DNA of 32,325 nucleotides from Pseudomonadota bacterium. GTDB lineage: Bacteria > Pseudomonadota > Alphaproteobacteria > RF32 > CAG-239. Shown here piece after piece: positions 1 to 32,325 of this stretch. Made by a program: the position numbers and the translations under genes. A model generated the notes under the pieces. It saw nothing but the letters and a program-made list of their open reading frames with translations. It made no database searches and was not told the origin of the DNA. Where the stretch lies: the NCBI GenBank assembly GCA_030536665.1, contig JAUNPO010000003.1, positions 1 through 32,325 of the forward strand. Direction: 5' to 3'. Each line of letters begins with the position of its first letter. Positions within the stretch are counted from its first letter, which is position 1.

Positions 1-104
1 TCCACCCGAGAGTGGAATTATTGACTTTAGGGGTGTTTTCTAGACACCACAGACAGAACGCCTGTCTGTATTTTTAGTATAGCGGGGGAGAGAGGGAATG
101 TAAA
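1..104 (-). promoter_or_regulatory. Promoter plus 5' (target) half of a C4-like structured leader, truncated by the window edge
   Basis: Minus strand: TTTACA(104-99)-17bp-TATACT(81-76), then hairpin ACAGACAG/CTGTCTGT, hairpin GGTGT-CTAGAAA-ACACC, TAAAGT, small hairpin TCCAC/GTGGA. Same element order as the leaders at 14707 and 23694. Confidence 0.6.
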
Positions 105-366
105 GGAGATTTTTTTTAGGTATAAAAGTTAAATTATCCCGTGGGGAAAAATAATTTTTATTTTGCTTGCTATTTAATTTATTTAGCTTACTATAATAAA
201 TGAATAGCGCAGCTCTGTGGTTTATGAGTTTTTTTTATTTATCTAATTATCTGAATAATCTAGCCTTAAATAAGATACCCCCACAATGAGAAAGATGTTA
301 TTTCGTTGCTTGATGTTTTGCGTTAAGTTAACGTTGTTACAACCTGTTATATAAGGATTTAATACA

Positions 367-570
367 ATGGCAACAGGAACAGTTAAATGGTTTAACTCTA
401 AAAAAGGTTATGGATTTATCCAGCCTGACAACGGTGGGGCAGATGTTTTTGTTCACATCTCAGCGGTTGAAAAAGCCGGCATGAGAAGCCTGAATGAAAA
501 TGAGAAAGTATCTTATGAGTTGATTACCGAAAAAGGCAAGACTTCAGCCGGAAATCTGAAGTTGGCCTAA
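367..570 (+). CDS. cspA: Cold-shock protein (CspA family)
   Basis: GTVKWFN, KGYGFI (RNP1) and VFVHISA (RNP2) motifs; AAGGA RBS. Confidence 0.95.
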   Translation: MATGTVKWFNSKKGYGFIQPDNGGADVFVHISAVEKAGMRSLNENEKVSYELITEKGKTSAGNLKLA

Positions 571-593
571 TTAGGGCAATTTTAACTAAAAGG

Positions 594-626
594 AAAGTAT
601 CTTGTTACGGCAAGATACTTTTTTTG
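594..626 (+). terminator. Intrinsic terminator after cspA
   Basis: AAAGTATCTTG-ttacgg-CAAGATACTTT hairpin followed by a T-run. Confidence 0.75.
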
Positions 627-639
627 TAAGGAATGTTTT

Positions 640-1236
640 ATGTTTGATGAGCGAATCAGGGAAGAAGATTATTTGCGCGAGCCTTTTGACGCGGCTCGGG
701 AAGTTTTGCTTGGCGCTTATTTATGCCGCCGCTTGCCGACGGGAGAAGTTTTGGTCGGAAAAATTACCGAGCTGGAAGTTTATATCGGGGCGGAAGACAA
801 GGCCTGTCATGCTTATTTAAACCGCAAAACCAAGCGCAATGCCGTTATGTTTGAGAAAGGCGGCGTGGCTTATGTTTTCTTTGTTTACGGGATGTATAAC
901 CAGTTTAATGTCGTGGTCAGCGGCGCAGGCGAGGCCAACGCCATACTCATCCGCAGTCTTGAACCGGTTGCCGGCATTGATGTCATGAAGCGCCTGCGCA
1001 AGTGTGACAAGCTTGAGAACCTGACGACCGGACCGGGAAAACTTTGTCAGGCTTTGGCGATTGACCGTAGCCTGAACGGCGCCGATTTGTCCGGAGATGA
1101 GGTTTGGTTGTCGCCCAAAACCGAGGCCTGCGTTTGTGTTGCCGTACCGCGGGTCGGAATTGATTATGCCGAGGAATATAAGGACAAACCGTGGCGTTAT
1201 TATATTAAAGGGTCGAAATTTATCAGCAAAAAATAA
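640..1236 (+). CDS. mpg: DNA-3-methyladenine glycosylase (MPG/AAG family)
   Basis: ITELEVY..AEDKACHAY, YVFFVYGMY, AILIRSLEP, GPGKLCQAL, RVGID..PWRY motifs. Confidence 0.92.
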   Translation: MFDERIREEDYLREPFDAAREVLLGAYLCRRLPTGEVLVGKITELEVYIGAEDKACHAYLNRKTKRNAVMFEKGGVAYVFFVYGMYNQFNVVVSGAGEANAILIRSLEPVAGIDVMKRLRKCDKLENLTTGPGKLCQALAIDRSLNGADLSGDEVWLSPKTEACVCVAVPRVGIDYAEEYKDKPWRYYIKGSKFISKK

Positions 1237-1237
1237 A

Positions 1238-1265
1238 TTGACTTTCAGCAAAGTAAGGTTAGAAT
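1238..1265 (+). promoter_or_regulatory. Sigma70-type promoter of the 1311 ORF
   Basis: TTGACT-16bp-TAGAAT immediately after the mpg stop codon. Confidence 0.6.
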
Positions 1266-1310
1266 AGCCTGAAAATTAATTTTTATGTCTAATTTATAAA
1301 TTTTACAATT

Positions 1311-1988
1311 ATGAGTGTTTATTTGACTGTCGGACGTCATGCCGCTTATGAAATGATGTCTGCTTTTCCGATTACGTCTTTCGGTATTGCTGATACCGGT
1401 CTGCTTTGTCCGCTGTTGGTTCGTCAGGCTAAAAAGGTTGATGCGATTTTTTATTCCCCGACGCCACGTTGTGCAGCGACGGCTCAGGTAATTTCACTGA
1501 TGACCGATTGCACGCTGTTGTTTAAGGACAATCGTCTTTGCGAAGGGGCAACAAAAAAAGACAGCCGCGCTTTTTATGAAGAAGTTGTTCAAAAGGCGCA
1601 GGAAAATAACTGGGAGCATATTCATGTGGTGACGCATCTTTATAATGTCAATGAGATGTTATATGATGATACGCGGTGTATGCCGGACGTGGAATACAGC
1701 CGCTGGGTTGTGCGTCAGGCCGATTGCTGGGAAGATATGCTCAAGCCGCGGGGATTTGTTGATGTTCCGCCGCAATACAGAGCCGAGTGTCTGAAACTTA
1801 TCGGCATTAATGACCGTTTTAGCAAAAGAGAGGCCATGTGGAAAGCCGGTATTGATGATGAAGCCGATTATGACCGTTCATTGTCTTTGGCTGCTAAGGT
1901 TTTGGATATAATGGACATGAAACTGGCTTTTGATGAAACGGTTGATGAGATTTTGGCGCATGTCAAAAGAAGCATAGAACAGGTGTAA
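1311..1988 (+). CDS. Divergent histidine phosphatase superfamily (SixA/PGM-like) protein
   Basis: N-terminal VGRHA, YSPTPRCAATAQ (SPxxRAxQTA-like), RLCE and VVTH motifs; C-terminal half unrecognised. Confidence 0.65.
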   Translation: MSVYLTVGRHAAYEMMSAFPITSFGIADTGLLCPLLVRQAKKVDAIFYSPTPRCAATAQVISLMTDCTLLFKDNRLCEGATKKDSRAFYEEVVQKAQENNWEHIHVVTHLYNVNEMLYDDTRCMPDVEYSRWVVRQADCWEDMLKPRGFVDVPPQYRAECLKLIGINDRFSKREAMWKAGIDDEADYDRSLSLAAKVLDIMDMKLAFDETVDEILAHVKRSIEQV

Positions 1989-1992
1989 ACGT

Positions 1993-2024
1993 AAAAAGAG
2001 CAGGGGGATGACCTCTGCTTTTTT
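1993..2024 (+). terminator. Intrinsic terminator
   Basis: AGCAGGGG-gatga-CCTCTGCT hairpin with T-run. Confidence 0.7.
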
Positions 2025-2056
2025 GTTGTTTGGGGTGGTAAAAAATGGGAAAGTCA

Positions 2057-2200
2057 GCGGAGAGGCAGAGATTGACCTTCGGCTTTTATAAAAAGCCTTG
2101 GCCGCTGCGTCCTCGTTCGGCTTTGCCTCAGCGGCATACTCGCGTCTGCCTCTCGTCCTTGTCGAACTCTTTCTCCCAGAGTTCAAATCCAGCTCTCCTC
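2057..2200. repeat. tRNA-linked repeat: split copy of the tRNA-Ser 3' end plus an inverted T-arm copy
   Basis: 2057-2073 equals 2243-2259; CGAACTCT resumes at 2163-2170 after an 89-bp insert; 2173-2189 is a 16/17 inverted copy of 2256-2272. Confidence 0.8.
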
Positions 2201-2203
2201 ATC

Positions 2204-2240
2204 AATTAAAAAAACGCCCGCAAGGGGCGTTTCTTTTAAT
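2204..2240 (-). terminator. Terminator downstream of tRNA-Ser(UGA)
   Basis: AAACGCCC-gcaag-GGGCGTTT hairpin flanked by A/T runs. Confidence 0.75.
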
Positions 2241-2330
2241 TGGCGGAGAGGCAGAGATTCGAACTCTGGGAGGGCTCGCACCCTCGACGGTTTTCAAGAC
2301 CGCTGCATTAAACCACTCTGCCACCTCTCC
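2241..2330 (-). tRNA. tRNA-Ser (anticodon UGA)
   Basis: GGAGAGGTGGCAGAGTGGTTTAATGCAGCGGTCTTGAAAACCGTC...GTTCGAATCTCTGCCTCTCCGCCA; long variable arm, encoded CCA. Confidence 0.97.
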
Positions 2331-2466
2331 ATGGGTTTGTGATATTGTATTTACGAGAAACTTTTACTCAAATATCTTATAAAGGTCAAGAACTTTTTTA
2401 TATAATTTGTATTTTTTTGAAAACGGCGGAATTTGAAAGGCTAAATACCGGAAATTTTTATAAAGA

Positions 2467-2503
2467 AAAACACTCGCGGCATTCGAACATGCGGCGAGTG
2501 TTT
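2467..2503 (-). terminator. Terminator of the 2543-2917 ORF
   Basis: AAACACTCGC...GCGAGTGTTT hairpin. Confidence 0.6.
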
Positions 2504-2542
2504 GATTGTGTTTTTAGTCTTTAAGGTAAAAAGATTGGCAGG

Positions 2543-2917
2543 TTAAATTTTTTTGTTGGCGGGGGCTTTCTTGGCGGAAACATAATGGTAAACACCGTTT
2601 ATCTGGCGTTCCACATATTTCATGCCATTTAGCTCAAGTTCACTGATGTTGGTGAACAAGCAGTCACATCTGTCAACTTCTGCGCTCTTTTTGTTTTTTA
2701 AGTCGCGGATGGTAACTGTTGATTTGGTGATGTCGGTTGCCCAAACAATGTAAGGAACGCCTTTCTTGAATTGTCCGATTTGATTGTGTTTGTTGTGTTT
2801 CGGACCGCCGTTTGGATTGATAACAACGGTGTATATTCTTTCAAAGGGCGTCTTAGTTTTGTTTGCAACGTAGTCAGCACTCAGTTTCTCACTCGCGATT
2901 TTTGCATTCTTACACAT
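2543..2917 (-). CDS. Hypothetical basic protein (~124 aa)
   Basis: ORF from ATG 2917 with its own TTGACA...TGtTATGTT promoter and terminator; no recognised domain. Confidence 0.6.
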   Translation of the reverse strand: MCKNAKIASEKLSADYVANKTKTPFERIYTVVINPNGGPKHNKHNQIGQFKKGVPYIVWATDITKSTVTIRDLKNKKSAEVDRCDCLFTNISELELNGMKYVERQINGVYHYVSAKKAPANKKI

Positions 2918-3295
2918 AAGATATGAATTTAAATTGTTAATAATAAAGAAAATTGTAATTTTATGAAAACAACATAACACAGTCTATTGACAAATGTCAA
3001 GTATAAAATGAAAAATTTGTCTAATTTATTCTTAAAGTATGATATTTCAATGATTTATCTGTCAATTTTAATGAAAATCGAGAGAGCGTGAATGGGAAAA
3101 ACAGAGTGTTTGATGGCAATTTGGGGAGGGGGAGGCCTCTGTTTGCGCGACTCCGGCTGGCGTTTGTGGTTTATATGAGGGAAACTTTAGTATTGATGCA
3201 GAGAGAATGAAAAATTTTTGATATAAGCGATTATCTTTATTTTTAATTATCATTTTTTATGTGGCAAAGTAAAAGGAAATGCTTTTTTGTAAAGG

Positions 3296-3336
3296 AAAAC
3301 CCAAGCTTTTCTTTGGGAGAAAATAGCTTGGGTTTA
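3296..3336 (-). terminator. recA terminator
   Basis: AAACCCAAGCT...AGCTTGGGTTT hairpin just past the recA stop. Confidence 0.75.
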
Positions 3337-3357
3337 CTTAAAAACAAAGAATGTCTT

Positions 3358-4386
3358 TTATTCCGCGTCGGCGGCAGGTTCTTCATCACCGATCATTTCC
3401 GTGGTGAGGTGTCCGGCATCAGCACGGATTTTGTTTTCGATTTCATCGGCAATCTGCGGATGTTCTCTCAGGAAAATCTTGGCGTTTTCACGTCCCTGAC
3501 CAATTTTGTCGCCTTTGTAGGAGAACCAGGCGCCGGCTTTTTCAACAATACCGGCTTTGACGCCAAGGTCGAGCAATTCTCCGGTTTTGGAAATTCCTTC
3601 GCCGTACATGATGTCAAAATCAACAACTTTGAACGGCGGGGCAACCTTATTTTTGACAATCTTAACGCGGGTCTGGCTGCCGATAACGTCTTCTTTGTCT
3701 TTGATAGCGCCGGTGCGACGGATGTCCATGCGGACGGAAGCATAGAATTTCAACGCATTACCGCCGGTTGTCGTTTCCGGGTTGCCAAACATGACACCGA
3801 TTTTCATACGAATCTGGTTGATGAAGATAATCAGCGTATTGGAGCGGGAAACCGTGGAGGTCAGTTTGCGCAGTGCCTGGCTCATCAGGCGGGCTTGCAG
3901 ACCCATGTGAGAATCGCCCATTTCGCCTTCAAGTTCGGCTTTCGGCACCAGGGCGGCGACAGAGTCGACAACCAAAACATCGATGGCGCCGGAGCGTACC
4001 AAGGTGTCGGCAATTTCCAGAGCCTGTTCGCCGGCATCCGGCTGAGAAATCAGCAGGCTGTCAATGTCTACGCCGATTTTCTTGGCATAAGCCGGGTCAA
4101 GCGCGTGTTCGGCGTCGATAAAAGCACAGGTTCCGCCTTTTTTCTGCGCCTGAGCAATGACGCTCAGGGCGAGGGTGGTTTTACCGGAACTTTCCGGCCC
4201 GAAGATTTCGATGATACGGCCTTTGGGCAGACCGCCGATGCCTAAGGCGATGTCAATGCCGAGAGAACCGGTTGAAATAGCTTCAATGTCAATATTGGAC
4301 TGCTGTCCGAGCCGCATAATCGAACCTTTGCCGAAGGCGCGTTCGATTTGGCTGAGGGCGGCGTCGAGGGCTTTATCTTTTTCCAT
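3358..4386 (-). CDS. recA: Recombinase RecA
   Basis: GPESSGKTT Walker [27 protein letters not shown]; start assigned to MEKDKALD (ATG 4386). Confidence 0.99.
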
Positions 4387-4484
4387 TACAGTTTCTTTCT
4401 TCTCAAAAAAATTAGTTACATACTTATTTATCCACTTCCGGCGCAAAAACGCAATCGGTGTATCGGATTTATCCTATGAAAAAG

Positions 4485-4513
4485 ATAATGTACTAATTTT
4501 GTTCTTTTTGCAA
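4485..4513 (-). promoter_or_regulatory. recA promoter with alphaproteobacterial LexA (SOS) box
   Basis: Minus strand TTGCAA-17bp-CATTAT with GAAC-N7-GTAC (4504-4490) in the spacer. Confidence 0.75.
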
Positions 4514-5431
4514 GAGTTTTTTACGGCTCGGGTGATTTTTTACAAAATCGCGTTTTTCAGGGTCATTCAGGACAATGCTTTTTTTGAGGCTGCGGCGGTC
4601 CATATCCTGAAAATCATCAAGCGCAGCGGTGACAACAGCGCCGAAAATAACCACCGACCAGGCGGAATACATCCAGACCAGAAAGATGGGGATGATTGCC
4701 AGAGCGCCGTATAGAGTCTGGTAGGCGGCACTGGCCTGTACCGTCATACCGAAACATTTGCGCAAAACGGCAAACAACAGCATGGCTATCAGCGCGCCGC
4801 AGGCCGCATTGGTAAAACGGACTTTTTTGTTGGGAACGAAAATGTAGATAATCATAAGAACGATGATTGTCATCAATGCCGGCAGCATCATGCTCAGCAG
4901 AATGCTGGCATCAATATTTTCCGCCGACAGGCCGGGCAGGGCAAAGAAATAGCTGCGGATTGAAAAAGCGGCGCCGAGCAGCAGCGGCCCGAGGGTGATG
5001 ACTGTCCAGTAAAGGGTGATTTTGGTGGTGACGTGACGGGGACGCGAAACACGGAAGATGAAGTTGAAGCTGTTTTCAATGGTGGAGAGCAGCATAATCG
5101 AGGTGACGACGATACTGATGACGCCGATGGTTGTCAAGCCGGCGGACGCCTTGAGAAAGTCGGCAAAATATGCGCTGACTTCGTTGCCGAGAGTCGGCGC
5201 CAGATTGCGGAGGAGCATTTCCTGAATCTGGTCGCGGATGCTTTCAAAAGCCGGAAAGGCCGAGAAGATGGACAGGCCGATGGCAAACAGCGGGACAATG
5301 GCTATCAGCGAGGTGTAGCTCAGGGAGGCGGCGACGCGGAAAATTGTGTCATTGCGGGCGCGGCGAATCAGAAAATATGAAAATTCGCTGATTGTATGAA
5401 GGGCATTTTCTGCTTTTATTTTAAATGACAT
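4493..5431 (-). CDS. yihY: YihY/virulence factor BrkB family inner membrane protein
   Basis: AASLSYTSLIAIVP, TIENSFNFIFRV, YWTVITLGP, YGALAIIPIFLVWMY motifs; several TM helices. Confidence 0.9.
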   Translation of the reverse strand: MSFKIKAENALHTISEFSYFLIRRARNDTIFRVAASLSYTSLIAIVPLFAIGLSIFSAFPAFESIRDQIQEMLLRNLAPTLGNEVSAYFADFLKASAGLTTIGVISIVVTSIMLLSTIENSFNFIFRVSRPRHVTTKITLYWTVITLGPLLLGAAFSIRSYFFALPGLSAENIDASILLSMMLPALMTIIVLMIIYIFVPNKKVRFTNAACGALIAMLLFAVLRKCFGMTVQASAAYQTLYGALAIIPIFLVWMYSAWSVVIFGAVVTAALDDFQDMDRRSLKKSIVLNDPEKRDFVKNHPSRKKLLQKEQN

Positions 5432-5542
5432 ATGCAACTCTCAAAAAAAAAATTGTTTACAAATTTATCGAAATTCTATAATAAGAATGTAACATTAATT
5501 GTAAACTTATTATATATTTTTTTAAAAGCAAAGGAAAATATT

Positions 5543-6373
5543 ATGACAACAGCCTCTTCTTTAATGGCAGGTAAAAAAGGCCTGATTATGGGTCTGGCAA
5601 ACGATAAGTCAATTGCATGGGGCATTGCCCAGGCATTGAACGCCCAAGGCGCGCAGATTGCGATTTCCTATCAGGGCGAAGCTTTGGAAAAAAGAGTAAG
5701 ACCGCTGGCCGAACAGTTGGACTTTCCGCCGATGCTGATTAAATGTGACGTTACCGACTCTGCCAGCGTCGAAGCCTGCTTTAAAGAGCTGGGTGAAAAA
5801 TGGGGCAAGATTGACTTTGTCGTTCATGCCATTGCTTTCTCTGATAAAAACGAACTCAAAGGCCGGACGATTGATACGACTCTGCCGAACTTCCTTAATA
5901 CGATGCATATTTCCTGCTATTCTTTCCTGGAAGCCTGCAGATGCGCTTCTCCGATTATGAATGACGGCGGTTCTATTGTTACATTGACATACCTCGGCGG
6001 TGAGAGAACTTTGCCTAACTATAATATTATGGGCGTTGCCAAAGCCGCTTTGGATGCCGCTATCCGCTATGCTGCCGTTGATCTCGGCAAACAGGGTGTC
6101 CGCGTTAACGGCATTTCCGCCGGCCCGATTAAGACTCTGGCTGCTTCCGGTATCGGCGATTTTCGTAAGATTTTACGTTGGAACGAACTCAACGCGCCGT
6201 TGAAACGCAATGTGACGCAGGATGAAGTCGGCGCTGCCGCTCTGGCATTGTTGTCGCCGCTCGGCGCTGCCATTACCGGTGAAGTTTTGCATGTTGATGC
6301 CGGTTATCATTCAATCGGTATGGTTGCTTTGGATAATGCTCACGAATCCGGTCAGGTTTTGATGGATTTCTAA
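5543..6373 (+). CDS. fabI: Enoyl-ACP reductase FabI
   Basis: KKGLIMGLANDKSIAWGIA, YNIMGVAKAAL, ISAGPIKTLA; AAGGA RBS before ATG 5543. Confidence 0.97.
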   Translation: MTTASSLMAGKKGLIMGLANDKSIAWGIAQALNAQGAQIAISYQGEALEKRVRPLAEQLDFPPMLIKCDVTDSASVEACFKELGEKWGKIDFVVHAIAFSDKNELKGRTIDTTLPNFLNTMHISCYSFLEACRCASPIMNDGGSIVTLTYLGGERTLPNYNIMGVAKAALDAAIRYAAVDLGKQGVRVNGISAGPIKTLAASGIGDFRKILRWNELNAPLKRNVTQDEVGAAALALLSPLGAAITGEVLHVDAGYHSIGMVALDNAHESGQVLMDF

Positions 6374-6471
6374 ACTCCGGTTTGGAATTTTGAGCAAATA
6401 AACAGTGTCTGACCGCCGGCCGATTATCCCCGGCGGTTTTGCCGTGAAAAACAGAACAGAGGTTGAAACGT

Positions 6472-8280
6472 ATGGAAAATAATGCGCTTCCGAGTGAAGA
6501 AAGAAAAGGTTATTGGGGCGATGTCCTGAAAAAGGTTGTTATGTATACGCTGGCGGTCATCGGCTTGCTTGCCGTGTGGCTTGGTTGGCTGATTTACAGT
6601 TATTTCAGCAATGAGCGGGATTACTTTGTCGAAGTGCCGGATAAAATTCTGCTGACGATTAATTTTGACGCCCCGATTAATGAAATCAGAAGCGAAGATT
6701 TGTTTGGCGAATTTTCCGGCCGGCCGCAACTTTCCTTTTATGATTTAATTTCACTTATCCGGCAGGCGCGGTTAGACCCTAAAGTCAAGGCTATTGCCGC
6801 CAATGTCAGCGTGTCCGGTCTTGGCATGGCACAGATTCAGGAACTTAAGAATGAAATCCAATCTTTTAAGTTATCGGGCAAGCGAGCTTATATTTATTCT
6901 GACGGTTTTGGCGCTATGGGCGGCGGTACCAACGAATATTATCTGGCAACCGGTTTTAATGAAATTTCACTGATGCCAAACTCGGAGGTCGGCATTACCG
7001 GCGTGGCCATGGAAGTTCCGTTTTTCCGTGACGTTTTGGACAAGGTCGGTATAGAACCTGAATTTTATGCTCGCTACGAATATAAGAGCGGGGCGGCGCC
7101 GCTGACGGACAGCAAAATGAGCAAGGAGTTTCGCTCGGAAATGACTAAGCTGGCAGAAGTGATGCATATGGTTTTCACGATGGATGCCAGCAATATGCGC
7201 CATATTCCGGAAGAAAAGTTGATTGAGATGGTTAACCGGGCGCCGATTTTTTCAGAAGAAGCTTTTAAGCAGCGTTTGGTCGACCATCTGGAATTCAAAA
7301 CTGATTATATCCGCCGTTTGGAACGAGATGTTGATGCCAAGGTGCTCAGTGCCTCCGATTATTATAGCGTTATCTCTGACAAGAAAAAGACGTCTTCTCA
7401 GCATGGAAAAATTGCCTATATGGTGATTGAGGGGACAATTACCGGCGGCGAGAGCAATCTTGATCCTTGGAACGGCGAACTGACGACCGGGTCGGACACG
7501 TTTCTGCGCGATCTTTATGAAGTGGAAAAGGAACCGCTGCTTAAGGGGCTGATTCTGCGAATTAATTCTCCGGGCGGCAGCTATACGGCATCAAACGAAA
7601 TTCGCAATGCTATCGTGAAATTTAAGGAAAAACACAATATTCCCGTCGTCGTATCAATGGGCAATTATGCGGCTTCCGGCGGCTATTTTGTGGCTTTGGC
7701 CGGGGATAAGAGCTTTGCCGGCATGACGACAATTACCGGTTCTATCGGCGTGTTTGGCGGCAAGATGGTTCTGGCCGGATTATGGGAGAAGCTCGGCGTT
7801 AACTGGGGGAATATCTATATCGGCGACAATGCCGGGATTATGAGCGCCAACCATAAGTTTACGCCGCGGGAGGCTGAGATATTTAACGCTTCGCTTGACA
7901 ATGTTTACAAAGACTTTACCGCTAAGGCGGCGCAAGCGCGCAATATGTCGCTTGAGGAAATGGACAAGCTGGCACGGGGCAGGGTGTTCAGCGGGGTCGA
8001 TGCAGTTCGTTTGGGGCTGGTTGATGAAATCGGCGGAATTGATGACGCGGCTGATTGGCTCTATAAGGAACTCAAAGACGAAAAACGCCTTGCCAATGTC
8101 GTTGTTTATTATCCGCGGGAAAAGAATTTTCAGCAAAAGCTGTCTGAGTTAATCGGCGGTTCTCAGAAAATATCTGTTAATAAGGCGGTTAAAGAGATGG
8201 GCTTTGACGTCAATGATATTAGAATGCTGAACAGACTGCAATATGAAACGGTGCTTCCGCCGTTCAAAATCAACTACTAG
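6472..8280 (+). CDS. sppA: Signal peptide peptidase SppA (protease IV, long form)
   Basis: N-terminal TM, EYKSG, LRINSPGGS, SMGNYAASGGY, ITGSIGV, GRVFSG motifs. Confidence 0.92.
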   Translation: MENNALPSEERKGYWGDVLKKVVMYTLAVIGLLAVWLGWLIYSYFSNERDYFVEVPDKILLTINFDAPINEIRSEDLFGEFSGRPQLSFYDLISLIRQARLDPKVKAIAANVSVSGLGMAQIQELKNEIQSFKLSGKRAYIYSDGFGAMGGGTNEYYLATGFNEISLMPNSEVGITGVAMEVPFFRDVLDKVGIEPEFYARYEYKSGAAPLTDSKMSKEFRSEMTKLAEVMHMVFTMDASNMRHIPEEKLIEMVNRAPIFSEEAFKQRLVDHLEFKTDYIRRLERDVDAKVLSASDYYSVISDKKKTSSQHGKIAYMVIEGTITGGESNLDPWNGELTTGSDTFLRDLYEVEKEPLLKGLILRINSPGGSYTASNEIRNAIVKFKEKHNIPVVVSMGNYAASGGYFVALAGDKSFAGMTTITGSIGVFGGKMVLAGLWEKLGVNWGNIYIGDNAGIMSANHKFTPREAEIFNASLDNVYKDFTAKAAQARNMSLEEMDKLARGRVFSGVDAVRLGLVDEIGGIDDAADWLYKELKDEKRLANVVVYYPREKNFQQKLSELIGGSQKISVNKAVKEMGFDVNDIRMLNRLQYETVLPPFKINY

Positions 8281-8298
8281 AAAAGAGGTAAGCAAATT

Positions 8299-8586
8299 AT
8301 GGCTGTAGATACAGATACCGTAAAACGCATTGCTTTCTTGTCGCGTCTTAAGGTTGACGCCGATAAGATTGATGAAACCAAAGACGAGTTTAACAATATT
8401 CTCAATTGGGTGGAGCAGCTGAACGAAGTTGACACCGAAACCGTCGAGCCCTTGGAAACGGTTAACAATTTCACCCTTTCTCTGCGCGCGGATGAAATTA
8501 CCGACGGCAATCAGCGCGATGCCGTTCTCTTTAATGCGCCGTCGGCGGAGTATGGGTATTATGTGGTTCCCAAAGTCGTAGAATAA
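8299..8586 (+). CDS. gatC: Asp/Glu-tRNA amidotransferase subunit C
   Basis: TVKRIAFLSRL...EQLNEVDT...VPKVVE; lies upstream of gatA. Confidence 0.96.
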   Translation: MAVDTDTVKRIAFLSRLKVDADKIDETKDEFNNILNWVEQLNEVDTETVEPLETVNNFTLSLRADEITDGNQRDAVLFNAPSAEYGYYVVPKVVE

Positions 8587-8714
8587 AGGTGAATGTGTAT
8601 AATGGGTTTCTAATACAGATTTTGCGGGTCGGCGAAATGCTCATGTACTACTGTGTACACTCCGCTTTCGTCGCTCTGAAATCTTATTATAAACCTCATT
8701 CTCCACATTCACTT
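8587..8714. repeat. ~130-bp palindromic element (RPE-like), copy 1
   Basis: AGGTGAATGTG...CACATTCACTT arms; core GCTCATGTAC-tactgt-GTACACTCCGC. Confidence 0.75.
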
Positions 8715-8715
8715 A

Positions 8716-8838
8716 GGGAAGTGCATCTGGCGGGCAATCAGGGTGTTGTCTGCGGGTTCGAACATCCTCATGTACTATATTGTACACTGCGGTGTTCTCA
8801 CCCTTGACGCCTACTGCTTGCCACACCGGCTAAACTCC
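8716..8838. repeat. ~120-bp palindromic element (RPE-like), copy 2
   Basis: GGCAA/TTGCC, GGTGTTG/TGACGCC and GAACA/TGTTC arms; core CCTCATGTAC-tatatt-GTACACTGCGG. Confidence 0.7.
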
Positions 8839-8902
8839 TCTACGTGCTGGGGAAGGGAATTAATATAAACTGAAAAGTTATAAAATCATATCGGATAAGA
8901 AA

Positions 8903-10366
8903 ATGTCAGATTTAACAAAATTAACGATTGCTGAAGCCAGAGAAGGCTTGAAAAAGAAAGAATTTACTTCCGTGGAGCTGACGGAAGCCTATATTAAGAA
9001 AATGGAAGAAGGACGGGCTTTGAATGCCTATGTTCTGGAAACGCCTGAAACAGCCATGGCTCAGGCCAAAATTTCCGATGAAAAATATGCCGCCGGAACG
9101 GCCGGGGCTTTGCAGGGAATTCCCATGGGCATTAAGGATCTGTTCTGTACCAAGGGAATACGTACGACGGCTTGTTCGCATATTCTTGACGGTTTTATAC
9201 CGCAGTACGAATCAACCGTGACGCAGAAGCTGCTGGATGCCGGGATTTCTGTTCTCGGTAAGCTGAATATGGACGAGTTTGCCATGGGCGGCAGCAACGA
9301 AACATCTTATTTCGGACCGGCGGTTAACCCTTGGAAAGCCAACGACAGTGATGAAAAACTGGTGGCAGGCGGTTCTTCCGGCGGGTCGGCGGCGGCCGTG
9401 GCGGCTGATATGTGCGCGGCGGCAACCGGGACGGATACCGGCGGTTCAATTCGCCAGCCGTCCGCTTTTTGCGGCGTTACCGGCATTAAGCCGACTTACG
9501 GGCGTTGTTCACGCTACGGTATTATTGCCTTTGCGTCTTCGCTTGACCAGGCGGGGCCGATTGCCAAAGATGTTCGCGACTGCGCGGTTTTGCTGAACAA
9601 TATGTGCGGACATGACGCCAAAGATTCGACATCGGCGCCGGTTGATGTGCCTGATTTTGAAAGTTTTCTGAACGGAGATATTCGCGGTATGAAAATCGGT
9701 ATTCCGGCGGAATATCGTCCGGAAGGGCTTAATGCCGAAGCGGCGGCAAGCTGGGACAAGGGAATTGACATTTTGAAAGCCCGCGGGGCGGAGATTGTCA
9801 ATATTACTTTGCCGCATACAAAATATGCTTTGGCAACTTATTACATTATTGCTCCGGCAGAGGCGTCGTCCAACTTGGCGCGTTATGACGGTATTCGTTA
9901 TGGGCTGCGCGTTCCGGGGCTGCATCTGGATGATTTGTATATCAACACCCGTTCCGAGGGGTTTGGCAAAGAGGTCAAACGTCGTATTATGATTGGGACT
10001 TATGTGTTGTCCGCCGGTTACTATGACGCTTATTATCTCAAGGCGCAAAAAGTCCGCCGCCTTATCCGCAATGACTTTGAGGAGGCGTTTAAGAAATGCG
10101 ACGTTATTCTGACGCCGACGGCGCCGACAGATGCTTTTGCAATCGGCGACAAGTCAATGAAGGAAAATCCGATTAACATGTGGCTGAATGATATCTTTAC
10201 GGTTTCGGTCAGTTTGGCGGGGCTTCCGGCCATGAGCGTACCGGCAGGGCTGAGCCGCCGCGGCCTGCCTCTGGGATTGCAGCTTATCGGCCGTCCTTTT
10301 GATGAGGGAAGCGTGCTGAAAGCCGCTCATGTGTTGGAAAAAGACGTTAATTTTGCAAGGAAGTAA
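8903..10366 (+). CDS. gatA: Asp/Glu-tRNA amidotransferase subunit A
   Basis: Amidase signature [42 protein letters not shown]. Confidence 0.98.
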
Positions 10367-10370
10367 GCCA

Positions 10371-11828
10371 ATGTCAGAATTTGTTATCGAAACAGCCAAG
10401 GGAAAATGGGAAGTTATCTGCGGTTTGGAAATCCACTGCCAGATTATTTCAAAATCCAAGATTTACAGCGGCGCTTCCACCGAGTTTGGCGCCGACCCGA
10501 ACGAACATGTTTCTTTTGTTGACGCCGGAATGCCCGGAATGCTGCCGACTTTGAACAAAGAATGCGTGCATCAGGCGGTTAAGACCGGTATTGGGCTGCG
10601 GGCAAAAATCAATAAATATTCAAACTTCTCCCGCAAGAACTATTTTTATGCCGATTTGCCGCAGGGTTATCAGATTACACAGTTTAAATATCCGATAGTC
10701 GGGGAAGGGGAGGTTTTAATTGACCTGCCGGACGGAAGCGTCAAATCCATCGGCATTGAACGGATGCATATTGAACAGGATGCCGGTAAGTCAATTCATG
10801 ATATTGATCCGAAAAAGAGCTTTATCGACTTGAATCGTGCCGGGGTCGGATTGATGGAAATTGTTACCAAGCCAGATTTCCGCGCGCCGGAAGAAGCCGG
10901 GGCTTTTCTGAAAAAACTGCGTTCCATTCTACGTTATCTCGGGACTTGCGACGGCAATATGGATGAAGGTTCCATGCGCTGTGATGTTAACGTTTCGGTA
11001 CGGCCTTACGGCTCTGACGAGCTGCGCACCCGCTGCGAGATGAAAAATGTCAACAGCATTAAGTTTGTCATGCAAGCTATTGAAAATGAAGCGAAAAGAC
11101 ATGTTGAAACTTATGAAAACGGCGGGGAAATTATTCAGGAAACACGGCAGTTTGACCCGTCAATCGGGCAGACAAAAGTGATGCGCAAAAAAGAATTTGC
11201 CCATGATTATCGTTATTTTCCTGAGCCGGATTTGGCACCGTTGGTCTTAAGCGACGATTATCTGGAAGCGGTCCGCAAGGAAATTCCCGAACTTCCTGAT
11301 GACAAAAAAGAACGCTTTGTCAATAAATTAGGACTGACTCCTTATGATGCAATTGTGATTTGCGAGAACAAGGAAGTTGCGGACTTTTTTGAAAAAGCGG
11401 CGGCCGGGCATGACGCCAAAAAGGTGGCAAACTGGCTGATGGGCGATTTCTTTGCCATGTTGAACGAGAAAAAACTCGACCTGAAAGATTCTCCGGTTTC
11501 TGCGGAAAACCTTGGGCGTCTGGTTGAACTGGTCAGCAAGGAGGTCATTAACGGCAAGACGGCCAAGGAAGTATTTGCGCTTATGGCCGAAAGCGGCGAT
11601 AATCCTGAAAAAATCGTTGAGGAAAAAGGTTTGGTTCAGGTTACCGACAGCAGCGCCATTGAAGCGGTGATTGACGAGGTTCTGGCGAGTGCGCCGGATA
11701 ATGTCGCCGCCTATAAAAACGGCAAGCAGGGACTGTTCGGCTGGTTTGTCGGCCAGGTGATGAAAGCCAGCAAGGGCAAGGCCAATCCGGGAATCGTCAA
11801 CAAACTTTTGAAAGAAAAACTGGGATAG
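10371..11828 (+). CDS. gatB: Asp/Glu-tRNA amidotransferase subunit B
   Basis: GLEIHCQ, RKNYFYADLPQGYQITQ, DLNRAGVGLMEIV, DYRYFPEPDL; ATG at 10371. Confidence 0.98.
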   Translation: MSEFVIETAKGKWEVICGLEIHCQIISKSKIYSGASTEFGADPNEHVSFVDAGMPGMLPTLNKECVHQAVKTGIGLRAKINKYSNFSRKNYFYADLPQGYQITQFKYPIVGEGEVLIDLPDGSVKSIGIERMHIEQDAGKSIHDIDPKKSFIDLNRAGVGLMEIVTKPDFRAPEEAGAFLKKLRSILRYLGTCDGNMDEGSMRCDVNVSVRPYGSDELRTRCEMKNVNSIKFVMQAIENEAKRHVETYENGGEIIQETRQFDPSIGQTKVMRKKEFAHDYRYFPEPDLAPLVLSDDYLEAVRKEIPELPDDKKERFVNKLGLTPYDAIVICENKEVADFFEKAAAGHDAKKVANWLMGDFFAMLNEKKLDLKDSPVSAENLGRLVELVSKEVINGKTAKEVFALMAESGDNPEKIVEEKGLVQVTDSSAIEAVIDEVLASAPDNVAAYKNGKQGLFGWFVGQVMKASKGKANPGIVNKLLKEKLG

Positions 11829-11832
11829 GCTG

Positions 11833-12744
11833 ATGGTCAAACTGCTTGGTTTCGGCAATGCCGTTGTTGATTTTTCCGTGCCTCTGCGGGCTGATAATCC
11901 GTTTTATGAACGGCTGCGGCAGAGCAGGGGCGGCTATATGCATACGACGGAAGAAGAATTTGCGCAAATGCTGTCTTTTGTTGATGCGGCGGCGGTGAAG
12001 TCATGCGGCGGGTCAGTGGCAAATTCTCTGAAAGCCTATGCCAAGCTCGGCGGGGACTGCGGTTTTGGCGGCAAAATCGGCGGAGATGAAGCCGGGCGTT
12101 TCTTTGGCGAAGAACTGGCTGCTTATGGTATTCGCAACCAGATGAATGTCAGTACGGAAGAAGGAACCGGCTGCACGGTGGTTTGGGTTGATGAAGACGG
12201 TGAAAAAACGGTATGCGCCAAGCGACGGGCTTCAAAATATATCCGTGACCGCCATATCGACTGGAAAGAGGTTATTGACGCCGGGTGGCTGTTTGTCGAA
12301 GGCTATTGGCTGGACGGCAACGGTGCCGTTGTTGATATGCTGCTGCGCCTTGCCCGGGTTTCCGGCGTGAAAACGGTGTTTACGCTGTCTGATCCGAAAA
12401 TTGTTGCGGAAAACCGGGAACGCCTGTTGCAACTGATGCCTTATGTGACGGTTTTGTTTGGCAATGCCGCAGAATATGCGGCGGCAGATTTGCCGGAAAA
12501 TGCGCAGCCGCCCCTTATGCTGAAGACATTGGGAGCTGACGGCGCGGAATGCCGGTCAAATGGGAATATTCGCCGTTATGCGGCTTTGGGCATTGAACAT
12601 CCGGTAAGCACGACCGGTGCGGGGGACGCTTTTGCCGGCGGCTTCTTGTATGCGTATATCAAGTCCCGGGATGTTGACAAAGCCGTGGAAACCGGGCAGG
12701 AATGCGCGGCTGAGGTTGTTTCGTTGGAAAAGAGCCATTTATAA
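11833..12744 (+). CDS. PfkB family carbohydrate/adenosine kinase
   Basis: GNAVVD, GGSVANS, EGY, TTGAGDAFAGG signature. Confidence 0.9.
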   Translation: MVKLLGFGNAVVDFSVPLRADNPFYERLRQSRGGYMHTTEEEFAQMLSFVDAAAVKSCGGSVANSLKAYAKLGGDCGFGGKIGGDEAGRFFGEELAAYGIRNQMNVSTEEGTGCTVVWVDEDGEKTVCAKRRASKYIRDRHIDWKEVIDAGWLFVEGYWLDGNGAVVDMLLRLARVSGVKTVFTLSDPKIVAENRERLLQLMPYVTVLFGNAAEYAAADLPENAQPPLMLKTLGADGAECRSNGNIRRYAALGIEHPVSTTGAGDAFAGGFLYAYIKSRDVDKAVETGQECAAEVVSLEKSHL

Positions 12745-12754
12745 GGAAAAATAT

Positions 12755-13321
12755 ATGGATTGGAAGCAAATTATCAGCGATTATCAGCCTGAAGACGACA
12801 TTGAAGCGGCGGAGAAGGCTTCTTTTCTGCAATTTATCGACGTTTTTGGCGATAAGGCTTTTGCCCGGGAGAATCTGCCGGGGCATTTCAGCGCGTCGGC
12901 CTGGGTTGTCAATCCGGCGCGGGATAAAGTGCTGATGATTTTTCACAATATGTTTAATTCCTGGGCATGGATCGGCGGGCATGCCGACGGCGCGCAGGAT
13001 TTGCAATCTGTGGCGGTTAAGGAAACGCTGGAAGAAACGGGGGTTGCGAATGTTCGCCCACTGTTGAGCGAGCCGCTTGATATTAATGTTCTGTCGGTCA
13101 GCAATCATGTCAAAAAAGGCAAGTTTGTGCCGCGGCATTTGCATTATAATGTGGTTTATCTTTTTGAAGCGGATGAAACTGTCCCGCTCAGAATCAAGCC
13201 GGATGAGAATTCTGGCGCGGCATGGATAAAGCTTGAGGAAATTCCCGAAAGGTGCCTTGAAAAACATATGGTTCCCTATTATGAACGGATTATGCGAAAA
13301 ATCCGCGACAGGGGTTTGTGA
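12755..13321 (+). CDS. NUDIX hydrolase
   Basis: GHFSASAWVVN, Nudix box GGHADG..AVKETLEETGV; AAGGA RBS before ATG 12755. Confidence 0.9.
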   Translation: MDWKQIISDYQPEDDIEAAEKASFLQFIDVFGDKAFARENLPGHFSASAWVVNPARDKVLMIFHNMFNSWAWIGGHADGAQDLQSVAVKETLEETGVANVRPLLSEPLDINVLSVSNHVKKGKFVPRHLHYNVVYLFEADETVPLRIKPDENSGAAWIKLEEIPERCLEKHMVPYYERIMRKIRDRGL

Positions 13322-13355
13322 GCGGCGAGTGAAAAATATCGGAGGATGAAGCAAA

Positions 13356-14132
13356 ATGGTTAATGACGTTTTTATTCAGGGATTTACGGCGGCGCTGATT
13401 GCCGGATTGATTACCGGTGTCGGCGGTTTTATGATTTTTTTGAAGAAAAAATATTCCCGGGAATATATCAACGTGATGTTGAATATCGCGGCGGGGATTA
13501 TGCTGGCGGCGTCTTTCTTTTCGCTGCTCAGTCCGTCGCTTGAGGGAATTCTCCGTTTTGTGCCGGACAGGCATGTGGCCGGGTATTGGTTTGTCGGCGC
13601 TTTGTTTTCCGGCGTTGTTCTGGTGTGGCTGCTGAATGCGCTGTTGCCGCATGAGCATAATTCCGCCGGACATCACGGGCCTAACATCAGCCTGCGTTCC
13701 TGTTGGTTGTTTATCATTGCCATCAGCATTCACAAACTGCCGGAAGGGTTGGCGGTCGGCGTGGCATACAGCGGGGATGAACTTTATAATCCGCTCAGTT
13801 TGGTCGTCGGTATTGCTTTGCAGAATATTCCCGAGGGGCTGACCGTGGCGATTTCATTGGTCGGGGCAGGGTATTCCCGATTGAAAGCGGCGCTTTATGC
13901 CAGTTGCACCGGGCTGGTGCAGCCGATTGGCGCGCTTATCGGCATTTCGATTATGGAGATGAACGAGAAGATTGTGCCGATTGGTATGGCTTTGGCTGGT
14001 GGGACGTTGCTGTTTGTCATTATCAATGAGATTTTGCCGGAAACATACAACACCAAAAAGAGCCAGAAATCTGCCGCAGCCGTGTTTCTCGGTTTTGCGG
14101 TAATGGCTTATCTCTCTATTGTTTTGGAATAG
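13356..14132 (+). CDS. ZIP family metal transporter (ZupT/GufA-like)
   Basis: AAGIMLAASFFSL, PHEH loop, IHKLPEGLAVG, LQNIPEG, EILPE. Confidence 0.92.
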   Translation: MVNDVFIQGFTAALIAGLITGVGGFMIFLKKKYSREYINVMLNIAAGIMLAASFFSLLSPSLEGILRFVPDRHVAGYWFVGALFSGVVLVWLLNALLPHEHNSAGHHGPNISLRSCWLFIIAISIHKLPEGLAVGVAYSGDELYNPLSLVVGIALQNIPEGLTVAISLVGAGYSRLKAALYASCTGLVQPIGALIGISIMEMNEKIVPIGMALAGGTLLFVIINEILPETYNTKKSQKSAAAVFLGFAVMAYLSIVLE

Positions 14133-14134
14133 AA

Positions 14135-14170
14135 AAAATCCCTAAAGCCGGAAAGACTTTGGGGATTTTC
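14135..14170. terminator. Bidirectional terminator between convergent genes
   Basis: AAAATCCCTAAAG...CTTTGGGGATTTT. Confidence 0.7.
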
Positions 14171-14175
14171 TTTGA

Positions 14176-14430
14176 TTACAGCCGTTTATGCGGTTGTGAA
14201 TGCCTGGGCTCTTTGTCTGGTTTTTTGTGTTTCGGCCTGTGCCTGTTGGGCTTTTTTTCAGGCGGAGGAGGCGGTGCCGGACGATAGTAAGGCGGCGGGG
14301 GAGTTTGTGGCGGCGGCGGTACGGCATAACTGCAACGATAAGACGGCGGCCGGCTGAGTTCCCAAATTCCGCAGGAGCTGAAGCATGATAACATAAAAGC
14401 TCCGCAAACTAATAATAAGAACTTTTTCAT
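14176..14430 (-). CDS. Small proline-rich putative lipoprotein
   Basis: MKKFLLL signal peptide with FSSC lipobox-like motif, PPPP tracts, basic tail. Confidence 0.65.
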   Translation of the reverse strand: MKKFLLLVCGAFMLSCFSSCGIWELSRPPSYRCSYAVPPPPQTPPPPYYRPAPPPPPEKKPNRHRPKHKKPDKEPRHSQPHKRL

Positions 14431-14590
14431 AAAGCATAAAATTTATAGTGTTATAATAATAAAAACGATAGACAAAGTGTAAAATTATGTCTTTAAAATG
14501 TCAAATTAAAAATAATATGGATTATTTTTAATTTTTATGTTGACGTTGAGAGAAACATCATATAAATATATCTGCGTACCACGGACTGAT

Positions 14591-14678
14591 GGAGAGTTGG
14601 CAGAGTGGTAATGCAGCGGATTGCTAATCCGTCATCGTGAATAACGATGCACAGGTTCGAGTCCTGTACTCTCCGCCA
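14591..14678 (+). tRNA. tRNA-Ser (anticodon GCU)
   Basis: GGAGAGTTGGCAGAGTGGTAATGCAGCGGA-TTGCTAA-TCCGT, long variable arm, GGTTCGAGTCC, CCA end. Confidence 0.95.
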
Positions 14679-14681
14679 TTT

Positions 14682-14705
14682 GGAGCGCTTAGGCGCTCTT
14701 TTTTT
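14682..14705 (+). terminator. Terminator after tRNA-Ser(GCU)
   Basis: GAGCGC-ttag-GCGCTC plus T-run. Confidence 0.75.
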
Positions 14706-14706
14706 A

Positions 14707-14735
14707 TTGACTATTTTCCGGAATTAAAATAACAT
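14707..14735 (+). promoter_or_regulatory. Sigma70-type promoter driving leader A
   Basis: TTGACT-17bp-TAACAT, about 7 nt before the first leader hairpin. Confidence 0.7.
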
Positions 14736-14741
14736 CCTTTT

Positions 14742-14920
14742 TGCAGCGGCTGATTACCGTTGTGAGGTTTAGAACCCTCTTAAAAGTTTTCTGTTAATCA
14801 GATGTAAAAAACTGCCTTTTGGCTTATGGCTGGAAGGCAGTAGAATATGTTGAATATACTGCACTATTACTTTTAATAGGTTCTAACTTCCAGTCTCCTT
14901 TCATCAGGGAGGCTTTTTTG
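14742..14920 (+). ncRNA. C4/CI-like antisense RNA leader module, copy A
   Basis: Two 5' hairpins with target TTAGAACC and TTAAAAGT. Cloverleaf 14828-14895 (P1 GGCTGGAAG/CTTCCAGTC, P2 GCAGTA/TACTGC, P3 CTATTA/TAATAG) carries ACTTTTAA and GGTTCTAA. Terminator-like hairpin at 14892-14920. Confidence 0.7.
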
Positions 14921-14949
14921 TTTTATTCTATGCAAAATATGAGGAAGTT

Positions 14950-15621
14950 ATGAAAAAAAGTGTTTTGTTTTTGATGTGTTTTTTGTGTTCCTGCCGCTCG
15001 ATAACTTATCAGGACGTTAATCCGCTTATTCAGCCGAATGCCAACCTTTTGCCGGCTATGGAGAGTATTGTCGACGTCAGTAATCTGGAGGCGACTTACA
15101 CGGTCAGTTCCTATGCCGGGACGACCAACAATTTCGGGACGACGTTGGGAAATACAAATTGGGCTCAGACAACGGCTATTTCCGGCGTTTCATATAAAGA
15201 TCCGCGGGTTCAGGATGTTATTAATGTTTTCAACAAAGAAGTTAAGGAAAACATCACATCGCCTTATGGCGCTAAGAAAGGGTATATTGTTCTGACATTG
15301 GGATACAGAGGGGTGGATCAGTCGTTTATTTATCCGTTTGTGTCTTTGTTTAGCCTTGGAACCATAAATTTCTTCGGTTTTCCGGGAGATGAGGTGAAAC
15401 AGTCCTTGGAGGTTGAGGTCGAAATCCGCAATAACAACAAGGAGCTTGTCAAGCGTTATGTTGAGAATGTTATAGATACACAGTATGTTGCCATGTATTG
15501 GGGATATAGTAAAGACAATGTCTGGAGAAAAGTTGCGGCAGACAATATAAAACAGGCTTTGCAAAAAATCAGGGACAGAATTAACAGTGATGCCGCCGAA
15601 ATTAAAAAGAAATTGAAATAG
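14950..15621 (+). CDS. Putative lipoprotein
   Basis: MKKSVLFLMCFLCSC lipobox-type signal; GAGG RBS; internal hydrophobic segment. Confidence 0.75.
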   Translation: MKKSVLFLMCFLCSCRSITYQDVNPLIQPNANLLPAMESIVDVSNLEATYTVSSYAGTTNNFGTTLGNTNWAQTTAISGVSYKDPRVQDVINVFNKEVKENITSPYGAKKGYIVLTLGYRGVDQSFIYPFVSLFSLGTINFFGFPGDEVKQSLEVEVEIRNNNKELVKRYVENVIDTQYVAMYWGYSKDNVWRKVAADNIKQALQKIRDRINSDAAEIKKKLK

Positions 15622-15670
15622 GGACAAAAGCCCCGGAGAGGTCAAATATTTCCGAGGCTTTGCTTTTGGG
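15609..15670 (+). repeat. 62-bp direct repeat, copy 1 (gene 3' end plus bidirectional terminator)
   Basis: 58/62 identical to 17039-17100. Confidence 0.9.
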
Positions 15671-15708
15671 AACTTTTATAGACTTTTTGCAAAGTTATTT
15701 CGGTGAGA

Positions 15709-16866
15709 TTACAAAGGATTGCTTTCAGGTGAAAGCAGTGCAATATAGCCGGCGTAAGCGTAAGTCTGTCCCCATTTTTTCTCGGAGGTATTCGTGATGA
15801 TTCCGAGCTTTATAAGGCGGTTGATTGAGCTGATAATTGTCGGGCGGGCAAGATTGATTTTCTTTTCAATTTCAGCAACGGTTAAAACCGGCTTTTGTTC
15901 AAATTGTTGCAATATTTCTAAAGCAGACGGATGAGCGCGACCTAAATCTTGCAGCTTATTTTCATCTTCAGCAAAAAGTTTTTGAATTTTGAGAATCGTT
16001 TTTCTGGCATCATCAGAGGTTTCAATAATTCCCTCCAGGAAGAAATTAAACCAGTTTTCCCAGTCGCCGTCATAACGGACATTGTTTAGGTATTCATAAT
16101 ATAATGAGCGGTTTTTCTTAAAAAATAAGCTAAGATAAAGAAACGGTGATTTTAAAATTCCTTTAACACATAAAAAGAACGTGATCAGCAGACGTCCCAA
16201 TCGGCCGTTGCCGTCTAAAAATGGGTGGATGGTTTCAAATTGCACATGAATCATTGCGGCTTTAATCAATGTAGGAATGTTATCTTCTTTATTCATAAAG
16301 ACTTCCAACTGTCCTAAAATATCCATCAGTTTATCCGGCGGACAGGGAACAAATCTGGCATTGCCCGGTCTGGTGCCGCCAATCCAGTTTTGTGAAGAGC
16401 GGAATTCTCCCGGCAGTTTGGTCTTACCTCGGGAATTTTTGAGCAAAATAGCGTGAATTTCCTTAATTAATCGCAAGGATAAGGGGAAGTTGTCATTAAT
16501 TCTTCTAATGCCATAATCCAGGGCAGTAACATATGATGACACTTCCGAAGCATCAGCAACGGGAATTCCTTGTGTCTGACTGGCTTCGTATTTCAGTAAA
16601 TCATCTAAAGTAGATTGCGTTCCTTCTATTTGAGAGGACAACAGCGCTTCTTTACGGACATACATATAATTGATAATCGCCGGATTAGGAACTGTTGAAA
16701 TAACGCCATTTAGGGCGCCAATCGCCTGATTAGCTTTTTCTAACAGAGGAGATATGGCTTCCAAATCAACAGTCGGCTTTGGTGGCAAGACATTCGGGAC
16801 ATATGCCTGATAGCTCTCGGAGCTTAGGGAACATTTAATCAATTTTCCTTGAATACCTCTTTGCAT
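15709..16866 (-). CDS. Fic family protein (class II) with probable C-terminal HTH
   Basis: Canonical HPFLDGNGRLGR motif; N-terminal SSQIEG autoinhibitory motif; GGAGG RBS. Confidence 0.93.
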   Translation of the reverse strand: MQRGIQGKLIKCSLSSESYQAYVPNVLPPKPTVDLEAISPLLEKANQAIGALNGVISTVPNPAIINYMYVRKEALLSSQIEGTQSTLDDLLKYEASQTQGIPVADASEVSSYVTALDYGIRRINDNFPLSLRLIKEIHAILLKNSRGKTKLPGEFRSSQNWIGGTRPGNARFVPCPPDKLMDILGQLEVFMNKEDNIPTLIKAAMIHVQFETIHPFLDGNGRLGRLLITFFLCVKGILKSPFLYLSLFFKKNRSLYYEYLNNVRYDGDWENWFNFFLEGIIETSDDARKTILKIQKLFAEDENKLQDLGRAHPSALEILQQFEQKPVLTVAEIEKKINLARPTIISSINRLIKLGIITNTSEKKWGQTYAYAGYIALLSPESNPL

Positions 16867-17038
16867 ATGCCCTCCTTTAACAAAACTTATAGGTATATGG
16901 TAACATTTAACTTTAACAAGTCAAGAACAAAAGTTAAAGATAACAGATTAAGTTTAATTTTTTTATGAAAAAGTTAAAGATAAAATGCGATGTATGGCGA
17001 TGTTTTTGTATTTTGATAATTTTTCTAAAATGGCAGCT

Positions 17039-17100
17039 GAAATTGAAGTAGGGACAAAAGCCCCGGAAAAGTCAAATATTTCCGGGGCTTTGCTTTTGGG
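17039..17100 (+). repeat. 62-bp direct repeat, copy 2 (contains terminator hairpin)
   Basis: AAAGCCCCGGAAA...TTTCCGGGGCTTT; matches 15609-15670. Confidence 0.9.
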
Positions 17101-17115
17101 GCTGTTTTTTTTTGT

Positions 17116-18453
17116 TTAACGCTGGTTTTGCAAGTCAAGGATTTGACGGTTGTTGGCGTTATGGCGTTGCTGCAGTTCTTTCGGCGCCCGGTTATAAGCG
17201 CTGTATGAGCCGCTGCCTTTCACGCCTTTGCCGTTGCGTCCGGCTTGTAAAACAAGATTGTTAATGTATTCAAGGGATTGTTTTTCTCCGCCGAGTAATT
17301 TGCGAATGTTGCGGTTTTCTGCGGAATTTGGCGCAATTTTATCATACATTGTAAAAGCATGGGCATACCATTCGCGGGTGGTTCCGCCGCTGTATTTTAT
17401 GGCGCCTTTTTCAATCAGAGTGTCAATTTGTTTATAGAGGTTGTCGCGTTTTTCCTTGCCGAGGAGGATTTCCAACGAGGTGTCAAAACGGTTTTTATAG
17501 GCTTTTTGTAACGCATCGTCAGCGGTAATCTTTTGTTTGTCAGCCGTTTGAGACGGGACCGCAAACTGCGAAGCTGCAATCGTTTTGACTTTTTCCTGAG
17601 CTTTTGATTGGGATTGCGCTTTTATTTCCGTGTCAAATTTGAGCTGTTCCTGTTCTGCCCGGGTTATTTCCTTGTTGGCCTTATGCGCCAACAATCCGGC
17701 AAAAAGAATGCCGCCGATGACCGCGATTTTTTTTGCATTGCGTGCCAGAAATTCTTTGCTGTTATGGAAGATTTTCGGCCAAAAAGCTTTTTGGCGGCGT
17801 TCAACTTCGTGATAAAGCGAAACTTTTGTCTCCCGGGGCGCCGGCGTATATTTGCCGTGGCGGAGAATGTTCTGCTGGCGCCAGGTGCCGAAAAGCCGGC
17901 TGAATTCGTCAATATTGGCAGGAACGGCTTCTTCGCGGCGGATGATGCGTTCCAGACGCTGTTGTCCGTGGCTGTTGAGTTTATCCAGAATGTTTCGGAC
18001 AGACGGCTGCGGGGCTGCAGCCAGGGACTGTTTGATATAAATCAGGTCATCTGTCGGCGCTTTTTTGATTTTCTTTTTGCTGTTAACCAAAGTGGTGATG
18101 TATTTGATATCGCCTATTTTCTGTTGGTGTTTCTGCTGTTGTTTTTGCGCTTTGAGGTCAATTTGAAGCTGACGAAAGGCCGGTCGGAGCAGAATTCTCA
18201 ACTCGCGGCGCTTGCTGCGTGAAGCTTCATGTATCAAAAGGCGCAGATATTCATAAGCATCCGGCGTTATCTCGACTTTACGTTTGAGATAATTTTTCAG
18301 CAGTTCTGCGGTTTGTGCTTCAATGGCATAATACTGGCCGCTGTTGAATGATTTGCGGTCATAGCGGGAAGGGATGCTGCTTTGTGAAGCGGCATACATT
18401 TTTAGGAGTTCAGCATCAAAAATATCAGCATTGTATTTTTTGTACATTTTCAT
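17116..18453 (-). CDS. Hypothetical basic protein with one central TM segment (start uncertain, 18447-18495)
   Basis: Long ORF, K/R/Q-rich, KIAVIGGILFAGLLAH hydrophobic stretch; TTGACA at 18514-18509 favours a downstream ATG. Confidence 0.8.
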   Translation of the reverse strand: MKMYKKYNADIFDAELLKMYAASQSSIPSRYDRKSFNSGQYYAIEAQTAELLKNYLKRKVEITPDAYEYLRLLIHEASRSKRRELRILLRPAFRQLQIDLKAQKQQQKHQQKIGDIKYITTLVNSKKKIKKAPTDDLIYIKQSLAAAPQPSVRNILDKLNSHGQQRLERIIRREEAVPANIDEFSRLFGTWRQQNILRHGKYTPAPRETKVSLYHEVERRQKAFWPKIFHNSKEFLARNAKKIAVIGGILFAGLLAHKANKEITRAEQEQLKFDTEIKAQSQSKAQEKVKTIAASQFAVPSQTADKQKITADDALQKAYKNRFDTSLEILLGKEKRDNLYKQIDTLIEKGAIKYSGGTTREWYAHAFTMYDKIAPNSAENRNIRKLLGGEKQSLEYINNLVLQAGRNGKGVKGSGSYSAYNRAPKELQQRHNANNRQILDLQNQR

Positions 18454-18604
18454 TTTTATTAACCCGGAATGTTGGAATTTAGACATAAATAACACTTTTG
18501 TTAATGTTTGTCAATAATGTGCGTGCTTTTTTTATGCGTTTTAATAAAAATTAAATAAAGTTAGTGTAGATATGACATTGAGTTTTATTTGAGAAAGTTA
18601 AAAT

Positions 18605-18868
18605 ATGGGATTTTATCTGAAAAAGGGCTTTAATATCGGTCCGGTACGGATTAATTTGTCAAAGTCCGGCGTCGGTGTTTCCGTCGGCGGCAAGGGGCTG
18701 CGTTTTGGCAGCGGGCCGAAGGGAAATTATGTCCATGCCGGGCGTGGCGGCCTTTATTACCGCAAAAGCCTGTCCGCAAGGTGGGGAATTGTCGTCCTTA
18801 TTGCTGCCGTTGTTGCGGTTGCGGCATATTATGCCCTGAAAAGCGGCGTTATCAGTATAAATTTGTGA
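18605..18868 (+). CDS. DUF4236 domain protein with C-terminal TM
   Basis: MGFYLKK..GPVRINLSKSGVGVSVGGKG...GLYYRK pattern. Confidence 0.85.
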   Translation: MGFYLKKGFNIGPVRINLSKSGVGVSVGGKGLRFGSGPKGNYVHAGRGGLYYRKSLSARWGIVVLIAAVVAVAAYYALKSGVISINL

Positions 18869-18876
18869 GTGGCAGA

Positions 18877-19422
18877 ATGCAGAATATTGACAATATAATT
18901 GAGATTCTCGGAAAATTTAAAGAGCTGAAAAGAACGGGGTGGGTTCGGAAGAATATTGAAAATCCGGAATCCGTTGCCGACCATTGTTTCGGCATCAGTC
19001 TGCTGGCTTTGTTGCTGGCGCCGGAGGGGCTGGATTTCGGACGCTGTATGAAAATGGCGATTGTTCATGATTTGGCAGAAGTTTATGTCGGGGATATTAC
19101 GCCTTATGACGGTATCAGCGAAGAAGAAAAAGCCAAAAACGAGGCGGCGGCCATGGCGCGGATTGCCGAAGAAATAAATTTTCCCGATATTGTTCGCTGG
19201 TTTCGGGAATATGAAGACGGCGAAACGCCGGAAGCACGGTTTGTGAAAAATATAGACAAGCTGGAAAGCGCCGTACAGGCGGTTTATTATCAAAAACATC
19301 GCAAAACGGAAGATGGGTTGGCTCGGGAATTTATCAAAACGGCGATGCGTCGTTCTGTTGCTGATGCTAATGACAGCGAAATTCAGATTATTTATCAGCA
19401 GCTTCTGGATATTATCCGATAG
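18877..19422 (+). CDS. HD domain phosphohydrolase (HDDC2/YfbR-like)
   Basis: LKRTGW, ESVADH, MAIVHDLAE..GDITP, EARFVKNIDKLE. Confidence 0.9.
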   Translation: MQNIDNIIEILGKFKELKRTGWVRKNIENPESVADHCFGISLLALLLAPEGLDFGRCMKMAIVHDLAEVYVGDITPYDGISEEEKAKNEAAAMARIAEEINFPDIVRWFREYEDGETPEARFVKNIDKLESAVQAVYYQKHRKTEDGLAREFIKTAMRRSVADANDSEIQIIYQQLLDIIR

Positions 19423-19439
19423 GAATTTTGGCAGACTAC

Positions 19440-19468
19440 AAAAAAGCGCTTGTTTAAGCGCCTTTTTT
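19440..19468. terminator. Bidirectional terminator
   Basis: A-run, GCGCTT-gttt-AAGCGC, T-run between convergent genes. Confidence 0.65.
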
Positions 19469-20118
19469 TATTCTGCGGCTTCAGGGGACAGCCCTTCGCG
19501 GTATCTCTTTATGGTATTGAACACTTTAGGGTAATACCCGTCATCATGCGGAACAAAGTCTTTGCGCCAGAAATATCCGGTTTTGAATTCGCTTTTGTTA
19601 TCCGCGGTTTTGACCAATCCTGAAGAAAAGATTTTATCTATCTTTTTGTTGAAGAGGTTAATCAGGTCTTCCAGATCAAACTCAAAAATGCCGTCAACTT
19701 CGTTCGGCTGGAGTGTCAGTTCCGAGAAATCCTTGTCTACTTCACAAAGGTAGGTGGGATTAAATTCGTTGTCAATCATATTGTCATCGCGGTAATAACG
19801 CTTTGAGGTAAAAAGCTTGACCAGATTTTCACGGGGAATTTTCAGCCCGAGTTCTTCCTCGATTTCCCGGATGCCGTCACGGTTTTGTTCGCCGCTTTTC
19901 AAGTGTCCGGCAGCAGAAGTTGCCAAGAGGTTGGGATAAAGGCGTTTGTTTGAGCTACGGAGCTGCATCCAGACTTTGCACTTGTTTTCCGGTAGCGGTT
20001 TGATTATCCAGCAACGGAAAGCCTTGTGCCACAAACCTTCGCGGTGTGCCTGCGCTTTAGTGGCCGTTCCGATGGGATTCATGTTTTCATCATAGATATC
20101 AATTATTTCATCAGTCAT
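19468..20118 (-). CDS. NUDIX hydrolase (IDI-like fold)
   Basis: IDIYDEN..AHREGLWH, AAGHLKSGE..IREIEEELGL, LQPNEV; AGGAGG RBS. Confidence 0.88.
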   Translation of the reverse strand: MTDEIIDIYDENMNPIGTATKAQAHREGLWHKAFRCWIIKPLPENKCKVWMQLRSSNKRLYPNLLATSAAGHLKSGEQNRDGIREIEEELGLKIPRENLVKLFTSKRYYRDDNMIDNEFNPTYLCEVDKDFSELTLQPNEVDGIFEFDLEDLINLFNKKIDKIFSSGLVKTADNKSEFKTGYFWRKDFVPHDDGYYPKVFNTIKRYREGLSPEAAE

Positions 20119-20151
20119 GGGATTCCTCCTGATGTTTTTTAGTGGAAAAGG

Positions 20152-21897
20152 TCAGCGGGCCATGAAAACAAACCCGGCGACAGGCTTGCCGTCTTCAAGG
20201 CGGATGACGGCTTCCTTTATGGCTATTTCAGCGTATCCTGATTTGGTTAACAAGTTGTTAACGTAGTCTTTGTTGTGTTTATAACGACCGTCAGTTGTTA
20301 TTGAGAAGCCATCTTTTTCGCTTTTTTCAACGGAAAAGTACAGAGGGCAGGGGGCGCAGCGGCTGATAACGGGTTCCAGGCTGCCCATGTAGCAGAAGAC
20401 GTCTGCGGCAATAATCAATGCCGGCGGCGGGGCAGGCGGATTGTTCAGAAAATCAAGAATATCGCTGTTTATCAGTTCTTTATACAGATTTTTGGAACGG
20501 GCAATGTCAAGCATGGCCGCGGAAATATCGACGCCGATAAAGCTGTTTTCTTCGGATTTCAATTGTTCGGCAATCAGGCCGGTGCCGCAGCCCAAATCCC
20601 AAACCAGTCCGCGCGGCGTTCCTGTGCATTCCTTTATTATCTCGGGCAGGCGGTAATCCAGTTTTTTTAGAGTTTGTTCGTAGGAAGAGGCAAAATTGTC
20701 AAAAAGTTTTTGGCTGAACAGGCTGTCGCCGCTCTTGTCTGCTTGTCCGGAAAAGGCGGCGGAGAGATGTTGGGCAAAGATGTTTTCAGGGCTGTCTTTA
20801 AGCCAGTTTGCGGCAATTTGTTCAGCTTCCTGCGGTTTTTCCCGGTGTAAGAGCAGGAGTGTTTCGTAGATATTGACGGAAAATTCTTCAGTTTGCGGTT
20901 CGATTTTATAGGCGTTAAAAAACAGGCCGAGCGCTTCGGTATAATCTTTCATGTCTTTGCAGATTATACCCAGGTTGTTGCTGACGGCAGGGTTGTCCGG
21001 CGCAAGAAGGACTGCTTTGCGGCTGGTTTCGACAGCTTCAAGCAAGCGTCCGGTTCGGTAGAGCATATCGGCATAATTTATCAGCGCTTCGGTATTATTT
21101 GGCGCAAGTTCCAACGCTTTGACAAACAAGGCTTCTGCTTCATCAAATTCCCGGTTCTTGCTGGCAATAGCGGCGAGGCCGGCGAGGGCTGGGACTGATT
21201 TGGGATTGATTGCGCAGGCCTTAGCAAAATAATCCCGCGCCGAAGCGTCATCTTTTAGCTTCAAACAGGAAAAAGCTGCGGCAAGGCAGGCGTCCGCCGA
21301 TTCCGGCACAATTTCCAATGCCGACCGGGCGTGGGCAAGGGCTTCTTTATAACGGTTTTGCTCGAGGCATATAACGCTGAGTTGGTAATGAGCCTCCGCA
21401 CAATCGGGGAAACGGGAGAGAAGGGCGTTCAAGTCCTTTTCCGGGGCGTCGGAAAGCAAGGCCAGTCCAACCAAAGGTTCGGCGTATGTTTCATCCAATG
21501 CCGCGGCTTTATGGAAACAGGCTGCGGAAGCCTGAAAATTGCCGAGTGTTTTGTGAAGTTGTCCCAGGTTATACCAGGCTTCTTTCACATCCGGAGTTAA
21601 GGCCAGCATTTTCTGATAAGTCTCTATCGCCTCATGCGGTTTACCCAGTTCAGCCAGCGACAAGGCGAGGTTAAAACGGTATGGCGCATGGTCAGGGCTG
21701 ATTTTTATCGCTTTATAAAAGAGGTTGACGGCTTCGTTATGCACGCCCCGCGCCTGAGCAACCAATCCCAAAAGATTGAGGACGTCCGGGTTTTCCGGCG
21801 CCGTTTCCAATATCTGTCGGTAAAGCTGTTCCGCCTCGGCAAATCGTCCGGACTGGTGGAGCTCTAAAGCGCGCGAAAACATAAAATCGTAAGTCAT
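20152..21897 (-). CDS. TPR repeat protein with C-terminal SAM-dependent methyltransferase
   Basis: Multiple TPR-like repeats; LFDNFASSYE, DLGCGTG, GVDISAAML, AADVFCYMG; GAGG RBS before ATG 21897. Confidence 0.9.
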   Translation of the reverse strand: MTYDFMFSRALELHQSGRFAEAEQLYRQILETAPENPDVLNLLGLVAQARGVHNEAVNLFYKAIKISPDHAPYRFNLALSLAELGKPHEAIETYQKMLALTPDVKEAWYNLGQLHKTLGNFQASAACFHKAAALDETYAEPLVGLALLSDAPEKDLNALLSRFPDCAEAHYQLSVICLEQNRYKEALAHARSALEIVPESADACLAAAFSCLKLKDDASARDYFAKACAINPKSVPALAGLAAIASKNREFDEAEALFVKALELAPNNTEALINYADMLYRTGRLLEAVETSRKAVLLAPDNPAVSNNLGIICKDMKDYTEALGLFFNAYKIEPQTEEFSVNIYETLLLLHREKPQEAEQIAANWLKDSPENIFAQHLSAAFSGQADKSGDSLFSQKLFDNFASSYEQTLKKLDYRLPEIIKECTGTPRGLVWDLGCGTGLIAEQLKSEENSFIGVDISAAMLDIARSKNLYKELINSDILDFLNNPPAPPPALIIAADVFCYMGSLEPVISRCAPCPLYFSVEKSEKDGFSITTDGRYKHNKDYVNNLLTKSGYAEIAIKEAVIRLEDGKPVAGFVFMAR

Positions 21898-22010
21898 GTT
21901 ATTCCTCAATTATTCATCTGGTCGGATTTTAACAGCATTTGGCGAAAAAAACAATGTCGGAGTGCAGATTTTGCTTGAAATTTATAAAATATATGGTAAC
22001 TTGCAGTCAC

Positions 22011-22079
22011 TTCCGGGAATGCGGATGTGCGTTTTTGTGCCTTCCCGTTTGGTTTGCAAACAGGCCAAAACTACCGGAA
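22011..22079 (+). promoter_or_regulatory. Structured rpsD 5' leader (candidate autoregulatory element)
   Basis: TTCCGG...CCGGAA enclosing GGGAA/TTCCC and TTTGGTTTG/CAGGCCAAA stems. Confidence 0.45.
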
Positions 22080-22117
22080 CACTAATGAAATTGCAATAAA
22101 AATAAAGGAAAACTTTA

Positions 22118-22732
22118 ATGAAAAGTATTGAAAACGCTAAGAAAAAAGCCACACGCCGTTATGGCGCAAATATTTGGGGCGAATCCAACGCTTCTTTTGT
22201 TAAAAGAGAAACTGCTCCGGGTCAGCATGGTGCCAGAAAAAAGAAAATGACCGACTATGGTACTCAATTGTATGCCAAGCAGAGACTGAAAACATCTTAT
22301 GGCAATATCTCTGAAAAGCAGTTTGCCAAGTATTATGCCGAAGCAATCAGAAGAAGAGGGGACGCTGCCGAAAACCTTATCGGTATTTTGGAATCCCGTT
22401 TGGACAACTTGGTTTACAGAGCAAAGTTTGTTCCTTCCGTATTTGCTGCCCGTCAGTTTGTTAACCACAACCATATTTTGGTTAACGGTAAGAGAGTAAA
22501 CATTCCTTCTTATATGGTTAAAGCTGGTGATGTTATTGAAATTAAAGAAAAATCCAGACAGCTGCCGATGGTTTTGGCTGCCGTCGAAGCTACAAACAGA
22601 GATGTTCCGGGCTATCTGGAAGTTGATTCTAAGAAGATGACAGCTAAATATTCTTTCGTACCGAAGTTTGATGATGTTCCTTATGCCTGCACAATGGAAC
22701 CGAACTTGGTTATCGAATTTTACTCAAGATAA
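22118..22732 (+). CDS. rpsD: 30S ribosomal protein S4
   Basis: [44 protein letters not shown]. Confidence 0.98.
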
Positions 22733-22754
22733 TCATTTTCTTGAAAGATTTAGG

Positions 22755-22783
22755 AAGGCCTGCCGTTGTGCAGGTCTTTTTTT
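22755..22783 (+). terminator. rpsD terminator
   Basis: AAGGCCTGC/GCAGGTCTT plus T-run. Confidence 0.8.
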
Positions 22784-22932
22784 GTGTTTAAAGTGTCTTA
22801 AGTGTCGGGTATGTGCTTCTTTATTTGCGCTGATAGCGCAGTTTGAGGCAAAAATAAACTCACCGTGATGATTTTCTTCGATAAAACAGTGACTTAATAA
22901 AAAATCGAGCTCTCAGAACGAGCTCATGAGTT

Positions 22933-23205
22933 TTGTATGTGTATTTACAGCTTAAGCTGAGTGAGAAATACTTGATTTTTTTATGTGACATTTTGTTTCT
23001 CCTTATTTGTTGGTTGTTGTATGGGGTGTTGTTTTACTTGCTCTGGCTTGTTATTATTTTCTCCTTTAAAAATGTTGCTTGTCTTAACATAAGATATATT
23101 ATGCGACAAAATTATTGTCGGGGGGAGATATTGTTCTTTATATATTATGTTGTTCTTTCTTGTTGTCTTATCTGTTGTATGGCAGCGCTCTCGCCTGCTT
23201 TTTGA
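22933..23205 (+). CDS. Possible small membrane protein or gene remnant
   Basis: Two hydrophobic segments; TTG start with no RBS; very AT-rich. Confidence 0.3.
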   Translation: MYVYLQLKLSEKYLIFLCDILFLLICWLLYGVLFYLLWLVIIFSFKNVACLNIRYIMRQNYCRGEILFFIYYVVLSCCLICCMAALSPAF

Positions 23206-23229
23206 CATCTTAAATTTGGGAGAGTAATA

Positions 23230-23502
23230 ATGATTATTCACATTGATGATGAAAGAGGATTTGAGCTGCTGTGTGTTTCTCATGAGCTTCAAAAGAATGT
23301 AAACAAAGAGCTTTGCAGAGAAAATCTTAATATTAATCTGTATGCTAAGCGTTATACTTGCGAAAAACTTAGGAACGCAGGCTTTTCAGATAAAGAAATT
23401 GCAGGAATATTGGAAATTAGTATTGCTATGGTTGATAAGTTAATGAAAAATACGGTAGATTTTTGGTTTTCAAAATGGATTGTTCCAATAATAAAGAGAT
23501 AG
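23230..23502 (+). CDS. Small helix-turn-helix protein
   Basis: LRNAGFSDKEIAGILEISIAMVDKLM HTH pattern; GGAG RBS. Confidence 0.7.
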   Translation: MIIHIDDERGFELLCVSHELQKNVNKELCRENLNINLYAKRYTCEKLRNAGFSDKEIAGILEISIAMVDKLMKNTVDFWFSKWIVPIIKR

Positions 23503-23693
23503 CAGTAAGAAAACAGCGCATATCAAGGGCTAAAGTTGTGTTTATAAAGCCAAGGAAAGTCGTTAAAGTCCCTTCCCTCATTCTTGGTCTGGCTAAGATA
23601 GGTAGATTTTATTTTTTTTGAAGTTAATAAGACTTATTTCTCAGGTATATTAGCCTGCTCTCTTACTTTTATTCAATATTAATAGAAAAGACA

Positions 23694-23722
23694 TTGCAAT
23701 AATCATGATGTTATGTTACGTT
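23694..23722 (+). promoter_or_regulatory. Sigma70-type promoter driving leader B
   Basis: TTGCAA-17bp-TACGTT with TG extension, about 7 nt before the first leader hairpin. Confidence 0.6.
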
Positions 23723-23728
23723 TTTGTT

Positions 23729-23935
23729 TAAGCGGCGGAGTTTTGCTGCTTAGGGCGTCAGAAACCCTTTTAAAATAAACAGTCGCCAAGCATAGCGACT
23801 TAAAACTATATGCCGATTTCTGTCATGGACGGATGTCGGCTAAATAAGGTTACGGCCAAATAAGCCGAGCCGTTGTTTGTTTATTTTATACGGTTTCTGA
23901 ACATCCGCCCGCCTTTATCAGGTGGGTTTTGTTTT
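23729..23935 (+). ncRNA. C4/CI-like antisense RNA leader module, copy B
   Basis: Two 5' hairpins with target TCAGAAACC and TAAAATAAACA. Cloverleaf 23827-23910 (P1 GGACGGATGT/ACATCCGCCC, P2 CGGCT/AGCCG, P3 GCCGT/ACGGT) carries TGTTTATTTTA and GGTTTCTGA. Terminator-like hairpin at 23907-23935. Confidence 0.72.
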
Positions 23936-23959
23936 AACTAGAACGAAAGGATGTTTAGA

Positions 23960-24382
23960 ATGAAAAAAGTATTTTTACTTTTAACTATTGGTGTATTTGC
24001 TGGTTTTCTTACGGCTTGTGCTACAATCATGAGGGAAAACAGTCAATCTATACCAATTAAATCAAATGTAGAAAAAGTTAATATAAAAATTACCAATAAA
24101 GTGGGAGAGCTTATTTTTGAAGGCCAAACACCGACAACATTAACTCTTAAAACTTCGGGCAAGAGCGGATATTTCAATCCTGAGAAATATACGGTTGTTG
24201 CTTCCAAAGACGGGTATCAGACACAAACGACTATCATTGACTGGCATGTCAGCGGTTGGTATTATGTTGGAAACCTTGCTTTGGGCGGTTTAATTGGATA
24301 TTTGATTGTCGACCCAATAAGCGGAGATATGTATTATCTGGATGAAGAAGTTAATTTAAATATGTCTCCTGTTCAGAAATAA
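23960..24382 (+). CDS. Putative lipoprotein (PEGA-like, beta-rich)
   Basis: MKKVFLLLTIGVFAGFLTAC lipobox; CATI..Q.I.I.S, GQTP and C-terminal GGLIGYLIVDP pattern; AAGGA RBS fits ATG 23960. Confidence 0.8.
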   Translation: MKKVFLLLTIGVFAGFLTACATIMRENSQSIPIKSNVEKVNIKITNKVGELIFEGQTPTTLTLKTSGKSGYFNPEKYTVVASKDGYQTQTTIIDWHVSGWYYVGNLALGGLIGYLIVDPISGDMYYLDEEVNLNMSPVQK

Positions 24383-24389
24383 AAAATCG

Positions 24390-24417
24390 AGGCGGTAGAA
24401 ATACCGCCTTTATTTTA
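24390..24417. terminator. Terminator between convergent genes
   Basis: AGGCGGTA-gaaa-TACCGCCT hairpin. Confidence 0.7.
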
Positions 24418-24478
24418 TGTAAACGCTTATTAAAATTCTTATTTATAACGGCCAAAAGCGCTCTTTTATTCGTGTACT

Positions 24479-26059
24479 TTACAAAGCGGCGGTGATGAGG
24501 CGGCGGGTATATTCTTCCCGAGGATGTTCAAAAATCTGCTTAGCCTCACCCTGCTCTATGATTTTTCCGTTGTACATAACGGCAATACGGTCGGAAACTG
24601 CGCGGATAACAGTCATGTCGTGTGAAATAAACACATAAGTAAGGTTATATTTCTCTTTGATTTTGCCTAGCATTTTCAAAACCTGAGCTTGAATTGTTAC
24701 ATCCAGAGCCGAGGTCGGTTCGTCAAAGACAATGATTTCCGGAGAGATAACCAGGCTGCGGGCAATGGCAATCCGCTGCCGCTGTCCGCCGGAGAATTCA
24801 TGAGGATATTTGTTAAGAATATCAGCAGGCAAGCCGACATCTTTTAAGGTGTTGATGATGCGTTCCTGCCGTTCTTCTTGGTTTAGCTGCGGAAAGTGTA
24901 TTTCCAGCCCCTCCCCGATGATTTGTTCAATGTTCATTCTGGGGTTAAGCGAGTTATAGGGATCTTGAAAAACAATTTGTATTTGTTTATGAATTTCTTT
25001 ATTTTTCAATTTATTAACAGGTAAACCTTTAAGTTCGATATTCCCCTGATAAGGGATGAGCTGCGCCAGAACCATGCCCAGTGTTGTTTTGCCCGAACCG
25101 CTTTCGCCGACTACGCCTAGGCATTCGCCTTTTTTTATTTCCAAAGAGACTTTATTCAGGGCAAAAAGCGTTTGCGTTACCCTGCCCCAGAAGTTCTTTT
25201 TCAACGGGTAAGAAACTGTCAGATTTTGTGCTTTCAGTATAATTTCTTTTGATGTTTTGTTGTTGTTTATCAAACCTATAGATGAATTTATTAATTCTTT
25301 GGTATAATCATTTTTCGGGTTGGTGAAAATAGCGGCAGTATTGCCCTGCTCAACGATTTTGCCGTCTTTCATGACTATAATGCGGTCGGCGATTTTGCGG
25401 ATGAGATGTAAATCATGGCTGATAAAAATAATAGCCATGCCTAATTTTTGCCTTAAATCAAGGAGTAAGCGAATTATTTGCTCTTGAATGGTAACATCTA
25501 AGGCGGTTGTCGGTTCATCGGCAATCAAAAGCCGGGGATGATTGGCGATTGCCATGGCTATCATTACCCTTTGCCTTTGGCCGCCGGAAAGCTCAAAAGG
25601 ATATGATTTCAAGCGGTTACGGGCGTTTTTTATACCGGCAGCGGTCAAAAGGCGAAGTGTTTCCCGTCGTGCCTGTTGCCGATTCATGCCGCGGTGCAGC
25701 ATCAGGCTTTCGGAAATTTGGGCTTCAACGGTATGCAACGGGTTGAGCGACGACATAGGTTCCTGAAAAATATAGGCCATGTTATTGCCGCGCAATTTTC
25801 GCATTGTGTTTTCCGCAACATTTACAAGCTCTTGGCCGTCAAACTTAATGGATGACCCTGCCGGGTGAAAAGCCTGCGGATATGGCAGCAATTGCAGGAG
25901 GGACAAGGCCGTAACCGATTTGCCGGATCCGCTTTCGCCGACAATACCGAGAATTTCGCCGGCGGCTATGCTGAAACTGATGTTGTCGACGGCAGTTGTT
26001 TGTCCATTATCTGTGTTAAAACATACACTTAGATTTTTAACTTCAAGTAAATCAGCCAT
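24479..26059 (-). CDS. yejF: Peptide ABC transporter ATP-binding protein, two fused NBDs (YejF-like)
   Basis: Two GESGSGK Walker A motifs, LSGGQRQR/FSGGQRQR, DEPT; ATG 26059 overlaps the upstream permease. Confidence 0.88.
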   Translation of the reverse strand: MADLLEVKNLSVCFNTDNGQTTAVDNISFSIAAGEILGIVGESGSGKSVTALSLLQLLPYPQAFHPAGSSIKFDGQELVNVAENTMRKLRGNNMAYIFQEPMSSLNPLHTVEAQISESLMLHRGMNRQQARRETLRLLTAAGIKNARNRLKSYPFELSGGQRQRVMIAMAIANHPRLLIADEPTTALDVTIQEQIIRLLLDLRQKLGMAIIFISHDLHLIRKIADRIIVMKDGKIVEQGNTAAIFTNPKNDYTKELINSSIGLINNNKTSKEIILKAQNLTVSYPLKKNFWGRVTQTLFALNKVSLEIKKGECLGVVGESGSGKTTLGMVLAQLIPYQGNIELKGLPVNKLKNKEIHKQIQIVFQDPYNSLNPRMNIEQIIGEGLEIHFPQLNQEERQERIINTLKDVGLPADILNKYPHEFSGGQRQRIAIARSLVISPEIIVFDEPTSALDVTIQAQVLKMLGKIKEKYNLTYVFISHDMTVIRAVSDRIAVMYNGKIIEQGEAKQIFEHPREEYTRRLITAAL

Positions 26060-27077
26060 GTGTTTTCCTCGAGTCAAAAGCATCACGAACTCCTTCCCCG
26101 ATAAAAATAAGCAAGGTCAGAAGCGTTGACAGAACAACGAATATGCTCAGACCAATCCACGGCGCCTGAAGATTATCTTTGCCCTGGCGCACCAAATCGC
26201 CGAGCGAGGGATAGTCGCCGGACAGGCCAAGTCCGAGAAAATCCAAGGCAGTCAGTGCAACAATGGCCTCAGAGAGGAGAAACGGGACAAAGGTTATGGT
26301 GGCAATGACGGCATTGGGAAGAATATGGCGGCGGATGATGCGGCCATTACCTACGCCGAGAGCCTTGGCAGCTTTGACAAACTCAAAATTGCGCACGCGC
26401 AGAAATTCGGCACGGACAACAGATGTCAGGCTGGTCCAAGAGAAGAAAAGCAGGATAATCAGCAAAGTCCAGAAACCCGGCGTGAAAATGCTGGCGGCAA
26501 TAATCAGAATGAACAACTGCGGCAGCGCTTCCCAGATTTCAATAATTCTTTGCATAATGATGTCGGTTTTTCCGCCGAAATATCCCTGAACGGCGCCGGC
26601 AAAAATGCCTATCAGCGATGAAAACAGCGTCAGAACAAAGGCAAAAACCACGGACAGACGAATGCCATATAAAATCCGGGCAACAATGTCCCTGCCCTCG
26701 TCATCTGTTCCCAGCCAGTGAGCGGCCGAGGGCGGCGTTGGGGTCGGCTTGTCAAGATTGTAGTCTACCGTATTGAAAGAAAACGGAATTATCGGCATTA
26801 TCATCCAGCCGTTTTGATTGATTTGGCTGACGATAAACGGATCCTTGTAGTCTGCTTCGGTCGGAAAGTCGCCGCCGAAGAAGGTATCATTATAGGTTAT
26901 AGCCAGCGGAAAAAGATATTGTCCTTTATATTTGACAATCAAAGGCTTATCATTGGCAATTAATTCTGAAAAACAGGTGATGAGCATTATCAGCAAGAAC
27001 AGAAACAACGCCAGGCAAGCTCTTTTGTTGTGGCGAAAAGAGCTGAGCCGGCGCTGAGTCAGAGGCGATAATGTCAT
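26052..27077 (-). CDS. yejE: Peptide ABC transporter permease (YejE-like)
   Basis: ELIANDKPL, FGGDFPTEADY.DP, HWLGTDDEGRD, VRAEFLR.RNFEFVKAAKALG. Confidence 0.9.
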   Translation of the reverse strand: MTLSPLTQRRLSSFRHNKRACLALFLFLLIMLITCFSELIANDKPLIVKYKGQYLFPLAITYNDTFFGGDFPTEADYKDPFIVSQINQNGWMIMPIIPFSFNTVDYNLDKPTPTPPSAAHWLGTDDEGRDIVARILYGIRLSVVFAFVLTLFSSLIGIFAGAVQGYFGGKTDIIMQRIIEIWEALPQLFILIIAASIFTPGFWTLLIILLFFSWTSLTSVVRAEFLRVRNFEFVKAAKALGVGNGRIIRRHILPNAVIATITFVPFLLSEAIVALTALDFLGLGLSGDYPSLGDLVRQGKDNLQAPWIGLSIFVVLSTLLTLLIFIGEGVRDAFDSRKTHG

Positions 27078-29425
27078 TGTTTGTCCGCAGCCGGTGCCGT
27101 TGTTGCCGCTGCATTATCCGGCCGGCGGGAGGTTTCGCTGCTTTGCGGCAGAAGATTTTCAGGCGCATCAGCGGCGTTTGACGGCAGAGGCGCCTCGTTT
27201 TTTACCGCTTCAATATTTTCAAGCGGTTGTGGCTGAGGCTCACTTTCCTGTTTGTCCGCCGGTTGCGTTTGGGCTGTACTTGCTTCAGGTTGTACGGCTG
27301 TTTCCGGCTGACTTTCCGGTATGTTTATGGCCGGTGTTTCTTCTGTCAGCGGATTTTTGAGCATTTCGGCCTTAAGGCTGGCCGTCGGCGCTTCAGGTTC
27401 AACCGGGATTTCCTTTTCAATGATTTTGTTTTCTTTGACAATGGTATTTTCGGTTATGGGCGCCGGTTCGTTTACAGCTGCTGCCGGCTGCGGGGCTGGT
27501 TTGTCCGGTGCCTGTTGTTCCGGTTTTACAGCTGTTTCGCTCGGAAGTTCTTTAACTTCAATGCCGTTGGCTTTCTGCCAATACGGATACCAAAGGATAA
27601 AGAAGTTGTCGGCTTTGCTGATTTCTTCCGGCGTGATGCTGCGGGTGGAAAGCGCTTTTTTCAGCTGTGTCCGGTCTTCTTCGTTCAAATTCAGCCCTTT
27701 AAACTCCGTACATTGGGTTTTTTTGAACAAATAGGCGGCGGTTATATCCGAGGCTTTGCAGATTTCCGTCTTTATTTGGTTTTCTTTATGCAAAGGGTCG
27801 CGGATTGCCATGGTGACGGCATGATTAGCGCCAAAATTCAGCTCTGTGCGGTCTGTTTCCTTATATTCTTTGTCCTGAGCGCTGCTGACACCTTCAATAA
27901 CGACAACGGCATTTTTATCAGCGCCTTTGGCGGCCAGGGTGTCCATAAAGTTTTGGAGTTTGCCAAGGAGGCAGGCATATTGTTCGGCGTAAGCGTTGCG
28001 GCGAGCTTGAATTCCGGAACTGTCGGCGCTGCCGCGGTCATGCATGGGCAGCCATTGCTCTGTCGGTTTAACCATGCAGAATTCGTTATAAATGAACATA
28101 TCTGCAGGCATGTCTACATAGACAAGATAGGCGCCGCTGCCCTTGTCGTTGGCAATATCAATGGCGGCTAAATCCAGAGCCTGCAGAGAGTTGACAACAT
28201 AAAGCTTGTCGTAACGGTTTTTGAATGAATCCGGAAGAAAAGCGGCGGCAACAGAATCCGGCGCAAACAATCCGGAGCTTTCCAGCCATTGGCCGTAGAG
28301 CAGTTTGACTTTTTCGGAAGTGGTGGCTGCGAGGACGCTGACGTCTGCCGGCATGTTGGCCTTGTTCAGGCAGCGGTCAAGCGACTGCTGGCCATAGAGG
28401 TGGCACATATCCAACCCGCGGGACTGGTACGCCGACACTTTGTATTGGGATTTTTTGAAAATTTCGGTCAGACGGCTGCCGAGCAGATAGTCGGTTTTGT
28501 CGTTTACGGGACGGAACTGCCAGTCGCAGCATTGATGCGAGGCGGGCGTGGTGAAGTTTTTGTTTCCGCTGACCAGAGGGTTGAGAATTTCGGCCTGATT
28601 TTTCGGCGCGTCCTTGTGTTCGACATAAGCGTTGGCATAAATGTCGAAATTGTTGCGATTGTAGAAGCCAAGCATGATTTTTTGCAGGTTTTCCAGTTTG
28701 GAATTGTCTTTGGCATTGGCGTCTTTCATCTCGTTAAGATAACCGTAAGGCGCGGCGTTGGCCAGATAAATATTGATGAACTTTTTGCCGTTTTCAACAC
28801 CGGCGGAGGATGTGTCATATTCATAGATGAAATTATTATTGTTATTTCTATCCATGTAGGCGCTGAACAAAATCCAGACATTTATGACAGCCAGCGTGCC
28901 AATCAGGTACATTTGATTGGAGCGGGAGGACATCCAGAGGTAAACCAGCGTCAACGCAGCGACAAGACCGCTCATGACGAGCCAGGCTCTGCCGTCGACA
29001 AAGGCGGCAGCCCCCTCACCCAAATACAACAGCATGCCGCGGGTCATAAAAGCGTCTTTGTCAAAAAGGGCGAACTGGTTAATCATCATTGCCGTAAACA
29101 GCCCGGCGACAAGCGCCAGCATAATGTTTTGCAGCCATTCGGAAAAAGACAACAGCAGCATGACCAGCATGGAAATGCAGAAAATACTTAAAAGGATATT
29201 GACGATTTCAGGTTTGGGCAGAAGGACTTCGCCAAACAAGGCATAGCCGCCGGCTTTGGCAAACAGGCAGAAGTTGATGCTCAGCAGCAGCGCCATAATC
29301 AGCCCTTTGACGATGATGCCGTAGAGATGCCAGCCCCAGCCGAGCATTTTGAGTTTAACGCCGCCGTTTTTCGTCACAACGACTGAAACCGGCTGGTTAT
29401 CCAGAATTACATCTTCCATGGTCAA
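27074..29425 (-). CDS. Membrane protein: ~5 TM helices, degenerate sulfatase/alkaline-phosphatase-like domain, P/E/Q-rich tail
   Basis: N-terminal hydrophobic helices; YAEQYACLLGKLQNFMDTLAAKGADKNAVVVIEG resembles the superfamily's C-terminal motif; low-complexity C-terminus. The fold call is inference. Confidence 0.7.
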   Translation of the reverse strand: MTMEDVILDNQPVSVVVTKNGGVKLKMLGWGWHLYGIIVKGLIMALLLSINFCLFAKAGGYALFGEVLLPKPEIVNILLSIFCISMLVMLLLSFSEWLQNIMLALVAGLFTAMMINQFALFDKDAFMTRGMLLYLGEGAAAFVDGRAWLVMSGLVAALTLVYLWMSSRSNQMYLIGTLAVINVWILFSAYMDRNNNNNFIYEYDTSSAGVENGKKFINIYLANAAPYGYLNEMKDANAKDNSKLENLQKIMLGFYNRNNFDIYANAYVEHKDAPKNQAEILNPLVSGNKNFTTPASHQCCDWQFRPVNDKTDYLLGSRLTEIFKKSQYKVSAYQSRGLDMCHLYGQQSLDRCLNKANMPADVSVLAATTSEKVKLLYGQWLESSGLFAPDSVAAAFLPDSFKNRYDKLYVVNSLQALDLAAIDIANDKGSGAYLVYVDMPADMFIYNEFCMVKPTEQWLPMHDRGSADSSGIQARRNAYAEQYACLLGKLQNFMDTLAAKGADKNAVVVIEGVSSAQDKEYKETDRTELNFGANHAVTMAIRDPLHKENQIKTEICKASDITAAYLFKKTQCTEFKGLNLNEEDRTQLKKALSTRSITPEEISKADNFFILWYPYWQKANGIEVKELPSETAVKPEQQAPDKPAPQPAAAVNEPAPITENTIVKENKIIEKEIPVEPEAPTASLKAEMLKNPLTEETPAINIPESQPETAVQPEASTAQTQPADKQESEPQPQPLENIEAVKNEAPLPSNAADAPENLLPQSSETSRRPDNAAATTAPAADKQ

Positions 29426-29442
29426 GTATCCTTTTCGGGCGG

Positions 29443-29790
29443 TTAATCTTTAATAATCGACTTTACAAAGTTCAGGAGGTAAACAATTACCAAAAATGCA
29501 AAGGCGGTGATTGCCAGCGGCTCAAAGCTGTAGACTCTTCGTCCGGCCATATAAAGGTAGGCAAAAGCATCGCCGAAAGCGCAAACGAGCATCAGCAGCC
29601 AATAGTAGCCGCTTTGCAAAAAGATGAAAGCGCAGATGACGGCGGGAACGAGAATCAGCGGTTTTGACACGTTGGTCAGCGTGTTATAATAGAGGCTTTT
29701 AATGAAAGCGATGTCATAAGCAAAGCCGATTGCCAACAGGATAATGGCAAAAATCAAGATAAAAAGGTAGGTTTTCTTTTTGGAACTCAT
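29443..29790 (-). CDS. Small integral membrane protein
   Basis: 3-4 hydrophobic helices; GGAG RBS; first gene of the leftward operon. Confidence 0.75.
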   Translation of the reverse strand: MSSKKKTYLFILIFAIILLAIGFAYDIAFIKSLYYNTLTNVSKPLILVPAVICAFIFLQSGYYWLLMLVCAFGDAFAYLYMAGRRVYSFEPLAITAFAFLVIVYLLNFVKSIIKD

Positions 29791-29968
29791 TATAACTTCT
29801 CCGAATATTCTGTTTTCATGTCAAAAAAATATCATGGGCGGAGATTATTGCAATATTTATTCCCCGGTTATGCAACGCTGATTAGTCATCAACAGGGGCG
29901 TTAAAAATGGTGCAAGCTGTTTTTTTTGGTGGTAGAGTAAGAGAAAAAATTATGTGAGGAGAAAATGA

Positions 29969-30613
29969 ATGAGCTTTGTTTGTCCGGGACGCGACTGTGC
30001 TTTGTGTCCGCGTCTGGTAGAATTCAGAATGCAGAACCGCGCAAAATTTCCGACTTATTACAACGGCCCCGTTCCGCCTTTCGGGCCGATTGATGCCGAG
30101 GTGCTGATTGCCGGCCTGGCGCCGGGGCTGAACGGCGCAAACCAGACGGCGCGCCCGTTTACCAACGATTATGCCGGAGATGTGCTCTACCCTATTCTCA
30201 AAAAATTCGGGCTGGCAAAAGGCGATTATCAAAAACGCAAAGACGACGGTTTTGAACTGCTGAATGTCCGTGTAACCAATTCAGTACGCTGTGTGCCGCC
30301 GGAGAACAAGCCGACAGGAGAAGAAGTCCGCACCTGTGGGCAGTTTTTGACGGAAGAAGTCGCCGACATGAAGCGTCTGAAGCTGATTCTGGCGCTCGGC
30401 AGCATTGCGCACGGGGCAATCCTTTCGGTTCTGGGGTATAAGAAAGCGGCGTTTAAGTTCAAGCACGGCGCGGTTCATCATCTTGACCGGCATAATCTGC
30501 TGCTGGTCGATTCATATCATACGTCGCGTTATAATATTAACACCGGCGTTTTGACTTATGAGATGTTTGAAGAAATTATTGCCAAGGTCAAAGAACTGTT
30601 GGCGCAAAAATAA
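29969..30613 (+). CDS. Uracil-DNA glycosylase, family 5 (UdgB-like, Fe-S)
   Basis: CALCPRL, GLAPG..GANQTARPFTND, RCVPPENKP, YHTSRYN. Confidence 0.9.
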   Translation: MSFVCPGRDCALCPRLVEFRMQNRAKFPTYYNGPVPPFGPIDAEVLIAGLAPGLNGANQTARPFTNDYAGDVLYPILKKFGLAKGDYQKRKDDGFELLNVRVTNSVRCVPPENKPTGEEVRTCGQFLTEEVADMKRLKLILALGSIAHGAILSVLGYKKAAFKFKHGAVHHLDRHNLLLVDSYHTSRYNINTGVLTYEMFEEIIAKVKELLAQK

Positions 30614-30694
30614 AGTTGACATTTTGTCTAAGCTGTGTTTATTTGGCTATGTGTTAATTATCATTTTATTTTATAATTTTAAATACATATTATT

Positions 30695-31510
30695 ATGGTT
30701 CAATTAAAAACTGAAAGGAAAGCTGCGAAAAACGCGTTGTTCTTTGTTCCGTTGTTTGATATTCACGAAGCTGACGGTATAAATACCGCACCGTTGGAGC
30801 GTTCTTTTATCAAAGCTTTGAAACGGATGTACGATTATGGCGGCTTTTATCTGCAAATCAATCGTGCGTTTGCTTATTGTCCTACTTCCAGAAAGCTTGT
30901 TTCTCGTGACAAAAAGGAAACTATCGCTTTCGGTGTCAGAAAAACGCTTGAAGAGGCTCGCAAAATTTTGGGCGGCAAGAGAGCTTATGAGCTGGAACGT
31001 CTGGAAGAAAGCGGCGTCAGCGAAGTCGTATATAATGAACGGTTACAGGACGTTATCGCTTTTGACGAGGAAACAACCTGTGTTTTCAGCGATGCAATTA
31101 TTCCGCTTTTGTTGAAATGCAGAGAAAAGAGTTTAGGAAACGGTTCTTATATTGTCGGTAGCGATTTGACGGCGGAGATTATCGGCATTCCCAATCCGGA
31201 AGAAGGTTTCTCAACCGTTTCGGAGGCGGTGAAATATCTTACCTATAAGCCGCAGGCCCTTGGTTTCAAGCTTATTCGACGGGATTATTTCAGCAACGGC
31301 CGGTACTGCAAAACAGATGTTCTGACGGTTTATTATCAGGGGCTGGTTGTTACCAGGGAATGGGTACAATGCTGTATGAAAGACGCCAGAAGCCGAAGTC
31401 TGTTGCAGACAACAAATTCCGAACATTTTGTCATCGGGGACGGTCTTATCCTTGCAAACCCTCAATTTACGGTCATGCGGGAAAATTCGCCCAAGCTGTG
31501 GCTAAAGTAA
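30695..31510 (+). CDS. Hypothetical protein
   Basis: 271-aa ORF with its own TTGACA promoter and terminator; no recognised motif. Confidence 0.75.
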   Translation: MVQLKTERKAAKNALFFVPLFDIHEADGINTAPLERSFIKALKRMYDYGGFYLQINRAFAYCPTSRKLVSRDKKETIAFGVRKTLEEARKILGGKRAYELERLEESGVSEVVYNERLQDVIAFDEETTCVFSDAIIPLLLKCREKSLGNGSYIVGSDLTAEIIGIPNPEEGFSTVSEAVKYLTYKPQALGFKLIRRDYFSNGRYCKTDVLTVYYQGLVVTREWVQCCMKDARSRSLLQTTNSEHFVIGDGLILANPQFTVMRENSPKLWLK

Positions 31511-31524
31511 TTTTTCAGTAAAAG

Positions 31525-31561
31525 AAAATCCACCATCATTAATTTGACGGTGGATTTTTTT
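31525..31561. terminator. Bidirectional terminator
   Basis: AAAATCCACC.TCA...TGA.GGTGGATTTT between convergent genes. Confidence 0.75.
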
Positions 31562-31567
31562 CATCTT

Positions 31568-32325
31568 TTACTTACATTGTCCGAACCAGGTTTGTTGTCC
31601 GTTTTTCGAACCATAACATTTCTGTTCAAAGCTTTGGCCTTTGGCGGCGCAGGTTTCCGCGGTGTCTTCAAAGGTACATTCTGCGACGCAGCTATTGAAG
31701 TAAAGTTTTCCGCCACAGGAACATCCGTCGCCGCTGCCCCAGGTACCGGATGGACAAGGTTCCAATCCTGCGCAAGGCGGCATGTTGCCGAGTTGGTCGG
31801 GGGTTGTTTTATTACATCCATATGTTGTATAGACTTTTCTGCCATCAAGACGCGTACAAACTTCTTCTACAGGATAGTTTCCGTCGCGAGTGAATTCTCT
31901 GCTGTCTTCAACAATGTGAGCATAGATCGTGGGAAGAGTGCCGTCCCATTTATGTCTGCATGGTTCTTTACATTTTTTGAACCATTTTCTTCCGCCGCAT
32001 TCGCAAGCAACTTCACCGTCAGCACCTTCGTCGTTTTCACAGGTTGTTACATCTCCGCCGCAGGGTGTGGGATTACCAAAACAGTCAATTTTATTTGTGC
32101 ATGGAGAATAATATCCTAACTTTCGCCCATCGGATGTTGTGCATTTTTCTTTATTGAGAGAATAGTAGGTATCTTGCTCTTTTCCCATTTCTTTATAGTA
32201 GCACCATGCAGTGATCCACTCTCCATTGTCCCCGGTTCCTCCGCCCATTTCTCCTCTATCAAGCAGTGAAGCGCATTCATCACATTTGTCAAAGAATTTT
32301 GCGCTGCCGCAGATACAAGGTTCGC
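31568..32325 (-). CDS. Cysteine-rich repeat protein, 5' end outside the window
   Basis: Frame stays open from 32248 to the window edge (EPCICGSAKFFDKCDECASLLDRGEMGG...); repeated CxCGGxx(W/Y/F)FxxC units. Confidence 0.8.
   Translation of the reverse strand, partial: EPCICGSAKFFDKCDECASLLDRGEMGGGTGDNGEWITAWCYYKEMGKEQDTYYSLNKEKCTTSDGRKLGYYSPCTNKIDCFGNPTPCGGDVTTCENDEGADGEVACECGGRKWFKKCKEPCRHKWDGTLPTIYAHIVEDSREFTRDGNYPVEEVCTRLDGRKVYTTYGCNKTTPDQLGNMPPCAGLEPCPSGTWGSGDGCSCGGKLYFNSCVAECTFEDTAETCAAKGQSFEQKCYGSKNGQQTWFGQCK

Follow-up and report, generated by a model that had tools for sequence, protein, structure and literature searches.

The window, the stretch of 32,325 nucleotides that was analysed (G000:C201:1-32325), begins at a contig end and opens on its minus strand with an element of 104 nucleotides, termed copy C. 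The preliminary description had read at this place a TTTACA-17-TATACT promoter, a hairpin about 6 nt behind it, a second hairpin with the loop CTAGAAA, a TAAAGT segment and a small hairpin, and each of these parts was found as follows.

76..104, minus strand: promoter, -35 box TTTACA (104-99), 17-nt spacer, -10 box TATACT (81-76), matching at 10 of 12 positions; the paralogues keep the -35/-10 register upstream
49..69, minus strand: hairpin 1, ACAGACAG-GCGUU-CUGUCUGU, 6 nt past the -10 box, at or near the RNA 5' end
32..48, minus strand: hairpin 2, GGUGU/ACACC with loop CUAGAAA; site a (CUAGAAAAC, 43-35) lies in and beside the loop
24..30, minus strand: site b, CUAAAGU; its complement b' (ACTTTAG) lies on contig C176
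1..16, minus strand: hairpin 3, X1 UCCACU paired with X2 GGGUGGA; its last base is the contig end

The stretch of copy C folds with a minimum free energy of -22.5 kcal/mol (z -2.53), a value reached equally well by 4 of 200 shuffled sequences, and it holds one promoter-like site against 1.7 expected in shuffles. Taken alone, the promoter match and the fold barely exceed chance. The stretch is real because it recurs across the genome, which has 14 others like it at E <= 7e-10 and a degenerate one at E 1e-3. An open reading frame, divergent from copy C at a distance of 260 nt, encodes 67 aa (367-570, plus strand) and looks by eye like a CspA-type cold-shock protein.

Since position 1 of the window is the contig end, the left flank of copy C is not directly readable. 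The flank had been predicted to carry, on the minus strand, a cloverleaf with TTTCTAG-like and ACTTTA-like antisense segments, followed by a terminator and a solitary gene. No sequence exists to the left of the window, but both segments, GTTTTCTAG and ACTTTAG, are present on the plus strand of a separate contig, C176. The start of C176, CTCGGGTGGA, overlaps the end of the window's minus strand by 10 nt. It is followed by hairpin 4, by a hairpin GACUG-AUACUUUAG-CAGUU which holds b' (ACTTTAG), by a' (GTTTTCTAG), by AGCTCCAC and by the terminator CTCTCC..GGAGAGTTTGTTTT. An RBS and the expected single gene follow: AAAGGAGCTT is succeeded by an ATG at C176:125 opening a gene of 301 aa, which is solitary because the next gene is convergent. 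The cloverleaf has the form of a three-way junction on a long stem and is not a tRNA; Rfam scans of the window and the leaders returned neither a tRNA nor any other match at junctions of this type. X2 of copy C also contributes the 5' side of the stem that closes this fold, which is Xcc1-like as described below.

A search of the genome for the pattern b'-then-a' returned C176 and one other place, which is the window's own a/b on the opposite strand. Duplex energy likewise ranks C176 first among the partners for the window's 5' half (-19.7 kcal/mol; runner-up -14.9). The interrupted copy on C135 reaches -20.2 with C176, but it already has a 3' half, and its hairpin 3 differs. We infer the join of C201 and C176 from the short overlap and this unique complementarity, not from a sequence read through it. 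The same layout is found in all 13 complete paralogues of copy C's subtype. The 301-aa product gives a sub-threshold Pfam match to Lcl_C (E 0.0031, 18.2 bits, cut-off 34.9), and has neighbours in the ESM Atlas that bear Lcl_C, which we take as a lead only.

Two further copies, A and B, lie complete on the plus strand of the window.

14707..14949, plus strand: copy A, complete, sole one of its subtype, hairpin loop TTAGAAC; 34.4 bits with model R1 (14743-14940)
14707-14712 and 14730-14735, plus strand: promoter-like TTGACT and TAACAT of copy A, 17 nt apart; RNA from about 14743
14769-14776, 14780-14787, 14869-14876 and 14879-14886, plus strand: sites a, b, b' and a' of copy A
14884-14891, plus strand: anti-SD TAACTTCC of copy A; terminator to 14924; SD region GGAAGTTA at 14943-14950
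14950-15621, plus strand: gene behind copy A
23694..23959, plus strand: copy B, complete, type 2, hairpin loop TCAGAAA; leader RNA about 23730-23935
23694-23699, plus strand: promoter-like TTGCAA of copy B; hairpin 1 from 23730
23758-23766, 23771-23780, 23879-23888 and 23892-23900, plus strand: sites a, b, b' and a' of copy B
23827-23918, plus strand: Xcc1-like core of copy B, RF02221 at 32.2 bits, below the cut-off
23899-23906, plus strand: anti-SD GAACATCC of copy B; terminator to 23935; SD GGATGTT at 23949-23955
from 23960, plus strand: lipoprotein-like gene behind copy B (ORF 23951-24382)

The leader family and the genes behind it

Copies A, B and C had been taken for the same 5' half. They do have a common architecture, but their sequences differ, and BLAST gave no link of A or B to C. 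The further claim of a dispersed genomic family is borne out: a leader RNA of about 180 nt, with its own predicted promoter, occurs at about 48 loci in 1.94 Mb, approximately one copy per 40 kb. Three subtypes can be distinguished, and the window holds all of them. Type 1, to which copy C belongs, has 16 loci (C201 and C176 counted once, one degenerate copy included), type 2, with copy B, has 31 loci of which 25 are complete, and copy A is unique. The locus count is approximate, because the genome is a draft (229 contigs, 93% complete, 7.5% contamination) and several copies are located at the ends of contigs. A search with model R1 at E <= 0.001 was positive in 20 of 24 other genomes of the bacterial family, with 1 to 26 matches each, and in none of 16 genomes that represent other families in the order and class. 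Exact matches to a 19-mer of hairpin 1 number 12 in the record "uncultured Azospirillum sp. isolate UMGS63", and an unrelated record has a single one; such uncultured Azospirillum gut records we take to belong to the uncultured alphaproteobacterial order RF32.

Behind most type 2 leaders (22 of 31) lie genes of a single family, encoding cysteine-rich secreted proteins 258-339 aa long, while 2 of 31 precede small lipoprotein-like genes, one of them at 23960-24382 of the window, and the remaining 7 are interrupted or unparsed. The same cysteine-rich family lies behind 7 type 1 leaders, C176 and the degenerate C162 counted; behind another 7 are genes for small proteins (78-101 aa) that match HTH models below threshold, and 2 are disrupted. 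The cysteine-rich family has about 30 members behind leaders and an Lcl_C-like end. Pfam searches gave only sub-threshold HTH matches on four downstream proteins, and one sub-threshold Lcl_C match with three other weak ones on three more. In other genera the leader stands ahead of HTH-like genes and of one pilin-like gene, the names being read from the sequence. The gene behind leader L083 (genome G016, another genus) has, by eye, an N-terminus like a type IV prepilin signal.

Ahead of five of the cysteine-rich paralogues (C25:6111, C25:14453, C162:4713, C163:2341 and C175:1073) another segment stands in place of the terminator 3' arm and the usual RBS. This segment brings an RBS of its own and carries a strong promoter-like site (TTGATT or TTGAAT, 17 nt, TATAAT). 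Judged by these features the five paralogues seem to bypass the leader lock, and the inserted promoter-like segment suggests that the standard copies depend on the leader promoter.

Fold, covariation and copy-specific addresses of the leader RNA

The RNAalifold consensus of 13 type 1 copies consists of hairpin 1, a long stem made up of a:a' and b:b' that encloses hairpins 3 (X1:X2) and 4, and the terminator. Over 33 sequences from 15 genomes, 97.3% of the cells are paired compared with 79.8% in shuffles and 39-50% for slid partners, in a structural alignment (A2) that is biased towards the model's structure, having been fitted to it. Changes on both sides were found in 26 of the 45 pairs, a number matched by 0 of 500 shuffles, and they are spread over helix b:b' (6/6), a:a' (4/9), hairpin 1 (7/8) and hairpin 4 (4/5). 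Helix a:a' is paired in 99.3% of the cells. Within the consensus fold, the short GGUG:CACY helix has zero pairs changed on both sides in this alignment. G-U pairs are frequent, for example in 14 of 33 sequences at pair 1-21, which fits an RNA on the leader strand. The idea that hairpin 1 is a DNA operator of the HTH-like proteins was dropped, as its stem covaries between genomes in 7 of 8 pairs.

An alternative pairing, X2:X3, is also conserved. X2 is the 3' arm of hairpin 3 and X3 comprises the bases directly after a', so that their pairing closes a three-way junction of hairpin 4 and the hairpin that shows b' in its loop. Pair 84-214 of this helix occurs as UA in 19 sequences, CG in 10, GC in 3 and otherwise in 1; pair 82-216 occurs as GC in 17, AU in 7, GU in 3, CG in 2 and otherwise in 4. 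The covariation of X1:X2 is inferior, pair 65-84 being AU in 20, GC in 5, CG in 2, UG in 1 and other in 5. All of 7 isolated 3' halves are predicted to fold as the closed three-way junction. The X1:X2 hairpin of type 2, with about 13-15 bp, is long and much stronger than X2:X3, which has 1-2 mismatches there; by eye, the X3 change is non-compensatory in three copies.

Each leader copy bears its own a/b pair, matched by a'/b' in its 3' half. The 5' halves of 12 of 13 type 1 copies find their best partner in the cognate 3' half (mean -20.6 versus -10.1 kcal/mol); in type 2 this holds for 25 of 25, with a tie in one identical pair (-27.0 versus -13.4 kcal/mol). A genome search restricted every a+b combination to its own leader, two duplicate pairs excepted, and yielded no orphan keys, that is, no a+b or b'+a' combination outside the leaders. 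The two sites reassort: the same b is joined to a different a in C52/C53, C74/C102, C135/C160 and C97/C185. Between type 2 copies, 62% of positions differ in b, 55% in b' and 32% in a and a', compared with 15% in the remaining leader. In 30 type 2 pairs that are less than 8% different in the rest of the leader, the difference in b remains 60% and that in the other helices 2-8%. In type 1 the stem of hairpin 4 is variable as well (entropy 0.77 versus 0.94 for b), and we propose no recognition role for it.

A recent pair of copies in another genome, L084 and L088 of G021, illustrates how such differences are placed. These near-identical leaders stand before near-identical HTH-like genes; read by eye, they have 2+2 compensating changes in a/a' (CTCAAAAAC/GTTTTTGAG versus CTAACAAAC/GTTTGTTAG) and merely 3 changes across the other approximately 160 nt.

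Every complete copy has an intrinsic terminator about 20 nt ahead of the RBS. X3 overlaps the 5' arm of this terminator and is at the same time complementary to the SD region, with AGCTCC:GGAGCT in type 1, GAACATCC:GGATGTTC in type 2, TAACTTCC:GGAAGTTA in copy A of the window and CAACTCCT:AGGAGTTG in another genus. X3:SD was the longest complement in 7 of 11 leaders, the search windows choosing other short words in 4; a twelfth leader (C176) was not parsed by the pattern. A terminator and an SD-masking helix would compete with an alternative helix, all of them being conserved by covariation. In the minimum-energy folds all 5 leaders examined contain a:a'/b:b', X1:X2 and the terminator, and when the transcripts were extended to the start codon the SD was paired in 4 of 5. 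With the folds locked and the SD paired, the predicted default state looks OFF at two levels. In-silico masking of a/b or a'/b' gave no clear ON fold: masking of a/b freed the X2:X3 stem in 1 of 6 leaders while the SD remained paired. Therefore, thermodynamics does not show the ON state.

Relation to sRNA-Xcc1, c4 and other known RNAs

At the Rfam gathering thresholds the window contains two tRNAs only (2244-2330 and 14591-14675), and the tRNA model has no match in the leaders. No Rfam 15 family covers the leader element. On full copies, searches at E <= 1 and E <= 10 gave sub-threshold matches to sRNA-Xcc1, together with chance microRNA-type matches on an unrelated nearby palindrome. C4 (RF01695), IsrK and c4-a1b1 gave none at E <= 1 over 7 complete-copy loci, nor at E <= 10 over L004 1050-1400. 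The model of sRNA-Xcc1, RF02221, has 22 matches in the genome at 21.9-35 bits (31.3 bits for L004), all in register with leader 3' halves, and none of the 22 reaches the gathering cut-off of 53 bits. As a control, 2 of 14 other genomes had any match at E <= 1. When 12 loci of other genera in the bacterial family were scanned with RF02221, no match reached E <= 0.1, and model R1, run with filters off on 12 genuine Xcc1 loci, gave none at the right strand and place (best E 0.15). With matching this weak and one-directional, homology of the leader 3' half to Xcc1 is plausible but not proven.

The likeness extends to the structure. Both RNAs have the three-way junction, whose closing stem P1 covaries in the leaders, and when the two are aligned in register they also share a hairpin with conserved UAAUA...GAAUAA, a variable-loop hairpin and a single-stranded UUUUnAG (UUUUGAG-like) joiner. 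Genuine Xcc1 loci were sampled at >= 53 bits, a score found in 24 of 151 genomes of the phylum, and 12 loci were read. As in the leader family, an upstream hairpin presents a in its loop and is followed by b. Complementary 7-nt words lie upstream in 12 of 12 loci and as two separate words in 9 of 12, compared with 27 and 2 of 132 non-cognate combinations. Around the SD they were found in 9 of 12 and as two separate words in 6 of 12, compared with 21 and 0 of 132. These counts come from an exact-word test, which was used because the duplex-energy test of a1b1/a2b2 was noisy in the GC-rich flanks. With sites both upstream and around the SD, genuine Xcc1 has the layout of the P1/P7 c4 RNA. No terminator follows directly after the RNA in the Xcc1 loci read, whereas the leader family has one. 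In addition, no a2/b2 sites were detected in the leader family: the duplex of b'a' with the 50-60 nt downstream is no better for cognate than for non-cognate partners, either in type 1 (-7.1 versus -7.1, 6 of 14 complete copies caught) or in type 2 (-5.8 versus -5.9, 20 of 25 caught).

In phages P1 and P7, Citron and Schuster reportedly described in 1990 a c4 antisense RNA with a1 and b1 upstream and a2 and b2 at the icd ribosome-binding site. The mature P1 c4 RNA, like the CI RNA of P4, is released from its leader by RNase P processing. P1 and P7 are heteroimmune, since their c4 recognition sequences differ and do not cross-match, and the leader copies differ likewise. The family resembles c4 in that a structured antisense RNA lies in the leader of the controlled operon, with two recognition segments matching upstream sites of the same transcript. 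It differs in lacking a2/b2, in having an intrinsic terminator and an anti-SD as output, and in its position, not in a prophage immunity region but in about 48 chromosomal copies before secreted-protein, lipoprotein and small HTH-like genes. In P4 immunity the CI RNA, with seqA and seqC, is likewise an antisense cut from a leader that has an upstream complementary site, and the outcome is premature termination. That termination is described as factor-dependent and P4 has the downstream site seqC, whereas the leader family has an intrinsic terminator and no downstream site. Classical attenuators follow the trp-type 1:2 / 2:3 / 3:4 logic, which is matched here by the exclusive pairings X1:X2, X2:X3 and X3:SD or terminator, kept across subtypes of different sequence. 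Unlike those attenuators, the family has no conserved leader peptide, and a copy-specific long-range helix rather than a ribosome seems to make the choice. A leader peptide in type 2 was considered and rejected, as the ATG opens frames of varying length between copies (by eye).

sRNA-Xcc1 was reportedly described by Chen et al. in 2011 as trans-acting. Its setting comprises Xanthomonas integron cassettes, prophages and genomic islands, and it lies directly upstream of, and co-oriented with, symE in Xanthomonas cassettes or an ORF6N gene in APSE phages. Relatives in integron cassettes are also described in a recent preprint (bioRxiv 10.1101/2025.06.18.660453). The role of C4 in the phage P1/P7 immI region is treated in PMC8198154 and the c4 and c4-a1b1 motifs are catalogued in PMC2864571. 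Within the accessible portions of the full-text literature on sRNA-Xcc1, on c4-a1b1 and on sRNA-Xcc1 together with C4 antisense, nothing like the leader family was found.

Proposed gene gating by the leader and competing explanations

We propose that the minus strand of window positions 1-104 is probably the promoter and 5' half of a gene-gating leader RNA of the c4 / sRNA-Xcc1 design class. In the proposed mechanism, the leader would be transcribed from its own promoter, the 5' half presenting a in a hairpin loop together with b, and the tRNA-sized 3' junction carrying b' in a hairpin loop together with a'. Pairing of a:a' and b:b' would close the junction and keep X2 in hairpin 3, the terminator would form, and X3 would cover the RBS of read-through transcripts, resulting in an OFF state at two levels. 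Pairing of X2:X3 would instead tie up the terminator arm and the anti-SD and turn the gene ON, the choice being set by whether a/b is free. The likeliest key would be the copy's own RNA acting in trans, its processed 3' half competing for a/b on nascent transcripts, which would give each gene a private feedback loop. We favour this key because no other was found in the genome and the addresses are hypervariable.

The lack of a key RNA encoded elsewhere in the genome equally makes room for a purely cis structure, and the main rival to the address model is indeed a leader acting only in cis as an attenuator, whether riboswitch-like, protein-binding or temperature-sensing. There a:a' and b:b' would be drifting structural helices, and a common signal would be read elsewhere, for example at the conserved hairpin 4 loop (UAAUAUAUUGAAUAA) or the junction, so that all copies would respond together. 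We consider this doubtful, yet a possibility to be taken seriously. The whole-leader minimum-energy fold is self-contained, the genome has no separate key RNA, the loop of hairpin 4 and the junction keep their sequence while the stems vary, and the alternatives X1:X2, X2:X3 and X3:SD are those of a classical attenuator; moreover, the hairpin 4 stem of type 1 varies about as much as a and b. Against it, a and b of type 2 are about 10 times more variable than the other helices even among near-identical paralogues, and the recent paralogues of G021 differ chiefly in a/a', as antisense recognition loops do. Genuine Xcc1, with the same core, pairs those loops with a second site at the RBS.

The own promoter and the intrinsic terminator could also belong to a free-standing gene for a trans-acting sRNA with targets elsewhere, the gene behind it being expressed independently, and the reported title of Chen et al. 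(2011) does call sRNA-Xcc1 trans-acting. This is improbable, since the standard copies have only about 20 nt, and no promoter, between the T-tract and the RBS, the complementarity of anti-SD and SD is kept by covariation between subtypes, and no copy's a+b or a'+b' was found outside its own leader. The five paralogues that lack the terminator 3' arm carry an inserted promoter-like segment, which also argues against independent expression. We regard as very improbable a DNA-level element, either the end of a mobile cassette or an attC-like single-stranded recombination site with its repeats kept for a recombinase. Such an element would suit the many dispersed copies, frequently at contig ends, the Xcc1 relatives in integron cassettes (bioRxiv 10.1101/2025.06.18.660453), and the variable inverted repeats of conserved shape, which resemble attC sites. 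Against it, the many G-U pairs of the sense strand would become A-C mismatches in its complement, the order is invariably promoter, element, terminator, RBS and gene in a single orientation, and the anti-SD and terminator logic is meaningful only as RNA.

Within the gating mechanism that we prefer, the strongest version is that each of the about 48 leaders is a private RNA lock with its own processed RNA as sole key, giving a self-sustaining ON/OFF switch for every secreted-protein gene; we put this forward as speculative and rather unlikely. If it were true, it would amount to an RNA-based, sequence-addressed phase variation of the cell surface without DNA rearrangement, in which paired mutation of a/a' and b/b', or a reshuffling of a and b among the copies, would create new addresses. 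Phages and mobile cassettes are known to use c4-type antisense leaders as immunity devices present in a single copy. The leader family would be this design rebuilt, with a terminator and anti-SD output and no downstream target, and multiplied in the small genomes of an uncultured family of gut alphaproteobacteria, its copies differing almost solely in two short paired address segments. If the addresses act in trans, one cell would contain a natural set of dozens of orthogonal RNA switches, which would bear on surface variation in gut symbionts and be of interest to synthetic biology. The Rfam model of sRNA-Xcc1 covers just the 3' core of this longer regulatory unit and misses the leader-family branch.

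Several other repeats were observed near the leaders. A MITE of about 266 bp with the terminal inverted repeats ACCTAAAATATCCCCTTACAG... sits in the b' hairpin of leaders. In G000 it is present as three full copies (C25:14120-14385, C75:2067-2332 and C175:1141-1406), as single ends at C40:20208, C133:11416 and C135:11326, and as variant ends in C62 and C108. Eight of the nine exact ends in the genome are flanked by a type 2 or type 1 leader and the ninth (C133) by an X2-like word. The a' behind the MITE of C175 mismatches its own a, and hence the MITE with its flank may have moved by recombination between leaders. The leader promoter of the type 1 copies C115, C204, C161 and C13 is immediately preceded by a further conserved repeat, about 60 nt long (...CAACCAGCGGCGAACTT...CCCGCGGGG.CTCCCCGC), which is also present inside the disrupted gene behind the C115 copy.

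The idea of a DNA-uptake sequence, as in Neisseriaceae, was rejected, as the genome has no such over-represented word. It does contain 12-mers like CCTCCCCTACCTTAGGGGAGG, about 30 in all, a sign of one more dispersed family of short palindromic repeats. In the window, a 42-nt inverted repeat (2173-2272, 74% complementary) adjoins the tRNA gene 2244-2330; one arm resembles the 3' part of the tRNA, so that it may be a partial tRNA duplicate. Two direct repeats of 62 nt (15609-15670 and 17039-17100), 94% alike, flank the minus-strand ORF 15709-16866, and both hold the terminator-like palindrome AAAGCCCCGG...CCGGGGCTTT.

Follow-up and report, generated by a model that had tools for sequence, protein, structure and literature searches.

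The two RNA modules in the stretch of DNA analyzed here (the window; 32,325 nucleotides) are members of a large host family of leader RNAs in small-genome Alphaproteobacteria, and very likely serve as C4-type regulatory leaders of surface-protein genes. A preliminary description had placed two complete modules upstream of lipobox-containing genes, and both are real: R1, a covariance model of the cloverleaf that we used for genome searches, scores 85.5 bits at positions 23826 to 23910 (module 2) and 47.6 bits at 14827 to 14895 (module 1; E, 1.4e-9). We conclude that the modules represent a C4-type RNA in a new, host-borne form, whose mode of regulation, in cis or in trans, we infer. Calling them a new system was an overstatement, since the accessible part of one report already describes many chromosomal C4-like small RNAs (sRNAs) per genome in Acinetobacter baumannii (PMC5320573).

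Leaders of this family are about 200 to 230 nt long and share one order. A sigma-70-type promoter leads into a small hairpin and then a hairpin whose loop carries a1; next come b1, another two hairpins, and a cloverleaf (70 to 85 nt), and an intrinsic terminator and a ribosome-binding site then precede the gene. The loop of cloverleaf hairpin 2 contains b', and a' lies directly 3' of hairpin 2. In module 2, which lies on the forward strand, the family alignment places the promoter at TTGCAA (23694 to 23699) and TACGTT (23717 to 23722), separated by 17 nt and with a TG upstream; the promoter scan of the region did not list this site. The first hairpin, P0 (23729 to 23752), is followed by the upstream address (23753 to 23781), consisting of the a1 hairpin (23753 to 23767, with TCAGAAACC at 23758 to 23766) and b1 (23768 to 23781), and by hairpin P2 (23781 to 23800). 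An alternative hairpin, P3 (23812 to 23840; 23812 to 23824 pairs with 23828 to 23840), excludes the cloverleaf, whose assignment rests on the R1 score and pair counts. Within the cloverleaf lie the b' loop (23874 to 23889), a' (23892 to 23900), and the predicted anti-ribosome-site segment AACATCC (23900 to 23906). The terminator scan finds an intrinsic terminator between cloverleaf and gene (23907 to 23937; scan hit at 23907 to 23927), after which come GGATGTT (23949 to 23955), the ribosome-site complement of AACATCC, and the gene for a 140-amino-acid lipoprotein with lipobox LTAC (23960 to 24382), which has its own scan-predicted terminator (24389 to 24410). The leader folds better than all 200 of its shuffles (z, -7.28), and relatives of the protein in other genera have the same leader. 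Relatives of this lipoprotein with 40% identity also occur in four P22-like phage records.

Module 1, on the same strand, begins just 3' of a tRNA-Ser(GCU) gene (14591 to 14678, forward strand), which lies outside the module and has its own terminator (14682 to 14699). Its promoter-like site (14707 to 14735; TTGACT, 17 nt, TAACAT; 9 of 12 matches in the promoter scan) is weak when taken alone, because the region contains 31 such sites against 19.2 expected. The minimum-free-energy fold includes P0 (14743 to 14763) and the long-range address pairing. The upstream address (14764 to 14787), read from the sequence and laid out as in the family, comprises the a1 hairpin (14764 to 14779), in which TTAGAACC at 14769 to 14776 pairs with a', and b1, TAAAAGT (14781 to 14787). 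Folding also predicts P3 (14811 to 14841; 14811 to 14823 pairs with 14829 to 14841), which is mutually exclusive with the cloverleaf because it occupies the cloverleaf 5' half. The hairpin 2 loop carries b' at about 14868 to 14875, followed by a' (14879 to 14886) and the putative anti-ribosome-site segment AACTTCC (14885 to 14891). Next come an intrinsic terminator between cloverleaf and gene (14892 to 14921, with the scan hit at 14892 to 14914; nine pairs and then a T run) and the ribosome-site segment GGAAGTT (14943 to 14949), assigned as the complement of AACTTCC and from family covariation. None of 200 shuffles folds as well as this leader (z, -5.45). The gene (14950 to 15621) encodes a 223-amino-acid putative lipoprotein (N terminus, MKKSVLFLMCFLCSC) for which Pfam has no matching family; in another genus, a module of this type also stands ahead of the gene for a relative with 41% identity. 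Downstream of it are only a long-loop hairpin with a T-rich tail, not listed by the terminator scan, and a convergent gene ending at 15709. A Fic/DOC gene adjoins the module. The two window lipoproteins are unrelated to each other (BLASTP E, 8.6), as first described.

The modules were initially regarded as solitary, a view that does not survive a search of their own genome, where blastn with module 2 found 31 loci and R1 gave 33 matches at E ≤ 0.01: 26 at 78.6 to 89.1 bits, module 1 at 47.6, five interrupted copies at 38 to 43, and one weak match at 23.7. Twenty-seven copies are intact, 24 of which precede one paralogous secreted protein family. In a genome of another genus (G135), 13 of the 21 copies examined precede a gene for a protein with a pilin-like N terminus; "solitary lipoprotein genes" was thus too narrow a description of the downstream genes. 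Further, R1 found matches in 134 of the 149 genomes sampled from family f1 (1 to 31 matches each), in 19 of 20 genera in the order sample, and in 15 of 149 further families from the class. Copies share a fixed orientation and a fixed distance to the start codon, with about 25 to 35 nt from terminator to start codon and no conserved promoter between them. Leader and gene remain linked across genera, including both window genes.

The proposed link to surface proteins extends across the family: with one locus taken from each of 56 f1 genomes, 48 have exported or surface proteins downstream. These are 18 lipoproteins, 16 signal-peptide proteins of one N-terminal type (two of the scanned proteins in this set hit the PMP repeat), 7 pilin-like proteins, 3 outer-membrane barrels, 2 Cys-rich secreted proteins, and 2 small membrane proteins; the other eight loci comprise four glycosyltransferase or cytoplasmic proteins and four loci without an open reading frame (ORF). 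A preponderance of copies ahead of Ash, Icd, or antirepressor genes, which had been named as the outcome that would speak against a host role, was not seen in family f1. The functions first suggested (a pulse of expression following gene transfer, heterogeneous expression, or a response to RNA from incoming elements) are candidate roles. Lower-scoring, more distant relatives lie ahead of helix-turn-helix (HTH) genes and a DNA methylase gene, a setting suggestive of mobile elements.

Covariation supports the cloverleaf. Its alignment has 88.8% of cells paired, against 27 to 39% when partners are slid, and eight pairs have both sides changed, a result reached by none of 500 shuffles. Indeed, compensated changes occur in all helices, including the ribosome-site pairing and those predicted by RNAalifold. 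The C4 topology claimed for the modules also holds, as the layout of a1/b1 relative to a'/b' matches the phage P1 c4 region. The P1 record is annotated in the order a1, b1, c4, a2, b2, icd, and in its sequence c4 hairpin 2 is immediately followed by the complement of a1/a2 and has that of b1/b2 in its loop. As in C4 of P1/P7 (RF01695), one transcript carries, in this order, the promoter, a1 and b1, about 45 to 65 nt of spacer, and a cloverleaf (about 77 nt in C4); a' and b' occupy the same positions, and the RNA's pairing extends to the region around the ribosome site of the gene that follows. R1 run on 2 kb of P1 has its best match inside c4, weakly (10.7 bits; E, 0.055), and RF01695 produced no hit with E ≤ 10, either in the window or among 17 other loci. 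The leaders here differ from C4 in having no downstream a/b copy, in the intrinsic terminator after the cloverleaf, in a ribosome site whose partner is the constant closing-stem 3' strand rather than b', in their host gene surroundings with surface-protein genes instead of icd/ant downstream, and in reaching 31 matches per genome.

The ribosome site and the 3' strand of the cloverleaf closing stem are complementary. This helix reaches at least 7 pairs in 69 of 96 loci, whereas non-own partners from another class do so in 15.1%, and its strands covary (AACATCC/GGATGTT, AACTTCC/GGAAGTT, AACTCCC/GGGAGTT, and GAACACC/GGTGTTC). In the folding ensembles of 25 leaders the ribosome-site core has a mean unpaired probability of 0.11, and the ACAUCC stretch supplies its main partners in most copies. 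P3 is likewise retained: RNAalifold predicts it as a 13-pair helix, its energy is -18.8 kcal/mol for own partners versus -12.4, and it is at or below -12 kcal/mol in 90 of 96 loci versus 47% of controls. An intrinsic terminator lies 3' of the cloverleaf in 85 of 96 loci. Sequestration of the ribosome site, with a switch between two folds, is more likely than not. The nested-fold model, which is unable to represent kissing contacts, gives no clear switch, because blocking the address strands alters ribosome-site access little: blocking a1/b1 hardly changes it (0.11 to 0.07), and blocking b'/a' only doubles it (0.22). Closing stem and terminator overlap by only 2 to 3 bases, so that antitermination by the cloverleaf is doubtful.

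Each copy carries a private address. In the own genome, the a1/b1:a'/b' duplex has an energy of -20.6 ± 1.4 kcal/mol with its own partner and -8.2 ± 2.6 kcal/mol with others, and the own partner is best in all 25 copies (one pair of copies is identical). RNAalifold independently predicts the a1:a' helix, in which 11, 6, and 16 of 25 sequences changed both sides at three variable pairs. In G135, where 29 matches were found, 21 examined, and 16 parsed, the own address is best in 16 of 16. Across genomes (59 of 96 loci parsed), at least 7 pairs form between a1 and a' in 56 of 59 loci (48.5% for non-own partners) and between b1 and b' in 47 of 59 (6.3%). Of 39 occurrences of the a1 hairpin motif in the own genome, 31 lie just 5' of an R1 match and one is in a leader cut by a contig end; the flanks of the other seven are without any leader features. 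The absence of a second target, as originally noted, stands for the variable address, of which no downstream copy is seen (-12.46 kcal/mol for own versus -12.56 for non-own; own best in 0 of 25), but not for the ribosome-site region, which is complementary to and covaries with the cloverleaf 3' strand.

The results above establish the family together with its anatomy, pairings, and gene association; the mechanism is a proposal. The best overall explanation, to which we give slightly better than even credence, is that these are host-chromosomal 5' leader RNAs that follow the design of the c4 immunity region in phage P1 and work as follows. Expression would be off by default, with the terminator stopping most transcripts. 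In those that read through, P3 would occupy the cloverleaf 5' half and the anti-ribosome-site segment would occupy the ribosome site; cloverleaf formation would remove that segment and free the site. The copy-specific a1/b1:a'/b' contact would choose between the two folds. In the version we prefer, the terminated leader would accumulate, perhaps after trimming at the cloverleaf 5' end as RNase P does to C4, and use its private address to act in trans. Its action would thereby be limited to new transcripts of its own gene, and there would therefore be one RNA feedback loop per surface-protein gene. Address-specific action in trans is itself a tentative proposal, held at somewhat less than an even chance.

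A leader switch acting purely in cis is less likely. Protein, ligand, temperature, or transcription speed would then select P3 or the cloverleaf, a1/b1:a'/b' would be an intramolecular long-range helix or docking contact, and the addresses would be neutral drift. Addresses indeed diverge about as much as the terminator stem-loop (0.54 versus 0.41 over all 300 pairs; 0.27 versus 0.25 in the 7 closest pairs), and b sequences vary between genera even with the same downstream gene, so that complementarity alone is kept. Free drift limited only by the need for complementarity, combined with recombination, accounts for the private addresses no less well than selection against cross-talk. The a1:a' pairing is an ordinary nested helix in RNAalifold and single-sequence folds, no a1-type site was found apart from a leader in the own genome, and unpaired stretches of hairpin 1 (AAUAAGG and AAAUAAG) are conserved across families, as expected of a factor binding site. 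The terminator directly after the cloverleaf fits a cis switch poorly, since it would yield a discrete stable RNA, the trans-acting kind in P1 and P7. So does the distinctness of nearly all copies by address (24 of 25 in G000, 15 of 16 in G135), with more a variants in these two genomes, studied copy by copy, than the three dominant elsewhere.

It is very improbable that the modules are free-standing genes for trans-acting sRNAs that merely lie upstream, with real targets elsewhere (for example, other mRNAs, or incoming phages or plasmids with matching a/b sites, along the lines first suggested). Each unit does have its own promoter and terminator, 4 of 56 loci lack a downstream ORF, distant relatives precede HTH and methylase genes, and the same idea was raised for A. 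baumannii in the accessible part of PMC5320573. However, the cloverleaf covaries with the downstream gene's ribosome-site segment, the short interval before the start codon, with no conserved promoter, and the leader-gene linkage tie the units to their genes, and within the own genome the a1 motif was found only in leaders. That the modules are prophage immunity-region remnants, or a nonfunctional dispersed repeat, is largely refuted and has only a slight residual probability. The C4 kind is typically phage borne, and the phage-record relatives of the 140-amino-acid protein and the Fic/DOC gene beside module 1 would suit a remnant. Against this, the preliminary observation that phage genes are absent held in searches of 18 window ORFs with Pfam, which gave housekeeping families and the one Fic/DOC gene, and of 10 proteins with PHROGs, which gave only families of unknown function; neither search found an integrase, repressor, antirepressor, or structural gene near either module. 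The neighbors are housekeeping genes (e.g., gatA/gatB, rpsD, and an ABC transporter), R1 is nearly ubiquitous in family f1, and the fixed orientation and spacing and the compensated helices argue against both remnant and repeat.

Among other known systems, phage P4 CI is a small RNA processed from a leader that, by pairing with complementary sites in that transcript, causes early termination; it differs in being a phage immunity system. In an Rfam search of the window and 17 loci, no model reached its threshold for the modules. The only model repeatedly aligning to the whole cloverleaf was sRNA-Xcc1 (RF02221), which has the same three-helix plan and matches module 2 (32.2 bits on its cloverleaf) and 14 of the 17 other loci, but always below its cut-off (23.1 to 39.9 bits versus 53). 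By the title of its paper, sRNA-Xcc1 is reportedly a trans-acting sRNA borne on integrons, transposons, and plasmids. One member lies upstream of an ORF6N gene in an APSE phage, according to the available portion of a preprint (10.1101/2020.03.17.996009). Short variable recognition sequences set specificity in C4 (accessible parts of PMC12197685 and PMC5320573). Like the leaders here, the Group 1 C4-like sRNAs of A. baumannii (Weiss et al. 2016, PMC5320573) are numerous in one host genome and have a variable a' region. As far as the accessible part of that account goes, they fit Rfam's C4 motif and are presented as sRNAs with unknown targets, and it does not feature surface-protein leaders, a private upstream address, or ribosome-site pairing. 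In the same portion, processing of C4 and the A. baumannii RNAs takes place at a GGW motif where the closing stem has its 5' end, those of Group 1 apparently arising from longer transcripts; the cloverleaves here start with GGA or GGG.

Folding against shuffled sequences and covariance-model scores both support the two structured leaders that the preliminary description placed upstream of the genes at 14950-15621 and 23960-24382. The leader of module 1 (14735-14925) folds with a z-score of -5.45 and that of module 2 (23722-23938) with a z-score of -7.28; in each case none of 200 shuffles folded as well. R1, a covariance model built from 37 copies of the leader cloverleaf, scores 47.6 bits (E 1.4e-9) for the module 1 cloverleaf at 14827-14895 and 85.5 bits for that of module 2 at 23826-23910, cloverleaf lengths in the window being 69-85 nt. 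A consensus scan places a promoter-like site at 14707-14735 and a leader terminator at 14892-14914 for module 1, the leader terminator of module 2 at 23907-23927, and the second gene's own terminator at 24389-24410. The module 2 promoter (TTGCAA, 17 nt, TACGTT with a preceding TG), absent from the consensus-scan list, was read from the family alignment. Both genes start with lipoprotein-type signal peptides and encode mutually unrelated proteins, as originally described. Searches of the leaders with 4227 Rfam families at threshold returned no riboswitch or known cis-regulatory leader, and two tRNAs are the only gathering-score matches in the window.

Most of the remaining window ORFs have housekeeping roles: gatA/gatB, rpsD, one ABC and one ZIP transporter, and enzymes of the NUDIX and HD types. 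Pfam and PHROGs searches of the window ORFs found no integrase, repressor, antirepressor or virion gene, in agreement with the initial reading. Convergent with the module 1 lipoprotein gene is a Fic/DOC gene (15709-16866, minus strand; phrog_5978, E 1e-93) whose product has a winged-helix domain at its C-terminus; with a tRNA-Ser (14591-14678) this gene could mark a small island, though no integrase is seen. The ORFs at 17116-18495 (459 aa) and 27074-29425 (783 aa), both on the minus strand, have no family in Pfam or PHROGs. Twenty sequencing runs are listed, with shares of at most 0.13 and as contigs only; in the four aligned to the window, contigs of relatives match two stretches, one being the conserved leader at 23751-23955 and the other the gene's 3' end. 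Two metatranscriptomic runs from one study contain a 166-nt contig spanning 23768-23916 and a 700-nt contig that follows 23817-23955 and then continues into sequence unlike the window, opening with ATG. These contigs indicate that relatives exist and nothing more, as contigs cannot show ends or expression and the libraries may contain DNA.

The lipoprotein genes had been described as solitary; the modules are not. In the source genome (G000; 1.94 Mb, 229 contigs, 93% complete, 7.5% contamination), blastn with module 2 finds 31 loci at about 68-75% identity, and R1 gives 33 matches at E<=0.01: 26 intact copies (78.6-89.1 bits), module 1 (47.6 bits), five insertion-interrupted copies (38-43 bits) and one weak distant variant (23.7 bits). 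One paralogous secreted family (263-342 aa) lies downstream of 24 of the 27 intact copies, with lipoproteins behind the other three. The paralogs start MNINFKFLLLG... and have a mature part that is Cys-rich at its start; Pfam and NCBIfam give the family no name, and the ESM Atlas provides, as a lead only, a Lcl_C/DUF1566-like C-terminal domain. One coding stretch is present in two similar, non-identical copies (G000 contigs C80:~774 and C215:~2404), which together with the contamination suggests a two-strain mixture, so that copy counts in G000 are perhaps slightly inflated. G001, a cleaner genome of the same genus, still has 28 R1 matches.

Outside the window, three leader copies of G000 are interrupted at an identical point in the hairpin 2 loop (the b' loop) by a complete 268-bp element flanked by terminal inverted repeats of ~32 bp: one on contig C25:14119-14386 (locus L025) and the others on C175 and C75. 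Partial copies lie at the ends of C40, C62, C108, C133 and C135. The element looks either like a small non-autonomous transposon with this loop as its target or like the product of a single interruption in a leader that underwent duplication afterwards. The weak R1 match (contig C209:3586-3699, minus strand) has a large insertion within the cloverleaf and keeps the terminator; the next gene encodes a signal-peptide protein with the start MKKNLLFTTALVA, and the match may be a further diverged leader.

Across the order sample, R1 has hits in 134 of the 149 genomes from the window's own family, at 1 to 31 matches per genome and roughly 750 in total, and in 19 of 20 genera. The second family of the order is represented by a single genome, only 79% complete, which has no R1 match. 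Elsewhere in the class, sampled at one genome per family, 15 of 149 families have a match, for the most part families with small genomes. Relatives that carry a name are uncultured, metagenome-assembled genomes.

The cloverleaf consists of a closing stem and two hairpins (22 pairs), the plan and approximate size (about 77 nt) of C4, and its 5' end is GGA or GGG. In the alignment, 88.8% of cells are paired, against 27-39% on slid partners, and eight pairs are altered on both sides, a level reached in 0 of 500 shuffles. An alternative hairpin, P3, pairs the ~13 bases preceding the cloverleaf with the cloverleaf's first 13 bases, so that it cannot coexist with the closing stem and hairpin 1. Its own duplex averages -18.8 kcal/mol, compared with -12.4 for partners from another sequence class, and reaches <=-12 kcal/mol in 90 of 96 loci as opposed to 47% of controls. 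Single-sequence folds and RNAalifold both choose P3, which is kept in module 1 and in distant variants despite entirely different sequences.

Upstream of the cloverleaf, each leader carries a self-matching address. Segment a1 sits in the loop of an upstream hairpin and b1 is next to it, both on the same transcript 5' of the cloverleaf; a', a single strand just 3' of hairpin 2, is complementary to a1, and b', the hairpin 2 loop, is complementary to b1. In 25 aligned leaders of the source genome, the address duplex has an energy of -20.6 +/- 1.4 kcal/mol with its own partner and -8.2 +/- 2.6 with non-own partners, and the own partner is best in all 25 copies, one pair of which is identical. The a1:a' helix is also predicted by RNAalifold from this alignment without prior knowledge of the pairing, and its three variable pairs have both sides changed in 11, 6 and 16 of the 25 sequences. 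The same holds in G135, a genome of another genus: of 29 matches, 21 were examined and 16 parsed, and in all 16 the own partner is best, with 15 distinct addresses.

Precise parsing across genomes succeeded for 59 of 96 loci, the unparsed 37 being 35 variants from outside the window's family and two loci within it. Among parsed loci, at least 7 pairs are formed by a1:a' in 56 of 59 (48.5% for non-own partners) and by b1:b' in 47 of 59 (6.3% non-own), with 47 distinct b1 sequences versus only 8 distinct a1. A noisier wide-window duplex test ranks the own partner best in 33 of 85 loci and in the top three in 51; several distant variants, among them those of G180, G234 and G212, have no upstream address within its window. 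The a and b variants occur in mixed combinations among copies, some of which share b and differ in a, a mixing that fits exchange of the inner b1-to-b' tract among copies. Address and terminator have diverged to a similar degree, so positive selection on the address is without support.

The preliminary description also saw no a2/b2-like target downstream. This stands for a copy of the address, as the best downstream a/b match is no better with its own leader (-12.46 kcal/mol) than with others (-12.56), own being best in 0 of 25. It does not stand for the ribosome-binding region of the downstream gene (the ribosome site), which covaries with and is complementary to another cloverleaf segment, made up of the last bases of a' and the closing stem's 3' strand. 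The pair is AACATCC/GGATGTT in most copies, AACTTCC/GGAAGTT in module 1, and AACTCCC/GGGAGTT or GAACACC/GGTGTTC in other families. Own helices of at least 7 pairs occur in 69 of 96 loci (15.1% for non-own, other-class partners) and of at least 8 pairs in 47 of 96 (5.2% non-own). Ensemble folding of 25 full leaders gives the ribosome-site core a mean unpaired probability of 0.11, and in most copies the ACAUCC stretch supplies its main partners. In 85 of 96 loci the cloverleaf is succeeded by a terminator-like hairpin and a T run.

In phages, C4-type RNAs are textbook factors of immunity, and we know of no role for their chromosomal relatives, many as these are. The P1 record runs in the order promoter P1c4, a1, b1, 77-nt c4 RNA, a2, b2 and icd, with the complement of a1/a2 just 3' of c4 hairpin 2 and that of b1/b2 in the hairpin 2 loop, the same placing as here. 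Within 2 kb of the P1 immunity region, the best R1 match falls in c4 and is weak (10.7 bits, E 0.055), which hints at a shared shape, short of homology. The modules thus share the plan of C4 and appear to work like it. As C4 members they nonetheless fall short on three counts: the C4 model (RF01695) finds nothing in the window or in 17 related loci, not even with E relaxed to <=10; a2 and b2, of which b2 in C4 overlies the next gene's ribosome site, are missing; and neither the window ORFs nor the downstream genes in 56 other genomes of the family show the immunity setting of a phage or plasmid, in which the leader would precede icd, an antirepressor gene or a kilA-type gene. The sRNA-Xcc1 model (RF02221) aligns end to end below its 53-bit gathering score, at 32.2 bits in the window and at 23.1-39.9 bits in 14 of 17 other loci; other sub-threshold Rfam matches at E<=10 are chance hits. 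Excerpts of one study describe many chromosomal C4-like sRNAs within one A. baumannii genome, as well as cleavage of the C4-type 5' end by RNase P at a GGW motif (PMC5320573).

The genes behind the leaders mostly encode surface or exported proteins. We took one locus from each of the 56 other genomes of the family, and because the best-scoring match per genome was fetched, the sample leans to well-conserved copies. It comprises lipoproteins (18 loci), signal-peptide proteins starting MK(N/K)KLL(I/M)TTALVA (16; the Chlamydia PMP repeat is matched in 2 of 6 scanned with Pfam), pilin-like proteins (7), outer-membrane beta-barrels (3), Cys-rich secreted proteins (2), small membrane proteins (2) and glycosyltransferase or other cytoplasmic proteins (4), with no ORF at the remaining 4. 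The 140-aa lipoprotein of the second module has relatives with the leader in at least 7 other genomes (L041, L042, L069, L113, L114, L129 and the G003/G005 gene), and the 223-aa lipoprotein has a 41% identical relative in genus g3 with a module-1-type leader and a different, compensated address. In G135, 13 of 21 copies examined precede a pilin-like N-terminus. In other families of the class, leaders of this plan stand before genes for lipoproteins, pilin-like and TM2-domain proteins, outer-membrane barrels and glycosyltransferases. Relatives with lower scores in those families are also found ahead of genes for a DNA methylase, small HTH proteins and other small proteins whose function is unknown, contexts nearer to mobile elements.

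Conserved from promoter to start codon, the unit comprises two mutually exclusive folds, a terminator and pairing of the ribosome site with the cloverleaf 3' strand, together with a self-matching address and an association with envelope genes. By default the gene would be off, through termination and a sequestered ribosome site; the cloverleaf fold would free that site, and address contact would shift the balance between the two folds. In the version we prefer, if tentatively, the leader, once terminated, would work in trans, and its address would confine it to transcripts from its own gene. Excerpts of PMC5320573 describe trimming of C4 by RNase P, and the terminated leader may possibly be trimmed likewise at the 5' GG of the cloverleaf. 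We favor action in trans because the leader is a discrete, sRNA-like unit with a precedent in P1, and because, in both genomes for which each copy was inspected individually, nearly all addresses are distinct and additional a variants occur.

The main rival, a purely cis switch acting within each transcript, seems to us only somewhat less likely. The two versions are told apart neither by the divergence of the address, which does not exceed that of the terminator, nor by a thermodynamic blocking test of nested folds: ribosome-site access is 0.11 at base, 0.07 with a1/b1 blocked and 0.22 with b'/a' blocked, small shifts that reveal no clear switch. A more ambitious version of action in trans, which we consider doubtful, holds that each surface gene of an expanded family has a private RNA address and that its terminated leader feeds back on that gene only, as a co-opted phage immunity device. 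The expanded families behind leaders are putatively DUF1566-like secreted proteins in the source genome and pilin-like proteins in another genus; the leader also precedes single-copy lipoproteins, outer-membrane proteins and signal-peptide proteins with PMP repeats. If true, private feedback would amount to an RNA-only, independent on/off setting of every surface gene and would create surface variety from cell to cell without DNA rearrangement.

The literature searched (mostly outside subscription journals, main texts only) and Rfam 15 hold no description of this leader. Within that scope, its tie to surface-protein genes, the P3 switch, the replacement of a2/b2 by a terminator and a constant ribosome-site pairing, and private addresses throughout large gene families are all undescribed. 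The leaders make up a clear C4-type subfamily tied to one gene class, surface and exported proteins, in small-genome Alphaproteobacteria. Its logic is readable (default-off terminator, sequestered ribosome site, exclusive folds, self-matching address), and dozens of natural variants serve as ready-made compensatory mutants, making the role of host C4-like RNAs testable. The subfamily may explain control of large surface-protein families in these bacteria, and its address pairs are possible orthogonal RNA parts.

Several individual loci and genes have features of their own. The 140-aa lipoprotein (23960-24382) matches phrog_6823 (E 7e-30), a family of unknown function, and has ~40% identical relatives in four P22-like phage records. 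In epsilon34 the relative (gp15) is encoded by a lone gene that has a terminator of its own and adjoins mnt in the immunity I region, a region that often carries accessory phage genes; the 118 nt upstream of it are too short for a leader. In G135, six pilin-family copies (L159, L160, L162, L167, L170 and L173) have the usual first residues followed by divergence or an early stop, and could be frameshifted or decayed genes or longer leader peptides. A TM2-domain membrane protein lies behind the leader in two different families (L067 in G180 and L071 in G264). Seven variant leaders in G027 (L092-L098) precede a small-protein family (66-95 aa where an ORF was called) that shares P[IV][DE]AT.KML.AG and has no Pfam match or signal peptide. 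Four variant-cloverleaf copies in G180 (L072-L075, contigs C24 and C7) are nearly identical over ~90 nt 3' of the terminator, where the 5' strand of the closing stem (CCAGAAGTT) recurs ~70 nt downstream. No ORF directly follows these four copies, one of which lies 246 nt upstream of a glutamyl-tRNA synthetase gene.

Follow-up and report, generated by a model that had tools for sequence, protein, structure and literature searches.

The window (the whole 32,325-nt stretch of DNA analysed) carries two copies of a structured leader, copy A and copy B, each with its own promoter-like site and a gene behind it (Table 1). Upstream of copy A are a tRNA-Ser gene and housekeeping genes (GatA, GatB, PfkB, NUDIX, ZIP). 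No family was found in Pfam, NCBIfam or PHROGs for the protein encoded downstream of copy A, nor for a Cys-rich protein and a 78-aa protein. The gene behind copy B matched phrog_6823, of unknown function, at 7.7e-30. Copy A had been described as a non-phage leader, and this holds both for its setting and for the lack of a PHROG match of its gene.

The original prediction placed a promoter, hairpins, two boxes, a cloverleaf, a terminator and an RBS at copy A, and every element is present where it was placed. As it had also claimed, the P3 loop and the 3' junction of the cloverleaf are exact complements of two upstream segments (boxes b and a, respectively), and a terminator-like hairpin with a T-run precedes the RBS. 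The 18-mer covering ACTTTTAA and GGTTCTAA has a single occurrence in the window.

Table 1. Features of leader copies A and B in the window.
Feature	Position	Strand	Remarks
Copy A			
Promoter-like site	14707-14735	+	sigma-70-type, TTGACT-17 nt-TAACAT; 9/12 consensus matches
Predicted transcript start	near 14742	+	from the promoter-like site
H1	14743-14763	+	5'-terminal hairpin; fold and alignment of 14 copy-A-type sequences
H2	14764-14779	+	hairpin, box a in or beside its loop
Box a	14769-14776	+	TTAGAACC
Box b	14780-14787	+	TTAAAAGT; single-stranded, immediately 3' of H2
H3	14790-14802	+	small hairpin; fold, weak alignment support (64% paired)
H4	14813-14839	+	alternative hairpin; 14813-14824 with 14828-14839 (5' strands of stems P1 and P2)
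Cloverleaf	14828-14895	+	68 nt, three stems; MFE of isolated 68-mer and covariation
Stem P1	14828-14836 with 14887-14895	+	
Stem P2	14837-14841 with 14858-14862	+	
Stem P3	14864-14868 with 14875-14879	+	
b'	14869-14876	+	ACTTTTAA; P3 loop, exact complement of box b
a'	14879-14886	+	GGTTCTAA; 3' junction, exact complement of box a
Anti-SD	14885-14891	+	AACTTCC; a' end and start of stem P1 3' strand, complementary to RBS GGAAGTT
Intrinsic terminator	14892-14920	+	stem 14892-14900 with 14906-14914, then T-run
RBS	14943-14949	+	GGAAGTT, of the downstream gene
Downstream gene	14950-15621	+	223 aa, ATG at 14950; signal peptide, lipobox-like N-terminus
Copy B (main subtype)	about 23694-23935	+	same part order as copy A
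Promoter	23694-23699, 23717-23722	+	TTGCAA, TACGTT
Box a	23758-23765	+	
Box b	23771-23781	+	
Cloverleaf	23827-23910	+	followed by terminator
b'	23878-23888	+	
a'	23893-23900	+	
GGATGTT	23949-23955	+	
Downstream gene	23960	+	likely start ATG

The 184-nt copy A leader folded at -61.0 kcal/mol, compared with -40.6 ± 4.0 kcal/mol in 200 shuffles (z = -5.1), and 0/200 shuffles were as stable. The MFE of the isolated 68-mer was exactly the proposed cloverleaf, at -21.6 kcal/mol (z = -3.7; 1/200 shuffles as good). H1 had 86.7% of its cells paired in 14 copy-A-type sequences, with changes on both sides in 6/7 pairs. Copy A is predicted from its sequence to be a real structured leader RNA, beyond chance. 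In the intact leader the MFE was a long-range duplex of a:a' and b:b' together with H4, instead of the cloverleaf. The expectation that the cloverleaf is favoured and conserved is borne out by the isolated 68-mer and by covariation, but not by the MFE of the unprocessed leader.

A multicopy leader family with private address codes

No sequence copy of copy A turned up when it was compared by BLAST with the window and the genome, and the family first became detectable solely via sub-threshold matches of the sRNA-Xcc1 model in the genome. The boxes of copy B differ from those of copy A, yet they compensate (pairs TCAGAAAC/GTTTCTGA and TAAAATAAACA/TGTTTATTTTA). Copy B scored 32.2 bits with sRNA-Xcc1 (gathering score 53) and 92.5 bits with covariance model R1, which was built solely from 12 main-subtype copies. 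With R1 copy A scored 36.2 bits (E = 1.2e-7 in 63 kb), a score which supports the assignment of copies A and B to one family. The promoter of the main subtype (TTGCYA, 17 nt, TG-n-TACCCT) lies in the same place as that of copy A.

Covariance model R2 scored copy A at 70.6 bits and had 48 matches in the 1.94-Mb source genome. Matches were present in 24/24 other genomes searched from the same bacterial family, and in 14/150 other genomes of a class sample, one of which (G065) is unpublished. Copy A is one of more than 40 such leaders in the genome of this small gut bacterium. The leader family is large and lineage-specific, with three main subtypes. The leaders were said to escape ORF annotation, and they are indeed invisible to gene callers and also to Rfam at its thresholds; at gathering score Rfam reported only two tRNAs over the window. 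The multi-copy nature of the leader (more than 40 copies) had been missed in the original prediction.

In 30 cloverleaf sequences of three subtypes, 94.8% of cells were paired and 18/19 pairs had changed on both sides. None of the shuffles (0/500) was as high, and slid controls were 34-49% paired. The alignment across subtypes was model-guided; a MAFFT version shifted stem P1 by one column, and RNAalifold then gave 4 pairs only. The complementarity of a:a' and b:b' was kept by compensating changes in 26/26 main-subtype copies of the source genome, where the copies are paralogues and counts over them are therefore not independent. It was kept in 12/13 copies of the second subtype, with the cognate partner best in 12/13. 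In the copy-A subtype (14 sequences from 13 genomes) the a:a' helix was 92% paired and 4/8 pairs were compensatory. Here b and b' were complementary by eye in 14/14 sequences, and because of indels only 63-69% paired in MAFFT columns.

Address-pairing statistics were taken exclusively from anchored box extractions in the main and second subtypes. Among the 26 main-subtype copies the cognate duplex had -21.4 ± 1.4 kcal/mol and the non-cognate duplex -8.8 ± 2.8 kcal/mol. The cognate partner was best or tied best in 26/26, and 25/26 a+b combinations were distinct. A cruder all-against-all duplex test with 115-nt upstream windows, into which 44 elements were entered and 4 skipped for short upstream sequence, placed the cognate first in 18/40 elements; it was noisy, constant GC-rich parts pairing among themselves. 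The address codes are orthogonal, and the parts, their conservation and covariation and the competing helices are demonstrated features of the family.

Relation to known antisense RNAs

Like the c4 RNA and a1b1 element of phages P1 and P7 (RF01695, RF03163, clan CL00128), the leader family has parts of the same order and shape, starting with a promoter. For phage P1 the Rfam alignments show a pair of neighbouring 5' hairpins, the second of which holds a1 in its loop; b1 comes next, and some 70-100 nt on there is a three-way junction. Its P3 loop (10-12 nt) carries b', and a' lies in its 3' junction (7-8 nt; 7 nt in phage P1); the leader family is alike in each of these. Copy A has the three-way junction of the C4/CI class, both in the isolated fold and by covariation on 30 sequences, and an a1b1-like element with adjacent hairpins, a in the second loop, b next to it and the complements kept. 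In the C4/CI class RNase P cuts at the 5' end of stem P1 and yields a stable RNA of about 77 nt. Stem P1 here begins with GGC, GGA, GAC or GAG, partly like the GGW motif quoted in PMC5320573, where, in the passages concerned, C4-type boxes are described as variable specificity determinants.

The differences are also clear. Stem P1 has 9 bp in copy A and 17 bp in the Rfam C4 consensus. Unlike phage P1 c4, the leader family has a stem P2 with a large AAUA-rich loop, an intrinsic terminator overlapping stem P1, and a chromosomal, non-phage setting with more than 40 copies. Phage P1 has a second, downstream target (a2/b2) at the RBS, which is absent from the leader family. When effectors were paired with the 220 nt downstream, the own sequence gave -17.5 and non-cognate sequences -17.1 kcal/mol (ranks 1-25), and the longest exact complement was 5.9 nt for both cognate and non-cognate sequences. 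No cognate a2/b2 target was found there, so the classical c4 mode, in which b' masks the RBS, does not apply.

By score the likeness is faint. The Rfam C4 and c4-a1b1 models had been proposed as a check; neither matched around copies A and B at E ≤ 10, so copy A is not a member by score. The whole-genome search with Rfam C4 (gathering score 45 bits) gave 0 matches among the 150 of 270 candidates that were scored. The same model scored 68.8 bits on phage P1 and 74.9 bits on P4. In the phage P1 and P4 loci the best match of R2 (filters off) was exactly c4 and CI, with weak scores (13.4 bits, E = 0.049 for c4; 11.2 bits, E = 0.17 for CI). The view of copy A as a divergent C4/CI-class member is upheld by its architecture; copy A departs from that class in the Rfam score, the downstream target and the setting.

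The CI RNA of P4 pairs with seqA and seqC, which leads to premature transcription termination (PMC4825925), and in the account given there the gene for this antisense RNA lies within the leader of the operon under its control, with a complementary target upstream, an arrangement also seen in the leader family. On P4 the Rfam C4 model falls on CI at the score given above, and c4-a1b1 and isrK match the region upstream of it. P4 has a second target downstream, seqC, and several terminators, whereas here one terminator lies directly 3' of the cloverleaf. Briani et al. in 2000 reportedly placed one P4 terminator between seqA and cI.

Like IsrK of Salmonella Gifsy-1 (RF01394), the leader family has two alternative folds and a long-range helix. 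According to the relevant passages of PMC4825925, the inactive fold of the IsrK leader is closed by a long-range helix and competes with an active alternative. The balance is tipped by RNA of the same locus; IsrK targets its own read-through RNA in trans. Matches of the Rfam isrK model to phages P1 and P4 overlap their a1b1 region; around copies A and B the model gave no match of at least 50 bits and none at E ≤ 10. IsrK is a short 5' RNA that ends at a terminator ahead of a C4-like part; here no T-run follows H3 (behind box b) in the three main subtypes, copy A included.

The nearest family by score is sRNA-Xcc1 (RF02221). Its model had 22 sub-threshold matches of 22-35 bits in the source genome, with none reaching the gathering score of 53 bits (genome best 35 bits) and none at copy A, and scored 40-44 bits on three distant loci. 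R2 in turn scored 32 bits on two true sRNA-Xcc1 members (62-63 bits with their own model), so that a relationship is supported both ways, at sub-threshold scores. The two true members have the same layout as the leader family, with differing compensating codes. By eye they also show a real terminator behind box b and a b-like copy at the RBS, neither of which is found here. sRNA-Xcc1 is reported to be an integron-borne trans-acting sRNA.

Acinetobacter baumannii has many-copy C4-like sRNAs (Group 1) which are processed from longer transcripts and have variable specificity loops (PMC5320573). As described there, these match the Rfam C4 motif and belong to a gammaproteobacterium, and the leader family does neither. 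A per-copy upstream a/b box, a terminator overlap and RBS complementarity are not in the main-text passages of that source. Its copy lists and coordinates may bear on the novelty of the per-copy upstream target.

Competing folds around stem P1

H4 was 94.8% paired in the 14 copy-A-type sequences, and H4-like pairing was found in the MFE of 12/13 distant loci. In 27/27 leaders the MFE consisted of the a/b duplex, H4 and the terminator. The cloverleaf was 11-27 kcal/mol worse than this default fold in intact leaders; when a and b were blocked in silico it became merely about equal to the H4 fold. In copy A the first 4 nt of the terminator are the last 4 nt of the stem P1 3' strand. The overlap is only 3-4 nt and is present in all subtypes by eye.

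The start of the stem P1 3' strand is complementary to the RBS. Exact 7-mer complementarity was found in 31/68 elements, with class-specific pairs (GGATGTT/AACATCC, GGAAGTT/AACTTCC and GGGAGTT/AACTCCC). The second subtype has the shorter GGAGCT/AGCTCC, taken from rows matching 5-6 of 7. Anti-SDs of other classes matched 7/7 in 2% of comparisons. SD:anti-SD pairing occurred in the read-through folds of 21/31 elements; in that of copy A, ACUUCC pairs with GGAAGU. Inside one subtype the RBS match may be inherited.

A leader peptide starting from an ATG in the H4 strand was considered and rejected by eye: H4 loop lengths differ by non-multiples of 3, and the reading frames disagree between copies.

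Proposed working, rival readings and significance

The reading that we consider probable is that of a self-addressed leader family on the c4/CI/IsrK/sRNA-Xcc1 plan, with the stem P1 3' strand as hub, H4 as its competitor and a predicted regulation of the gene behind. Its function is likely to be self-addressed control of termination and translation, as modelled from the folds. That pairing regulates these two steps, with what sign, and whether in cis or in trans, is what we infer from this arrangement. Each leader would be made from its own promoter. It carries address boxes a (in a hairpin loop) and b (just 3' of it), and about 100 nt downstream the cloverleaf offers an exact complement to each: b' sits in the P3 loop and a' in the 3' junction. 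The stem P1 3' strand has three options: it can pair with the stem P1 5' strand to give the cloverleaf, provide the base of the intrinsic terminator with its last 3-4 nt, or pair through its first nucleotides with the RBS of the following gene. The conserved upstream strand of H4 is a competitor for the 5' strands of P1 and P2.

By default, H4 and the a:a'/b:b' duplex would let the terminator form and leave the RBS masked in read-through RNA, and therefore the gene would be off. Formation of stem P1, either after processing or once a partner RNA fills the address boxes, would occupy both the terminator base and the anti-SD, and therefore the gene would be on. With a private a/b code each of the 40-odd leaders would respond only to RNA of its own locus.

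The most serious rival is a purely cis-acting structured leader, an attenuator responding to a ligand, a protein or temperature, in which a:a' and b:b' are a closing helix and the box differences are neutral compensatory drift among old paralogues. We regard it as unlikely, though with a real chance of being right. It agrees with the ordinary nested long-range helix that a:a' and b:b' form in every intact-leader MFE, with the failure to find a second target in the 220 nt downstream, and with the way in which H4, stem P1 and the terminator play the parts of segments 1-4 in a classical attenuator. Boxes a and b also vary about as much as the promoter spacer, a presumably neutral stretch, and positive selection on the code is thus not demonstrated. 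Against this reading, the H1, H3, P1 and P2 helices are nearly invariant over 26 copies whereas a and b differ in almost each, and the a/b duplex is nearly without G-U (454 Watson-Crick and 6 G-U among 460 pairs) whereas H4 and H1 are rich in it. The layout is moreover that of trans-acting modules (phage P1, P4 and IsrK), and an unsystematic look identified no conserved unpaired pocket hinting at a ligand site.

The cloverleaf and terminator may otherwise be a stand-alone sRNA gene with targets elsewhere, for example in phage or mobile DNA sharing the code, the a/b boxes being a mask or sponge and the gene a mere neighbour. The strong terminator immediately 3' of the cloverleaf would suit such a gene; sRNA-Xcc1 and, in the passages cited above, the A. 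baumannii Group 1 RNAs are classed as sRNAs, and the interrupted copy C25 retains a/b boxes identical to those of the intact copy C53 on another contig. We nevertheless hold this reading to be very unlikely: across subtypes the RBS and the stem P1 3' strand co-vary, a tie between leader and gene, the terminator-to-RBS distance is short and conserved, and a crude genome scan (a, then at least 7 nt of b) returned mostly cognate sites and the elements' own complements.

On the opposite strand the a/b duplex is equally good (-21.5 vs -21.4 kcal/mol), so the pairing by itself would allow either strand; what assigns it are the promoter, terminator and RBS, together with the G-U pairs of H1 and H4. 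A DNA-level feature, with inverted repeats marking a mobile cassette or recombination site and no RNA, would make use of such perfect inverted repeats (a/a' and b/b'), and of leaders that shift among unrelated genes (the G005 leader is 89% identical to copy A but has a different gene behind it) and an insert of about 270 nt with terminal inverted repeats in the P3 loop of several copies, but it is hardly credible when promoter, terminator with T-run and RBS share one strand, the G-U pairs of H1 and H4 become A-C mismatches on the other, three nested helices show RNA-typical compensatory change and the architecture is common to known RNAs.

The self-addressed leader reading can be carried further. 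The leaders may be self-addressed bistable switches, tipped to the cloverleaf by same-code RNA in trans with positive feedback, an idea which we think quite unlikely. The released RNA would be either the cloverleaf with a' and b' or the 5' part with a and b, and only nascent leaders of the same code would leave the fold with terminator and masked RBS and adopt the cloverleaf. If this were true, about forty paralogous genes for secreted and surface proteins could be toggled independently and heritably with the DNA unchanged, and the family would be both an RNA-based phase variation system and a natural set of orthogonal riboregulators.

C4/CI-type antisense modules are textbook phage immunity devices. 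On the self-addressed reading, a device of this type would have been adopted by the chromosome of small-genome gut Alphaproteobacteria, where the leader serves as a standard 5' part for whole families of secreted-protein and lipoprotein genes. Part of the reason why these metagenome assemblies are fragmented probably lies in the leader copies. The phage-type downstream target would give way to a compact hub, a single strand having the choice of cloverleaf, terminator or RBS masking; this is a testable design for coupling the control of transcription and translation. With dozens of copies in one genome, whose address boxes vary on a constant scaffold, the family would be a natural library of orthogonal riboregulators, and its copies would be ready, mutually non-interfering RNA address pairs for probing the sequence needed for specificity.

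Anatomy and family of the leaders

Checked against the sequence, every part that the original prediction listed for copy A (14707-14920) is present at its predicted position, including the exact complements of the upstream address boxes a and b within the cloverleaf, as shown in the table. Folded by itself, the 68-nt segment takes exactly the proposed cloverleaf form (−21.6 kcal/mol, z = −3.7, 1/200 shuffles equal), and the 184-nt leader reaches −61.0 kcal/mol against −40.6 ± 4.0 for shuffles (z = −5.1). Copy A lies directly 3' of a tRNA-Ser gene and that gene's terminator. Its neighbourhood holds housekeeping genes and a Fic-family gene and no phage genes, in agreement with the proposed non-phage leader.

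Features of copy A, its surroundings and the P3-loop insert
Feature	Position	Strand	Remark
Promoter, sigma-70-type match	14707-14735	+	TTGACT, 17 nt, TAACAT
Hairpin H1	14743-14763	+	
Hairpin H2	14764-14779	+	TTAGAACC (box a) in and beside loop
Box b	14780-14787	+	TTAAAAGT
H3, small hairpin		+	3' of box b
H4	14813-14824 with 14828-14839		alternative to P1 and P2
Cloverleaf, 68 nt	14828-14895	+	three stems
b'	14869-14876	+	ACTTTTAA, exact complement of box b
a'	14879-14886	+	GGTTCTAA, exact complement of box a
Terminator hairpin and T-run	14892-14920	+	
RBS, then ATG	ATG 14950	+	GGAAGTT, 3' of terminator
tRNA-Ser and its terminator	14591-14706		anticodon GCU (by aligned loop); immediately 5' of copy A promoter
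Second class-II tRNA	2244-2330	−	long variable arm
Direct repeat, 62 nt, 94% identity	15609-15670 and 17039-17100		contains terminator-like hairpin; flanks the Fic/DOC-family gene
Fic/DOC-family gene	15709-16866	−	C-terminal winged-helix domain
P3-loop insert, source genome	C25:14119-14386, C175:1140-1407, C75:2066-2333		contig ends C62, C108, C133, C135, C40

Copy B (about 23694-23935) has its parts in the order of copy A, with different but compensating boxes. Neither copy reached the gathering score of any Rfam family; the C4 and c4-a1b1 models, which the original prediction had named for comparison, failed to match either copy at E ≤ 10, as did isrK. The copy B cloverleaf scored 32.2 bits with sRNA-Xcc1 (gathering score 53). 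Across the source genome (1.94 Mb, 229 contigs, 93% complete) this model gave 22 sub-threshold matches (22-35 bits), spread over many contigs, whose flanks have a single common architecture. R1, a covariance model of 12 cloverleafs of the main subtype (that of copy B), found 26 intact copies there (82-98 bits) plus five with an interrupted P3 loop. Since R1 contains no copy-A-type sequence and yet gives copy A 36.2 bits (E = 1.2e-7 in 63 kb), copies A and B are members of a single family. A second model, R2, drew on 30 sequences from three subtypes and gave 48 matches at E ≤ 0.1, five of them interrupted copies by inspection.

In at least five leaders an insert of about 270 nt with perfect inverted repeats of 22-26 nt sits exactly in the P3 loop, at the b' site; it does not occur in the source genome outside P3 loops. 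Insert-bearing copies are followed not by a terminator but by another, AT-rich leader some 110 nt long. Five contigs end at the insert's repeat, and C40 holds the inner part in another arrangement. From its sequence, the insert looks like an invertible segment or a MITE.

The genes 3' of the leaders encode Cys-rich secreted paralogues of about 260-330 aa, small 78-aa proteins and lipoprotein-like proteins, the last including the genes of copies A and B; Pfam and NCBIfam have no family for any of these types. The copy B gene matches a PHROG of unknown function. Its start is ATG 23951 in the ORF list, but ATG 23960 better fits both the RBS GGATGTT (23949-23955) and a signal peptide, MKKVFLLL. 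The Cys-rich protein has more than 20 paralogues in the source genome (pattern MNINFKFLLLGTSLSL...AQC...VRPVLAF, e.g. C114:31542-31633 and C135:1191-1275), none with a Pfam, NCBIfam or PHROG match, and a leader of this c4-like family stands 5' of nearly all of them. Their C-terminal part may resemble DUF1566-type domains, a likeness that the searches do not support.

Among relatives, R1 matched 24/24 other genomes of the same bacterial family (1-33 matches each) and 1/16 genomes of other families. In the class-wide sample R2 matched 14/150 other genomes, mostly of 0.9-2.5 Mb, or 13/149 without the unpublished G065; among the distant loci, inspection of the 13 best by eye showed complementary upstream boxes. 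Named genome records, scanned with a pattern, yielded matches on numerous contigs of gut and rumen MAGs, under the labels Alphaproteobacteria, "uncultured Azospirillum" or Rhodospirillales; elsewhere the scan gave single matches that are probably due to chance.

Conserved helices and the address code

In the 30-sequence alignment 94.8% of cloverleaf cells are paired, with both-side changes at 18/19 pairs; 0/500 shuffles reached these values and slid controls gave 34-49%. Fitting this alignment to the model biases it towards the structure, yet in each of the three stems the sequence changes from subtype to subtype. Pairs were also counted in a MAFFT alignment of the copy-A subtype (14 sequences from 13 genomes). 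Stem P1 is 100% paired without variation, P2 100% (compensatory 4/5), a:a' 92% (compensatory 4/8) and H1 86.7% (compensatory at 6/7 pairs). For b:b' the value is only 63-69% because indels disturb the columns; by eye the boxes are complementary in 14/14.

For the 26 main-subtype copies, box regions were cut by alignment columns and all 26 x 26 duplexes computed. Cognate duplexes averaged −21.4 ± 1.4 kcal/mol against −8.8 ± 2.8 for non-cognate ones, and the cognate partner was best or tied best in every copy. Ten a loops and 21 b boxes give 25 combinations in the 26 copies, C171 and C74 having one code in common. In the second subtype the cognate was best in 12/13 (−14.8 against −7.3 kcal/mol). 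The a/b duplexes consist of 454/460 Watson-Crick pairs and six G-U pairs; H4 and H1, by contrast, contain many G-U pairs. H1, H3, P1 and P2 are near-invariant among main-subtype copies, and the boxes vary as much as the promoter spacer. We read the boxes as probable free-coded specificity determinants, their variability not proving positive selection.

A sister-species leader (G005:C25:21570-21732) shares 89% identity with 14735-14925, the cloverleaf body being unchanged; box a differs from that of copy A at about three positions, a' does so at about as many with compensation, and another gene lies downstream. Leaders of this kind thus appear to pass from gene to gene, and their code to change faster than the scaffold.

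Relation to phage c4/CI and sRNA-Xcc1

In the reference phages P1 (AF234172) and P4 (X51522), the Rfam C4 model scored 68.8 bits on c4 and 74.9 on CI. In phage P1, c4-a1b1 lies about 70 nt 5' of c4 (51.0 bits; 44.1 in phage P4, below the gathering score of 46.7), and in both phages an isrK match overlaps this upstream region. By Rfam structure lines and sequence, the phage P1 order is H1, H2 with a1 in its loop, b1, a terminator-like hairpin, the junction RNA, whose 12-nt P3 loop holds b' and whose 7-nt junction holds a', and then a2 and b2 at the RBS. Immediately upstream of c4, ACGCCC has its complement, GGGCGT, on the 5' side of c4's P1 stem, an arrangement that, in the one phage compared, resembles H4.

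The C4/CI assignment of the original prediction thus stands for the plan, which is that of phage P1 as far as the cloverleaf, and not for Rfam C4/c4-a1b1 scores or for a2/b2. Unlike phage P1 with a2/b2 and phage P4 with seqC, these leaders lack a cognate downstream target: the effector, the cloverleaf bearing a' and b', gave −17.5 kcal/mol against its own 220 nt downstream and −17.1 against non-cognate ones, the cognate ranking from 1 to 25. The top R2 match at each phage locus is exactly c4 or CI, with P3 and junction in register, though the scores are low, 13.4 bits for c4 and 11.2 for CI (E = 0.049 and 0.17). Of 150 genomes sampled across the phylum, R2 matched one, twice, both matches being true sRNA-Xcc1 (62-63 bits by Rfam). 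These two share the layout of our family and carry two different compensating codes, but by eye a real terminator follows their box b, and their RBS bears a b-like copy. Since the plan is that of c4/CI, the layout that of sRNA-Xcc1 and the scores sub-threshold, we place the leaders, on sequence grounds, as a divergent relative of sRNA-Xcc1 in the c4/CI architectural class, by score outside every Rfam family.

Competing folds and a proposed switch

That the cloverleaf is favoured holds for the isolated segment, where stem P1 forms in 32/36 cases, but not for the intact leader. In 27/27 intact leaders folded, the MFE combines H4, the a:a'/b:b' duplex and the terminator, 11-27 kcal/mol better than any P1-containing fold. 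In H4 a conserved upstream strand pairs with the 5' halves of stems P1 and P2 (94.8% paired in the copy-A subtype), and H4-like pairing is part of the MFE in 12/13 distant loci of quite different sequence. P1/P2 and H4 are thus both conserved, and each pairing excludes the other.

By eye, the terminator stem begins with the last 3-4 nt of the P1 3' strand in every subtype looked at. The start of this strand and the last two junction nucleotides are complementary to the RBS, as an exact 7-mer in 31/68 elements (GGATGTT/AACATCC, GGAAGTT/AACTTCC or GGGAGTT/AACTCCC by class); the second subtype has a shorter GGAGCT/AGCTCC, from rows with 5-6 of 7 matching. This anti-SD is class-specific, a full 7-of-7 match with a sequence of another class occurring in 2% of comparisons. 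Because copies of the same subtype are related by descent, what counts as evidence is the handful of switches between subtypes. In read-through RNA folds the SD paired with the anti-SD in 21/31 and elsewhere in 10; five had no SD match. A separate fold of copy A also paired the two. H4 and this terminator/RBS hub go beyond the original reading.

C4-like RNAs in many copies per chromosome have been reported for A. baumannii (PMC5320573). The literature passages searched describe no alphaproteobacterial family of such c4-like leaders, no cognate upstream box for each copy, no H4 alternative and no terminator plus RBS hub.

What the sequences show is the set of parts, the helices that compete and a largely private code per copy; an action on termination and on the RBS is our inference. 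The default fold would terminate transcription and mask the RBS, and address pairing in cis would lock it; once stem P1 formed, neither the terminator base nor the anti-SD would be free any longer, and the gene would be on. When boxes a and b are blocked in silico, energy hardly separates the H4 fold from the cloverleaf fold, and folding therefore does not fix the proposed trigger or the sign of regulation. According to PMC4825925, IsrK shifts the balance on its own read-through RNA, and phage P4 CI does so for termination. By analogy, an RNA of the same code could shift the fold balance of these leaders in trans.

Follow-up and report, generated by a model that had tools for sequence, protein, structure and literature searches.

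The element at positions 23694 to 23935 of the window (the whole 32,325-nucleotide stretch of DNA that was analyzed), referred to here as copy B, probably belongs to a large, so far undescribed family of cis-regulatory leader RNAs that lie 5' of genes in gut Alphaproteobacteria. It likely acts in cis as a bistable attenuator that contains a C4-like domain and is off by default. The leader is predicted to have two mutually exclusive folds, and the helices of both are supported by covariation. The parts of copy B are listed in Table 1 together with copy A, a second element in the same window.

Table 1. Positions in the window of the parts of copy B and of copy A
Feature	Position	Strand	Description
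Promoter-like element	23695..23723	+	TTGCAA 23695-23700, 17-nt spacer, TGn + TACGTT 23715-23723
P1 hairpin	23729..23752	+	Arms 23729-23738 / 23743-23752; predicted fold; 6/6 model pairs with double changes among 101 members
P2 5' strand	23753..23766	+	GGGCGU = P2a 23753-23758; variable segment 1 (a1-like) 23759-23766; partner 23892-23906
J2/3, ACCCUUU nearly invariant	23764..23770	+	Same in L171, L175, L176, and L119 despite changed GG
Variable segment 2, 5' (b1-like) pseudoknot strand	23771..23781	+	Complements 23878-23888; abuts P3
P3 hairpin, AGUCGC / GCGACU	23781..23800	+	98.7% paired; double changes in 4 pairs
P4 hairpin, proposed anti-antiterminator	23812..23840	+	Strands 23812-23824 / 23828-23840; double changes in 10/13 pairs
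C4-like closing stem, 5' strand GGACGGAUGU	23827..23836	+	Partner 23901-23910; Rfam alignments, covariation
P5 with extension P5x	23836..23868	+	UCGGCU 23836-23841 with AGCCGA 23863-23868; excludes P4 base
P6 hairpin	23869..23894	+	GCCGU 23869-23873, ACGGU 23890-23894; loop = variable segment 2' (b'-like) 23878-23888
Variable segment 1' (a'-like) and anti-SD AACAUCC	23892..23906	+	1' 23892-23899; anti-SD 23900-23906
Intrinsic terminator	23907..23935	+	Stem-loop 23907-23927, T-tract to 23935; 8 pairs, 5 G-C
Shine-Dalgarno (SD) region GGAUGUU	23949..23955	+	4 nt 5' of ATG at 23960
Downstream gene, 140-aa lipoprotein-like protein MKKVFLLLTIGVFAGFLTAC	23960..24382	+	Translation; no Pfam match
Copy A, distant member	14738..14922	+	Anti-SD AACUUCC 14885-14891; SD GGAAGUU 14943-14949; gene 14950-15621

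Copy B and its relatives

The two long-range pairings of copy B were read directly from the sequence, and all four segments were located and paired as the original prediction had stated. TCAGAAACC (23758-23766) is fully complementary to GGTTTCTGA (23892-23900), and TAAAATAAACA (23771-23781) pairs without a mismatch with TGTTTATTTTA (23878-23888). The fold energy of copy B was -89.9 kcal/mol, against -59.1 +/- 4.7 kcal/mol for shuffled sequences (n = 200; z = -6.6; 0/200 equal). When the window was scanned with Rfam at gathering thresholds, two tRNAs were the sole matches.

Searching the host genome (1,944,118 bp, 229 contigs) with nhmmer returned 31 matches to copy B at E < 1e-5. As the original prediction had proposed, a covariance model was then used on the host genome and on the genomes of relatives. 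This model, R1, was built from 26 intact copies of the host genome, copy A not among them, and found 37 places in that genome, which is a metagenome-type assembly (93% complete, 7.5% contamination) where some near-identical copies may be strain variants. Matches were present in 35 of 61 genomes, at 1 to 35 per genome; of the other genomes in the same family, 31 of 36 had matches, and of those from other families of the class, 3 of 24. The host setting is an uncultured family of gut Alphaproteobacteria; literature searches on this group and on riboswitches turned up no description of the leader family.

After alignment, the 31 own-genome copies showed a shared order of parts (promoter-like element, structured RNA, terminator, SD region, and start codon) and four short variable blocks. 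Across genera, the junctions AGGGCGU, ACCCUUU, UUAAAAU, and AAUAAGG are nearly invariant. Copy A is predicted to be a distant, true member of the family because R1, trained without it, matches it along its full length (40.8 bits with filters off; E = 4e-10 within the window, R1 E-values being rough), and the claim that copies A and B share a fold was upheld by this score. The motif positions of copy A are 14769-14776/14879-14886 and 14780-14787/14869-14876. Its folding compared with shuffles gave z = -4.2, its alternative stem GGCUGGAAG:CUUCCAGUC contains 9/9 pairs, and its anti-SD and SD are complementary at 7/7 positions. Two short motifs had also been reported as common to both copies. AUGG is present at 23825-23828 in copy B, directly 5' of the strand that had been named P1 in that report, and ATCAGG lies in both terminator loops (23917-23922 in B, 14903-14908 in A) and is not kept in other members.

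Each of the 31 strong copies lies 5' of a gene, in the orientation of that gene, or ahead of a contig end. The next gene 3' encodes a Cys-rich secreted paralog (260-340 aa) in 26 of the 31, and the remaining five copies are followed by small lipoprotein genes (two, copy B and the C220 copy), another gene (one), or contig ends (two). A Pfam scan of four downstream proteins found no family. For the downstream secreted protein family, 658 relatives were identified among 1118 candidates; named records with this protein family are titled uncultured gut Alphaproteobacteria. Among the 28 best-match loci of other genomes, the downstream genes encoded the B-type lipoprotein (6/28), the C220-type lipoprotein (two), and Cys-rich proteins (four); signal-peptide proteins of ~495 aa, OMP-like proteins, pilin-like proteins, and others were also seen downstream in other genomes. 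Since the RNA lies ahead of the B-type lipoprotein gene elsewhere (L097, L099, L100, L104, L106, and L115, all in other genomes), the B locus is a conserved orthologous context. Contigs of relatives from four sequencing runs span 23751-23940 and parts of the downstream gene.

Closing helices and the pseudoknot

Base pairing in the closed fold was counted on 101 aligned members from ~30 genomes. On this alignment, which was fitted to the model structure and hence favors that structure, 95.2% of cells were paired and double changes occurred in 36 of 50 pairs. Double-change cells numbered 614, compared with 152 in shuffles (0/500 shuffles equal), and slid controls reached at most 52%. The compensatory change that had been read from copies A and B was supported and is massive in this set of members. 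In P6, for example, GCCGU/ACGGU is replaced by GCCAU/AUGGU, GCUG/CAG, or GCCGA/UCGGU. Within the closing stem P2, the first variable pair makes up the inner part; its covarying pairs were distributed as CG 63/AU 23/GC 10, GC 37/AU 36/GU 26, and AU 52/GC 26/CG 12/UA 11. P2a is irregular, with pair 61-285 unpaired in 22 of the 101 members.

The second variable pair is a predicted intramolecular pseudoknot of J2/3 with the P6 loop. For this pair, the complementarity and covariation described in the original prediction were confirmed, and its architecture was revised to a pseudoknot with a hairpin loop. The ViennaRNA minimum-energy fold joins the two variable pairs in a single long nested helix, an arrangement that was rejected; P6 covaries and ACCC does not. 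The second pair is not nested because P6 covaries while the 5' ACCC is fixed, and ACCCUUU is not paired with ACGGUU because it stays fixed where GG changes. Pseudoknot statistics were calculated on 100 members (L122, from which the region is absent, was left out). The mean duplex energy was -7.1 kcal/mol for cognate versus -1.2 kcal/mol for non-cognate strands, and the own loop was top-ranked in 83/100. Geometry is also well kept, with a helix of 7-8 bp in 85/100 members, a 5' loop linker of 1-3 nt in 88/100, a 3' linker of 0-1 nt in 97/100, and 0 nt between the pseudoknot strand and P3 in 96/100. A local AGGG(N8-9)CCCU hairpin was noted separately; a few variants fit it (L120, L105), and its register differs in copy A.

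Alternative pairing of the 3' half

The P4 3' strand has alternative partners, as indicated by the covariation of the closing stem and P5x. In the C4-like fold, this strand (GGACGGAUGU) pairs with ACAUCCGCCC, which consists of the anti-SD and the terminator 5' arm, so that the terminator arm doubles as the 3' end of this closing stem. A second helix, P5x, pairs UCGGC with downstream GCCGA. Both were counted on an alignment fitted to neither of them. The closing stem was 90.6% paired with double changes in 6 of 10 pairs (slid controls at most 52%), and P5x was 94.2% paired with double changes in 6/6 pairs (99 cells versus 32.8 in shuffles). The two helices share columns with P4 or the terminator and hence are mutually exclusive with them. 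A 5' GGGCG:CGCCC antiterminator was also considered and was rejected, given that covariation support was not found and that sequence variants were not compensated.

Under a nested energy model, which crossing variable pairs cannot enter, the closed fold was ahead in all seven members compared. For B, L008, L098, L103, and L174 its margin was 20-28 kcal/mol; for A and L116 it was 11 kcal/mol. Because nested energies favor the closed fold by 11-28 kcal/mol, we infer that the default is off and that something must open the leader; the on fold would thus need help, processing, or kinetic trapping.

Transcription and translation signals

A TTGCyA-17-TGnTAcccT pattern was observed at a fixed position in the own-genome copies, and the spacer sequence varies. 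In copy B, TTGCAA..TACGTT can be described as a promoter-like element; a simple consensus promoter scan missed this element. The terminator at 23907-23935, including its T-rich tail, was found by a terminator scan, and its helix showed double changes in 8/8 pairs (101 members). The T-tract is 24 nt from the ATG. A hairpin with a U-tract between promoter and start codon, together with a competing helix, is the arrangement of an intrinsic-terminator attenuator.

In copy B, the anti-SD AACAUCC and the SD GGAUGUU are complementary at every position. The anti-SD/SD match was 7/7 in 58 of 100 members and 6/7 in 24 more. The two sites covary in classes, namely AACAUCC/GGAUGUU (48), AACACCC/GGGUGUU (9), and AACUUCC/GGAAGUU in copy A, and the P4 3' strand changes in step with them. 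Within the genome, 24 of the 44 occurrences of AAGGATGTT were within 450 nt downstream of an element, and none of the 146 occurrences of AAGGAGG was near elements. The SD motif GGAUGUU is specific to element-linked genes.

Variable segments

Variable segment 1 is complementary to 1', and 2 to 2', in every intact copy. Among the 26 own-genome copies, the pairing energy of 5' variable segments with the 3' segments of the same copy was -16.5 kcal/mol, compared with -6.4 +/- 2.5 kcal/mol for non-cognate segments, and the cognate partner ranked first in 23. J2/3 strings are diverse, with 94 distinct strings among 101 members. One module is held in common by L008/L009, by L007/L011, and by L003/L005, and both modules by L019 and L023. 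The closest pairs between two genomes (95.5% and 90.6% identity) carry the same codes, more distant between-genome pairs have compensated or swapped modules, and the ten loci of one sister record yielded too few changes for a test of diversifying selection.

It had been suggested that each copy has its own specificity of the P1/P7 type. We consider this unlikely: both partners of a pair lie in one transcript, a second target site was not found, and some modules are shared between copies. Specifically, the flanking RNA, searched over 150 nt upstream and 400 nt downstream, held no cognate site of the a2/b2 type. Over the downstream stretch, cognate and non-cognate segments gave the same duplex energy (-5.3 kcal/mol each), and a genome-wide search returned no second site for the long variable codes. 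Mean identity was 0.2-0.4 in variable columns and 0.3-0.6 in spacer and loop columns, levels at which the columns are saturated and the test is without power. The variable columns are as saturated as the spacer and loop columns and give no sign of diversifying selection. We propose that in the variable pairs the complementarity is constrained and the sequence is not.

Relation to C4 and other known RNAs

C4 is processed to a ~77-nt RNA by RNase P and acts in trans. Its processing by RNase P is known from a work in the reference list of PMC11143913, and PMC12197685 describes how it blocks translation via pairing around the ribosome-binding site and how sequence differences lead to P1/P7 heteroimmunity. 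The c4 and c4-a1b1 motifs are those of Weinberg et al. 2010 (PMC2864571). In phage P1, the annotated order is promoter, a1, 7-nt gap, b1, C4, a2, b2, and icd; in its sequence, UUU precedes b' within the hairpin-2 loop, and a' lies in the joiner.

The leader family resembles this system in several ways. It has the same part order, including hairpins between b1 and the C4-like domain, and an a1-b1 spacing of ~7 nt, with variable segment 2' in the place of b' and variable segment 1' in the place of a'. As in C4, a long closing stem encloses two hairpins (P5+P5x and P6) and a single-stranded joiner, the a'/b' segments complement a1/b1 further upstream in their own transcript, a short U-rich linker precedes b' in the hairpin-2 loop, and the RNA lies directly ahead of the ribosome-binding site of the regulated gene. 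The closing-stem 3' strand of C4 ends in GCC(A/G)CC, and the GCC or ACC tail of the family aligns with this consensus. In Rfam scans, C4 (RF01695) matched 2 of 20 members with 26.9 and 25.4 bits (gathering score 45), and no C4 match was listed in permissive scans for the other 18 or for B. The C4 analogy drawn in the original prediction was backed by these and other sub-threshold Rfam matches on the 3' half, and by the occurrence of variable segments at the phage P1 a1/b1 and a'/b' positions. R1 did not detect the phage P1 leader (best 6.6 bits).

Unlike C4, the family is not set in phage or prophage immunity loci: icd/ant genes are absent, and the genes downstream encode lipoproteins and Cys-rich secreted proteins. 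Target copies of the a2/b2 kind are missing at the ribosome-binding site of the next gene, where only the constant anti-SD matches the SD. The family also differs in that an intrinsic terminator overlaps the closing stem and in that ~35 copies occur per genome.

The best Rfam match was sRNA-Xcc1 (RF02221), with full-length matches on the 3' half of 18/20 members at 25.6-39 bits; copy B scored 32.2 bits, and all of these values fall short of the gathering score (53). The family and sRNA-Xcc1 are nearly identical in hairpin 2 (gCcgu...acgGu) and in the joiner. sRNA-Xcc1 is described as an 88-nt stand-alone sRNA (PMC2996969), as present in seven copies, five of them clustered, in Xylella fastidiosa Temecula1 (PMC12189769), and as directly upstream of symE in the same orientation in Xanthomonas integron cassettes (bioRxiv 10.1101/2025.06.18.660453). 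In contrast, in the family described here the domain makes up the 3' half of a ~200-nt leader, with a 5' lock, pseudoknot, terminator, and SD link added, and the downstream genes encode envelope or secreted proteins rather than symE.

Three competing helices with covariation (P4, the P4 3' strand with the terminator 5' arm, and the terminator) also give the family a likeness to S-box (SAM-I) leaders. S-box leaders are attenuators with a terminator, an antiterminator, and an anti-antiterminator, and they are off switches. They differ from the family, where the antiterminator is also the C4-like closing stem and the anti-SD sequestrator. Riboswitch families gave no match in Rfam scans at E<=1 to 10.

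Model of regulation and alternative explanations

At the level of aligned sequences, covariation demonstrates every helix, the pseudoknot, the two helices of the alternative fold, and the complementarity of SD and anti-SD. In the model that we favor, the 5' half of the closed fold would lock the 3' half. Segment 1 would pair with 1' in the closing stem P2, and segment 2 would pair with the P6 loop, forming a pseudoknot that stacks on P6 at one end and on P3 at the other. The variable pairs would thereby serve as an intramolecular lock whose positions match a1:a' and b1:b' of phage P1. With the P4 3' strand held by the P4 5' strand, the terminator would form and the gene would be off; in any read-through RNA in the closed fold, the anti-SD AACAUCC could pair with the SD. 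In the C4-like fold, the P4 3' strand would leave P4 and pair with GCCGA (P5x), the anti-SD, and the terminator 5' arm, so that the terminator would be lost, the SD freed, and the gene turned on. The on/off assignment, termination in vivo, and the closed default are what we infer from this arrangement. A ligand or protein might trigger the switch, as might processing or a trans RNA.

A different use of the same parts is suggested by the C4 likeness. Each leader might yield a C4-like antisense RNA, for example by RNase P-type processing at AU|GG, that recognizes only the a1/b1 of its own locus in trans, which would give ~35 insulated copy-specific circuits as in P1/P7 heteroimmunity. The resemblance of the 3' domain to C4 and sRNA-Xcc1, the variable segments at a'/b' and a1/b1 positions with the 7-nt a1-b1 spacing of phage P1, the number of distinct J2/3 strings, cognate pairing far above non-cognate pairing, and a GCC/ACC tail 3' of the closing stem that aligns with the C4 consensus are all in its favor. 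The C4-like fold also covaries though it is disfavored in the intact leader, which would suit a processed RNA. However, the partners lie in one transcript, where cis pairing is favored, an a2/b2-like site is absent downstream, upstream, and genome-wide, both modules are the same in L019 and L023 and one module in several other copies, and the variable columns are at the saturation level of spacer and loop columns. We therefore regard trans action of this kind as unlikely. It is more doubtful still that the variable pairs are address codes, by which the processed C4-like RNA of each of the ~35 leaders would bind a1/b1 solely on nascent transcripts of its own locus, keep them open, and so keep that one gene on.

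A metabolite or ion riboswitch, with the closed fold as aptamer, P4 stabilized by the ligand, and the variable helices purely structural, would fit the nearly invariant junctions across genera, the compact pseudoknotted multi-helix core, the terminator, antiterminator, and anti-antiterminator arrangement, and the many copies per genome ahead of one functional gene class. We nonetheless consider a riboswitch improbable, as the regulated genes (surface or secreted proteins, without Pfam match) point to no ligand and as the nearest relatives of the family are antisense RNAs with, to our knowledge, no known ligand. A link to c-di-GMP was looked at and rejected: GGDEF was not found in genome G024, which has three RNA copies, and the RNA-less genomes G002 and G006 have four GGDEF matches each. 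It is very improbable that an RNA-binding protein reads the conserved junctions or GGAUGU-type motifs and sets the fold. Three GGAUGU-like segments (the 5' GGGCGU, the P4 3' strand, and the SD) change together across lineages, as such an attenuator could require, and the SD context ACAAGGAUGU resembles the CsrA SELEX consensus; yet base pairing alone explains the shared changes, and no gene for a candidate protein recurs alongside the elements. CsrA itself was rejected as a candidate after PF02599 was not found in the genome (93% complete). Dispersed copies with inverted repeats in the DNA could in principle represent a selfish, MITE-like repeat or chance inverted repeats without RNA function. 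This is hardly credible for an element whose position and orientation are fixed from promoter to start codon, whose covariation is strand-specific and includes G-U pairs, and which is kept across genera ahead of orthologous genes. Its inverted repeats are internal, terminal inverted repeats and target duplications are absent, and a true MITE (~32-nt terminal repeats) inserted in five copies looks quite different.

Implications

So far, C4-type RNAs have been known from phage immunity, as antisense RNAs, and from a few sRNAs that stand alone. In the cis-acting attenuator favored here, a C4-type module appears to have become a chromosomal leader that exists in dozens of copies and is coupled to a terminator and to the ribosome-binding site of genes for surface and secreted proteins. 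The family provides a natural series of ~100 variants of a bistable pseudoknotted RNA with covariation for both folds, and it marks out a regulon of envelope proteins. The role of a1/b1 sites upstream of C4-like RNAs, a long-standing question, becomes testable. If the variable pairs are true specificity codes, one cell could run many independent switches in a way that would be new. Address codes, if true, would mean self-sustaining, locus-specific RNA feedback and heritable on/off expression of surface proteins paralog by paralog, with a heritability that would involve neither DNA rearrangement nor methylation.

Cys-rich secreted protein genes

The Cys-rich secreted proteins (MNINFKFLLLGTSLSLIP..AQC...), whose genes lie downstream of most leaders in the own genome (G000, which contains the window), form a large paralogous family that is represented at 26 own-genome loci. 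The family had no match in a Pfam scan, and 658 unnamed relatives were found in a large protein collection. Examples are given in the table, together with genes located near leader copy A.

In another genome (loci L035-L091, one record), Cys-rich family genes were observed with a short 5' UTR and no leader RNA; the promoter type ahead of them is the same as that of the leader copies (TTGCAA..TGnTACACT). Motifs were counted only for the 41 of these loci that have a full flank: a leader is present at eight of them, and at 29 every scored motif is absent.

Variation among leader copies

A 190-nt member of the C4-like leader family (L122, G007:C54; 155.8 bits) is without the P6/pseudoknot-loop region. 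Five own-genome copies carry a MITE-like element of about 275 nt, bounded by inverted repeats of some 32 nt, that is inserted at an identical point in the P6 loop; two of the five run to contig ends.

The 3' part of the leader was found to be exchanged for other sequence in three own-genome copies (L026, L028, and L182) and in L032 from another record. In the replacing stretch, TTGATTT...TGTTATAAT is promoter-like, and the Shine-Dalgarno sequence that precedes a Cys-rich family gene is a canonical AGGAG. Because L026 and L028 share the stretch after the MITE-like insertion while their 5' codes (the variable segments in the leader 5' half) are unlike, recombination is suggested.

Coordinates of genes, insertion carriers, and phage P1 segments
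Feature	Location	Strand	Remark
tRNA gene with long variable arm, then hairpin and T-run	window 14591-14675		directly upstream of copy A
Fic/DOC family protein, C-terminal winged-helix domain	window 15709-16866	-	adjoins copy A's gene
Cys-rich gene	L002:383-1306		own genome
Cys-rich gene	L013:394-1419		own genome
MITE-like insertion carriers	L025, L026, L028, L029, L030		G000 contigs C75, C175, C25, C62, C108
ACGCCC	L187:48330-48335		phage P1
GGGCGU	L187:48347-48352		phage P1
Hairpin	L187:48330-48352		phage P1, predicted

Comparison with phage P1

By inspection of the phage P1 sequence, ACGCCC, located just before the 5' end of the mature antisense RNA C4, is complementary to GGGCGU within the C4 closing-stem strand. 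The hairpin predicted from this pairing would bridge the C4 processing site, and would in this respect resemble hairpin P4 of the C4-like leader family.
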